From Marsupella aquatica (lineage: Eukaryota > Plantae > Marchantiophyta), in the NCBI GenBank assembly GCA_973895155.1, contig OZ316897.1, forward strand, positions 3,504,211 to 3,568,210: DNA of 64,000 nt, given 5' to 3'. The stretch's first letter is position 1; each line of letters opens with the position of its first letter. The notes below the pieces were generated by a model. That model was not told the DNA's origin and did not search any database. It saw only the letters and a program-made list of their open reading frames with translations. Shown here in pieces: positions 1-64,000 of this stretch. The translations under genes and the position numbers were made by a program.

Positions 1-555
1 GTGAAGTGGATTATCAGGTACTTGAAGGGTACCGTGGATCATGGTCTTTTATTTGATGCGAATGCAAAGAATGCTAAATCATTGATTGGCTATGTTGATT
101 CTGACTATGGACAAGATTTGGACCGAAGGAGATCAACAACAGGATACGTGTTCACACTTGGCGGTGGATGCATAAGTTGGAGGTCTACTTTGCAGAAGTG
201 TATTGCTCAGTCTACTACAGAAGCGGAGTATGTTGCAGCTGCGGAAGCAGCAAAGGAAGCGATTTGGTTGGATAGACTTATCACTGAAATGGGATTGCCA
301 CAGGGGAATGTGAAGCTCCATTGTGATAGTCAAAGTGCGCTCCACCTTGCTGTGAACCAGGTGATGGACAGCAGAGTGAAGCACATTGACGTTAGGTACC
401 ATTTTATCAGGCAGGCTGTGTTTGATAATTTGTTTGAGCTAGTCAAGATTGATGGTAAACTCAACCCGGTTGATGCATTTACCAAAGTGATTCCTTTGGA
501 GAGTTTCTCTAGACACCGTGACGTATTGCAGGTTTTGCAATTGCATCACAAGTAG
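1..555 (+). CDS. Ty1/copia Pol polyprotein C-terminus (end of RT + RNase H), 5'-partial
   Basis: Copia RNase H motifs GYVDSDY..D..RRSTTGYVF, STTEAEYVA, LHCDSQSA, KHIDVRYHFIR, NPVDAFTK; stop at 553-555. Confidence 0.95.
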   Translation: MKWIIRYLKGTVDHGLLFDANAKNAKSLIGYVDSDYGQDLDRRRSTTGYVFTLGGGCISWRSTLQKCIAQSTTEAEYVAAAEAAKEAIWLDRLITEMGLPQGNVKLHCDSQSALHLAVNQVMDSRVKHIDVRYHFIRQAVFDNLFELVKIDGKLNPVDAFTKVIPLESFSRHRDVLQVLQLHHK

Positions 556-745
556 AGTTTTCTTAACATTCATTGTAATTACTGATATATGCTCTTCCTC
601 ATTCCTATGTATTAGGCTACGGCTTAGTTCTGGTTTGCTCTAGTTAGAGAGGGAAACCGGTTTGGTTTTTGTCAAGAACTTCCCGCTGAGGGATCATATA
701 CATTGGCAGTATTACTCTCCCCTAGACCAGAGTCAAGGGGAAGAT

Positions 746-1148
746 TGTTGGGTATTTACTCTTACGTCTAGGTTAGGTATGACGTGGTTGGTACAACAAC
801 GTGGGTTGGTACAACTACGTGATTAGGTACAACTATGTGGTTAGGTACAACTATGTGATTAGGTACAACTATGTGGTTAGGTACAACTAAGTTGCACACT
901 ATATCATAAGAGGCATGTGTGCTTGGAGAGGTAGAACCAAGGCTCATTGTTATGGAGCCACTTGAGAGATAGGGAGAGCTTACACTGTGGAGACTCGGTA
1001 TAGCCGACGGGCTGAGAGTTCAGTAAAGCTCTCTTGTGTGTTCCCGTGGACGTAGCCTCAAGGAGGTGAACCACGTATCTCTTGTGTCGACTATTGTGCG
1101 TTGGATGGTTCATGGGCTTGCCGTTGCGATCGTCGTCTATGCTCAACA
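746..1148 (+). mobile_element. 3' LTR (403 bp) of the copia element
   Basis: Preceded by the purine tract AGAGTCAAGGGGAAGA(T) (~729-745); begins TGTTG and ends CAACA; LINE reading frame resumes immediately after. Confidence 0.8.
774..890 (+). repeat. ~18-bp tandem repeat (TTAGGTACAACTATGTGG) x6-7 in the U3 part of the LTR
   Basis: Directly visible, upstream of a TATA-like sequence at ~900. Confidence 0.9.
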
Positions 1149-4100
1149 TGTGCTACAATTTGCCCAGCCAATGGTGTCAGGAGAGCTTCTCAGCACAGGA
1201 TGAACACGGCGCACCAACAACTGTTGCCATACCAAGAACGGATTTCCCATGTGTGGGCGGAGGAGGTGGAACGTTGTGACCGGACTGGTTTAACACCGGA
1301 TGTCACTCTCTCCCACTGCATCAAGATTGCTAGGAAGATTGATCATTGTTGGGGCAAGAGGAGGGCAAAGGAGAGACGCCTCAAGGAATCAATCCTGCGC
1401 GGCAACCTGTCCCAGGCACAGCGACACCTTGAATCACACACTCAGGACTGTCATGCGTAGGCGAATGTCAGGGAGGCTGAGGCCCTCATCCATGAGTTTG
1501 ATGCTGATCGAGTTCGGTGGATGGATTTTGTTATCCAATCAAGATGGATTGAAGATGGAGACAAGTGCTCCAGGCTCTTCTTTAAATCCTTCAAGGGCTT
1601 AGCGATGAACAATGAAATCCACCAACTCCTTGATAAGGACGAGCAGGTGGTGAAGGGTTGGCAGGAGATGGCTACGGTGGCCACTACTTTCTTCACGGAC
1701 ATCTTGGGTACATCTGCAGGTTGTCACCCGGATCATTTGACTCAGGTTCTTTCCATGCAGAATGAGACCATCTCTGTTGAAGATTGTGTAGACTTGAACC
1801 TTCCATTGACAGTGGAGGAATTGGGCAACGCTGCTTGGGCTCTTGCATCCAACAAATGTCCCGGCCCAGATGGAACCCCAGTCGAGTTTTTTGTGGCCCA
1901 CTGGCAAACAGTGGGACCCCTGCTACACAAAGTGATTCAACATGGCATGACTGAGGGCAATTTCAATTCTGAGTTCACTAGGGGATTTATTATTCTTCTA
2001 TGCAAGAAGAATGATCAGCGCCGGCCCACGAACAAGAGGCCCATCACCTTATTGAATGTGATTTACAAGATTGGAGCAAAGGCCTTGCAAATACGGCTCA
2101 TCCCTGTCCTGCAGCGGTTTATCACACCCCAACAATTTGCATTTCTACCCGGTCGTAACATTCATCACTCTCTGCTACTCCTAAATGAGCTCCTCCACCA
2201 TGCTGAATCCTCAGGGCTGCAATTCATTCTAATGAAATTAGACGTGGCTAAGGCCTTCGATAAACTTGAATGGGGATTCCTTCTGATGCTGATGGAAAAG
2301 GTAGGATTCGATGGGCTAATTTTGCAATTTCTTCGCACTAGCTTCTGTTCGGCCACATCTGCTGTCTCGCTCAATGGCAAAATGGCTGCCCCCTTTTCCT
2401 TGGAACGTTCGATGAGACAGGGCTGCCCACTCTCCCCCCTGTTGTTCATCATTGCCATTGATGCCCTTAGTAAGATATTTCTCAAGGCGGTGGACCAGGG
2501 GGATTTGGAAGGAGTTAGAATCCCTTCAATTGGGGTACACAATGTGCACAATTTCTTTGCCGATGATGTCGCACTGCTACTGAGGGCCAACATGAGATTT
2601 GTACAGTTCAGCCGTCAACAATTGCTTTCATTTGGATTGGCGTCTGGGCTTCACTGCATCTGAAAACAAACCAAGGCAGCTTTCGTACCATCTGGATCCA
2701 TACCTGCGGAATTCCAGGCCCTCCCATGGACTTGGGAGAATGATGCAAGTGCCTAAAAAATGCTTGGTATTCCCATGGCGCAACACATCTCTGAGCAGCA
2801 ACTAATCAAAACTATGTCGGATCGGCTGGAATCTCGACTTGACCGGATCCGTAAGAGATCTGAGTCCCTTATCGGTCGTGTCACTGTTGCTAACCACTTG
2901 ATCATGAGCACTATTTGGTACTTCCTCACAGTATGGGCCGGCCATCCGAAGACGTTGGATGCTTTACAGAAGAAGATCACCTCCTTTGTTTGGGCTGGTC
3001 AGAATGAGAAGGCCCGATCTCGGGTGGACCTTGCCACTATTACGAGATCCATGAGCCAGGGGGCTAGGGCTAATCTCTATTCCAGCACAGTTCAGAGCTC
3101 TTGCAGGTGGTTTTGTCGTTTGGGCTTTAGCTGAGGCAGATCACCCTCTCAGGAGAATCCTGCAAATGTACTTGTGGCAGCTATCAGGGAAGAAATGGGG
3201 TGTTCAGGACTTCACTTGGGTCTTCACACCCTGCTACACAATGCCGTCAGGAGGATCCAAGGTGTGGTCAAACATTTGCACCGGATGGAATGTGATCAAG
3301 AAGCACCTACGACCCTCCGCACCAGCACACCTGGAGGGATGGCGTAACCTGCCACTGTGGAGACCCCACCTCATCCATATTCAGGCTAACCAGGCAAAGT
3401 GCCTTTCAAACCCTCAGCGGCGGTTGCGTCAAGCTGGTTTGGTGGTTCTGAGCGATGTTCTCACCAATGATGGGGGATTCTTATCCTGGGAAGAGGGCCC
3501 TGGGCCCACGGAATTGTGCAATGGCATTCAGGAAATTGATTGCTAACCTCAGGTCTGTGCCAGAGCTTGACGACTGTAGGGAACAAACGGAACCATTGTT
3601 CATGGAAGCTACTCTCCCGGGTCAATCACATTGGATTTGGGAATTCAAGGTGCAGCGGAAACACATCACCTCGAATTGGCAACAATTTCAGGACACATCG
3701 AAGCCAGTGAACACATTCATGGTCCAGAATGGGTACCTCCACAAATCAGCACACTCTTCACCACCGGCCAACATTGTACTTTCTCGTGTGCTGATTAGGA
3801 CCTCCGGGGCCAATAACACTGTTAGGCAGCGCATTGGTAACCCCACTGGAGACCTCGCTATTCTCCTACAGTACCATTGGAGTGATGGTACACCATTCAT
3901 TGATACTTGTACTGCGCATCTCAGAAAGCTCCAGGGACATGCGAGGACTGGACTTCACAAGGCCTTGACTAAATGGGCTACACTGCTGCATTGGTGCCCA
4001 GCCCCCATGACACTATGGAGCAACACATGGATGCCTTTCAGGGCAGCATCAGAGAATTGCTACCTTTGGCAGCTTCTGTACCGGATTCCTGCAACGCAAC

Positions 4101-4964
4101 ATTGGCAGAACCCGCAGCTCCCAGTTCATGACAAGTCAACCTGGTGCACCCGGTGCAACTTGATGCAACAGGAGGACATAAGCCATTGCATTTGGAGCTG
4201 CCCAGTCTCCCAGGTCATTTGGAACTGGGCTCAGTACACTCTTTGCTTGGCTTCACACACTGGGAATACCACACTCAACTTACAACCGATTCACATTTTT
4301 GTAGGCGAGCCCCTACCTGAGGAGTGGGATGTACCAGGCAAGTTGTGGCATATCTTAAGGGCAGTTGTATGTTGGAACATCTGGAAGGATCGGAGTTCCC
4401 ACTTTATTGAACACACCAGATCGAACCCGCATGCTGTCATTCAGAAATCATGGCACCGGCTAGGAGTGTACCTGCGCAGGTACTGGGCCAAACATCGTGC
4501 TAGGATCCGCATAGGGAAGACCACCTCAGAGAGAGCTTATCAGGACATGTGTTTTGACTATGGGGCTCATGCAGGGTTGTGGACGCTACACATGGACAGG
4601 CTACAAGTCCCCCCGGTCCCACCCCGTCCACCATGAACTATAGTTGTTTCCAGGATTAGATTCTTCACTGCAGGCTAGACGATAGGAATGTAAGTCTATC
4701 ATGGACCCACTGAATGGAACCTTGCCGGAAGCTAAGCATTGGCCAGTCTCTTGGAGTGTGCTTCTCCTACTGCAGTAGTTAAATTCCTTATTTGGCTGCC
4801 CCTTGTCTTGGGGCCTAGTTTCTTTCCTGGCGCCGGCCTCACCGGCTTTCTTTTGCACTTCGACCTTTGGTCCTCCTGTGGTGTTGCCCTGGTGGCCACC
4901 TGTTTGTATGCTGTCTTTGTGAATGAAATTCAAAAAGATCTTTCAAGGCCAAAAAAAAAAAAAA
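1149..4964 (+). mobile_element. L1-clade LINE ORF2 (RT + zf-RVT), inactivated, with 3' UTR and poly(A)
   Basis: RWIEDGD..RLFF, KCPGPDG, RPITLLN..YKI, KLDVAKAFD, RQGCPLSPLLF, FADD, CTRC....ED..HCIWSCP; in-frame stops at 1458, 2661, 2754; frameshifts near 3060 and 3490; A14 tail at 4951-4964. Confidence 0.92.
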
Positions 4965-4980
4965 CTTGATGGAGCAAAAG

Positions 4981-6783
4981 ATTTGATGGGCCACTCTACA
5001 CTAGGTAAAGATATCCCTGACGGCCCCTCACTTTTCAAATATACTTGGCCCTGCAACCCTTCCTCATGCCCTGTATGATTATTTTTCCCTTTTTTAATTC
5101 TAACATCTTACGTACAGCTATGTATTTCAGTGTACTCCTTGGAAGTATTTTTCCATGTATTTTTGTTTGAAAATATTAACATACCCTTAGTACTTAGACT
5201 CTGTCACTCCTCTATTCATTTTATCCTTGTTTTTTTGGAAAAGGGGACAAAGCCCAAAACTTTATTGAAAGACACTGAAACCGTGCAATAAACAACTGTC
5301 TGATGGAAGGAGACAGGAAAACAAGGAAAATTAAGGGGGCTGGAGAAGGAGCACACCCATATGGAAAGAGAGGCACTAACCCCACAGTCCGCCGGAGAGG
5401 GAGGCAGATCAAGATAGTGGGAGGAAAACTAGGGATGGGAATACGTCACCTAAGATCGAGAATGTACTAGGAGAGAAACAAGAAAGACCACAAAGGAGAA
5501 TCCCAACCCGATAACCCACATTTTATCCTTATTTTGAAAGACTTTTGCACAGAACCTTATTTTCATTCACTAGGTTGCATTGATGAATTCAAGGTATAAG
5601 GGTATGTGTCTCTTTGATAGTACCCTCTTTGATAGTACCATGTAGACTAAAGTCTTGGTTGACTGTGATGTCTTTGTAAAACTGAAATAAGCAGAATTCA
5701 GGAGCAAAGGCTGCTTGTTTAACTTGTCAATGTCTTTATAGTTTTTATAGATTGGACTGGTGGTCATAGGGTGTGACAAGCAAAGACAATTTTTTTAGTG
5801 TCACTTTGAGAAAAATTTCAGGAGCGAAGCCGCTTGCTTAACTTGTCAATGTCTTTATAGTTTTTACAGATTGGACTGGTGGTCACAGAGTGTGACACTC
5901 AAAGTCAATTTTTTTAGTGTCACTTTGAGAAAATGTAGAGACGTGAATTGCAGTATGATTTTGATAGCTAATTTTGTGGTTGTTGCACCAAACATTTAAC
6001 TCAATTTTTTAAGGTCATTTAATTTCTTTTACATTTGTTACTATGTGCATGCTCTATGCTCATTTTTATGAATTCAATTGATGCCTTGTGAATTCAATTA
6101 ATGCCTTGTGTACTAACCCAAAGAATAAAAATTGTCTTTTGAGTGGCATTGTGTAAACTGCCCTAAATACTCTACCTAAGTGCTCACATCTAAAAAAAAC
6201 CTTTCACAAAAATAGCACCAAGGAAAAGCTCACGTCTGACGTGATTATTTCCAAAAAAACCTTAGGCAAAATAACATCAAAGAATTGTTTAAGTACCAGG
6301 TAATTTATTTGCAAAAAACAAAGTTTACAAAAAGAGCACCCAAAGAGCACCCAAAACCATTGGTTCACTTTACTAAAGTTCTGACAAGACTATACTTGGA
6401 GAAATACTTTCAAATATGAGTACTTCAAAAAATTGACAGGGAATAATTAAAGAGAGTAATTATTTACTTATCTTAAATACACATTACCTTGCAGAAGTGT
6501 TTCAAAACATGAATAAAATGAATATGAGAGTGAGAGAGGCTAAATACTTTGTACATAAATTATATATGTATTTTTAAGGAAGAATACACTGAAAATTACT
6601 TCTAGAGAGTACATCTGACGGACTGACTTAGATAAATTTATTTATTATTTTACAATTAAAAAGAAAAGAAAAATAATCACACAGGTCATGAGAAAGGGTT
6701 GCAAAGACAAGGGGCCCCACTAAGTCTATTTGAAAAGTGAGGGGCTCGTCCGGGATATCTTTACCTAGAGGGGCCAATCAAAT
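4981..6783. mobile_element. Non-autonomous DNA transposon with long (>110 bp) terminal inverted repeats (Mutator/foldback-like)
   Basis: Left end CTAGGTAAAGATATCCCTGACGGCCCCTCACTTTTCAAATA...TGCAACCCTTCCTCATG..CTGTATGATTATTTTT matches the reverse complement of ~6655-6783; AT-rich non-coding interior; no clear TSD. Confidence 0.75.
5696..5934 (+). repeat. ~120-bp tandem duplication
   Basis: Two near-identical copies starting (A)TTCAGGAGC at ~5696 and ~5816. Confidence 0.9.
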
Positions 6784-7034
6784 ATTTAGCTTACTGTACA
6801 TTGCAACATATGGATGTACAATATGGTTTAAATGAATATGAGAATCGTCATGTTGTTTGATGCATCGCCATTGGAGTATGTTAGTATTGTTAGGTTGGAC
6901 AGATATTAGCCGTGGCGTCCACAGAATCGTGCATTGGAAGTCGATCGTCCTCGGAAGTTGCAAATAGTATATAGCTCTGGTTGAACGGTCTAGGTTTTGT
7001 CTCGTAAATTTTCCCTTGTAACACTAATTAGAGC

Positions 7035-7545
7035 AACAGGAAAACGATTTGGGAAGGTCGCATGAGAACAGGAAAGTGATTTGGGAAGGTCGCATGAGAA
7101 CACGAGTCCCAGGTTGTAGAAAATAATTACGTTACTTAATCAAGATATCAACAGCAGTGAGATGGAAAATAATTACGTTCCTTAACCAAGATATCAACAG
7201 CACTTAGATGTACATGAAAGAAATCCGGATATTGCGGGAGCATATGTAAGCATTGTAGTATGTAAATGTGGCTGATTAGCCAACGTGGGATTTAGGACAA
7301 CACTTAGATGTACATGAAAGAAATCCGGATATTGCGGGAGCATATGTAAGCATTGTAGTATGTAAAGATATCAACAGCACTTAGATGTACATGAAAAAAA
7401 TTTGGACATTGCGGGAGCATATGTAAGCGTTAACGTAGGATTTAGGACAGCACTTAGATGTACATGAAAGAAATCTGGATATTTCGGGAACATATGTAAG
7501 CATTGTAGTATGTAAATGCGGCTGATCAGCCAACCTAGGATTTAA
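7035..7545 (+). repeat. Compound tandem repeats: 32-bp x2, then a ~70-100-bp unit (CACTTAGATGTACATGAAAGAAATCCGGATATTGCGGGAGCATATGTAAGC) x4
   Basis: Directly visible. Confidence 0.85.
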
Positions 7546-9336
7546 GTATCTCTTTTGATCCATCCATTATTTCCAGGTCTCTTTTCCTTGGACCTTCCCA
7601 TGGAGCTGTCCTATGAATATTTATTTCTGACTATTTATTGTGGAGCCCATCGTATTCTCATCTTACTATAAAAGCGCCAACTGAGGTCTACTTTTAAGAG
7701 CCTAGGTCTAGAGTGAAGCCTCTAAACCTTAACTCTATGACCATCATGTGTATGGGAAAAATTGGTGACATGACTATGATGTATGTCAATTGATATATGC
7801 AAAAATTTTGTGATATTTTTTAAGTATGTACATTAAAAAATTATGGCACTATGGCCCCACCACAACATAGTGCATAGAAGATGGATGTGCATACAAAACG
7901 ACTGATGTGTACATAAAAGAATATGGTATATTACATATGATTATTAAAATGATAAGTTTTTTATCATTTTATCAACTTTAAAAGAATATGAATAAATAAT
8001 ATTTTTATTCTACTCTCCACTATTCACGGGGCTAGTGGTTAGTAAAAACGGAATGCTCTCTTCACAGGTTGACCAAAGGTCGGCGTGCAGTGTGATGTCA
8101 AGGAGTAGCTCTACCCGACGTGATCACTGATACTGCAAACAACGTCAGCACCCAATTTGTGAAACGAGCTGTTTGACCGCGGGGATGCACGTCCGCCCAT
8201 GAAACCCACCCGAGGAGGATTGCAGTCTTTCAACTGAACGCTGCTTTGATGAGCTGTTGTGTAGTTCTTCTCATTTCTTCTCCCATTGAAAGACTGGTCA
8301 CCACCTAAGTGCATCGGAATTCAAAGCTTAAAAAACTTGGGTCGTCTGTGTGGAAAGTGCGTCTGGATCACTGATTAACGGTTCTGATCGAGGCAAAAGC
8401 CCAAGTTGAGTGCGAGAAAATCATAAGTGTCACAATGACGTCATCACTACTCCACATGATGTTCCATCTTAACTATCAGGTGAATCCAATCATAAGCAAC
8501 ATAAATACCACGCTAATCAGAAACAATCACCGGATAGCAGAAGAGAATCCATGCAACCAAACTGTCGAGATCTTCAATTCTCTACAAATTCTAAAGTGAT
8601 CTGCAGAACAATCATTTCACTTTGAAATTTTGACTTTGCTTCCTCTTCTCGGAAAAGGACCTCGACAGCGAACGTCTCTTCCTGAATTTGGAATGATACT
8701 TTTGAAGCGAGTCAATGATCACAATACGATTTGTTTCAGCAAGTTCAGTTGATGGCATTGGTTCTTCTCGTCCGTCAGCATTTAAGTTTGCTTCCCGTTC
8801 GTTGAGGTTTCGATGGTTTTCCCATCATTTGTATTTTTTTAACACGTTAAATGTAAACCCTGGTTCCTTTACAGACGATTGTTATGTGCATCGTCTGTAA
8901 ATTAAAAGGCAACTTTTATCCACACAGTCGCTCGCTCGTCTGTACTTTGGGAGGTTTTTTGTTTGGTTGCCTCTAGCGATTTCAAAGAATTACATTCCAC
9001 AAAACAACATACAGAAGGGGGCACAGAAGGATAACACCCAAAGTCATTTTGACAGGTATTGTGTCTGGTCCAAATTCCACTCTAACGGCAGCTACTACTA
9101 CATGGGGAATACTTCTCAGGCTGATGTGGTAGTAAACGAGTATCTGCCATACCTTCCCATTTGGTTGAAATTAATGCGGCCCAGAGCATATTGAGGACTC
9201 CAGTGATTATTGAATGTTTGGCAAAAGTCATCGAGATGCGACGGAATGAAGTGATACCATTTTGAGTTTGCCGTCATCAAAACGAGCAAGGGGCCCGAAA
9301 GTGACTAGGAGGGAGATGGGTCAGGGAATCGCAGAA

Positions 9337-9610
9337 AGGGAAACGTCTAAGAACAGTTGGAGACTTCGCAGTGGAGAAGTTCATGAAAAGAGACGAAGAC
9401 AGATGGCATTTTATTCGAAGGGCCGAGTGAGTAGGTGAAATGATTTGGTCTAACCGTGAGAAAGTCGAAAGTTAGGGAAACATCTAAGAACAGTTGGAGA
9501 CTTCGCAGTGGAGAAGTTCATGAAAAGAGACGAAGACAGATGGCTTTTTATTCGAAGGGCCGAGTGAGTAGGTGAAATGATTTGGTCTAACCGAGAGAAA
9601 GTCGAAAGTT
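9337..9610 (+). repeat. ~137-bp tandem duplication
   Basis: Two almost identical copies starting AGGGAAA..TCTAAGAACAGTTGGAGAC. Confidence 0.9.
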
Positions 9611-10961
9611 GAGTTTGACTGGATCTACTTTCTCTAGAGAGTGATTGTCAGATTGTCCCTCTGGACTTGCTGAAATATGAAGTTGATAAACCTGCAGACT
9701 TCAATTGCGTCACCATGATTTTGAGTTTCATGCAATCAATCTACTCTTTCTTATGGAAGATTGCTCAAGACTAAAATCCTTTCCAATTCAAGTGATTCTC
9801 GTCTTTCCTAGGCCCATTCTGTGTTCAAGTGGAACGAACTTATCGGGTCTTGCTTGACATGACCTGCACTCCTGCAGCTACCATCAGCTACCATTATTGG
9901 GGGCCAGCATCGCGGTCATCATGGTTTGAAACTTCGAATCCAGGAAGGGGAAGAGTTTGAACGACGCTCGCTGGGAAACTGTACTTTGTCGATATACGTT
10001 TCGCATTCTGGTTACTGTATTGTCATTCACAGTTGATAGAAAGCTCCATACACAGATAATCCATGCAAATAGAGCTTTCCTGTAAAACTCTCCCATTATC
10101 AATGCACCCTGTATTCTAATTTGTTAGGTTGTAACATTCGATACCACATGTTACCACGACCTTTGGTTTGCTAGGGTAACGCTGTTTGCAATAAGTGTTT
10201 GAAATGTCCAGGAATTTTTCGATTCGGAGGCGCCCTTTACTGGAAGTTTTGGGCATGAACCTATGTTGAGGTGGAGGACAGTTCGCTTTGCACGACATGC
10301 GGCAACTTACTCTTGTCCACGATTGGTCACTTCGAGAGGTGGAAATTTTTGTGAGGGTTCGAAATACTCGTGTGTCATTCGCGAGGTATCTCGATATTCC
10401 TATCCTATTCAATCATAACTTCCATCAAACTAGTTAAATTTGCTCTGTACAGACGATGAAACAACTTCACTGGTGAAAAGCTTCCACAAGAGCCTCCTTT
10501 ACGGTAACTTACTCTCTGAATTGGAACAAAGTTTTCCGCCAATCTCCCTAATTATTCCGGTCCAGGCAGGCTACTCCCCGTAACAGTCGATCCAAGTCGA
10601 TCCCGGTTTCACTTTAATTCCTTGGAATGAGCGCTTTGCCGATCGAGCAATCTGAGCAATAACATCAACCATTTGAGGCCTGTGAAGCAACTGGTTCCAG
10701 GTTTCTTTCGCTTTTCTTTCGCTTTTCTTTTGCGAAGAACCTCAATGGAAGCCTTGTGGAGAAATCTGGGCAATGTAACGTGGAGCGTTTGGGGCTTGTG
10801 ACGCAGTTCTGGATCATGCCGGTCCAGACACGCTCTTCTCCATCCAGGTTGCCGAGGTGACGAGTAGCCGTTTCAGACCGAGCCAATAATGATTGAACAT
10901 GCAGTCCGCATCCTTTGCCAAGCGCCAGCCTCCGCCAGAGAATTGCGCTCGGGCCCTGTAA

Positions 10962-11455
10962 GCGCGGGAGCCTCCATACCGCACGCACACAATTGTGAAC
11001 CACTCTACACTAAAAGTAGAATCAGCAGGACCAGTTCTCTAGAGTAGGGTTCAACCGAGCGAATCGGCACTAAAATTAAACAATGGTAGCACAACAAAAA
11101 GACTTGATCGGCCTCTCCAAGGAAACGAACGCTGACGAGACTACGTGAGGCTGCGTGCGGGAGCCTCCATACCGCACGCACACAACGGAGAGAGTGCGAA
11201 AAGCAGAACACGAAAAGCTCGTGCGGAAGCTTTCAAGGAGGAAAAAACAAAAAAAAACTCGTGCAGAAGCGTGATCGAGGTCTACAAATGTGAAAAGCTT
11301 TCAAGGAGGAAAAAAAAAAAAAAAACTCTTGCAGAAACGTGATCGAGGTCTACAAATGTGAAACCACTCTACACTAAAAGTAGAATCAGCAGGATCGGTT
11401 CTCTAGAGTAGGGTTCAACCTAGCGAATCTGCACTAAAAATAAATAATTATACAC
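10962..11455 (+). repeat. Local duplications; the second copy is interrupted by the LTR element and resumes at 15427
   Basis: ACCACTCTACACTAAAAGTAGAATCAGCAGGA at ~10999 and ~11363; continuation AGCACAACAAAAAGACTTGAT at ~11088 and 15427. Confidence 0.85.
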
Positions 11456-13514
11456 GGTTGAGGAATGATCTGGAAAATGATAATGAGATTCCTCTCTATA
11501 GAATGAATAGGTGCATCTCTATGTATAGTCTCCGTCCGAGTTATCCTATAGGATAACTATGGTTAAGGTAACCATGGAGTCTAGTTAGGGTATAACATTC
11601 CCCCTTGGCTATATAGTGATAGACAAAAAGTCTTCTAACTAGATTATCATGCTTATAAACATGGCATGATTTGAGTACAAATGAGGAAGGTACTGCCTCG
11701 TTAAAACCTTTAACAGCTCTAAAAAAACTCTATCAGGGTAACAAAGAAGAAAAAAAATATCTTGGCTCTAAAGGAAAAAGAGTACAGCCCTGTCGGTCCT
11801 CAAGTGTGTTGAACTAAGACGTCATTCGCAACGACCATACAACCATGACTTATTCCATGCACACGTAGTCGACACAATCTCTACGTGGTTCACCTCTTCT
11901 CCAAGGCTACGTCCACACGAACACTCAAGCTTTACTTCAAGAGTAAACGAACACACATGCTCTCCCTCTTCCTCAAGTTGCTACGTTACAAAATGAGTAA
12001 GCACCACTCACCAGCGGCTTACACTAGCCCATATACAAGGTCACACACGACTAACCTAACCTCAGCTAAGACCCTAACTGTGGTTAGCCTAAGTGCCGTA
12101 ACCTTTGAGTCACAAGACTAAGAGCAATCCTTAACAAAGTGAATCCGGTGGTATGTGGAGTTAACAGCAACAACTCCACTCCGTCAAAATGAACAAGTTG
12201 TCGTATGCTCAACGACTCAACAACAATGCGACATGTCTCCAAATCGCTCACCATCGCGCATACATGCGCACATACATCCTCGCATCGAATACAAATTAAA
12301 ACATATATGAAAAAATGATTAGTAATTAAGTTATTATCATAAAATTACTTGTCCGTGGCTCATCTGCGCATAGTGTAATTAAAAGTATAATAATAAATAA
12401 TGTCATCTCGTGCAACTGAGTGCGTAAAGTATGGGATGTAAAAGGTCCGAAAAATATGATCTCCCCCTCAAAACAAGGTTTCGAGGAATATATTATTCTC
12501 GTAAAACTCAAATATCGAAACTCTCCCTTAGAGTTCAAGGACTCCTAATTAGATTCTTAAATAGAAGGTTCTTGTGCAAAATGCACAATTCGCAAGCGTG
12601 TGTAGTCGACACACAAGGAAATCTCTCAATCTTAGATTTCAAAAACATGTAGTATCAAATAGTTTTTATGTGAAAAATAATCTGCAGCACCAAAGGGTGT
12701 GCATTCACAACACCAGCGGGTGTGTGTATAATATGGCACGTCTGCCCTGCACGTGAGCAGTTCTCATATTTTGACAAAAAGTGTCAAGTCAATATAACTT
12801 CACAAATAACCCTGTGGAATCCGAACATTCAGTCGAACGTCCATGTGTGTCATAGCACAGAGAAATGCTAGCTCAAAATGATTCGCTATCTTGCGGAGGT
12901 AAAGTGATATTCATAAACGTCAAACAACTCCGCATAAAAATAGTTTAGAGCTAGTGATAGTCAAAAGATCCCACTTAATGACCAAGTACCAAAATGTGCT
13001 CGTAGTGGGTAAATCAAGTGTGATTGGGGTTTGAGAAAATAAACTTTCTCCCCCTAAATATGCATTTTATGCATATATTATAGTTGAAACTAAGCTAGAA
13101 TTAAGTTGGACCGGACAAAGTTATGGGGTTTGCCCATATTAACCCCTCATTACTCATTCTGATTTGAGTTTACTTTGGGTTTCTAAATATTCGCAGTTAA
13201 ACCCCTAAAGGGTTATTGATTATCCGCTTTTGGATATGGCCGGAAATTAAGGTCATGGAACTAACCTGAAGTACTGTACCTTAGATTATTCTGGATCTTT
13301 CGTGAGAAACATATCTGTCATCGATCACTGGATCTCAGAAAATCTATACCTTACCAAAATACCTCAAAAACTAGGTCATAGAGCATGGTTAAAGGTATGG
13401 TATTAATTCTATACTTAAAAACTATCATCCCACCGAACAATGGCTATAAAAGCTCTCGTTGGAGTTGTTTATGGTGTAAAGACCATAAGGATAAGGCCCT
13501 TAAGTAAGATATTG

Positions 13515-14060
13515 CCCTAATGTAGGGTGTAAATGGGTGTAAACCCATGTCAATTGGTGTAAAAGTTGTAAATGGTCAATTTACACACACAAAGTGTATG
13601 GACCAAAGTTTACTCCCCCTGATGGTGTAAATTGGTGTAAACCAGTGTAAATGCTATAAGCAAGTGTAATCTGGTGTAACCAGTGTAAACAAGTATAAAC
13701 CCAATGTAAAGCATGGGATTATACAATGGTAAGACATACACCAGTGTAAACTGGTGTCATGAGGTATAATCTAGAATGGTATCATTAGGTGTAAACTAGG
13801 GGTGTAAATGGTGTAAAAACCATTTTGTGATTGAAGTGGGTGTAACAACCACTTTGTAAATGGAAAGTAGAGGTATTTGGTATAAAACCATTATTTACAA
13901 TGTGCAAAGTCAAGTAAGGGTGGTATGACATGTAAATATGTCAAATGCATGTAAAGCATGTGTTGCACATGTAAGGCATGTTAATGTATGCAAATTCAAC
14001 AAGTGACATGTAATTTCCCTAAACCAGTTGATGTGTTTACATGTGTAAATTGTTGTGTAA
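13515..14060. repeat. Low-complexity region rich in GTGTAA/TGTAAA inside the LTR element
   Basis: Many dispersed copies of (G)TGTAA(A). Confidence 0.7.
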
Positions 14061-15252
14061 ATTTGCAATGTGCACTTATCTTTTTCCATTTCATTTGTTT
14101 ATCCATAAGTGCAAAACATCCGTTGTCAACAAGATTTTCTTTGTTAATATGTGCATATATGGATAGTTTTTCAAAATTGAAGATTTTGCACTGAAACACA
14201 TGGGATTCTCTTGTCTTTGGATAAGTGCACCCAAGCATTTGTATTTCAGAAACTCTTTACTATACTGTGCATTTAATGAGGGTTGCACTTATCTGGTGTT
14301 CGAGTTTTTCTCGAGGATTTTGAGATCGAATGTTGCATGTTTAAGTCACTCATGTGTGTCTCTTGAAATCTCACTTGTCGCTTTGGCTCATTCGTTGATT
14401 GCGATCAGCTTCTCAGGCTCATTCTTGGACAAGCACAACATTCCATATTTAGGATTCAGAAAATGCTATCAGATCTAGACCCCACAATGATGATTCGTTT
14501 CTTTCGCTGGATGCCATCTCCCGTACGTTCACAACCAAAGCCAAGATGTTCTTCCTCCACAACATTTGCTTCTATCTTCTCCAATTTGATACGATTGTAT
14601 CAAATGGCTCCTATTGGAATCTTCATTGAATCAGCAAACGGCCAATTCAACATCCATGTTTGGGCTCTTGTAATGCCTGTACTTCACTCGATCGTGTGTA
14701 ATGGGCATTTCCTTTCATCCTTTATGGCTCGCAGATCGACCAACAAGAAACTGTCAGCGGTTGAGCAACATTGTGAAATTCAGGGAAAGAGAAGGCGCCT
14801 GCGTTCGTCCCTTAATTTTTCTTATGATCCCGATCGGGTCCTGATTTGCTCTCGATCCGCCCGGCTTCAACTCATCGCCTCGAGTGATTTAGGTTGATCT
14901 GGCCTGGTTGGGTAGAAGGAAGCAGTGCAACTGAACTCGATCTCTCTTGCCTCAGCCATAGCTTTCCACTTGACTCAAATCATTGCCTTGAATACTGCTT
15001 TCCCACACGATCTTCAGAATCACCCTTCAAAACAAAATTTATTTTGATCATATCACAGCCTTCATAAGTTTGCTCTCGGCGCGACCACAATGCTACATCC
15101 TGTCGTTGCTTCAACGTGACCATGTTCTCTTGGTGGTTCAAACTACTAGCCTTCTCACTCCCAATTCAATTCTCCTCCATAACTTGGAAATCCTTAAGAG
15201 AACATTCATTCATCATAGCCATAGGGAAATTCCTAAAAAAAAGTCATGAACA

Positions 15253-15284
15253 AGCTCAGCTGGTCTAGAGTCGTGCTGATAACG
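15253..15284 (-). promoter_or_regulatory. Primer-binding site complementary to the 5' half of tRNA-Ile
   Basis: Plus strand AGCTCAGCTGGTCTAGAGTCGTGCTGATAACG abuts the LTR and resembles the D-arm-to-anticodon part of plant tRNA-Ile(AAT), compared from memory. Confidence 0.7.
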
Positions 15285-18200
15285 TGTTGAGGAATGATGT
15301 GGGAAATGATAATAAGATTCCTCTCTATAGAATGAATGGGTGCATCTCTATGTATAGTCTCCGTCCGAGTTATCCTATACGGTAACTATGGTTAAGGTAA
15401 CCATGGAGTCTAGTTAGGGTATAACAAGCACAACAAAAAGACTTGATGTGCCTCTCCAACTCTCCAAGTAAACGAACGATGACGAGACGCTGGCTACCTT
15501 GTGTGAAGTAGAACATTCTAAGAATATATATTTTTAAATATATTAATTTATGAGCATGAGATCTCCCCTAGGTGGACTTTCAGATTAGCGCTAGTGGGGT
15601 CTCTTTCTAAGTGGGAAAGTAGGAAAAAAATTCCATTATGTAATTTTGACCCAAAGTGGATAACACTTTTACTGGGACGGCCAATTTGCACATTAAAAAA
15701 CATCTGTACTCTCTTGGGGCTGAATTTTTTTTAAAAACCTTACAAATTAATATTTGGAATGCCAAGAAATCTAGAGCCATTAGTCTTAACTGAGCTTAGG
15801 GTATTACAGCTTTCAAATTAGACCAATGCAATCAGGGATATATAGCTGGCACATTCTAATACACATTTATTTTAATTTATTCACAATAAAGTATAATTTA
15901 TGCAACACAAATTATCATTTCTTATTCAAGATTATTGAAATAATAATTATAAAAAAGTACATATCATTAAAGTGAAGAGATGTACGATACTATGTGGGTG
16001 AAACAAGTACATTAACTTGAATGTACAAGTGAGTGTACCTTGTAGGTCCAGTATTTTGTGATGAAAATAAAATAAACTAATTTTGTACCTTTCTAAATTT
16101 GGGGGGCTTTCTATTTAGGTAGGGGCTCTGTTTAGTTGACATCTACTAACCTATAAACCATAAGCAATGGAATTTTCTTAAACAATAGATATATAAGTTA
16201 CAGGGCATTGTTGGATAGTGTCCTACAGTAATTGCCTGATCGAGTTTGGAGAGTTTACCTTCTCAATGAATTCTCATAAAAAGAGGAGTGCCTATAGCAT
16301 AAATAAATAGTCAAACTAGACAACTTAGTTAAACTAACGTGTCATACTAAAAATATTAATAGAAATTTAAGCAACATACTTAAAACTAAGTACATGAAAA
16401 AATTAAAGGGGTTGGAAGAAATCACTAAATTCAGAAAAATATAAACAAAAAGCATAGAATAGACCAAATTGACATAAAAATATGTAACAAACAATTCTAA
16501 TAAGACAAGATAACCAAAGTGAGTATGGCCATATAACAGCATCAAAAAAATTGGACAAATGCAATTTGTAATCAGGGATTAAACCAACACAATTTAGAGA
16601 TCAAATTTTAGGATTCACAACTGGGAAATGCTAGTGTAAATCATTAGTTGACTGAACATCATGAAGTAGTAAACTTGATCCCGTAACCCCCAGTAGGGTA
16701 CTTGGGAACAATTAAAACTTACAATATTCTCCCACGTACAGGAAAAGGCTCAGTCTACCAAGCAGTCATAAAAACGACTTTTGGCTAGATATTAAAAAAA
16801 CCTGGCTAATGTTTCTAAAGACCCCTAGCTAGAATCTGACAAACTTCCTTAAATCTAGGGAGAGCTAATGGTACATGAATCTCACAAAACTATATAAAAA
16901 CTATTCTTAGATTTTTTGTTTCACCACAATTAAGTAGAAACCTTTAAAAATAGGTTGGCAGGGAACAAGGCTGCTGGTACCAGAGGGTTGCAGGAGTGGA
17001 CTAGACTCGAGTTACATGGAATGTGCAAGACTGCAAGGGCTTCAAGGACTGGGCGCAACAAGTCCCTCGGAAAAGAAGGGACCTACTGTAGTGGGGGGTT
17101 TATTTCCCTGAAGAGACCCTGTCAAGTCTTTGGTTTAAATATAGGGGCATCAAATATTTTCTCTTGCATGAGGTCAGACTTTATTTAGTAGACAGGTCCG
17201 AATGCTTCGATTCGATGCTTCCAAGGTATGCATGATTTGAATATATGCTCTGGTGTAGGAAGGAGGGCCATCAGTACAGAATTCCCCAAGCTGGATTCCT
17301 GGCATGGCAAGAGTCACGCCACGCTCTTCACACTTTTGTGGTAAATTTGTTTCTGTATTGAATGAGGGGAAATGTCAGTTCTTCTACTAAATATGTTTCT
17401 GCATGGAACAGTCAGTTTTTCCTACAGGTTTGAGCCACTAGTAGGGTCAGGGAGTCAATAGCCCAGTCACTAGTCACTCATGGCATCGTCGCCTCATCAG
17501 GTTTCCTCAGAATCTTTGGGCTCATTTGGCTATTAGTAGTGATGGTTTTCCCATGCTGTCTACCCTTCATGCGCTCTTTTGGCTTTGGAACCTTGTGTCC
17601 ATTTTTTCATTCTTTGGGAGATATTTATCTAATTTTTTTGGTTAGGACAATCAAAAACTATAATAAAAGATCCTGCCACTTTTTAAAGTAGTAGTAGTTT
17701 TGTGTTTTTGATGCCAAAGAAAAGGAAACAATTAGTTGGTGAACCCCCTTGCCTACATTTTTTAGGCCTTGTTTGAGTAAAAATAATGTATGTAATATTA
17801 GCTTTAACTCAAGTTGTGAGAAGCTATTATGGTCCAAATGCTCTGGTATCACAGATTATTATGATGAGAAAGTTTTACTAATTTAAGTGAAAGTATAGGA
17901 GGAACTACCTCACAAAATGTGATTTTGCAATCTTATGCATAATGATTAGTAAAATGAGGGCTTTTAGCTTGAGTTTGAGAGGCTAATATGGTCCATAATG
18001 CTTTGCTAGGAGACATTAAAACACATAAGATCTATGAGATATTTTAACTAATTTTAGAACATTAATTAATAAACCCAAGGCACAGTTTTTTTTAAGTTAA
18101 TTGATTTGGGCATTGAATGACACTATATTTGACCACTAAAGTGCCCTGGGCACTCAATTTGAGTTGAGAAGACTACTTTATCAAGATCAATTGAGAAATA

Positions 18201-19754
18201 TGCTTTCTCAACAACAAACCCTAAGCTTTGTAGTAGTTGAGTTCTGTTTGTACAATATTTGTCGCCCAATTTGTCAATGTACTTTCAAATAATTGGAAAT
18301 TCTGACTGGATATTTCACTAAAGTCTAACTTTGGCAAGTTTTAAACTAGAGTTTACTAGCCTCGTGACCTTGACATAACTATTCACCAAATGGAGAAGGG
18401 CAGAGCTTAAGCTTTAAGAAGAGAGAAATATGCTTAGGAAAGGAAGCTGGTAATCATATATGTTGTGTTGGACAAGCAGGATAGACTTTACAGTTTGCAT
18501 TGTTTAGATTAGATTTTCTCACGAAATCATTGTGGATCCATTCAGCGATGGCCTGATCAGTTTGACAGTTTACTTTGCTTTGCAGGCCAAAGTCGGCCAT
18601 AACTATGGTTAACACAAGCAATTATCAAAATCAGGTCTTTTCCCTACATGCAACCAAATTCTCAAGCTAAGAGAGTCAATAGTCAATCTATGGCAGTCCA
18701 TTTGAAACCAGATCAATATCTGATCAAATGAACTTTATCAATTCATTGAGTTCAAGTTATGACCATAGTTGGCAGTTTGCCTTAATTGCAAAAGGCCGGA
18801 AATCTTACTCCATGTGCCAATAACCCTTTAACAAGGAAGTTATCAAAGTCATTGCAACTTTTTAAATCTTTGAATTTAATTTTTAAAATTGGATATGTAA
18901 TTAAAACAGTTACATAGTGACAGTTTTATCGGTCTTGCTCTTTGCATTTCTAAATTTTTACATTTCTTTTTACAGCATGGCGTCCCAAAATTTACACCCA
19001 AATTCGAGCCCAAATTGACACAAACACAAATGAAAACTATAAGTTTGATTCACAAAACTGACGAGTCTTGTTTGTTGCAGGTGTTGACATGGCACGCTCT
19101 GGTGCCATGCTAGGAATTTTGGAAGGGACCTCTCATGGGGATCCGTAAAGATGGAAGAGAAAATCTGAAAAATAAAATAAAAACAGCAAGCCACTGTAAG
19201 GCAAACGTGGAGGGGTGGAAGAACACTTCTTCATCCTCTCCTCCCTCCTCCCCACTTTGCGAGTACAGCCCCTAGCCCAATTGATCCTCACCTGACTCTC
19301 CTCACTCTCCTTGGCACTACACTTCCTGGTCCAAGCCCTTGTCCTTCTATGTACTCGCCTCTTCCCAATGTCCTCCCGAGTGCTATGCAATGTAAGTACA
19401 ATTTATTAGCATCTATACTCGCCCCTTGGTTCTCAAATGAGTACACTATGAGAACATGTACACTATGAAAAACTGAGCAATGGGTTTGGCGTTAGACATA
19501 AAATATCTCATTATGTAAAAGATGTTGTTTGCATAAGTATCTTGTGGAGCAAAAAATATCATTGTAAAAGATGTTGCACAAATCTAACATTATGCAAAGG
19601 ATGTCGTCATATAAGGCGGTCCCCTCATATACACGTCTCTATATCTTGCCAACTTTGGGTCATTAGTAAAATATGCAAATGTTGACCCCTTTTTTGCAAA
19701 CAACATCTTTTACCCAACAACATCATGTATGAGAGATATACTTAATATATGGAC

Positions 19755-19803
19755 TACTCCCAAACATATCTGATATCATATACTTAAGATATGTTTGGGA
19801 GTA
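19755..19803. repeat. Perfect 17-bp inverted repeat with a 15-nt loop
   Basis: TACTCCCAAACATATCT ... AGATATGTTTGGGAGTA. Confidence 0.9.
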
Positions 19804-19859
19804 ATAACTTTTCTACTTAACAAACCAAAAGATGCAAATTCTCTCCCAGTGGACCTAAA

Positions 19860-21520
19860 GTTTGAGATTCCCTCCCAATGGATCTCCGGGCCCTAGCCGC
19901 AATGGAGCACCGGCACGCCAAAGCACCATGGCTTCCTAGTTATTTTGTAATACAATATGGCTTTTGTATTCAAGCTACAAATTCATGAATGAGTTAGTCA
20001 CGGAACTTGACTACCTTAACACTTAGCTCCGGCGTTGTTGACTCCAACGTCGAGCTCCTCTAGGGTCCAAGCCCAGAACGGCCATCTGGTGTGGACTAAG
20101 TATGGGGAGACTAGTGGACAACAAGGCGTTGCACCAGCAAAGGCAAGGCACTTAGCTGGTGGACGGCACACTAAGGACTTAGACTAGCTTGAGACTTGTC
20201 GGGTCATGGAAAGGGGCCGGACCGGCTCAAGGTGGACCGTCCGGATCTTCAAACGAACTTTGAGTTCTAAGGGCTTGAGTGAGAGCTCCTCTCTTGATTG
20301 ACAAAGTTTACTTCATGTGCAATGGACTCTTGGCGTATGAGATACGGTGCGGCCCAAGTATGGCCGCCCGCGACACCGGAGAGACAATGGGTTATGAGGG
20401 CCTAGGCATGAGCACTAGGTTGGCCCGATCATAATGGGCTAAGGCACTATGCTTATGGACGCCTTGCTAGAAAATTATGGGCTTAGAAAGTTAGTTGCGT
20501 GCCCATCCGTGCGAGCTGGGATCCAGGTAGGGGGCCAAAATTTGGGGACCAAAGTAGGTCCAAGGGTGGCCCGTCTCAAGAATCATATATGAGGAGAGTG
20601 GTGTGTCCTTGGGGGCCAAGAGCAAGCCCAAGTTGTGAACCTCGGCGGTCGCGACACCAAGGGGAGAGCCAAATGGAAATGACAACAACTTCTCAACGGA
20701 AAGTCCGTTGGAGGACTTCTTAGTTGTGTCGAAAAGCTCTACAGGAGGAATACACCCTCTTGAGCTCAACTGGGTCTGGGTATGCCATGGATTCTCAAGG
20801 TTTGCGGGGGCTATTTTGCCTGCTTGCCAAATCCTGTCAAAGCAATAGCCAAGTTACGTTCAATTTTCCATGGGAGCTTGCATTGGGGAGGCAAGGTCAA
20901 GTAGGCATGGAGGTTGAGCTCCAAGTGCACTTGGCCCCTAGGCTATCAGTTGGGGGAGAACTACAAATTGGTTGCAAGAATCAGGGCCAATCTGGTCCCA
21001 GCGTTTTAGGATAAGCTTTGGGGACAAGCTATGCTATTTGGGCCATGAGCATAACCTGGGGGCAAGGTGGTCAGCAAGTGATGAATAGGAATGTGGGGGA
21101 GCACGGGATGCACGAGAGGCTATTATGGACAAACAATGGGTGTCAGCTCTCGCTCCGGCTTATGGCAGGGCCACGCGGGCCGGGGAGGTTCTATTTACTG
21201 ACCTACTTACCAAGTCTGTTGAGCTTGAGTTAGGATGCTAGTCTTGAATTGGAATGTCTAGATCCTTTGGGTTACTTACCAGAGTGCTTGGTTGCTTGTG
21301 TAGACAGTGAGGGCTGTTGAGTGACGGTCGTGTTAGGGAGCAAGTGTGGCTTTGTATGGGAGTGGTCATTAGGGGTGCAAGAGGCATCAAGTTGCTTGCT
21401 CAAGGGGTTTCATGGAGGTGTTCGGGTACCAAGGGCACTTAGGCATGGGTGTTGGGTGGCTAGGTCCACCATTGAGTTTGAGGCGACATGAGAGCATGCA
21501 AGCTCCTTTGTGCCCAGTCT
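19860..21520. mobile_element. GC-richer decayed repeat, probably non-coding LTR-retrotransposon sequence
   Basis: Abrupt composition change and internal repeats (GCGACACC..GAGA..AATGG); no recognisable ORF. Confidence 0.3.
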
Positions 21521-23019
21521 CCCAACTTTTTAGAATCCATTGTCACTTTAATCAGTATTCATGATACAAAGAAAATAGTTGATCATTGCATCAGAGCTTG
21601 CAAGTGCCATAGCACCCCCAACCTCCATGCTTTATGAAGACATTATTTGTCCATAGTATATCCAACTTTTAAAGGAGTTTTCAAAAAATGTGCTCACCCC
21701 TCGGCCCACCCTTTATGGCACCTTCTTCAGAGGTTCTACCCTTGGGGGTTTCACTTCCACAAAAATGGCACATCACGTGCAACAAAGGATAGGGCCATTA
21801 ACAATTAATTCAAATGGAAGACTTAAGCATTTTCTTAGAAGAACTATAGGGTATTTTAAATCCAAATTTGAGACTTATAAGAACATTAGGGCCCTTCTAA
21901 CCAAGAATCTGGAATATCCCAATTTCATAGGGGTTGATTTTTTTTTTCTTTCTTACATTTTAGGGGGTTCAAGGCCTAAAAACGTTGCAGGTGATGGGGA
22001 GGTTCTGCCATCCAATATCCTGCCTGTGCGGTGTTCTCAACATTCTTTTGAGCATTCAGATGTTCATGTATGTCTTGTGTTCTTGCCCTCTCATGACAGG
22101 GGACATTGACCTCCCAAACATCACCTCTGGTCCACAAATGCATTAACTCATTGTCCTCCATGAGTGGTCACACGTTCCCTCTAAGCGTACTATACACAGT
22201 AGGGGTCCGGAGTGGAAACACTCATGACCCTGCCGTGCAAGCTCACGCAAAATGTTGTGTAATAGAACTTGCAAAGTTCTGGAACATGTCAGTGATTTGG
22301 TGAGTCCTTCTCTAAATACATTGTCAAGAATATATTTGGTTCAAGATATATATGCATATGGAGCTTTTATGCACCTCTGCTCTGGTTGCACCTCTGCTCT
22401 GGTTTACTCCAAACCCTAAGTCCGTTAATTATATAAAATATAATATATTTGTCATGCATGGATGCCAATGTCTACAATGCTTTCTATATGTTGTGGTCGC
22501 ATGATGCCTGGTTCATCTGACATTGTGGTCTTTGTATACATTATTGTAATTGTATACATGATCTAACTGCGTGAAACTTTGTGTCATCTTTCGACCGCAC
22601 ATCGTATGGTTTGTTTGACACTATGGTTGATATTTATATGCATTGTTCTCAATGTATACAATGTCAATACATTGATTTACTTTGAGATTCACTTGGAATT
22701 GCAATCATAGTTGACCGCATTTGGCAACGCAATCGGACACTGATGAACAGTAGAACATGTTGCTTTTTACAATGACAATCTTGCATTATAAGGACTGCAC
22801 ACTATGTAAGATGAACATCTCACACAAAATGGCACCTCTAGTGGGCCCAGAGGCCCACTGGGAGAGAGTCTGCATATTTTTGGTCTATTAAGTAGAAAAG
22901 TTAAATTTGGAGGTCCATTAAGTATATCTTTCTATCATTTACATAATGACATCTTTGGCGCAACAAAATATTTTGTGTAATGCACAGATATTGAACTAGT
23001 GTCATATATATATTTAAGA

Positions 23020-25450
23020 TGGAGGTAGAGTACATTTCTAAGTTGCTATTGGATCGATATATTATCTCCATAATGAACCCTCTTGATCCTCAATCAACCA
23101 CCTATACACTTGGACCATATATACATGGGATGGTCAGAATGGACCAAGTCACTAAACCCCCTAAAGTAGTATCAGGGCCATCTCCTATCCTCCCATCCAT
23201 TAGAATTGCAAACCTCCGACCTTCTATTGATGCAACTGGTGATGACTTCGGATGCAGAATACAATCTGAAGAATCTTGGGTCCTTCACCGCCTCCATCCT
23301 AGATGGGTCTCCATCCTAGACGGGTCAGTACAGTAGTTTGCCAATCTGGTAGGTCCAGCAATATCCTGTCTTGGCTGTCACAGTCTAACACTGGCAGATG
23401 TTTGCCAAATCGACTCTATAATACTTAAGCTTGCTTGTGGGTGAAATATCTATCCTAAGTTGTGTCTTGCATGTGGCTGGCCCTTCAATTTAAGTCCCCA
23501 AACCAGAAGATCCTGTGGTCCATCCATCCCAGTTGGCTTTTCCTTGGCAGCTTAGTAAGAGGACCAGAAGATGCTGTGGTCCATTGCAATAGGCTTTTTC
23601 CAGGCGCGCAGTTTAGTGATATTTTAGGGTCACAGAATATAGGGCTCTCTTGAAGCTGATATAAAATCTTCAGGTTTTTTGAAGGATTTGCCACTGCCCA
23701 TCTTGCAATGAGACCAACGTAAGCAAAAACAACATCTCATAATGGAGTGATCCTCCTCTCAATTCTGGTGGGAGACTTGTATTTCCACCAACTATATTTG
23801 AAGGTTTCCATGTATTAAATGTTTAATTGAAAATGGAAAGGTACCCTGCCAAATTCCTGGCTCAATTTCGACACTTAACTTGCATGTTGCCATCTACTGC
23901 CTCTTGCATCTACTTTGCAACAACTGTGTCCAGTAACCAGGGTGTTGCAGAAATTTTATCTTACCATGAAAGGCTTTCCTAAAATTGAAATCCTGGAAAC
24001 TTGAGGCTAAATCTGAGATTAATTTGGAAACTGACCTGCTTGCTTAGTGATGTTATTCCAGTCGCAGCTCATACCTTTTAAAACCACAGCAGAGAATTTG
24101 GACGATAGACTCGATCCAGGGGCACTCAAATCCCTTCAGGTAGTCTTTGCGATGCTGCCTGCTGCAGCGCAAAGCCAAAAACGATGCTCAACCTTCAATG
24201 TAGTGACATTAAAAAGGAAAACCAACATTGTAAATTCAACTGCCCAATCGGCAAATGTGGATTCGGGCCCGATGTTGGCAAATTTCCTCATGTTGGGCTG
24301 AACTGACGGATGAGTTTGAGCATTAATGTTGATTCGAGCAACTGAATTTACTAGAAAATCAAATGTGTATACACTGAATTTTTCCCAATGTCTCTGATGA
24401 AGTTGTCTTTGCACCCATTTTGCTTACCAATGTGAACATAAAATCATCACCTGAGACCATATGAAAAGAACCTTTGAATTTTCTCAAATTGTGCAATTGA
24501 TGCTGAACTGCTTGAGCCTCAATTGACACATACAATAGAATAGGATAGAATAACTTATAGAATAGAATAGAATAGAATAGAATAGAATAGAATAGAATAG
24601 AATAGAATAGAATAGAATTACTGAAAATAGCTGTGAAGGATAAGCGGTAATGGGCCGAAGCAGAGGTTGTGGACTCCTTCAAAATGTACAACCGGCTGCA
24701 TGGACTGAAAACTGGCTGTAGTGGACAGGCTGCATATACAACCAGTCTGAATGCTCGTACAGGTAACAATTCCGACACAAGTGTAACAGGTGTTATGTCA
24801 GTGACAAATGATGTTGGGGCATGGTCCATAGGGGTTGGCAAAAGTCTATCAGGGCCTCCTGACAAAGTGCACTGTCCATCTGGGCTTCATTTTTCCAAAA
24901 TCATCATGCCCTATTCAATACAAACTCAACACCACAAGTCCCTGGCAAATCATTTATGGCATTTGGACAGGCTGTTGCCCGGAAGAACTGTGCAATCATC
25001 ATTTTTTGTGTAAGTGCTAAGAGCTTACCCGGAACCCACTTCAGAGTGTGAGGTCTGTGCAAAACGAATTTTGGTCCCAAGGGGTTTAACTGATTATGTA
25101 CCACAATAGCCAGAGCCTGCTAGATACTATAGGTGCCATTAGTGATATTTATACGAGCATCATGTGCGGCTCCATCAGCAGCAACAGGTGCACACACCGA
25201 TGCCACAAGTGACTTTCCAAGGATTTATCTATCCAAAGGTTGCATGCTCACCTTTGGCAACGGAATTATGAAAATACAGTTGGGTAAAGGAGCAGCATCC
25301 ATCACCCCTCCACAAATATCCCTCAGTTCGCTAAGGATCAAATGTTGTACTTATGGCCACCCATTCCCCTTTTATCATGAAAGAAACCAGGCGGGCGCAC
25401 AGAATAATATCCCATATCCTTAGCTACTTGCTTACTTCCATTCACAACGA
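23020..25450 (-). pseudogene. Degenerate intronless coding-like segment, possibly an endogenous viral element
   Basis: Long protein-like reading segments broken by sparse stops and frameshifts; only weak motif resemblance to plant rhabdovirus nucleocapsids. Confidence 0.25.
24534..24618 (+). repeat. (AATAG)n microsatellite
   Basis: 11 perfect units at 24561-24615 plus degenerate flanks. Confidence 0.97.
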
Positions 25451-25600
25451 AAGACAACTTCGAGGCTCATAATGAGCCTTCCGTACCTTTTCACCACCCG
25501 CTGCCCGCATCTTCTTCTCCTCGTTCATATTTTTTCTAAGTGTAAGTAGAAGGTGAATGATCCACACTTTTGGGTGGGGTGATTGACAAAAGTCTCACAT

Positions 25601-25672
25601 TGCCACTAGCAAGATTCGAACTGGGAACCTGCCCCGTTCCAGTGAGCTCCCTCTACCACCAAGACTAGGGGC
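25601..25672 (-). mobile_element. tRNA-derived SINE-like head (A box + B box)
   Basis: Minus strand CTAGTCTTGGTGGTAGAG ... AGTTCGAATCT. Confidence 0.5.
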
Positions 25673-26708
25673 AGCTGGTGCCCAGAACGACTCGCCCCAG
25701 GTATTTATCCTTATTCAAACGTCTGTAATATTGGGCAGCGAGCAGCAAGGTACGGGGCTAATCAATGATAATCTCATTAATTAGCCTCGATCTTGAGGTT
25801 CGTCTCGAATCCTACTTCCCTTGTAGCATTAATTATTACTGGAATTTCCACAAACTACTTTTGGTATTTCCGATGTTGATCCTCGAGCGACAGGCTCTCA
25901 ATGGTCCCAAATTCCCACTAGGATGAATGGTACCTACTCTATTTTCCAAGTACATGATCTCATCCCAGTACACAACACAGGTAGTGCCATCTGAACCCAC
26001 GGTAAAATCACCCAAGGAAAATCGAATTTGTTTTTTGATATTCTGATTGTGAGCCAAAGAGGGAACAAATTTAAGAGACTTGAAGTGCAAGCATGGAAAT
26101 TTTTTAAAATTTAGTTGAGAAGGAGGATTCTATGAAGAAAGAATAGTAACTAAATAAATGAAAGAAATGAAAGAAATGAAAGAAAGAAATGAGCAAGAGT
26201 AGTAGGGGACAATGAGTGAACAAATGACAAAAGAGTATATAAAATGTAAGAAATTCAATTTGAGTTTTACATTCACTCAAAAAGTAATAGAGAAAACAGT
26301 CACACTGATATTCTCTGTGCAAAGAGATAATCCAGAAACTATTCACACCTAAATTTAATGCTTTCACTCATGGAGTGAAGCCAGGTCTAGGCGTGCAAGT
26401 CAACTTGGACACTTTATTAAGTACCTCATGGAAAGCTATTTTCGAAATCCCTGGGAACACAGGCAACCACATCAACATTAGTATTCACAAACAAGAAGGG
26501 TGCATCATGCACTAATAACCAACTTGACAATTTGTGTTTGAGACAAGGCAAATAAAAACAAATAGACCCTCCAACTGTAAAAAGAATCATGGAAATTTGA
26601 AAAATAACATCAAAAGGATCATAACCAGCTCTGACAGTAATGAAGTGGGCGCTGGAAGGGGAAGGATAACAAGGTTAAGGAATTGAGAGGGATATGTTTA
26701 ATAGGCCC

Positions 26709-28244
26709 CCTCCCGGAGATTCTTTGCTTAATCAACCCCTGGGAAACTTTTTTGCCCCAATCAGCCCCCTCTTTATGATTAATACCCTTTGTTCTTGTGT
26801 AAATTCTTATAAAGTGAATTTTCAGCCTTACAAAGACCAAACTAGGTGACACTGCACTGTATCCATTCACCCTCAAACTATGCAGTGACCGGGCAAAAAT
26901 CACAGTCACCGTGCAACGATCGAAGAACAACGTTACCATGTGCAACTAAACTGCAGGCGTTTGCACGTTTGCGCTGCCTGTATCTATGCAAATACATTGA
27001 CATGAATGTCTTCACCTTGTAAATAGATTTCCACGTGTTTTTTATATCCTTCCATTATGTCTTTTGTCCACGCTCAAAGGTTAACAACTTTACGCAACTT
27101 TTATGAGGACTGGTGCATGGCGTACGGACCTGCCACCAGTGTTGGCTTGGGTGAGCAAAATAATCTCTTGCTGGAAGAAATGCTAAGTGTGGTGATAATA
27201 CAATCATGTCCAAATGTCTTTTGAAATCACAATTGTTGGCCACTTACTCCTGCATGAATGGGTTGGGCGAGCAACATACACTCTCGATAGAAAAAATGCT
27301 AAGTGTGATGAAAACACAATGTTCACAATGTCTTCTAGCACTGTTTGGGTATTAGAAAACTCTCAAACCCCAACCCTGAAATACTTGTCAATTTCTTGCA
27401 ATGTACATCCTTCCAGTTTGCAATGTTAATTAGTGAGCGATCAATTTGTGAACGATGTGGTGTTACGGGGTCTCACAAATTTTGAGACTACCTCCAAACT
27501 AGAGGTTTGTTCTATATTCAATTTGCATCTAATAATAGATACTGGTCCCCCATGAACATTTCACTGGCTGGTTTTGTAATGTAAGATCTGGTTATTACTT
27601 AATCCATGGTTGTTTCCGTTTCATTTGATTGTCTTATTACTTTATAGCCATGGTTCTTGCTAAGTGCATTCATATAAACCATGACTGAATCATGATCGGA
27701 CATTACCAGTTAAATTATAGAAACTCTCCTTATGAAGGGCTATTTAGGGTTTAGGGTCCAAGGGTTAGGGTGTTAGGTCTTGATGGTGGTAGGTCCATGT
27801 GCAGTGTGCCTCATGAAAGCTGCATAAAGTTGTTACCGCTCGAGCGTGGACAAAAGACGGAATGGGAGGATATCAAAGAAATTTGGAAATCTGTTCACAA
27901 CGTGAAGACATTCATGTCAATGTATTTGGATAAGATAACCCTAATGTCCATAGAAGCGGCACGAACGTGAAAAATGCATGCAATTCAGTTCTTGCACATG
28001 GTAATAGTTGTTGTTCAATTTTTGCACGGTTGAGTGCACGGTCACTGTGATTTTTGCCTGGTCATTGCGTAGTTTGTGGTTGAATGGGTACAATGAAGTG
28101 TCACCAAGTTTGGTCTTTGTAAGGCTGAAAACTCACTTTATATTAAGAACTTACAAAAGAATGAAGGGTATGGATCATAAAGAGGGGGCTGATTGGGGCA
28201 AAAAAGTTTCCAGGGGGTTGATTAAGCAAAGTATCTCCAGGAGG
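26709..28244. repeat. Long inverted repeat: arms 26709-27138 and 27784-28244, ~645-bp spacer
   Basis: Arms give near-identical translations on opposite strands (CTVTVIFA.SL.SL..NGY..VSPSLVFVRLK.HF....HKEGADWGKKVS.GLIKQ.IS). Confidence 0.9.
27743..27777 (+). repeat. Short interstitial telomere-like repeats (TTTAGGG/TTAGGG)
   Basis: TTTAGGGTTTAGGGTCCAAGGGTTAGGGTGTTAGG. Confidence 0.55.
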
Positions 28245-31200
28245 AATTGAAGGATTTTCTTGAAGGAGGAGATGAATGGCTACTGTGAAATGGATTGAAC
28301 CCAGGTACCAGTGTGAGAGAATTTGTAGGAACATCAAAGGGTTTAGCAGTTGCTGTGGAGTGCAGAGCTTGAGAATGAGATGCATTGCAGGAGTGAATTG
28401 GAGTCAGGGCTATGGAGTTTTATGGAGCCTCTCTTGAGATAGAAAGAAGCGAGTAGGGAAGCAAGGAATCAAAGCCAAGGAGAATCGTGGATGGGCTCTG
28501 GAGGGTTTTTTGTGATGAATCTGGGGAGGAGCATTGCAGAAGATAAAGCTTGGCAGAGCTAAAGAAGCTATCAGGGATTGAAAAGTGATGGGAAGAGGGG
28601 ATTCCCAGCTCGAGTTTGATGCACAAATGGAGCTTGAGCTATGAAGGATTCCATACTGCTGAATTCAGAAGGACTCTTTGTAGAGTTGCATGGGAACTTG
28701 TTTGCTGTGGACTGAATGTGTGGAGTTGCTGGTGTGGACGGTATGTACGGAGGAATGTTTTTCGGAGATTAAGCTGACTGGGTTGAAATGTGAAACGGAA
28801 GATGGAATCAATCAATTAAAGGATATTGGAACCTTATGAAGAGCCACAACATTAAGCTTGGGATAGGATCTAAAAGCAAGTTGAATGAAGCAAGAAGAAC
28901 TGTGCCGGGAGACTGCAACAGAACAGAAAGAGAGAAAAGAAAGTTGTCAGCCACTAAGGGAAAATTGTTCCTAACTTAACCTGAAGAAAAGAAGTAAGAT
29001 GCGCAGACTGAAGTGACTCAGAGGGGAGAAAGAAAAGAATATAAAGGATGAGGGTTTTCAAGTTCAATCTTATGAAAGTTGACTACGCCGAAGAGAAATG
29101 TGGTTCTTACATGCCCGCTTCCATGACCCAAAGGAAGCCGAGTATGACAGAAGGCCATGATGTTCAAACTAGTAGGTTTGCTTGTAGGGGACGAAGTAAG
29201 TGGTATGAAGGCAAGTTGAAGGAGAGTTTAGAGGCATACGCTGGAGAGAATTGAGATCTGAAATTCCCTGAGATAGGAAAAACTATTTATTTCTTTGAGT
29301 TGGAAGTTACATTTGGAGTTTTCTTAGGGAGTACGGTGAATAGGATGACCGAAAGATAAAACTTTTTCTTATGGGATTGGGATGAAGAAATTAGAAGGCA
29401 GAAGGTGCAAGAAGGGGAAGCTCAAGGGAAAACAAAAAGTTGTGAAAATTGGTAATGAAAGAAAAGCTGTGAGGCTGGGTTGACGGAGTGCACCAATGCC
29501 TGGGAGAGACCATTGGTGATTAGAGCCGACCCCTGAACTATGACTGAGATGACTTGACCTGACCTGAGCCTGAGTTCAGAAACCTTGAGTTGATGGCTGA
29601 ACTGTAAAATGATGTAATCCAAGAACCTTTAGTGAATAAAGCCTAATTTTGAAAAAGTTTTAAGTTGTAAAACAAAAGCTGATTTTGAGGATGAAAGTTT
29701 AAAAAGAAAGTGATTGAACTTATGAGGGAAGAGTGAGGAAACACAAGATTTTAAATGTTCAAATACAATGAAGTTTGCTTTCCAAAAAGTTAAACTTGCA
29801 TAAGAAATGTTAGGGAAAGTTGAAAAGTAAAGTTAACTATGGGAATACAAAAACAAAATGGGCTACTTTAGTTAAACATCCTGCTATTCAGAAAGCGTTG
29901 CTCCTGTTAATAAGAGGGGTTCAGCTAATTTTGCTATAGCGGAGCCAGCAAAGGTTATAACTTGTGATAGTGTTATTGCAGAATTCTATTTTTCAGGGAG
30001 GGTTGTTTTTGTTACAAGGAGCACTTCAATAATTTTGGCACTAAGGAGCTATTGGAAATCCTGTCAGAGAGCAATGCTTTTATTACAAGGAGTGGATCTA
30101 CCAGAGATTTGAAATACACTCATAAAGTTTGAACTTTGAATGTAGCCCATCCAATTCATTGACTTTTAGGCTTACAATCTCCTTACCGCAACAGAAATGC
30201 AGGTTTACCAGGTCTGTCATTTGGAGCTGGATTCTCTCATGATTAGGTGTAAAGTGATCAAATCTACTTGTCAGAGTCCAGGGCGATGACCACAGCTAAA
30301 GTGTACATAAATAAAGTGTTGGTCCATCCTGGCTTCAACTTCATATTCTACTCCTATATTCCAAATTTGGATAAATATATTACTAAATTGGCCTGACTAT
30401 TTCAACTGCACCCTACTGAGGCCAAAGAGTTTCTTGAGTCCTTGTTGGAAAGAGTAAAGGACAAGGTGATAACTGATGAATTTGGAAGAGATGGCAAAGT
30501 ATATTTATAGGCGAGGCTCATAAGTGGCTACAAGCGTAGCTCTGACTACATATGATCTGTGATTCTGTGAGGACAAGACATCATGGTTGGATGCCAAGTG
30601 TACATCATAGCACTCATATATGACAAACAGAAACACCAAACTTAACAGTCCAGGGTCCCTTTTTCACTCCTCGGCCTGATATGAATATAGTAGCATCCTG
30701 TTAGTAAGGCATTGTGCCCCACAACTCCCCAAGATTGGCACTTTAGCTTAAGTTTTGAGGGGTTACTATTGCTGATACTGCCATCACAATAGTACCTTAA
30801 TGCACTTAAATAATGAGGAGATTTTTAATTCATCTGGAATTTGTCCCCCACGTTTCCATGTGTTTAAATTCCAATGTTGAATTGTTTTTGGTAAAGATAG
30901 AGGAGAACTTGACTGCACATTATTCTCCATAAAGCATCCAAAAATTACAACGAGTTCAATTTTTAATTTTTTTGTTAAAGCAAAGATAGAGGAGAAGTTT
31001 CATGATTCCTAGTCTGGACTGTGCATTATTCTCTATAAAGCATCCAAAAATTACTAAGAGAAAAATCACAAAGCGGGTTATGAACAGGCAAAATACTTTT
31101 TAAATTCAGCCGTAAGATCCATTGGAGTGGAGGTAGATCTTGAGCTGCACGCAAGAATGCAGGTTGCTCACGCAAGAATACAGGTCACAAAGAAGTTAAA

Positions 31201-31692
31201 ATATGAGTCAAAGAGCAATGGCACGGACTCACCTGTCTTATCCGCCCAAAGTGGAGCCCTCATGAGCTCACAGGCTGCTCTAGTGAGATACTGCAAATGA
31301 GTGAGTATGGTCGATACGGAGGCAACATCTAAAAAGGAAAGTTGGAAGTGTTTGGTTCACAGCTCCCGAGATGAGCACTCGGGAGAACTCAACGCGCAAA
31401 GCGTGTAGCGAGAGCGACTGTAGCCATGGCCGCCGTCACAGGCCAGGTAATTTGCAGGTTGGAAGCGTGAAATACTGAAATGTGAAGGATTGCTTTCAGG
31501 CTTTCGATATGTCTGCGTCCTGACGGGGGCGAAGTCCCTCAATTTAATGTTCCCTTTGAAACTTTCCGTGCTCTTGGGAGAGTATTTACAACACAGATTT
31601 GAATACGGGAATTATGTTTATGATAATCAATGTTTAGTCGAGTCTTACGGGTCTCGGTAACTAGACATCAAAATATGATATATACTATGTAA

Positions 31693-31875
31693 GATACCCC
31701 TGCATACCATGATAACCCTAGTTTTTTCTTTTCAATCAATGAATGCATGTACGATACCTCTGCATACCATGCTAACCTTAGTTTTTTCTTTTCAATCAAT
31801 GAATGCATGTACGATACCCCTCCATACCATGATAAGTTGATAACCCTAGTTTTTTCTTTTCAATCAATGAATGCA
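31693..31875 (+). repeat. ~60-bp tandem repeat x3
   Basis: GATACCCCTGCATACCATGATAACCCTAGTTTTTTCTTTTCAATCAATGAATGCA units. Confidence 0.9.
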
Positions 31876-32856
31876 GTCACATTTTGATTACCAGCTTCCT
31901 TGTCCAAACAGGAAAGGATCATGGGGAAATTTTTTGCAATAATCATATGTGTTTCAGACTAACAGTAATAGTGCATGCACCAGGTAATATTAGGGTAAAA
32001 CTGATTCTGTTTGTGAAACTCAATGAAAATAGTTAAACTGCCACTAGCCCCAATGCAAAACCTGGTGTATCCAGGTTACTAAAATAGGGCCAAAATGTTC
32101 TCAAGAAAGTATAACATTCCACCCTTTTGCCTTCCCTGAACCTGATGGCTGATGGCGGTTTAAGGAAGACACATTTCAAAAACAACCAGTCTACAATAGG
32201 CCCCCTCAAAGTAGGGGGTGGCCGGGAACAGTCTTCATCCCATAACTCTTGAAGTGATAGGACTAAGTTACGGCCACAACTTGCGAAGGGGTTCAGCATT
32301 GACCCAAACCGTCAGGCACAACTTACGGGTTAAAGCCCGTTCAAAGTTGAGCGCCCTTTCTTTCCCTCTCACTGAACAGACCGTCAGGTGGCTTGTGGAG
32401 ATGCCACGTCCACCCCGCGTCCACCAGATTTTGAGAGCGTATGCCTTGAATCCATCCAATGCTCTCTACTCCTCATCCCAAACAGTAAGGAGTTCAAATC
32501 AAAATTTGAAAGGGATTTGAACTCCTGTGTCATATATACTTCCTGAAACCCACAAGCTAGCACTTCACAATTGAAGAAATTTATGTCTACATTGTTGTGC
32601 GTCCCAAGATAAGCAGAGCACACATTCAGTTCAGAATTCATCAAGGACCACAATGACTTCAGACAGCCATGTTGCTCCAACATATCAGGGCATAAACAGT
32701 TGTGTTCTCCCTGTGTGCATTTGTATCATGAGCAAGAGTGATCACTAGCACATAATGCAATAGCGCAACAAGCATAGGACTTGACAAAAGGAAATTATAC
32801 TCCATCATGGAATTGCAACCCAAAATGACATTGGCAAGAAAACAACATACAGGGAT

Positions 32857-32986
32857 GAACTGGGGCCATTCAGGTGTGGTTATTTTCTGGTGAAGCTGGC
32901 CCCACTCTCAATTTAGGTTTATCGAGCTTAATTATAGACAAAACTAATTTGGAGATAAGACCAATCTGCCTGAATGGCCCCAATTC
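32857..32986. mobile_element. Small MITE-like element with 18-bp inverted termini
   Basis: GAACTGGGGCCATTCAGG ... CCTGAATGGCCCCAATTC (1 mismatch). Confidence 0.5.
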
Positions 32987-33368
32987 TTGTAAAGCCAAGC
33001 CAACTAGCCGGTTTCATTCATCATATGGTCCAGATTTAATCTTAGAATAAATAAAATGAAACAATGGGGTCCCACGTCTTTGTAAAGCATACCCTTAACT
33101 CCTTGTTACTTGGGGGTATTCTGGGCATTCCTTGTCCATCCAAATTTGGGCTCAAGCCCTCGTTTTGGTTGCCCACTATAGAAGTAATTATTCGTCACAA
33201 ACAACGAGCAAGGTATCGCAAAACAGTCATGATCATCTTCTTTGTTTTCTCCGTGACTCTGTCAAATTCGATCCTGACTCTATGGTTAAATGTGATTCTT
33301 TCCCTTGTGGCATCGAGAGTCAATACTCGATTGTCGTACAATGGCGCTTCCTTTTGTCCTTGCGTGCA

Positions 33369-33481
33369 TGCTTCTCGGGAGAACTGGTCCAGATCTTCCT
33401 GCACTAGTCCTTTTAGACGAGAAGGGTGCTTCTCGGGAGAACTGGTCCGGATCTTCCTGCACTAGTCCTTTCAGACGAGAA
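33369..33481 (+). repeat. ~58-bp tandem duplication
   Basis: TGCTTCTCGGGAGAACTGGTCC.GATCTTCCTGCACTAGTCCTTT.AGACGAGAA x2. Confidence 0.9.
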
Positions 33482-34791
33482 CGGTTAGTGTGATTTAGCC
33501 TTCTAGTGTGTAGGCCCACATGGGGGCGCTCTATCTGTGTTTCTTTGTGACGAATGAACTGAAGCGGAAATACTGTGTGGATTGCATCAATGCCGTTTTG
33601 ATTAGAGTAGTGTATTTGGACTTGTTCCAGTTGCAACGTGAGGTCTCATGTGCGGCTGGTCCTCGGCGTGCATCACTTTCCCTGACAGCACAACTCCTCG
33701 TGTAATACACTGATTCTGTCTTCGCGGCGTGGACTGTACATGATTGTGGCTGCGGGGAACAAGGTCTTCCGAGCAGTGCGGTCTGTGGCAGGTCGAAAAC
33801 AGTTCATGAAGTTATGATTGATTTCGCTTTACGTTCAGCATGGTTCAAAACAATATACACAAACAATTCATGGAGGACCTCATAAGAATGATGTGTGCGA
33901 CTTCTCGGAAACTGTGGCAGGAGGTAACATGTGACCGCAAAAGCTACCGCAGTGGACTTGCTTGAAGTATCGTTAACGAACAAAATTAGTAGACGGTAAT
34001 AGCGAGTGTGAAGTGGACGGACAACGGTTCGAAAACGTGGGCTCGAGGCGGCGTCTTGGGGAGATGAGTGAACGGGGAGTGACCAGGTAGTGCAATTTGT
34101 ATTCCGAAAGATGACCGAAATTGTCGGAACATGCTTTCTAGAAATCTGAAATGCCTATTCTTTCACTGCAGCTACAGTCTGACTAATACTGATGACAGGT
34201 TGCTGGAAGGAAGGCTGCATCATTCCATCACTCCATCACAGAGGATCATCCGTGATGGTGGGGCAGTGGGTGCCGGGTGTTGGCTCGACCGCGTGTTGTG
34301 GGGTAGGATGTTGTGAGAAGTGATGTGAATTGTGTTTTTATTATTCTATCTTTGGCCGGTGCTTCCGGTCATTCCCTGGCACCACAGCTCGGGCCTCGGA
34401 GGAGTCTCGAGAAGAACCGAGACCCACCCTTCCTGACGAGAAGATCATTGATTTTTTTCCGTCACTCGCCTCCAAACTGATTAGTTGTTAGTTTAGACCT
34501 CTTCCTTATGATTTTTCCCTACAGCCTCAGCATGATCGCACGACATGTGATGTATCATCATCGGAACGGATGATGGAGAAGAGAGCTAGCGGGGTCACAC
34601 GATAAGAGACGCTCTGTCGCAGGAAGAAGCATCGATCCAAGATTGAGGTCGAATTAGATTGCTGGTGTTGAGCTTCGATGGACAACATACGTGATGAGTT
34701 TATGGACCTTGAGGGATGAATAGGTAGGACCTGCCGAGCGATGGATTGGGTTGACGCGGAGAATTGATGAATAGGCTGCACGACGAGCGGC

Positions 34792-36546
34792 ATGACGACG
34801 ATGAAATGCTACGACAAAGTGTGCGGGACAAGGTCGCCGCTGGCGACTTCGGCAATAAAAATATTCTGCTTCGTACTAGTTGGTTTGCTGTTCGTCCCAT
34901 GGCTATGCGAGGATTCAGAAATGTTGCACCGATTGATGGACTCTTACGTCACCCCGAAAGATGTTGCTCTCCTCCCTGAACACACAGAATTAATAAATGG
35001 ATTCGGATCTGCACCAACACCAGCAGCAGATGGACCGATATCGATGCTCATCCGCGACATTAGAGACGCGGTTAAAGTAGCATCAGGAGAATCGGATGTT
35101 AGTTTTAGTGATGAGGATAGGGAGGCCTGGGAGGAAAGATTCCCGTGCAGGAGCCGAGTGGAGCTAGAGAGGTACTACGAGAAGCGAAAGCATGTTCCAT
35201 ATGTGCCGTTGAGCAAACAGTGGCAAGAGGTGTTGGGAGAATACGCGATCTTGCACAGGGTTTGTACGCAAAGGGTCGGGAACCTGACCGATTACTTCAT
35301 GTCTAGAAACGAGAGCGTAGGCTGTAAGTTTTTAATCGCTGAGGCTCATTACGGACTGGGGAATAAGGTTATGCACATATCGTCGTTGGTCATGTACGCA
35401 GTCCTCACGCAACGGGTGATACTCATTCCCAAGTCCACCTCCGTGCCACAAATCATGTGCGAACCGTTCGCGGGATCCTCCTGGTCGATGGATGACGATC
35501 TCCATCATTTTATCAAGACTTATCGGCAGACGTCAAATCAGCTGTACACTGCTATCGATGACGAAATGTCTGGGAATGGATCCATGAACATACACGCGTC
35601 TAACGGTGGAGGCGTCTGGGGACCGGGACTCAGGTTCTGGTGCAACACAGAACAAACGATGTTTGAAAGAGTGACGTGGCTTACACTCGACGGATGTTTG
35701 CACTTTCTTCCGAAGCTCTTCGGCATTGCAAAATTCCGGCCTATTTTGGAGGATATCTTCCCGAAGAGGATTGTGCTCACTCACGTCCTGAGGACTGTCA
35801 TGCTGCCCGCAGATCCCGTTTGGGAGCGAGTCGTTAACGTGACGAGTGGTCACGTTGATGACGCCGAGAAGCAAGTGGGCGTGCAAGTACGCTTTCTCAA
35901 AGGCGAGAGCCAATATAGAAGGGATAATTATCCCGTCAATGAACACATCACTCGATGCCTGTTTGAGGAGGGTTTCCTCCCAGAAGTGTGTCCGGAAAAC
36001 GCCACAGTAGTTGCAGCAGATGGCAGATTGGTGAATTGCTCATCATCTGCGATTAATACTGGTCCGCCGCCACCGGTGACGAAGGTCCTCATCGCATCTC
36101 TCTTCCTCGGCTTCCATGACTTCCTTCAGAACATCTATCACGGCCAGGCGACCGTCGATAGGGAAACTGTCGCCGTTGTGCAGCTCACGCACGAGAAGAC
36201 GCAAGGCGCTGGAGTCGACGTCGATAGTCAAGCCCTGGTCGAGATGATTGCGCTTAGTTTTTCGGACGTGTTACTAGTCACTCCCTTCTCTACTTTCGGG
36301 GGATTAGCGCAAGGTTATGGAACTCTGGTCCCGTACTTCATCCAGTACAACGTCACGGAGAATGTTCCTTGTCAGCGCGGTTTGACGACGGAGCCTTGCT
36401 ATTTAGGCGCGATACCGTTCTTCGATTGTCGCTACGACTCCCCGAAGCAAAGCAACGTCGTGGATGTCGTTCCCTTTTTGCAGGACTGCTTGCCTATTGA
36501 TGTTGGAAAAGGCATGTACGGGATGCTGATGATGAACGAGGAGTAG
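34792..36546 (+). CDS. FUT: GT37 alpha-1,2-fucosyltransferase (xyloglucan/AGP FUT family), type II membrane protein, intronless CDS
   Basis: N-terminal TM segment (IFCFVLVGLLFVPWL); GLGNK...YAVLTQRVILI, CEPF.GSSW, VGVQVR, ALVEM.ALSFSDVLLVTPFSTFG.LAQG, PCQR....EPC match the plant XG_FTase family. Confidence 0.92.
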   Translation: MTTMKCYDKVCGTRSPLATSAIKIFCFVLVGLLFVPWLCEDSEMLHRLMDSYVTPKDVALLPEHTELINGFGSAPTPAADGPISMLIRDIRDAVKVASGESDVSFSDEDREAWEERFPCRSRVELERYYEKRKHVPYVPLSKQWQEVLGEYAILHRVCTQRVGNLTDYFMSRNESVGCKFLIAEAHYGLGNKVMHISSLVMYAVLTQRVILIPKSTSVPQIMCEPFAGSSWSMDDDLHHFIKTYRQTSNQLYTAIDDEMSGNGSMNIHASNGGGVWGPGLRFWCNTEQTMFERVTWLTLDGCLHFLPKLFGIAKFRPILEDIFPKRIVLTHVLRTVMLPADPVWERVVNVTSGHVDDAEKQVGVQVRFLKGESQYRRDNYPVNEHITRCLFEEGFLPEVCPENATVVAADGRLVNCSSSAINTGPPPPVTKVLIASLFLGFHDFLQNIYHGQATVDRETVAVVQLTHEKTQGAGVDVDSQALVEMIALSFSDVLLVTPFSTFGGLAQGYGTLVPYFIQYNVTENVPCQRGLTTEPCYLGAIPFFDCRYDSPKQSNVVDVVPFLQDCLPIDVGKGMYGMLMMNEE

Positions 36547-37927
36547 GCAGCAATCAGGATTGGTTGATTGCTCATTATGGATGATACCGGTAGCTTTAGA
36601 CTTGAATCCAACCATTCTTTTACTCTGTAGGCGAGGCTGTTGGTGGACTACTGGTTACCAAATTTGAGAGATCTACTCCTTCATAGGCTTGACGAGGCAT
36701 TAGATAGACTTTGGCTAGGCTTAACCTGTGAATACATCTAAGTCAACGAACCTGGAGATATGTAATTGACGAGCCCGTCGCTCAGTTTTCTCCTCTCCAG
36801 AGTTCTTTCCTTCTAGGAATTCTTACGAGTCTATAGTTTTATAGATCTATACAGGTCTGCAGATTACAAATTGAATTATTCTTTCAGTCACTTCGTAGCA
36901 CGGTAATCTCAGCATTACAACTGATGGTCACGAGTTCTGACGGTGATATGATCACAAGTAGATCTAAATCGAGCTTGGTGCGCCTTGGAGGGACGATGCC
37001 CCTCGGATGTCACAGGAGCCTGGGATCTTCAAGACGTCGATTTGTGGTTTACCTGGGACCACTTCAATGCGCAGATTTGTGCTCGATGGAGACAGAGGTG
37101 ACTCAGTAAGTGAAATAATTCGGTCATCCTCGAAGAGGCTTGGCTGATTTCCAAAGAGGGTGGCGCAGACGATTCGGACGCCACCTAGCTTTTATACTCA
37201 ATATGTAGTTTCTAGGGTTACGGTAGTCTTAATGGCGCGCAAAAGCAGTTATTCCGGAGGGACCTTGAATCGCCATGATTTGAAAGGTATCGTCTCAATC
37301 ACAATTATATAGTGACCCCAGTTTATTGAGATTCATAATTTCATACCAAAGCCAAGAATTCTTGGTGCATCTAATGTGAGTACGTTCTCTAGCGTTGAAT
37401 CAGGTCCATTAATTCCGAAGCTCTACAGTAACAAATTTGGCGCAAAATCAGTCGTTGCTGAGTGCTTAACTCAGCTCCAAAGTAACTTACGCATGTTTCA
37501 GCATCGCATGCTTGTGAGTTTTCACTTTTCGTGGTTAGCGAACGAACGGACTAAGTTGTCTGTTTGTGGAGGTTGTGAACATTTGTGGTGGAATGTCAAA
37601 AAAGCTGGTTCACAGAAAACACGGAATAAATGTGCTTGCTGGTCGCACGGGTCAATTGTCAGCTTTTTCAGTGTGTCAGGAAATGGGCGGAGTTTTGTTG
37701 ACGAGATCTTTCCTAGTATGCCCTTGCCTTTCCTGGTATTCCCTAATGACGAGACGCTATTGTTGACTGTCGTCGATAGCCTTGCCGCAATGTTTCGAGT
37801 CCAGTTGTTGCTGTGTTTGTACAAGTAAGAAAGCATTGTTAGCAGGTTCCATGTCAATTCTAATCTGGGTTCCAATTTCCAGACGACAGAGTGAGAGAGT
37901 CAGTGATGAGATCTTCCTATCCGGCGT

Positions 37928-38139
37928 GGTGAAAGATGGACCAATTCAACCTTTCCTTCACACTAAGTTCGACCAGAGTTTGAAAGAGAGTCGTTACCTT
38001 CTTGGCGCCGGCAATGTGTTAACGCTCCATGAAGAATGAGCTTCAAAGTGGAAAGTGAGTCTACCGGTGTTGGCTTTGACAGAGACCTCGCATGCGTTTA
38101 TTTGAATTGGTCCATCTTTCACCTCGCGAGGTCTCTGTC
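37928..38139. repeat. Interleaved inverted repeats (22 bp perfect; 14 bp perfect)
   Basis: 37928-37949 pairs with 38102-38123; 38078-38091 pairs with 38126-38139. Confidence 0.85.
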
Positions 38140-38294
38140 TCTTTTTCTTTCTGTCAGGCTCCAGTTTGGGACTTTGGGGCATAGGTTGCACAGTGTTTGC
38201 ACTTTGCAGAGGCGCTGATCTGTCCCGTCCAACAATCTCACGACAAGGAGGGGACATGAGGAGCCACCAATGCAACTTCCCTTCAGGAGAGTTA

Positions 38295-38970
38295 TGTTGA
38301 AAATGAACCACACTCGAGTCAGAGATGGTGCAGGCATGAAGGGTCCCATCTTTAGAGATGGTGCAGGCATAAAGGGTCCCATCTTTAGAGATGGTGCAGG
38401 CATAAAGGGCCCCAGACAAGGAGGGGATCTGAGGAGCTGGCAAGGAGGGGACCTGGCTAGGAGGAGCTGGCAAGGAGAGGAGCTGGCAACACAAGTTCCA
38501 TTCAGGAGAGTTGTGCTGGAACTGAACCACACTCAAGCAAAGATGGTGTAGGCATTAAGGGCCTGTAGCTCAGTGGTAGAGCACTATGATGGACAGGGCA
38601 GGTCCTAGGTTCAATCCTTAGCTGGTCCATGCTATTGAAAATTCCATGGTATCAAAACCAAAGATCAGGCACTCCCTTGAAATAAGCGTGACTTAAGAGA
38701 GGGTGTTGAAAATGAACCACACTTGTACCAGGGATGCTGCATGCATGAAGGGCTTGTAGCTCGGCTCAAGGGAGGGTGTTGGAAATAAACCACACTCGAA
38801 CTAGAGATGATGCACCCATGAAGGGCTTGTAGCTTGGCTCAAGGGAGGGTGTTGGAAATAAACCACACACAAACCAGAGCATGAAAGGTCTGTAGCTGAG
38901 TGGGTGGTGGAAATGAACTACACTTAAATCAGAGATTATGCTTGAAGGGCTTGTAGCTTAGTGGTAGAGC
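38295..38970 (+). mobile_element. Tandem array of a TRIM (miniature LTR retrotransposon) whose LTR contains a tRNA-like sequence
   Basis: LTR starts TGTTG(G/A)AAAT(G/A)AACCACAC at 38295, 38514, 38704, 38777, 38850, ~38905; full LTR 38514-38646; PBS TGGTATCA at 38647; 57-bp interior ending in PPT AAGAGAGGG. Confidence 0.8.
38559..38629 (+). tRNA. tRNA-like (pseudo-tRNA) module inside the TRIM LTR; anticodon arm degenerate
   Basis: GGGCCTG-TA-GCTC-AGTGGTA-GAGC...GGTC-CTAGG-TTCAATC-CTTAG-CTGGTCC-A: acceptor, D and T stems pair; A and B boxes intact. Confidence 0.7.
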
Positions 38971-39375
38971 TTACTAACCGTAGATGGGGACAAATTGGTA
39001 CAATGGTGAATTGGCAGCAAAGCTGGAAGATGCTGTGGGGCGTGTGGGGCTTTGCCCAAAGTTTGTTTCTTCATATGGAGACTACTGAATCATGGATTCT
39101 TCACTCACGAGAGAGCCAGCCACTGGAGTGTTAGTGATGGTTTGTGTGAGCAACCTCCAGTTTGAACACATGAAACACCTCTTTTTCACATGCTGTAAAG
39201 TTAAGGCCCAATGGCAAGAGGTGGGACAGTTCTTGCATCACTCCCCTGTCCTGAACTCAGCCCATGGCTCATTGTTTGACTCGACCAAGGAGGCTATTAT
39301 GGTGCACGAAAGGAATTATCCCTTTCCTTTCGTTCTCATCTCCAAACTTTGCAACACCATTTGGAAAGAGTAAAA
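38971..39375 (+). mobile_element. LINE ORF2 3' fragment (zf-RVT), decayed
   Basis: Frameshifted translation WQQSWKMLWG..LPKVCFFIWRLLNHGFFT.ERA.HW.VSDGLC..NLQFEHMKHLFFTC....QW...LCNTIWKE. Confidence 0.75.
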
Positions 39376-39399
39376 CTTACTCTAAGTTTCTTGGGAGCT

Positions 39400-40050
39400 T
39401 GCAGCTAGGATGGGTTGCTTGAGACAGACCAAGAGCTACCTTAAATCCATGTTGGATTTGTGCAGGTCCCCAAAGAAAGCCAGACAATTGCAGAAGGCCC
39501 TTAGCAGGCTTCATGAGGTGCTCAAGCCCTGGGCGTCTAGTGTGATCCCCCAGGCATTTAACCTTGACACCCTCGATGATAATTGAGCGTAGAGAAATGG
39601 ACCTTGACCTAATGCACCTTTTGCTTAGCTCCTGGCAGTGTGGGGGCAATAAGCCTGAATTTGTTAGTCTTTTTGGCAAGAGTGATAGACTCTTTTCTCT
39701 TGTTCAGGACCACTTGGGCCAGAGTTGGACTGCCACCCGTAATCTTAGGAGGAGCTACTCTGCTGAGAAGGATAGTAGAGATAGATTTTTTAAACATCCC
39801 ACCACTTGTATTAATTGGAGTTGGAGATACTTTTTGTAGGTTACATAGGAATTGCACCAGCTGGCTTGGATGGAGCCACTCTCTGTTGACTCTTCCGGCT
39901 ATCATGGCCAGATTAGTTTTCTCCCCCCCTTGTGGTGGGGCTGCGGCCCCTTGTTGTCCATTTTGGCTTGAGTGGTTTTTGCCCCCTTGCTGCCCATTAT
40001 GTTATTCAAAATTGAGAAAGAAAGTGGCAGAGCTTATTCATTCCCTCTGA
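39400..40050 (-). repeat. Dispersed decayed repeat, related to 49400-50060
   Basis: Shared blocks GGCA(T/C)TTAACCTTGACAC and GAGAA(A/T)TGGA(C/T)CTTGACCT in the same order in both copies. Confidence 0.5.
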
Positions 40051-41135
40051 TATGTTGTCAGGACTCATCTACCCCAAGCCCTCATATTGTACTATTCAAA
40101 ATGATAAGTGCATACTTTGTGTACTTGTTAGTTGCACTGTCAATGCTTCCTATGGATGAATTGCACTAACTGATAAATGCAAGTGTACACTTATAGACAA
40201 ACAAAATTACACATTAAATAAATGCATGGGTACTCTTATCGACAAAATGACAGGCAATTTTTCAAATTGCATGTTTTGGTGCCTTTACAAAGGAAATTAG
40301 TGCAGGATAGGGGACTACATTTTGGTGCATATACAAAGTAAATTGGTGCAATAAGAGGGGTCTAAATGGCCATCTTGCACTTAACCATGGAAGGCACTTA
40401 TGCACGGTCTACTGCAGGAGACCTGAAAACGAACAATTGGTAGTTCGGGTCAAGGTGGAGATGTCTGATCCATTACCTTGATGGTCCTCTCAAAGACCAG
40501 GGGGATTGTTGGGTTCGATTTGGAACTCAGCCTATGTGATACGTGTTGTCGAAGGAATTGCCAAGGCGACCCCAGGGGTTAAGTAGAGGCTGTACCCAAT
40601 TTTGAAACATATAGCAAAGTCTTCCACAAGATAAACGAGAGCATCGACTGTCGAAATGCAAATTACTGAAGATGGAATGGAAGGTAAAATTAGAAGGTTT
40701 GATGAGTTACTGTTCCAAATCATAGGGCTGATCGACCGACTCAGAGAGCTCCATCACAGCGATAATGATACTTTGTGTTCAAGCCGTTTCTTATTTCTTT
40801 CCCATCAGATTCGTAACCCTATCCTGATTACCAGATTGCTCACAAAGCGATGTCGAGAGTGGGCATGTGATCCGCCATAGCTTAGAGACGAGTCGCAAAT
40901 GGTGAACCCGTGGGCATGCCGGGGTGAATGAAAGTGAACCTTTGTCCCCCTGGAAACCTCATCGAGATGCAGCCGACCAAATTTAGGAAATTTCTGTTGC
41001 GATCCATGCTAGCCCATGGTGAGCCCTAAACATTCAGGTAGCAGTGTGCCATGGACCCCCCCAAAAGTCATCTTACTACTAAATTGCGAACAGAACCTAA
41101 AAGTTGGGGTTTAGGTTGTGAGCCCTAACCTCTAA

Positions 41136-41510
41136 TGCCCACCAAATTGATGTCTAGAGTTGGGGTCTAGGTTTCTAGAGAGAAGACTCTTGGCCCCACC
41201 CCAAGTTGATGTCCATGGAAAAAAAATTGATGACTGAAATTAAGTTTCTCAAAAATATGAGCATGCATGACTATCTTTGTCATCATGTGTATTCAGATTC
41301 AAAGAATGGGCATTGACCCCTATGGCCCCACCAAATTGATGTCCATGGAAAACAATGGATGACTGGGATTAAGGATCTTAAAAAAATGAGCAGGACTACT
41401 TTTGTCATCATGTCTGTTCAGATTCAAAGAATGGGCATTGATGAGCTTTAATGGTAGACAGACCAACGAATGGGCATTGATGAGCTTTAATGGTAGACAG
41501 ACCAACGAAT
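41136..41510 (+). repeat. Degenerate tandem repeats (CCCACCAAATTGATGTCCATGGAA units; 39-bp x2)
   Basis: Directly visible. Confidence 0.75.
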
Positions 41511-42094
41511 GAGTTGCTGTAGAAATCCACAGAGGAATGAAAAAGCATTAAACCACAACTCCGATTGCCCACAGATTTCCGATCGAAAGTTACTGTAAGC
41601 GACAAGGTAGATCAAGACCAATGAAAGTAAGATGGGAGCGGGAACGTAGGAAGTACTGCAAAGACAGAACAAAACTATGAGGTGGTAAAATAACGAACAT
41701 CTTCTTTCTGTTCGCTCACTTCCATTTTCGGGAATCCTATGGCGTGGTTCTCATAGACGACTCCTGAACTTTTCCGGACAACAGCAGCCCATCGAAGAAA
41801 ACATGGAACTTTGCTCCAGATGTGCCAAGACCAATGAGAAGGAGACGAATGGGAAGAGTTTTAGCTAGAACCTGGCTAGAATAGTTTGAAACAAGCAGCC
41901 TTACCTACTTTTGCCTCGCCAACTCTGGTCCTTGCGAGACGTAACATACCGTTTGTGAGATCTCAAACGCATCCTGCCTGCACAAGAGCTGACCATTACA
42001 GCCAAGTATCTCTGGGCAGATGTGCGACGGTGCCCGCAATATGTCGTGATTAGGATCGAAATTATCCGGAGCCGCATCGTTCCCTTTTAGGCAA

Positions 42095-42430
42095 TAAGAG
42101 AAAAAAGAAACATAGCAATGTTCTTTAGGTCGATTCTATTAAGAGTTGCAAAACAAAGTGCACTTTGAGCCCAGAGTGAGAACGTAAGCTTTCGAACAAC
42201 ATGAAAGTCTAATGAGAAGAATGAACATAGGAATGTTTTTCAGGTTGACTCAATAATGAGTTGCAAAATAAAGTGCGCTTGGAGCCCTGCATGACAATTA
42301 AGCTTCTGAACAACAATGAGGTCCAATGAGAAAAAAGAAACAGAGGATTGTTCATTATGTTGACTCAATTAAAAGTTGCAAAATAAAGTGCACTCTAGTG
42401 TGGAAAATGTGTGCTTCAACAACAGAACGT
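42095..42430 (+). repeat. ~118-bp tandem repeat x3 (diverged)
   Basis: Recurrent AATGAGAAAAAAGAAACA...GTTGACTCAAT..GAGTTGCAAAATAAAGTGC. Confidence 0.8.
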
Positions 42431-43031
42431 CCAATATATATGATCTCGTCATTGCTTTAACTCATGCATCAGCATATCTAGGGAAGAATTGTGTCGTACC
42501 ATATAACAGGTGAGTGAAACTCCCTCAAAACTACAGAAGTGAAGCGACAGCACAGGATCCCCAATTTTAATGTGTAAGAATTTTTACTTTCAGATCTGAT
42601 ATACAGTCCCGGAAAGGGAGCCTACATTAGTGACCAACATCAACATCAAAGTGGAGCATGTAAATTATACATCAAAGTGCTTCCTCCGATTTAGGATTTA
42701 CAACACGATAAATCTTGAATCTAATTATACGGAGTTGGAGAGGAATGACATGTACTGTAATAGGCCTTGTCCGACTCTCACGCAGAGATAGTCGATCGCC
42801 ATCTTTGATGACAGGAACTACGAAGCCAGTAGTGGATGCAGTTAAACCTGGGATCTGATTTCCCTCCTGTGCACTTTACTATACAAGCTATAAACACTGT
42901 TTGGCCTCGAGACCCAAGGGTAACTATAATACATGTTGCCAAGTATAGAGAATTATTTCATTCCAAGTCGATGAATGCACAACATGAGGGAGGATGAGCA
43001 AAGAAGTCCATGACGTGAAAACAATCTTCAC

Positions 43032-45558
43032 TCATCTTCTCCTCCCGGGCGGAGTATCAACAGGGAAGAGCGGGCATTTGCACATCTTTCTCTTGTTTTC
43101 GTACTCCGTTTCGCAGGTGTAGCAGAACTCATAACCACACCTGAAAAGAGATATGACAGGCCACACCAACCAGGACACCATTTGTCAAATACAATCTGCA
43201 ATTCCAAGCCATGCTCAACAAGTACCTGGAAACCTTCTAATTATATGTGGGAGAAAATTGGACTAAATTGGACTAGGTTTTGATACTCAGGGCTGCAAAT
43301 TTCAACCATGTGCAAAGGATGCACAGTTGACGCGCTTATTAGCATCGGATGAAAATGCCCTTGTCTATTCTACGCTACAGACATGCTAGTTTCCAACGTT
43401 CATACCTCACACAAAGTTGCTTACAATTATGGTCAAAATTCCCAGAATTTGTGAGCCCTAGGATTGGAACCCCCTCCGAAATAGATGCTCAGGATTGTCA
43501 ATCCTGCCAGGATTATGCCAGGTATGTGATACCTTTTATGTTCCATAATATTCATTGTTATGTGACAGGAGATCTGGCTTATCGATTCAAGAAATGTTGA
43601 CCAGACGTTTGGAATTCAGATCCATTATTGCAAACTAGACGTCTCCATGAGGCTGCTGACGACTTCTTCTGTGTAATGTGTTCGCTTGGCTCATTTTTGC
43701 ATTCGCAAAAATTGCCTCAGTTAGCGAATTGTTATGATCCATTTTCTGAACTCTGTTTTAAGTTTGATCTCAAACGTTTCGTGAAAGTCACAGCAGGAAG
43801 TCCATAAGAATATGACACCGATTAGCTTTGGACCAAAATGTGGACTGTATGTTTGACAAAGTTTTGATCAAATACAAGACCGACGACATCCAGGCAAAGT
43901 ATGAGTTCCCTTGGACTGCGTTATCGTCAATAAACATGAGAAGTTTTGTGCAAAGTTTTGAAAGAGAAGAAGCATAACCTGCAAGTCATGTGGAAGCAGC
44001 CATGGGCAAGGACGATCAGACTACGGCATTTCTTGCACCGCCTCCAATTCTGCTCCTTGGCGAGCTCAAGGAGAGCCTTCGTATCTTCTTCATCTTTCTC
44101 GCATGGTGGGAGGCGCTGATATTGCTGGCATGTGAGATCGGAATGCCATGGAACTTGACACTTCATACAAAACAAACGATAGCATTCCAAGCACTGTGTG
44201 CAGGTACGAGGCGCCCGTCTCAAGGACCAGGAGGAAATCCTAGACGTCTTGTTGCCTTTTTTATCATCATTTCTGCACATCATGGCGGAGCAGCTTGGAA
44301 ACGGGCAGTACACTCTCTCTGAATCAGAGATGGCGGCCTCTGCCAACCGTCTCGTATACTTGTCAAATAAGGTCGGGGTGACGAGGTGCTGGCAGTCGTC
44401 TAGGCGCATATGGATGGCACAAGTAAAGAATTGCGGACATCGGATAGGCACCTTGCAGGCGGAAATTTCAGCCTCGACGTGCCGGGAAAGACAATTGAAG
44501 CAGAATCGATGGTCGCAGTCTTTTAAACACACCATGTCGGAGGCAAAAATCTTTTCCAGGCAAATGAGGCACTCCTTGCGAGTGTCGTCTTCCAAACGAG
44601 ACTTCCCCTTCCAATGCCTGATCTCCCTTTTGCTGTAATGGACTTCAGGCTTATAAGGGACTATGGCTCTCTGTGCTAGATGGATGGCCTCCTCGTTCTC
44701 GGTGCGTGAAATACAACTCACATTAAAGCTCCTCAGATCCATGATTTGTTTATGCAGTGCGTCCAGCAAGTTCAGCAGTTCCGACGTCCAAGCGTCGGCC
44801 ATACCTTGAAACTGGAAAAGTCAACATTAATTCATGAACACCATCAAATTGAGCACTAGTACTTTTAAGTAAAATGCAAGCAAACTGGCTAGACTGACAG
44901 CACAATCAATGGCATCTCATAGATGAAGCTCTACGAATTAACACCAGGACAAGCACAACAAGAAAGGTTCGAAATGCTTCAGAACTAGCCAGAGTAAAAG
45001 CTCAAAGACGATCATGGTACCGATGAGGCTCTGTTGACTAATATACGTGTGTGCACATGACCGAAATGCTCACGTAAGTTCCCTGAGATATAGGCAGGGC
45101 GACCGTCATGGCCATTGCTGGAAATCAATTTGTAAACCTGGTAACCTTTGGTTCAGGAGATTTTGGAAAGCTCACTAGTAGGACTTTGAATAAATCATGA
45201 ACTTCAAAAGCGGAAGAAGATGCCTCACCTCCCAATACATGAAGGCCCGATTGCCGTGCGCGTTTATCCGTCTCAAACCTGTTTTTCGGGCATAAGCAAG
45301 ACCTTTGATCAAAGCATTGTACTCCGCAAAATGGTGACTGATCTCGAACCCTAAACATTCTCTGTCTTCAAAGACGACTTGACCATTTGTGTCTTTCATC
45401 ACCCACCCGACGCCAACGTTACCTCGATCATCCCTAGCTTCTGCAAAGTAGAGATCATACAACTGATCCTCTTTGGAAACAATATTTGTTACATTTCTAT
45501 TTGACTCAGTGAAGTCCTGCCAGGGTTGCTGCTCCCTCGCCAGCATCTCCAAGTGCAT
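43032..45558 (-). CDS. RBR E3 ubiquitin ligase with N-terminal RNase-H-like domain (RSL1/RFA-like); 3 exons: 45558-45229, 44811-43979, 43140-43032 (423 aa)
   Basis: GT-AG introns in compatible phases; RING1 CLIC..CDHRFCFNC..CP..C; IBR YCPFPSC..CLEC.RLFCMKC.VPWH..LTC; RING2 RCKKC..GCFHMTCR|CGYEFCYTC with catalytic Cys; start codon tentative. Confidence 0.88.
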
Positions 45559-48500
45559 TTCCGGTAAGTCCTTATCTAGTTGAAGCTACTCTTTGAGATG
45601 CCAAGTGCTCTCAGTAAATTCCGTCGTTGCAAAAGGACACCAATTGCATCAAAAGCTCATCGATTCGCAACTCCAGATGATTCATCAAACTGCTGGTCTC
45701 AAACTTGGGGGGCGGAAGCTGCTCTGCATGCTCGTGGTCCACGCAATTTTTGGAATCCTTTGGTCCTTCACATCCCTTTGTGACACACATCCTCAACGCT
45801 TGTCAAAAGTGGCCGAAAATTGAATCTCTCTTTGGTGTTCTTGTTGTGCTTGATTGCGATCATTTCTTTTGGGAACTTGTTTGCTGACGCACCTGGGAAC
45901 ACAGATGGTTGCCTTTGGATTGACATTTCTCACTGCGGGGCCCGCAAAAGGCTTCAAAGTCGTCAGATTCGCATCGTTCATGCTACAAAAGAAGCAACAT
46001 CCTTCTAAAGGATGTCAAGTCCATCAATCAGCTCTCTTGGAAGTAAATCCTCGTTTTCTGGAATCACGCTGAACCTTGCTGAGGGATCCCATTCTTGTGA
46101 TAAAACCCGCAAATGCACGGTCAGTGTTTGCTTAGTCAAGTCCTCAATTTGCAAGAATTCCAGAACGCATTGCTTTCGAAGAGTAAGTCAGGTGAAAGTG
46201 TGCGATTACTGCCATCGCTTGTGGCCACACCATGGCCAGAATTGGATGCCCGAAACGTTCTAAAACGAAAAGCCCCTATCTGCGGTCATGGAGGGCATCG
46301 AAGTCAATCTCCACTGCAGGGGCATAGAAGTAGCACTTTTAGTACGTTCGTATAAATATCGGGTTTTTGGTATAGCTCAGTGAACGTTTTGCTTTACAGG
46401 TTAGCAGATTCTAAGCTATGTACTGTGGCTTTATGATCACGCCTGCGATTGTTTGTGCTTTCAGAAGAAAAGATCCCTTGAGTGTGAAGTGGCCTAGCTA
46501 GCTGGATCAGGACCTACAAACGGTCGTAGGCAAAGAAATGAGAATCTAGAGATTTTTGTAAAACGTTACTTTAGGTCCACTTGGTCCGGCTCATAGCCAA
46601 ATTGTGTCACTGTTAGTCAATTGCGTCTCGCAAAGCCGCACACTACAGTAGTACTGGAGGTCCTGTACTTACAACACGTTTTGTGACTCGCTCCATTGGG
46701 AATTGGTGTTGTGCGAGCGTGTGTAGCAATCATTTGATCGTGTGACATTAATTGTCTTCACAATCGATATTGTGAAATTCCCTTACTCTTGGACTATTTC
46801 CATCCGCACAGATTGCACTATTGTTATTGACACCAATTGTCCAGGCCATCCATTCTTTGCGAGTATGAATAAACATTCGAAGAAACGAATGACCACGATA
46901 GTAGTAAATGGATGCTAAACATGAGTGTCAGATCTGCATGATCTAAGCAAGTTATTCAAATTCATTCAGTAGAGCAGCACCTTGAGCTTCAGAACTAGCA
47001 GATAGAGAGCCGGGTGACCCTACACGCTTGCTAATGACGCCAGCCCGCCAATAACACATGTCCAAACATTCAGTGAGCGTGTCATCACGGGCCCCGCATT
47101 TGCTTGCAAACCTCATCAGCCAAATACTGCGCGATATTGGTAGTGCAAGCAGAACAGGCTACGAGTGCAGCACAAAGTACAGAGCTCCCGTATCCCCAAT
47201 AGTCAAATTGAAATTGAAAAGCAGAAACAGGCCGGGATTGATCACTATCTTTTGAACTCAATTAGAGAACGCAAAACATTGACGAGTTTCAAATTTCTTG
47301 TTGATTAGCGGGTCCATGACTTAAACTGACATGACTCGACGCTTGAAATTCACTTCCTGCATTATTGTTTTGCGAGTTTTTAACTTGCCGTTCTGTTTCT
47401 TCAATCCGCATGCCGTGAGTGCCTGAGTGGCCTTTGAGTCTTCGACGGCGGGGCTAAGCTTGTTCGCTTCATTTCGTGAGTGGATGTCCAATCGCCCGCA
47501 CGCTCCGGGATAATTGTGAAAGCAAACAAGGTGAGATACACGACGCTGCAAAGCAAACAGATTCTGCTCTTTTTCGCTAGCAGTGACACGACCGAGGACC
47601 TCGTAGCAACACGCTTCCAGGTCTACTCATGCTGCAGAGCTTTGCCTGTTCCTTCTCTTTCACCTATTTTTACAGCCTCTCTATTTTCTGCCTCGCGTGC
47701 GTGTCCTCTCTAGTTACAGAGATGACCTAGCATAGGGAAATTGAAAAAAAAATACTGCCGTGAGGGGAACTTTGCTTTTATAGTAATGTCCTTGTAAGAG
47801 CCCGGTTTAGCCTTGACTGGCAAATCAGGGCTCTGGACCCCGTCACTCCGGACACCCAACCTGACCCCGACCTCAAACCGGGAGGGGGGTCTGGGGGAGC
47901 CCTAGACTGGGCCAGGAAGGGGAGAATTCTGGACCGGTCGGGGAATAAAGAGAAATATGCATCTTCAGCCCCTTTTGGTGCCGTAATGTGATGAGTTTAC
48001 ATGTCGGGCAACACATAGACTTGCCCATCAGCTCAAAGCCGGGGTGGGAGGATCAAAGGCTATGGGTAAGTTTAGAGTTTAGATCCTCCTTTAACCTGCC
48101 CCCTTTTCTCCTTGATCCCCCCCTTTTCCAAGTTTCTTGAGCCCCATTCTCCATTTTTCCCGTTTCTATGTGCCTCCTCCTTGTTTTGCTTCCCTCCCAG
48201 TTGTTTGGGCACTGCAAATGTTAGATTTGTAAGACTACCATTATAGAAAACAGCGGGAGTGCTTATTAGAGATTGCATCCATGTTCTAGTTGTTGAGATA
48301 ATGCCCATGCATTGCACAGAAATATAGAAGGGCATGTGAGGCAATAAAGTGTTGTTGTTCTAGCCCTGTTGTCTGAGCAACAACAGTATCTTTGTTTCAG
48401 TTGATGATTGTCACTACAAAAGTATGATAATTTTGATCAATCTGTTGTTACAAAAGTGCTATTGTTTGGGGAGGGCAAGAGAGGATTGGCGGGAGAGCAT

Positions 48501-49399
48501 GACAGATAGAGCATGGTGGGGTCCAGGCACACTTTAGGGTTTAGTGAGGGGGAGGGGGAAAAAAGAAAATAGCAGGCAAAAAAATAAGAAATGATGTTCT
48601 CTCTCCCTAGCTCCAAACCTCCTCCATCCGTCCTTCCATCTGACCCTCCCACTTTTCTTGCCTTCAACCAAATTCAAACAGGAGAAGAGAAGCGTAGGGA
48701 GTGAAAATGAAAATTTCCCTCCTCTCGCAAGAAAGCCAAAAATCTCTCATGGATTTCCTGTATACTTGGCTGTATGCTAGAAAGTACTTTATGTACTAAC
48801 ATACCCGTTAACATACCATATGGTATAGCAAACGCTTGTACATTGTACTCTACCGTGTAAGCAAGGGATATCCGCTTGGGCGCCCCTTTCAGTTAATCTA
48901 CGAGAGTCTAGCCATTTTGGAGGCTTTGGCTCCAACTGGGTGTCCGTGTTATCTAAAGTGCCTCAAACGTACCTTTCTCACACTCTTTTAAAAGTTTTTT
49001 TTTATAAACACAAGGCATATAGGTTGAGGTATTTATTTACGTTCAGGAAATATACATTTTGTTCCACTAAGCTGCTTGGGCAAAAATTGTTTATTGCTAG
49101 TCAGATTAATCCTGCTGCATTCAACAAAATTACAAAATTGGAGTACGCTTTCTAGTGCAAACGAACTCACTAGGTGAACCAAAGTCCTGAGGAGTTTGAA
49201 AATGTTGTGTCCTGGGCTTTGACACCGCTCACCAGAGAGAAGTGGTTTGGGGGACAAGGTAAATACAAATTGTGGTGTCTCCTTGTGAATGTGACATCTC
49301 AGCGAGATGGACATGTCTTGGCAATCAATGGTGGTACTCCTGAGTGGCTAAGGCTTTTAATTGATTTTTGTGTTGAAACCTCAAGAAGATCCATCCATC

Positions 49400-50060
49400 A
49401 GCAGAAGATCTAGGCCAAAGGTTTTCATACTTGGGTAATAGCTGGGACATAAAAGGGGTCAAAAACAGAAGATAAGTATAGCAATCAACATTGGTTCCTC
49501 AGGCACTTAACCTTGACACACAGGGTGGAGAATTGGATCTTGACCTGCTTCGATCACCATCTGATCATAGTGCAGCTTTGTGTGAGCAGCTGCCTGTATG
49601 ACTTAGATTGTAGAATTGATAGGGGCTTGACTCCCGCCTGCAGGATTGGTAGCATTTTCTCTCATGTAGGTCACAAGCGTATGAGTATGTCTCTCCGTGG
49701 CTAACCTTAGGAAGAGGAGTAACCCGTTCACACTAGTAGAGAGAGAGGTTACACTCTGCCATACCTTGGGAGCACTAGGAGCTGTAGCCTGTAGGGATGT
49801 GGGTAGATATCATAGGATTAGAACTTACTGGGTTCTTGTTAGGACCACTCTACAATGCCTCTTCTGGTTTTCATGACCTGATTAGTATTCCCCCCTGGGG
49901 TGGGGTGGGGTTGTGTCCCTCCCCCTGGCACCCTTGGTGCCTTTTGTCTTCTTCGCTTGGGTGGTCTTTGTCCCCTGGCTTGCTTCTTGTTTCTTTAATA
50001 TTCTTTTTGGGAAAATTAAAAAGAAAGCAATCAATGAACATTAGTCATAATTTCCCCTGA
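49400..50060 (-). repeat. Dispersed decayed repeat, related to 39400-40050
   Basis: See the partner copy at 39400-40050. Confidence 0.5.
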
Positions 50061-50204
50061 CAAAGGTACCACCATTGTTTGCCAGGGACTTCTTTGGACC
50101 CTCATAAGTCTTGGCAATCAATGTTTGAACCCTTAAAGGAACCCACTTCAATGGTTTTTTTTCTGTTTTTTGTTTTTGAGTGAAATCCGTGAAACCCCAC
50201 AGAA

Positions 50205-50287
50205 ATGGAGGCAACATAAGTCAGATACAACATTTGAACCCAAGACCTGTTAGTCCCTACTCAAGTAAGCTACCACACAATCATGCC
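50205..50287 (-). mobile_element. SINE-like tRNA-derived remnant (related copy at ~54653-54705, plus strand)
   Basis: Both carry TAGCT.ACTT...TAG.GAC..ACAGGTCTTGGGTTCAA (B-box-like). Confidence 0.45.
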
Positions 50288-50673
50288 TGCTTTGGCTCCA
50301 CTTCAATGTTAGGCAGACCAGCAACCACATATGTTGTGTATATTTAAGCACTAAATAAGCTTTCCTATGTTTCGGCATGTCAGTCTTTGTCAAAGATTGA
50401 CTCATTGAGAACATGGTATCATTTGGATCACCCATCTTAGCTGAATTTTCTAGAGCAAGTTAAGGAGTGCAAATTCAGACTAATTTACATCAAAATGTCA
50501 TTAGTAATGTAATTTTCTTCTATGAATTTCTTCTATTAGTCGAGCTTCTAATTATGATGCCTTTCACTTGTTTAAACTTAAGTTTATGTCAGACAATTTG
50601 AATTTAATTAATATCATACCTTATTACTATCACACGCACTATCACCTGCCCTGGGGGTAACCTCAGGACATAG

Positions 50674-50707
50674 ATTTTTTAACACTCTTGCAAGAGTGTT
50701 AAAAAAT
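50674..50707. repeat. Perfect 34-bp palindrome with no spacer
   Basis: ATTTTTTAACACTCTTG|CAAGAGTGTTAAAAAAT. Confidence 0.95.
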
Positions 50708-51433
50708 TAATTGCAAGAGTGTAGCTAAGTAACTCACCGTCCATTAAAGTAAGTGTGCATGTTGTGCAAACAATTAGTGGTCCAAAATAATAATGAAATG
50801 GACCCATGCTAGACAAATGCTAGCAGGGATCCATGCTCACTGACCATTGCTCGACTATTTCAGTATTGAACCCAGGCTCCACTAATTTTAGCAACTGTGG
50901 ACCCATCTTTGGCTAGCTTTGAGCAATCATGGACACGTATGTGCTCAGTTAATATAAATAGCGGGCCCATAGTGAGTTACTTTTAGTTAGAGCCCATTCT
51001 CAACTAATCTTAGAGTCTGATTAGTGCTTTGCCTAATTTCATTTGAGAACCCATGCTCGTAGTTTAGTGGCAGACCCATGACACTCTCATGTGAGATCAT
51101 GGCGAAGGCAGGCATGGGTTACGAGCTCCTCTATTTCTGTCGAAACAAGAGGTACTTATAAAAGTAATGGCAGACTTAATTCAAGAGGTGGGCTAGATCA
51201 GTATGGGCAAACTTAATTCAAGAGGTGGGCTGGATAAGTATGGGCGAATTAACGAACGATTGTTTAAGTACAGGACTTGACAACCGAAGACATCAGCATC
51301 AGTGCATAAGTAGGGGCAAATTTCGTTTCTCAACCGCATCATTTTGTTGCGATTTACTGTGCGCATTACTGTAGTCGAAAGTGAGCAAACAGGAGCTCAT
51401 CGAGGAGTAGTTGCAGCGCAGAGGTGGGCAGCA

Positions 51434-51766
51434 ATGGCGACCAACGAGCCTCATCAGGCGATGCCGGCTAAGATGAATGCTGCAGAGGACAATGCGATGA
51501 CCAGCGGGGGCCAAGCTGAACGCTTTTTACCCAAGCCTTTTGCAGTCAGAGACTGTCCTCCGGGAATGAGAATAAGAGGCGGCCGACCGATCCTTGCAGG
51601 AACTGGGCCCAAGTCCACTGCGAAGAAGGAAACTGAGTCAGAAGAGAAACAGCACGCCGGCCCTTCACGCCAATCCGATATGCCTCACAAGAGGAAGAAG
51701 GCTGGCGTGGTGCTGACGAAGGTGAAGGACGAGGAAGTGAACGAAGAGCGCGACCCACTGAATTGA
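51434..51766 (+). CDS. Small basic, probably disordered protein or first exon, with an AVRDCPPG motif and NLS-like KRKK
   Basis: GC-rich ORF with good ATG context (GCAATGG); motif resembles the SAVRDFPPG motif of SUVH5/6-type proteins. Confidence 0.4.
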   Translation: MATNEPHQAMPAKMNAAEDNAMTSGGQAERFLPKPFAVRDCPPGMRIRGGRPILAGTGPKSTAKKETESEEKQHAGPSRQSDMPHKRKKAGVVLTKVKDEEVNEERDPLN

Positions 51767-53254
51767 ATTGAAGCTTCATGTTTGTTCTGTGGACGAGTAG
51801 AGAAGGGTAAAGGAGAATTCTCACGATCGTACCTAGCATCAATCCGTGTTCTCGATTCTCGATTCTAAAGGTTGCACACATGGCTATGCTTTCCATTTAT
51901 TCTTTCGATTTCAGTTCGCGGTCGGTGCTTAATGACGACGCTTGCCGAAGTCCCTGGGATGCAGTGCATATGCTAATAATAGTTCCAATTGATCCGCTGC
52001 AGGTTCGTTGATGGCCGGGAAGGAGATTCGACTTTCGAGGGCATGACGAACTGATAGTGAATTTTGAATGCTCACCATGAGCACCGTAGATTTATTCCAT
52101 TCGAGGAGGACGCCGTCAAAGTTTATCGGATAGATGGCATCTATTAATTTGTGAAGGTAGAGGACTTTCGTGTGATTCGTTGTTGATCGGTGATCACATT
52201 AATGATTATTACAGTTCAAAGACTTTGTCATGAATGGACGCGCTGCTAACGCACTTGCTTGAAAGTTGTGGTCGTTCTCGAAGAGGCTAGCCGACTTCAG
52301 AGGGAGTGGTATGTCTTGCATCCAACATCACCACATTGAAAGATAGTGATGATCCTGTGTTACAAGAATACGGTAAAAGTTTGAGACTGACTGAGAGTTC
52401 TTGGGGGTTCTTGGGGATTCGCCGACAAAAATTGGAGTCAAACTCTTCATTTAAGACAATCGGAATGCCATATAGGTAATCCCAGCCCAAGTTCATTGTA
52501 CAATTTTCTATTGTATTGTGAACTTTTCGTTTCGCTCGGGAAAAGACTTTATTCAGGTCGTCTCACTTTAATCTCCCTGGTCTGAATGTTGCGCATGAAA
52601 GTGGACTCGTTTTAAAAGTCACCTGAAGATCATAGCACACACAGAATACAGAGTAAAGACAGCTGTAGACGGCTCTCGATACACACAGATTGACAGAGTC
52701 AGACGGTCACGAATGAAGCGGGCAACTTTCCGGTCCAATTGTTGCATTCTTGTGTGGGGATGGTGAAGTCGAGCTGGTCGAAGTTTCAACGACAAAACCT
52801 TGCAAGAATGTACTTATTGATGCCATTCTTGCAGAATATGGAAGGCACGGTTGACATTGTTGCTCTACCCGAAAGGTTCAGCGTTGGTACATTGACTTTT
52901 GCTTGTTGATTTAAAGAATTTGACAAGATTTCCACATTTCAATTCCCAACAGGGACCACTTCCCTCCTCGGACGCTCGAAGTCATCGCACCCAACATCCG
53001 ATTTCTACTGAAAGAAATGCAAAAATGTTAGTAATGTTACTGTTCCCCACATGTTTTACTCATCTGCCAAGTTTACGGCGCAATGGGATGAGATCTACAT
53101 ATCCCGCAGAAGTTTCGCACATCCATTTTGGGGGTTGAGTCCCCTCCAACTCGAGTCGTAATGCTTGCCTTCTCTTTCAAAAAGTCCAGTTATGAAGTAG
53201 ATCCATCTAGGCTTAGTGTGAATCTTTCTCCCGTCCAAGTCCCTCGCGATGTCG

Positions 53255-53545
53255 ATGAAATGAACCTCCATTATATCGAACACGGGTGACAGATTAATTT
53301 TATATGAACAGTGTATCAATGAAATGGACGGGAGAAAGATTCATTTTACCTTTCTCCCATGAACAGGATATGGATGAAATGAACGGGAGAAAGATTCATT
53401 AAACCTCCAATATATCGAACACGGGAGAAAGATTCATTTTATCTTTCTCTCATGAACAGGATATCGATGAAATGAACGGGAGAATGATTCGTTTTATCTT
53501 TCTCTCATGAATACGATATCGATGAAATGAACCTCCAATATATCC
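53255..53545 (+). repeat. Compound tandem repeat (GATGAAATGAACGGGAGAAAGATTCATTTTATCTTTCTC..ATGAACAGGATATC units)
   Basis: Directly visible, 5-6 partial units. Confidence 0.85.
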
Positions 53546-56500
53546 GCACGATAAAATTTGTCCACTGTGGACAGTCATGGAGGCTACTGGGACAAACGCC
53601 AGCGTTCCGAGAAAGTTCCTAGACCTCGACTGTAAACACCAACATTTGGAACGTGCCAATACATCACCTTACGGCTCCTCTGATTCAAAATGGGTGCACT
53701 TCGAATCACGTCTGCTCTATCGCCTAGGTTTGTCTTCTGAATTTCTTTGGCCAGTCAGAGTCCTCCAGATCAGGGTGGCACTGTTTCATTCAAAGTTGAA
53801 AATCAAAGTTAGCAGGAAGCGAAAGCGAAAGTGCAAAGTTTCTGATTCATTACCCTCTATTTGGAGCTCAATGTATGGCCCGACTAGGCTTGCGTGTGTA
53901 ATAAGCAACAGTATCTGTACTTGCTCGATGAAACTCACCAATGAGAAATCAGAAGTGCTAAGAACCTGCCATCCCAGCTGTTCATGGAAGTCATCAAGAT
54001 CGCCGAACCTGTGGAGTTTTCTTGTTCACTACGCCATCTGCACAAACTGGTGCTCCACAGATACATGTGCAGTGCAGAATGATTACGGTATCGCATAACC
54101 GATCCAAATGCTCCTGCTGTATAAGGTTGTCACACGAGCATTTAGTTCATGTTTCAATGCAGACTAAAATGAATCAGTTATCTCTTGAACCACACCTGTC
54201 CGTACAAAAGCCCCATTCTTTGATCTCTATTGGTAAAGCCACATTCTTTGTATCTCTATTCTGTCCTGTGTCACTCACCATCAAAGGTGGAGCTCAAGCT
54301 CATTCCTAGTGAAAACTAAAGGTGGAGCTCAATTCCTAGTGAAAACTGAACCATGCACTTTATTAAGAGAGCTCTGGATCTTTCTGGTGAAGAGTAAATC
54401 TAAGTCGGCCATATAACCAGAACATAAACCAAGACACATGTTATTCAAATTACTTGGTTTGTAAATCATAAATAGAGTATAATGGTTTATGTTATGGTGT
54501 AGGGAGCACATTAACTTGACATACATTTAACATGCAATACAACTGAACCTTGCACTTGATTAAGAGAGCTATGGGTCCTGTGCACTTTCTGCATGCATCA
54601 TGTAGTCCCCTAATAGTGTAGTTTCTTTTCTTTCAAAATGCACCACAAAAATTTAGCTCACTTCAATAGAGACGACAGGTCTTGGGTTCAACTATTGTGG
54701 CTAACTCTTCCTTTTCACAGTTTTCTCTTTAAATTTTTTTTTAAATGCACCACAAAAATTAAGTTTTCATAAGTTGACTTTCACTAGAGGACATAAATAC
54801 AAGTGCATTTCATTCTCATTCTATAGTGTATACATGTGCATTGCATTCTATAAGTGTGCACGTGCATTTAGTGAGACTCCACAAGATGCTTTTATTGATA
54901 AGAGCTTTCCAAATGATTCCATAGAATAATTAAATGTACTTATCCAGTCCCATTAGGGTATGAGGACTCTAGGGTGTGGGACCTGACAGCAGGACCGTAC
55001 AGCAAGTTCACATGACATCACAATTGATGCCAAGTGCCAAACTCCTATTCAGAGATTGAGAGGGCAAGACATTCAACATGGAGGTAGTCTTAGGGTGCAG
55101 CTGGTCAAACACTATCTTACTATACAATTACAATGGAAAGTTACTCCTCAGGGTCTAGGGGCTGGAGTGTAGGCTCTACACCATGACTGTGGGGGCTAAT
55201 TGAAGTTAGCGGGTGTAGGTGGAAAACGGGGATTTGGGGGCAAGTTACTGGTTTACATTTAAATGTGAATCAACAAACGAGAAGTGGAGGTTTCTTGAAG
55301 TCCTCACTTCTATTTAGCTCATTTGAATGGGCACTCAGGCCACATCTCTAAATGCAGGTCTGTAATCATGTCATATAGCCAGAAATGCATAAAGTTGCAT
55401 TTATTGGGTATTGCCTGCAGTGGAAAGTGGCAGTATTAGGAGGCTTCCCGGAGTGCACTTAGACAAGGTAGACTGTACTTGCCCTGTGTCCTCTTTCACT
55501 CCATTTTAGGAAAGTAGGGAGTATGAAATTTAGGTGAAGCTTACATTAATTTTTGTGTACTCCTAAGTGCTTCGAGACACATAGCAAAATATAAATGACC
55601 ACCTTTTGCACAACGTGTTGCAATTTTTTGTGGTTGATGAGTGACTGGTTAGAACAAGTTTCTTGAAGGGGTCGCTCTTTATTTGTATTTTCTGTGCTTG
55701 GGGTAGAAAAACCACTGCATTTTTTGGTGGGTAAAATTTGTTAATGGCCTCTTTGCATGATCAAGTAAAAAACTCGTTTGCACAAAGAGTGAAAATTTGG
55801 TGATAATCGAGAAATAAGTCTACTCTGAAAAATGTATGAAAATTGTGAGACTTACGGTGGTGGGCCAGAGGGCCCTAGGAGGAGCTATGGGCGGGAAGGC
55901 TATGGGAGGAGGGAGACAAGATGGCTAGAGGGCTACCTTATTTAATGAAATTAACTTTTAGCATTAATTAGAGTTATACGTAAGTTTACAAGATTAAACT
56001 CAACAAAATACAACGTTGTCCGGAAAGTAGTTGATAAGACGTAAAACAGGCCTTACCATTGGGTGACATCAGCGCATGCGTCAGCCACATAAGATGTCAA
56101 TTGCTAATCCCGCATTAGGGTGCAAAAGACGTTTTGGGCTGAATTAAACGTGTTTTGCAAAGAGCGAGCTCCAGGCAAGTTCGGGGAGGTCTTACCAAGG
56201 GCAGAACCAAGGGCAAACTCGATGGTCATGGGAGGACTTGAAAGTCGATGCATTTGGGAAGCGTTGCGCAGGGCGCTGCGGAGGTTGATGAGAAGGGCTG
56301 CGGTCAATTTTGTAGGGGCTTGGGTGGGCTGATTCAGGAAGGCTGGGGTTGGCAAAGGCTGGGGAGGGGCTTTGGAGCATGGCGAGGTAGGCGATGGGGG
56401 GAGCTCAAGGCCTGCCAAGTGCAAACGGTGCTGTCTGTGATTTCTGCACACTATTGTCCATAATTTCTACAGATTGTAGCCATTGTAGAAATTGAAGATC

Positions 56501-56624
56501 TCTTACCAAAATTACCAATTGGTGAAGGGTGTCTCAGTAAGAAATTGAAAGCTCATTCTCAAGTTCAGATTTGAATTTTTGTGGGCCATACGTACAGGAA
56601 TTTCATGCCTGATTGAGACCAGTC

Positions 56625-57811
56625 ATGGCTGAATTTGAGGACAGCAATATTAGTGACGATGAAGGAGTTGGCTTACAATTTGCTATCCTCAAGCTGTTGG
56701 AACAAAACGATCAAGCTTGCCAGGTTGTAGCACTTGCACATGATCTTTTTTTAGTAATGAGAGAGAGTTTGCATCTGCCAATTTTTCTGTGAATATGCTC
56801 AGGCCAAAGATAGACAAATTGGGTCATCTAATGGAAGCTCATTCTTCCATTTTCAGAACTGTCACAGGATTTACCATGTCAGAGTTTGATAGACTTTGTA
56901 ATAGAGTGTGCCCTGTTATGACTCTGGCTGCAAGGCACACTGGAGAGAGAAAACTAAAGCAAGGTCGTCCATCAAAGCTTGACCCAAAGGAACGATTTCT
57001 CTCATTTCTGTTTTATGTGAAGCATAACACACGGTGTAGGTATGAAGCTTCACATTGGAATTATTCGAGATCAAGCTTAAATGATGATGCTCCATTCATT
57101 GCAAGTGCTATCAATGTAGCACTTGCAGATGAAATTCAGTGGCCTGATGTTCAGCGTAGAGAAGCATTGTCTAGACGTTTGCCAAACTGGCCAGGTTGCA
57201 TAGGCCACATAGATGGCACTCTCTGCAGAATCAAGAGGCCTCGAATTCAAAATCATACTAAGTACTACAATGGCAAAAAAGCCATGTATTGTTTTAACAA
57301 TGTCATGATCATAGACCACAATGGGCTTTTTATTTATGTACATGCAGGGTATCCTGGGTCGTTGCACGATGCCAATTGTGCTCAAAAATCTTATATCACT
57401 CCCAATTGGCGTCAATATTTTAAAAATACTCCTCCCTACACAAGACCTGAAGAATATCTGCTAGGAGACCCTGGTTATTTGGGTCTCGAAATGTATATCA
57501 TGCGAAGGTTTGATCGTAGAGAGACTGTAGGAGATCTGGATCCAGTTCAAAGGGCATTCAACAGGAGACATGCAGCTCAACGAGTTAAGGTGGAGTGGGG
57601 CATTGGAGGATTGAAGAATCATTGGAGAAGATTTCTGGACGTTTGCCCAAGCCGGAGGGATATTTTCTCACCAGTGTTTGAAGCATGTTGTCGACTGACT
57701 AACTTTGTGCACCGATCTCGCATGGATTTCTCCATAGTTGAAGTGGGCCCAGACCAGCAACATGATGATAATGTAGGATTCGCCAATCAATGGGGCCAGA
57801 TGGAGGATTAG
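56625..57811 (+). CDS. Harbinger/PIF DDE transposase (HARBI1-like); 1-nt frameshift in a T7 run at 56746-56752
   Basis: GCIGHIDGT, YNGKK.MYCFN, YPGSLHDA, YLLGDPGY, FNRRHAAQRVKVEWGIGGLKNHWRRF; DDE triad intact. Confidence 0.92.
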
Positions 57812-58228
57812 AGTGGGATAGTTGGGTAGATCATATGATACTTGAATCAATGTTCACTTGTTGACATTCTGAATGAAGTGCATCCATTTTTATTACAAAA
57901 ATTGAGCCTAAAGTCTTGATTCAAATCAAACAAAACAAATTGCAGACATGGCTGCCCTCTTCACAAGTCTCATCTATTTTAAATTTCTCCACTCGAATTC
58001 CAGATTCAGAAAGTGCCAGAAGTCCTGCATCAGTGATCTGATCAGCAGAATACGGTTCTTGTCCCGGTTCCTGTTCAAATCAAACCACTTGTGAATTTCT
58101 GCCCATCAAATTGAAGCACAAATTCAATCTTTATTTCAAAACCATAGTTAAGTTCACAAAGCTTTGCCCAAAGGCAAGTCACTCTTGAGAATGCACCATG
58201 CTCAACAAAATACTCTAGATTGAAACTT

Positions 58229-59086
58229 CTAATTAATTCCAGCTAGAGATCTAGCTTGGACCTGGAACTCCTCTTTCGTAAGGACATGATTGTCTCTTAG
58301 AAAAGCTAGATGCTTTAATTTCTTCTGAAACATGTCTGATTCATGTTGCTCTGCCTTTCGCTTGTTCTCCTGATGTTGCAATTTTGTCAACTCAGCCTTC
58401 CTCTGGCTATATGCAATAGATAATGAGATTTTTTTATTAGCAACCTCTACCTGCTCACGCAAGACTGTAAGAGTGGCTAATCCTGTTTTCTCCATACTAT
58501 TTGCCATTTTTTGTAGTGCATCTGCTACTCGACTTTGAATTTCTTGGCGTGTCTCCCTAGGCTTCTACTCTTCAATAATCTTCTTGCCTGCAGATTGAGA
58601 GCCATCGCCACCAGCTGATGAAAGAGCATCGCCTGAAGCTGGAGGCCCTTTCTCCTTCCAGTCGTCTCTCATCTGGATCATACTTCTGCGTTGATGCCCA
58701 TCACTAGCTAGAATTTCATCAAGCACATCCTCAGGTTGCACAACTATTGTCTCAGCATCCTTCTGATCACTCACCCCTGTTATCTCAGAATTGATATTTT
58801 CTCTCAAAGCGTCCTGCATTTGTCTCTGTGAGGGTCTCTCACTCTCAGGTGGGGGCAAAATCCCCTTTGCCATGCACGACCTCTCCATTTCCTTCACGTA
58901 ATCTTCGTACATCTTGTGCCAGACCTTGGTTGGAACCTTCTGCACCTTTCCCGTCTTCCCCTTGCAGTATTGTGGAAAATGTGTGAGATAGCTAGCTTTC
59001 AATGTCGCTAGCGTTTGAGAATCAAGGGGCACCTTCTTCTTTCGATCCCCACCTCCAGGTTGACCGCCATTGTCTTTCTTTGCCAT
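58229..59086 (-). pseudogene. Harbinger partner protein (divergent Myb/SANT-like N-terminus, coiled coil, SHOCT-like C-terminus) with one in-frame TAG at 58565-58567
   Basis: ORFs 58565-59206 and 58229-58507 are in the same frame; convergent with the transposase. Confidence 0.7.
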
Positions 59087-60155
59087 GTTAGGAGCTTGAC
59101 TGTTCACGTAGCTTTCTCCAGCAGAGCTTTCGTCAGAACTGCAGCAAATTGATATCGGGGCAGGACACGGAGTGGCCCCAAGCTCAGGCGCCTCTTCAGA
59201 AATCATCGAGCCCTCTCTGTTCTCTCCCGCTCACCGTTCCTACTTGCTCTGGTGCAGCGCAGCCCTTGTCATTAAAACACTACACTCTTTACAAGTCTTC
59301 CGTAACTCCTATTTTGAAGTCGTGAGAACACTTTACGGACAGTTCCTGAAAACTCTTTTTAGGTTGTGTCACCTGCTTATCAAACGATTTACATGACAAA
59401 TACGTATTTACTCCTACTAAAATCGTTTGTTATCGTATGACGGGAACGTGGAGGGACGCTATTCGGATTCTATTGCATGTAGGATGAGTATGTTTGATTC
59501 CGCTCCCGGAAGTGTAAGTTTTGATCAAGTCTACCGACTAATCTCTCTACTTTTGATCAAGTCCCTGGACTACACCACACACACTCCTACTGGTCGTTGG
59601 TGAAGTGCTGTCACCACCCCTCCTACTCACATGGTTGACCAAACCGTGCAAGGATTCCTTAGACGCTTCTTGGGAAAGAACACAATCGTGAAAAGGTAAC
59701 ACCACACCAAAACTTGAGGAATCAAATCAAATCCATATCTTTTGGCAAAACGTCGTAACACATTGCAAGGACAACCCGGCCTCCTGCCGTCTGCCCAACT
59801 ACTGCCTCATTGGGGCAAGTGCTACACCTCTACCTCACTACTCTGGCTTCATTCCCTCTTCTGGCTATGAGCTAACTTCCCTAAGCAAACACTAGACTGA
59901 GTTCCCCCAAAGGCAGGGCCCTCCGCCCAACATATTTGCAGAACAATTAGGGGATAAAAATAAATACAGTACTTCGGTCACAAGTGATAGAATTAACTTA
60001 ATTTTTTTTGGAAAAATGCTTATTTACAATGCTTATTTACACTGCGCAACATTCCGGGACCATTATTCGTGATTTTGAGTGACGGGGACCCCGTCACAGG
60101 TTGTGTGTTGCACGTTTGGCCAAAACTTTCTGGACAACGTTGTTGAGTTATGCCC

Positions 60156-60513
60156 TGTTCATTCTCCCCTTAAAGCTTTTAACTCACTTCACCAAAACTC
60201 AGGTTGGGTTTACTAAGTACTCGAGCGTGAGGCACTCCAAGTATTCCTAAATGTAGACTCTACCACAACGTAGCTTCTCCTTCCATATAGCCGAGATAAA
60301 AATCATCACTAGCTCAACCAAAGCTAAATTAACCAAAATGAAATTTTCTATAGCCCACTTCTGAACTGTTAGCTGCACAAAATTTGAGATCAAACAAAAC
60401 AAAATTCCTCACTAGGTCAAGTGAATCTAAATTGCAATCCAAATTGATCTGCACTGCAAAAATCAGAATAAATTAAAAACCACTAGTGACTTGCTCAACA
60501 ACAATCTCCCCCT
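60156..60513 (-). mobile_element. Possible LTR fragment with adjacent PPT
   Basis: Minus strand TAGGGGGAGAT followed by TGTTG at 60503; no partner LTR seen. Confidence 0.35.
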
Positions 60514-61197
60514 AAAGAAAATTACTATTTGCTTGCATCATATAATATTAGGTACACTTTTCTTGGGTAGCAGTACTTTTGGGGACTCCAAGGCTATCCA
60601 TGGGGGCTACTCGCCTACAGGACCAGATGGTTAGTGTCTCTTGACAAGCACAAAGGGCTACATTTTATTTCTAAATCAACTACTATAATATCTAATCACT
60701 CCAAAAATGGTGGGTGGTTTGTTTACAAACTTACTTTTGGAGAGAATCCATGATAGCCTTCAGATTTATTCCCTGAGTTTCTGAGGCAGTGAGATCATCT
60801 CAAAATGGGAAAGCTATAAAGTTAAATGAATGTATAAGAATAAGTGTCCAAAGTAGAGTACATTGGGTAGATGTGCATGACAAAGAACTCAAGGATCAAC
60901 AAGGAAGTATTTTTTTCCATTTTGAACAGTTTTATACTCTTTTAGAAAACTCTTACTTCTGTCCAATTTTTTTCAGGCGAGGAGTTAGTTTTGGGGGGTT
61001 TGTTATTATTTGGCATTTTCGTAATGGCTATTTTTGTTGGTTGTTGTGTGGGTTGGCTTTTTTATCCTTTGGGGGGAGAGAGGGGCCACTTTGTTGAGGT
61101 GACAGAATAAAAGACTCTAAACTAACTGAAAACTATGCATGAAAGAAAATTAAAAACAGAATCAAGATTTAAATGACTCCTTGCGTGGGTGGAACAT

Positions 61198-61580
61198 GAA
61201 TGACATCTTTTATACAAAGTCATCTTTGTGCAATAAAACATTTTTCTTGGCAAACATCTTTTACACAACATGTTCATGTTTTGTGCAATGACATCTTTAC
61301 ATGATAATATCTTTAAACAACAACATTTTCTGTTAAAACATGTTTTAACACAACAATATCTTTTGTGCAATGACATCTTTATGCAATTAGAATACATCTT
61401 TTTTGCAGTGTTGTCTTTCTTGCAAATGATATTTTTTATGAAACAATATCTTTTCAGCAGACAAGATCTTTTACACAATGACATTTTTACACAATACCAT
61501 CTTTTGCGTAAGGTGGTCTTGTTTTGCAAATGATATCTTTTACACAAAGGTATGGTTTCCAAAAATGACATCTTTTGTGC
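61198..61580 (+). repeat. Degenerate ~18-19-bp tandem array (ATGACATCTTTTACACAA)
   Basis: Many units; the same motif occurs in both orientations at ~19510-19720 and at ~22940. Confidence 0.8.
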
Positions 61581-62694
61581 AAGTATTGAGCAGACTATTA
61601 AACTGGTGAATGATGTTATAAAAGTTGAAGCAATTGAGTCATGCTTACTAGATTTGGTGGCGATCTCACAAAATATCGCAGAGAGGAAAAGCCCTAAACT
61701 GCACTATTTAGAAAGGGATAAGCTGACATGAAGCTTATCCCTTTGCAGCTTCTTCGTTAGTACGTTGAAGCGAACACAATTTCGTCCCGTTGCACCTTCT
61801 TCGTTCCTTCGTTTGTTCGTGTTCCTGATTTCTACCCTTGATCGTTTCGGTTCGGCGCGTACTGCAGTCGCGAAGACCCTCTGGTCTCCACGAAGATTTG
61901 TCATAAACATCTCAAAAGAATATGAACTCCAAGCGTCGAGTGATGTCAATTCCGACGTAGTATTAGCGCCGGCCGAGTGACTCTGGTTTGGAAAGTAAGA
62001 TTGGAATGCGCACTTTGAGGGATGTGTCATTGACTTCAATCGTGAAATGGGAGGGCTTAGACATTCTCATGAGATTCAACATTTGAAGCGACAGAGGAAG
62101 CCTCGAGACTGTTCATTCGAATGCGCTACAGAACGCGTTGTGCTGATGAAACCTCGAGAATACCCACGGTGTTGGCCATGCCATCGAATAGATTCTTACA
62201 CTTCCAATTATCGCAAAGAATCCGTCAGACAGCTTTCCCCTAGATTCAATGACTTCTCGAGACTTAGGAACTATCGGTTCAACTATCAGTTGCCTCTACT
62301 GACGCGGAAGGTTAGTCTGACTCGGTGAATTCAAGAAATTTCGACCACCTCCAGAGGCAACGACTTTATTGACCGGTGTATAAGTGCACGTTGACTAGCC
62401 AAACGACTCTCTAAGATCGTGTGTACTCCATCTGTTCAATCAGCTGATCGGGGCTAGAAGTGCAACTGACTGAGGTTTATCAATGCCACTTCTTACGGAG
62501 TGTTCTATTCCTGAAGTCTCTCGCGAGATTCTTCAGGATCCGGCCATGATAGCAGAGGGAGTCCACGAGTCGTAGCAGCAAAGACGACAACAAACTTGAG
62601 TGGCAGGTCGTATTGCTACCGGTAATTTCATTGGTTTGGGAAAGAATTCCATCACTACGCGCGATTACAAAGTTCCTTAGGTCGATTTAGCAAG

Positions 62695-64000
62695 ATGCAA
62701 TCTGAGGAGTGGGAAGAATTTGCGATCTTCCTGCAATTGGAGGAGTGGAATAATGCTACGGACCGCAATACCAATTCTCCCGACACGCCAGTCCTTCAAG
62801 CGGTACCTGCTGATCTGGGGGCCCTTCGACTACTCGGCCAACACTCGTCAGAAGTGCGGAAGCAGCACTCGGGGAAGCTACTGACAGAGCAGCAATTGCG
62901 GCAAGATGAAGAACTCGCGAGGCAGGTCGAGCAAAGTCTGCAAATAGTGGAATGGAGTGAAGTGAAAGTCCCCAATACCATATCTCACTTTACGCAAGAC
63001 TTTCCAGCGACGGCCGCTGATCGGAAGGGCAAACCGGAGCTTCAGCCTTATGGGGGCTTGTCTCAAGAGCAGAAGCAGCACTCGGAGAAGCTTGTGGCAG
63101 AGCAGCAACTGTGGCATGACGAAGAACTCGCGTGGCGAATGGAGCATGGTTCCTTTGACGAGAATCAGTTGTATGATCTCTTTTTTGCCGAGTGGACGGA
63201 CGATCGAGGATACGTTGGAGTCGGGTCCGTGATAAAAGACTCTGAAGGCCAAGTCGTCTTCGAACATAGAGAATGCATAGGGCTCGACATCAGTCACTAT
63301 TTTGCAGAGTACCTCGCCTTGATTAATGGCCTCGACGTTGCCCGATCGATTGGTCTGAGGCATATAAATGCATATGGGATTCGGGCGTTCATTTATTGGG
63401 AGGTAAAAAACATTGTCCCTCATATCTGGTTATTTCAGAGCTTCAGGCACTTCAATTTTAATATTGTGCATGTTCAATATAGGATGCTGAAATGCCTAGT
63501 CTGCATCAAGCTAGATCGTCCTTGAACCTTTGCCTAGTGTCTCCTCGAGATTCTGAGCCTTCGTTATACCTTCTCCAAATCCAAACCTCGACCATCAAGG
63601 AACCGTCCCCTCCAGACTTACACAATCCTGAATTCCGAGTTTCCAGCTGACAACCCACCCGAGTTGTGACTTTGAATACTGACCAGTCGGACATGTTTCC
63701 CTTCGATGTGACGATGGGGAATGATTTGTCAATATTGACTAGGTTCAACGACAGGTTGAGGCTGCCGGGATAGTAGAACAGTTTGACAAATTACAAGAGC
63801 AAATCAAGAAGCTCGACAGCTTTAGTGTGAATTGTCTCTCACGGACAGAGAATCAGGACGCTATCAAACTGGCCATTCATGCTGCAAACAATGCGCAAAG
63901 AATCAAGCGGAAGTCTGGTTTGGAGGAAGATACTCGCCAGCAGTGTCTCATTTGCTTGGAGAACATTTTTCCATCCGACTTGGTCTGCCAAAAGGTGTGT
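62695..64000 (+). CDS. Second RNase-H-like + RBR E3 ligase paralog, 3'-partial; exons 62695-63402 and 63743->64000
   Basis: QLYDLFFAE..DDRG.VGVG.V.KD..GQVVFE.REC.G..ISH.FAEY.ALI.GL is near-identical to the first paralog; same intron position (YWE|); exon 2 reads ...SRTENQDAIKLA...EEDTRQQCLICLENIF. Confidence 0.88.

Follow-up and report, generated by a model that had tools for sequence, protein, structure and literature searches.

The window analysed here, a stretch of 64,000 nucleotides (64 kb) of the liverwort Marsupella aquatica, contains an array of about 730 bp at positions 38242–38972, which is composed of six partial units (A to F) with unit B as the sole intact one. All positions refer to the window. 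The array is flanked by two open reading frames. At 34792–36546 on the forward strand lies an intact, intronless ORF of 584 aa with a xyloglucan fucosyltransferase domain (GT37, PF03254, E = 6e-59); a look-up of the identical protein in the contig index gave no record. The ORF on the other side, at 43927–44802 on the reverse strand, encodes 291 aa with RING and IBR domains resembling an RBR-type E3 ligase, and probably represents one exon of a larger gene. Since a GT37 and a RING-IBR ORF are found on either side, the array is located in plant nuclear DNA. No consequence of the dead copy for these neighboring genes was seen.

Two nested inverted repeats are present just upstream of the array at 37924–38139. 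The first has 26-nt arms that are 96% complementary and 152 nt apart (37924–37949 and 38102–38127), the second has perfect 14-nt arms separated by 34 nt (38078–38091 and 38126–38139). They could be a hairpin-forming element or the remnant of a MITE. A candidate remnant of a LINE zinc finger (zf-RVT) at 38946–39131 was dropped, as Pfam gives nothing for this segment.

Layout of the array

All units of the array are found on the forward strand. The 19-nt motif at the start of the units, TGTTGAAAATGAACCACAC, occurs six times within 38295–38923, compared to 0.12 occurrences expected by chance. The array begins with a non-LTR segment termed X1 (38242–38294) with direct repeats D5 (80%) and D7 (91%), which lies ahead of the first LTR stump and ends at its 3' side in the purine-rich tract CAGGAGAGT. 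X1 is repeated as X2 at 38415–38513, and this second copy is enlarged by a minisatellite. Neither X1 nor X2 matches the 57-bp interior of the intact unit or contains a primer site, and X2 showed no significant similarity to the full unit. Given its purine-rich end and its repetition as X2, X1 probably derives from the 3' part of an interior of another type. The X segments together (38242–38294 and 38415–38513) may represent the 3' terminus of such a second interior.

Between the two X copies lies LTR stump A (38295–38414), which consists of about the first 50 nt of the LTR followed by a minisatellite and does not carry the tRNA-like part. Unit B follows X2 and comprises the only full-length LTR of the array (38514–38646, 133 bp, TG...CA) together with a non-coding interior of 57 bp (38647–38703). 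Units C (38704–38776) and D (38777–38849) show the same deletion form and are 81–83% alike. Unit C consists of 60 nt of LTR, broken off within the A box (GTAGCTC), that are fused to the last ~13 nt of the interior plus the purine tract; both units correspond to the full unit minus a single deletion, which starts in the A box (GTAGC/TC) and leaves the final ~13 nt of the interior in place. Unit E (38850–38904) is a shorter stump with GTAGCTGAGTGGG as its last bases, which breaks at GAGTGGG. Unit F (38905–38972, 3' end approximate) is an LTR stump that includes the tRNA-like part up to the D arm; its D-arm stretch GTAGCTTAGTGGTAGAGC at 38953–38970 differs from unit B by one mismatch, and unrelated sequence lies beyond. 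All five units other than B are therefore stumps, each broken at or within the tRNA-like part. Within the 60 nt that they share, the stumps are only 70–84% alike, which makes any account of how the array arose uncertain. When flanks of the array and X2 were searched for further LTR remains, nothing was found above shuffled controls.

The minisatellites were also characterized. The one in stump A (38321–38414) has a period of 33 bp, 2.8 copies and 96% matches and is built from the pre-tRNA leader; it is much younger than the surrounding array. The one inside X2 is a 15/30-bp minisatellite of GGAGCTGGCAAGGAG at 38431–38489.

We searched for further copies of the element and for a possible partner. 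When the unit and the entire array were compared by blastn to the 64-kb window, no further copy was found. Scanning metagenomes for the 19 nt at the start of the LTR returned 52 loci, about the number expected by chance, none of them matching beyond the 19-mer. Two scans of viral contigs with patterns running from the tRNA to the primer site gave no matches, and three matches in prokaryote contigs turned out to be normal tRNA-Thr or tRNA-Ile genes of bacteria that have TGGTATC downstream by chance. There is no Copia partner within the 64-kb window, and no gag or pol remnants were found near the array.

LTR signals and the tRNA-derived module

LTR B begins with TG at 38514 and closes with CA at 38645–38646. 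It is built from a 45-nt leader (38514–38558), a 71-nt tRNA-derived module (38559–38629) and a 17-nt trailer (38630–38646) with TTCCA as its last bases. The leader is common to all six units in the alignment and would be U3-like, provided that transcription starts at the tRNA-like part. Directly after the CA follows TGGTATCA at 38647–38654, the beginning of a primer-binding site of the initiator-Met type (TGGTATCAAAAC, 38647–38658), which is the sole such site in the window. Compared to TGGTATCAGAGC, the usual initiator-Met site of plant Copia elements, it matches at 10/12 positions with the first 8 contiguous. At the other end of the interior the polypurine tract AAGAGAGGG (38695–38703) adjoins the next TGTTG, both together spanning 38695–38708, and only 36 nt separate primer site and purine tract in this clean unit. 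The junction between purine tract and LTR start (AAGGGAGGG followed by TGTTGG) recurs between C and D and between D and E, and a variant form precedes A and B.

A first-pass annotation made from the sequence alone had described a 133-bp TG...CA repeat at 38514–38646, an initiator-Met-type primer site behind it and a 57-bp interior with a purine tract, and all of these are present as described. It had also called the ~190-bp unit complete. This is correct for one LTR-plus-interior unit, which is intact, but not for an element with two LTRs: the layout of LTR, interior and LTR start is present, but only the first LTR is full-length. The presumed second LTR at 38704 is the 60-nt stump of unit C that breaks in the A box. 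As the upstream copy is also a stump, the array has no intact LTR pair. With truncated units at either end of the array, no target-site duplication is readable; this applies to the present copy and does not speak for the family. An intact copy would have a reconstructed length of about 2 x 133 + 57 = 323 bp. The copy in the array is dead.

We then assessed the tRNA-like segment of LTR B. It gives a full-length match to the tRNA family of Rfam (RF00005) with 40 bits (gathering score 29), and this is the only Rfam match in the whole 64-kb window. Type 2 Pol III promoters contain an A box and a B box, and the two boxes of the module, TAGCTCAGTGG at 38566–38576 and GGTTCAATCC at 38608–38617, fit the textbook form, with TAGCTCAGTGG agreeing with the A box consensus TRGCNNAGTGG. 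The segment forms 6/7 pairs in the acceptor stem, 4/4 in the D stem and 5/5 in the T stem. The anticodon arm is degenerate, its stem having at best 3 pairs with a mismatch. ARAGORN called no tRNA at default settings and, at relaxed settings (-ps), only a pseudogene resembling tRNA-Pro(tgg) with a poor anticodon stem. For the free RNA a rod-like fold is predicted with a minimum free energy of -25.2 kcal/mol, compared to -13.1 kcal/mol for a cloverleaf lacking the anticodon stem, so that the cloverleaf lies 12 kcal/mol above the minimum. Shuffled versions of the module RNA reach a similar predicted stability (z-score -0.78). The 71-nt cloverleaf proposed in the first pass is thus upheld for the A and B boxes and the acceptor, D and T stems, but not for the anticodon arm or for the predicted fold of the free RNA. 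Because of the degenerate anticodon arm, the ARAGORN calls and the unfavored cloverleaf, the module is not a tRNA gene but the relic of a promoter that derives from a tRNA.

Five units out of six (B to F) have a leader that runs directly into the start of the tRNA-like part (GGGCYTGTAGCT); unit E retains this part through the A box and unit F through the D arm. As its start is joined to the leader in 5/6 units, the tRNA-like part is not a late insertion into one copy only.

No run of four T residues is found on the sense strand between 38200 and 39181, the first T-run downstream being located at 39182, and LTR B has no T4 terminator. Shuffled sequences also lack T4 in 34% of cases for the array and in 72% for the unit. 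The absence of T-runs is not statistically meaningful in comparison to these shuffles, and we rejected its interpretation as an adaptation to Pol III.

Relation to Helenus and competing explanations

Helenus elements have been defined as TRIMs with a tRNA-like sequence in their LTRs (Kojima 2024, Biology 13:119, PMC10886601), the definition including a primer site, a purine tract and target duplications. TRIMp3 was proposed in the same work as a collective name for Cassandra, Helenus and Ajax. Helenus was reported there from fungi, from six animal phyla and from a single plant species, Selaginella moellendorffii, and the target-site duplication is 5 bp in plants and fungi; fungal Helenus with a 5-bp duplication has been linked to Copia partners. 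Pol III transcription of Helenus was inferred from conservation of the boxes and stated to be unproven, and the module was concluded not to be a working tRNA. Tandem arrays were noted for Helenus LTR-11_DR, and insertion of a SINE into a TRIM LTR was suggested for the birth of a Helenus family (all PMC10886601). The first-pass reading of the locus as a miniature LTR element carrying a Pol III-type cassette of tRNA origin fits both the anatomy described above and the Selaginella family. It had further stated that it knew of no named family of this kind, without excluding one, and had itself named prior cataloguing as grounds against novelty. Because the kind is already catalogued as Helenus, with a plant member (PMC10886601), the novelty is refuted at the level of kind. 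Only the plant host group may be new; the array belongs, in decayed form, to the published Helenus/TRIMp3 kind and is closest to the Selaginella family. We found no report of Helenus or TRIMs in liverworts in the literature; a survey of 48 plant genomes found no TRIMs in the moss Physcomitrella (Gao et al. 2016), and a sugar-beet paper from 2026 mentions Helenus only in passing. The host group probably lacks earlier reports of Helenus.

The Selaginella family, Helenus-1_SMo, has an LTR of 120 bp, an interior of 85 bp, a total length of 325 bp and a 5-bp TSD. Its LTR starts with TGTT, ends with CA and consists of a 32-nt leader, the module and a 16-nt trailer. The interior begins with TGGTATCGGAGC and the primer site with TGGTATC, and the consensus contains TTTT 9 nt before the end of the LTR (PMC10886601), plausibly a Pol III stop. 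We compared the array element to this family by two short motif searches, a motif look-up in Kojima's consensus file and reading by eye. Both are non-coding TRIMs with the same order of parts (leader, module of ~71 nt, trailer of 16–17 nt), TGTT...CA LTRs, an initiator-Met-type primer site starting with TGGTATC and a purine tract before the 3' LTR, and their sizes are close, with LTRs of 120 bp in Selaginella and 133 bp here and total lengths of 325 and a reconstructed 323 bp. The Helenus-1_SMo 20-mer GTAGCTCAGTGGTAGAGCAC is present in the array copy with 20/20 matches and the 18-mer AGGTCCTGGGTTCAATCC with 17/18. In Kojima's file both motifs were found in Helenus-1_SMo only, compared to 12 occurrences of a generic D-arm 17-mer, in a look-up that is blind to motifs split by a line break. 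By eye, the tRNA modules agree at ~51/72 positions, or 47/55 outside of the anticodon arm, and the leader blocks TGTT.GAA, TGAAC, CACAC and AACCAG are common, in this order, to Helenus-1_SMo and the consensus of the local units. Also by eye, acceptor pair 5 is A-U in Helenus-1_SMo and C-G here, and T-stem pair 51-63 is G-C there and A-U here.

The two elements also differ. The host lineage is another one, the leader is ~13 nt longer in the array, the anticodon-arm region is unrelated, and so are the interiors (57 bp here, 85 bp in Selaginella) except for primer site and purine tract. Furthermore, the array copy has no TTTT near the LTR end, is part of a decayed array and shows no TSD. The sequence likeness suggests common descent of the array element and Helenus-1_SMo, although much of this likeness would also result if Copia-dependent TRIMs had captured similar tRNAs independently.

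Other known systems share single traits with the array element. Cassandra, the 5S rRNA-bearing TRIM of vascular plants, likewise has an internal Pol III promoter derived from a small RNA in each LTR, and tandem arrays are reported for it as well (title of PMC7215508). Its module is derived from 5S rRNA, whereas the one found here is tRNA-derived and of the type 2 promoter form with A and B boxes; a search of 37500–39800 against Rfam with E-values up to 10 gave no 5S match, only the tRNA. Pol III transcripts have been shown for Cassandra only. Short, non-coding tRNA-derived SINEs (SINE2) also have a tRNA head with A and B boxes. SINE copies, however, begin at this head, end in a LINE-type or A-rich tail and have no LTR, primer site or purine tract, whereas in the array the 45-nt leader precedes the head position in all six units, no tail is present, and TG...CA ends occur together with a primer site and a purine tract. 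Retrozymes resemble the array element in being small, non-autonomous and bounded by LTRs that contain a structured small-RNA motif. This motif is a hammerhead ribozyme and the life cycle involves circular RNA, and the array element differs in both; the Rfam search at the locus detected no hammerhead.

We consider it likely that a Helenus-type TRIM formed a tandem array at this locus, which is now old and decayed, and three other explanations were weighed against this. The locus could be a tRNA pseudogene caught in a local minisatellite that was never mobile, with TG...CA, primer site and purine tract being coincidental. All copies are indeed local and in tandem, two unrelated minisatellites occur in the same stretch, and a target duplication is absent. 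Nevertheless we regard this explanation as very improbable: the 8/8 match to TGGTATCA is located exactly after the CA, a purine tract is located exactly before each TGTTG, units B to F share a 45-nt leader running into the tRNA-like start, and layout and size copy those of a published mobile family including the shared 18- and 20-mers.

An ordinary TRIM could also have received a tRNA-derived SINE or a tRNA gene by a one-off insertion into one LTR, in which case the module would not be a family trait. The whole tRNA-like part is present in unit B only, and Kojima proposes just such a SINE insertion into an LTR for the birth of Helenus (PMC10886601). However, units B to F share the transition from the leader to the tRNA 5' end, and E and F keep the A box and, in F, the D arm; since this junction is shared, the ancestor of the array already had the tRNA-like part. 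In Helenus-1_SMo the module is located at the same place in the LTR, and no poly(A), SINE tail or duplication flanks it in the array, which makes a one-off insertion very improbable. Least probable of all, in our view, is a larger element, either an autonomous Copia or a LARD, that carried the tRNA module in its LTR and whose 57-bp interior is a deletion product. X1 and X2 do look like the 3' end of a second, different interior. Primer site and purine tract of the clean unit are, however, only 36 nt apart, the size fits the Selaginella TRIM, and gag or pol remnants are missing nearby.

Proposed transcription and mobilization of a Helenus-type TRIM

For an intact copy of the Helenus-type TRIM, we infer the following steps from the model of Cassandra and from the interpretation that Kojima gives for Helenus. 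The A and B boxes of the 5' LTR would recruit TFIIIC, and transcription by Pol III would begin near 38559 at the tRNA-like 5' end. The tRNA-derived module would serve as an internal promoter in this process and not as a working tRNA. Pol III transcription of the element is thus suggested by the analogy, and the transcript would run through trailer, primer site, interior, purine tract and the leader of the 3' LTR into the module of the latter. With the leader acting as U3 and module plus trailer acting as R-U5, the transcript would gain the terminal redundancy needed for strand transfer. The RNA would then be packaged and reverse-transcribed in trans by a partner of the Ty1/Copia type that primes with initiator tRNA-Met and supplies Gag, reverse transcriptase and integrase. 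The integrase of this partner would act on the TG...CA ends and leave 5-bp target duplications.

The array itself would most likely have originated by unequal recombination between LTRs. Later deletions may have occurred between short look-alikes, namely ...AGC/AGTGG of the A box and ...AAGC/AGGG near the purine tract, and growth of the minisatellites would have come after these deletions.

A further and rather doubtful proposal is that the array element and Helenus-1_SMo derive from one ancient Helenus lineage of land plants, shared by bryophytes and lycophytes, which would be more than ~450 million years old and older than Cassandra. If this were true, the acceptor and T stems would have been kept by compensatory changes. 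Such changes would in turn mean that the RNA fold is under selection and that the A and B boxes are not the sole constraint; RNase P/Z-type processing or packaging would be possible reasons.

Elements of the Helenus type cause tRNA genes to be called wrongly in large numbers, and they spread Pol III promoter boxes across genomes. The published plant record of Helenus consists of the single Selaginella family (PMC10886601), and with its liverwort host the locus described here extends Helenus to bryophytes. A second plant family bears on the question of whether plant Helenus is ancient or has arisen repeatedly, and on which Copia lineage mobilizes it.
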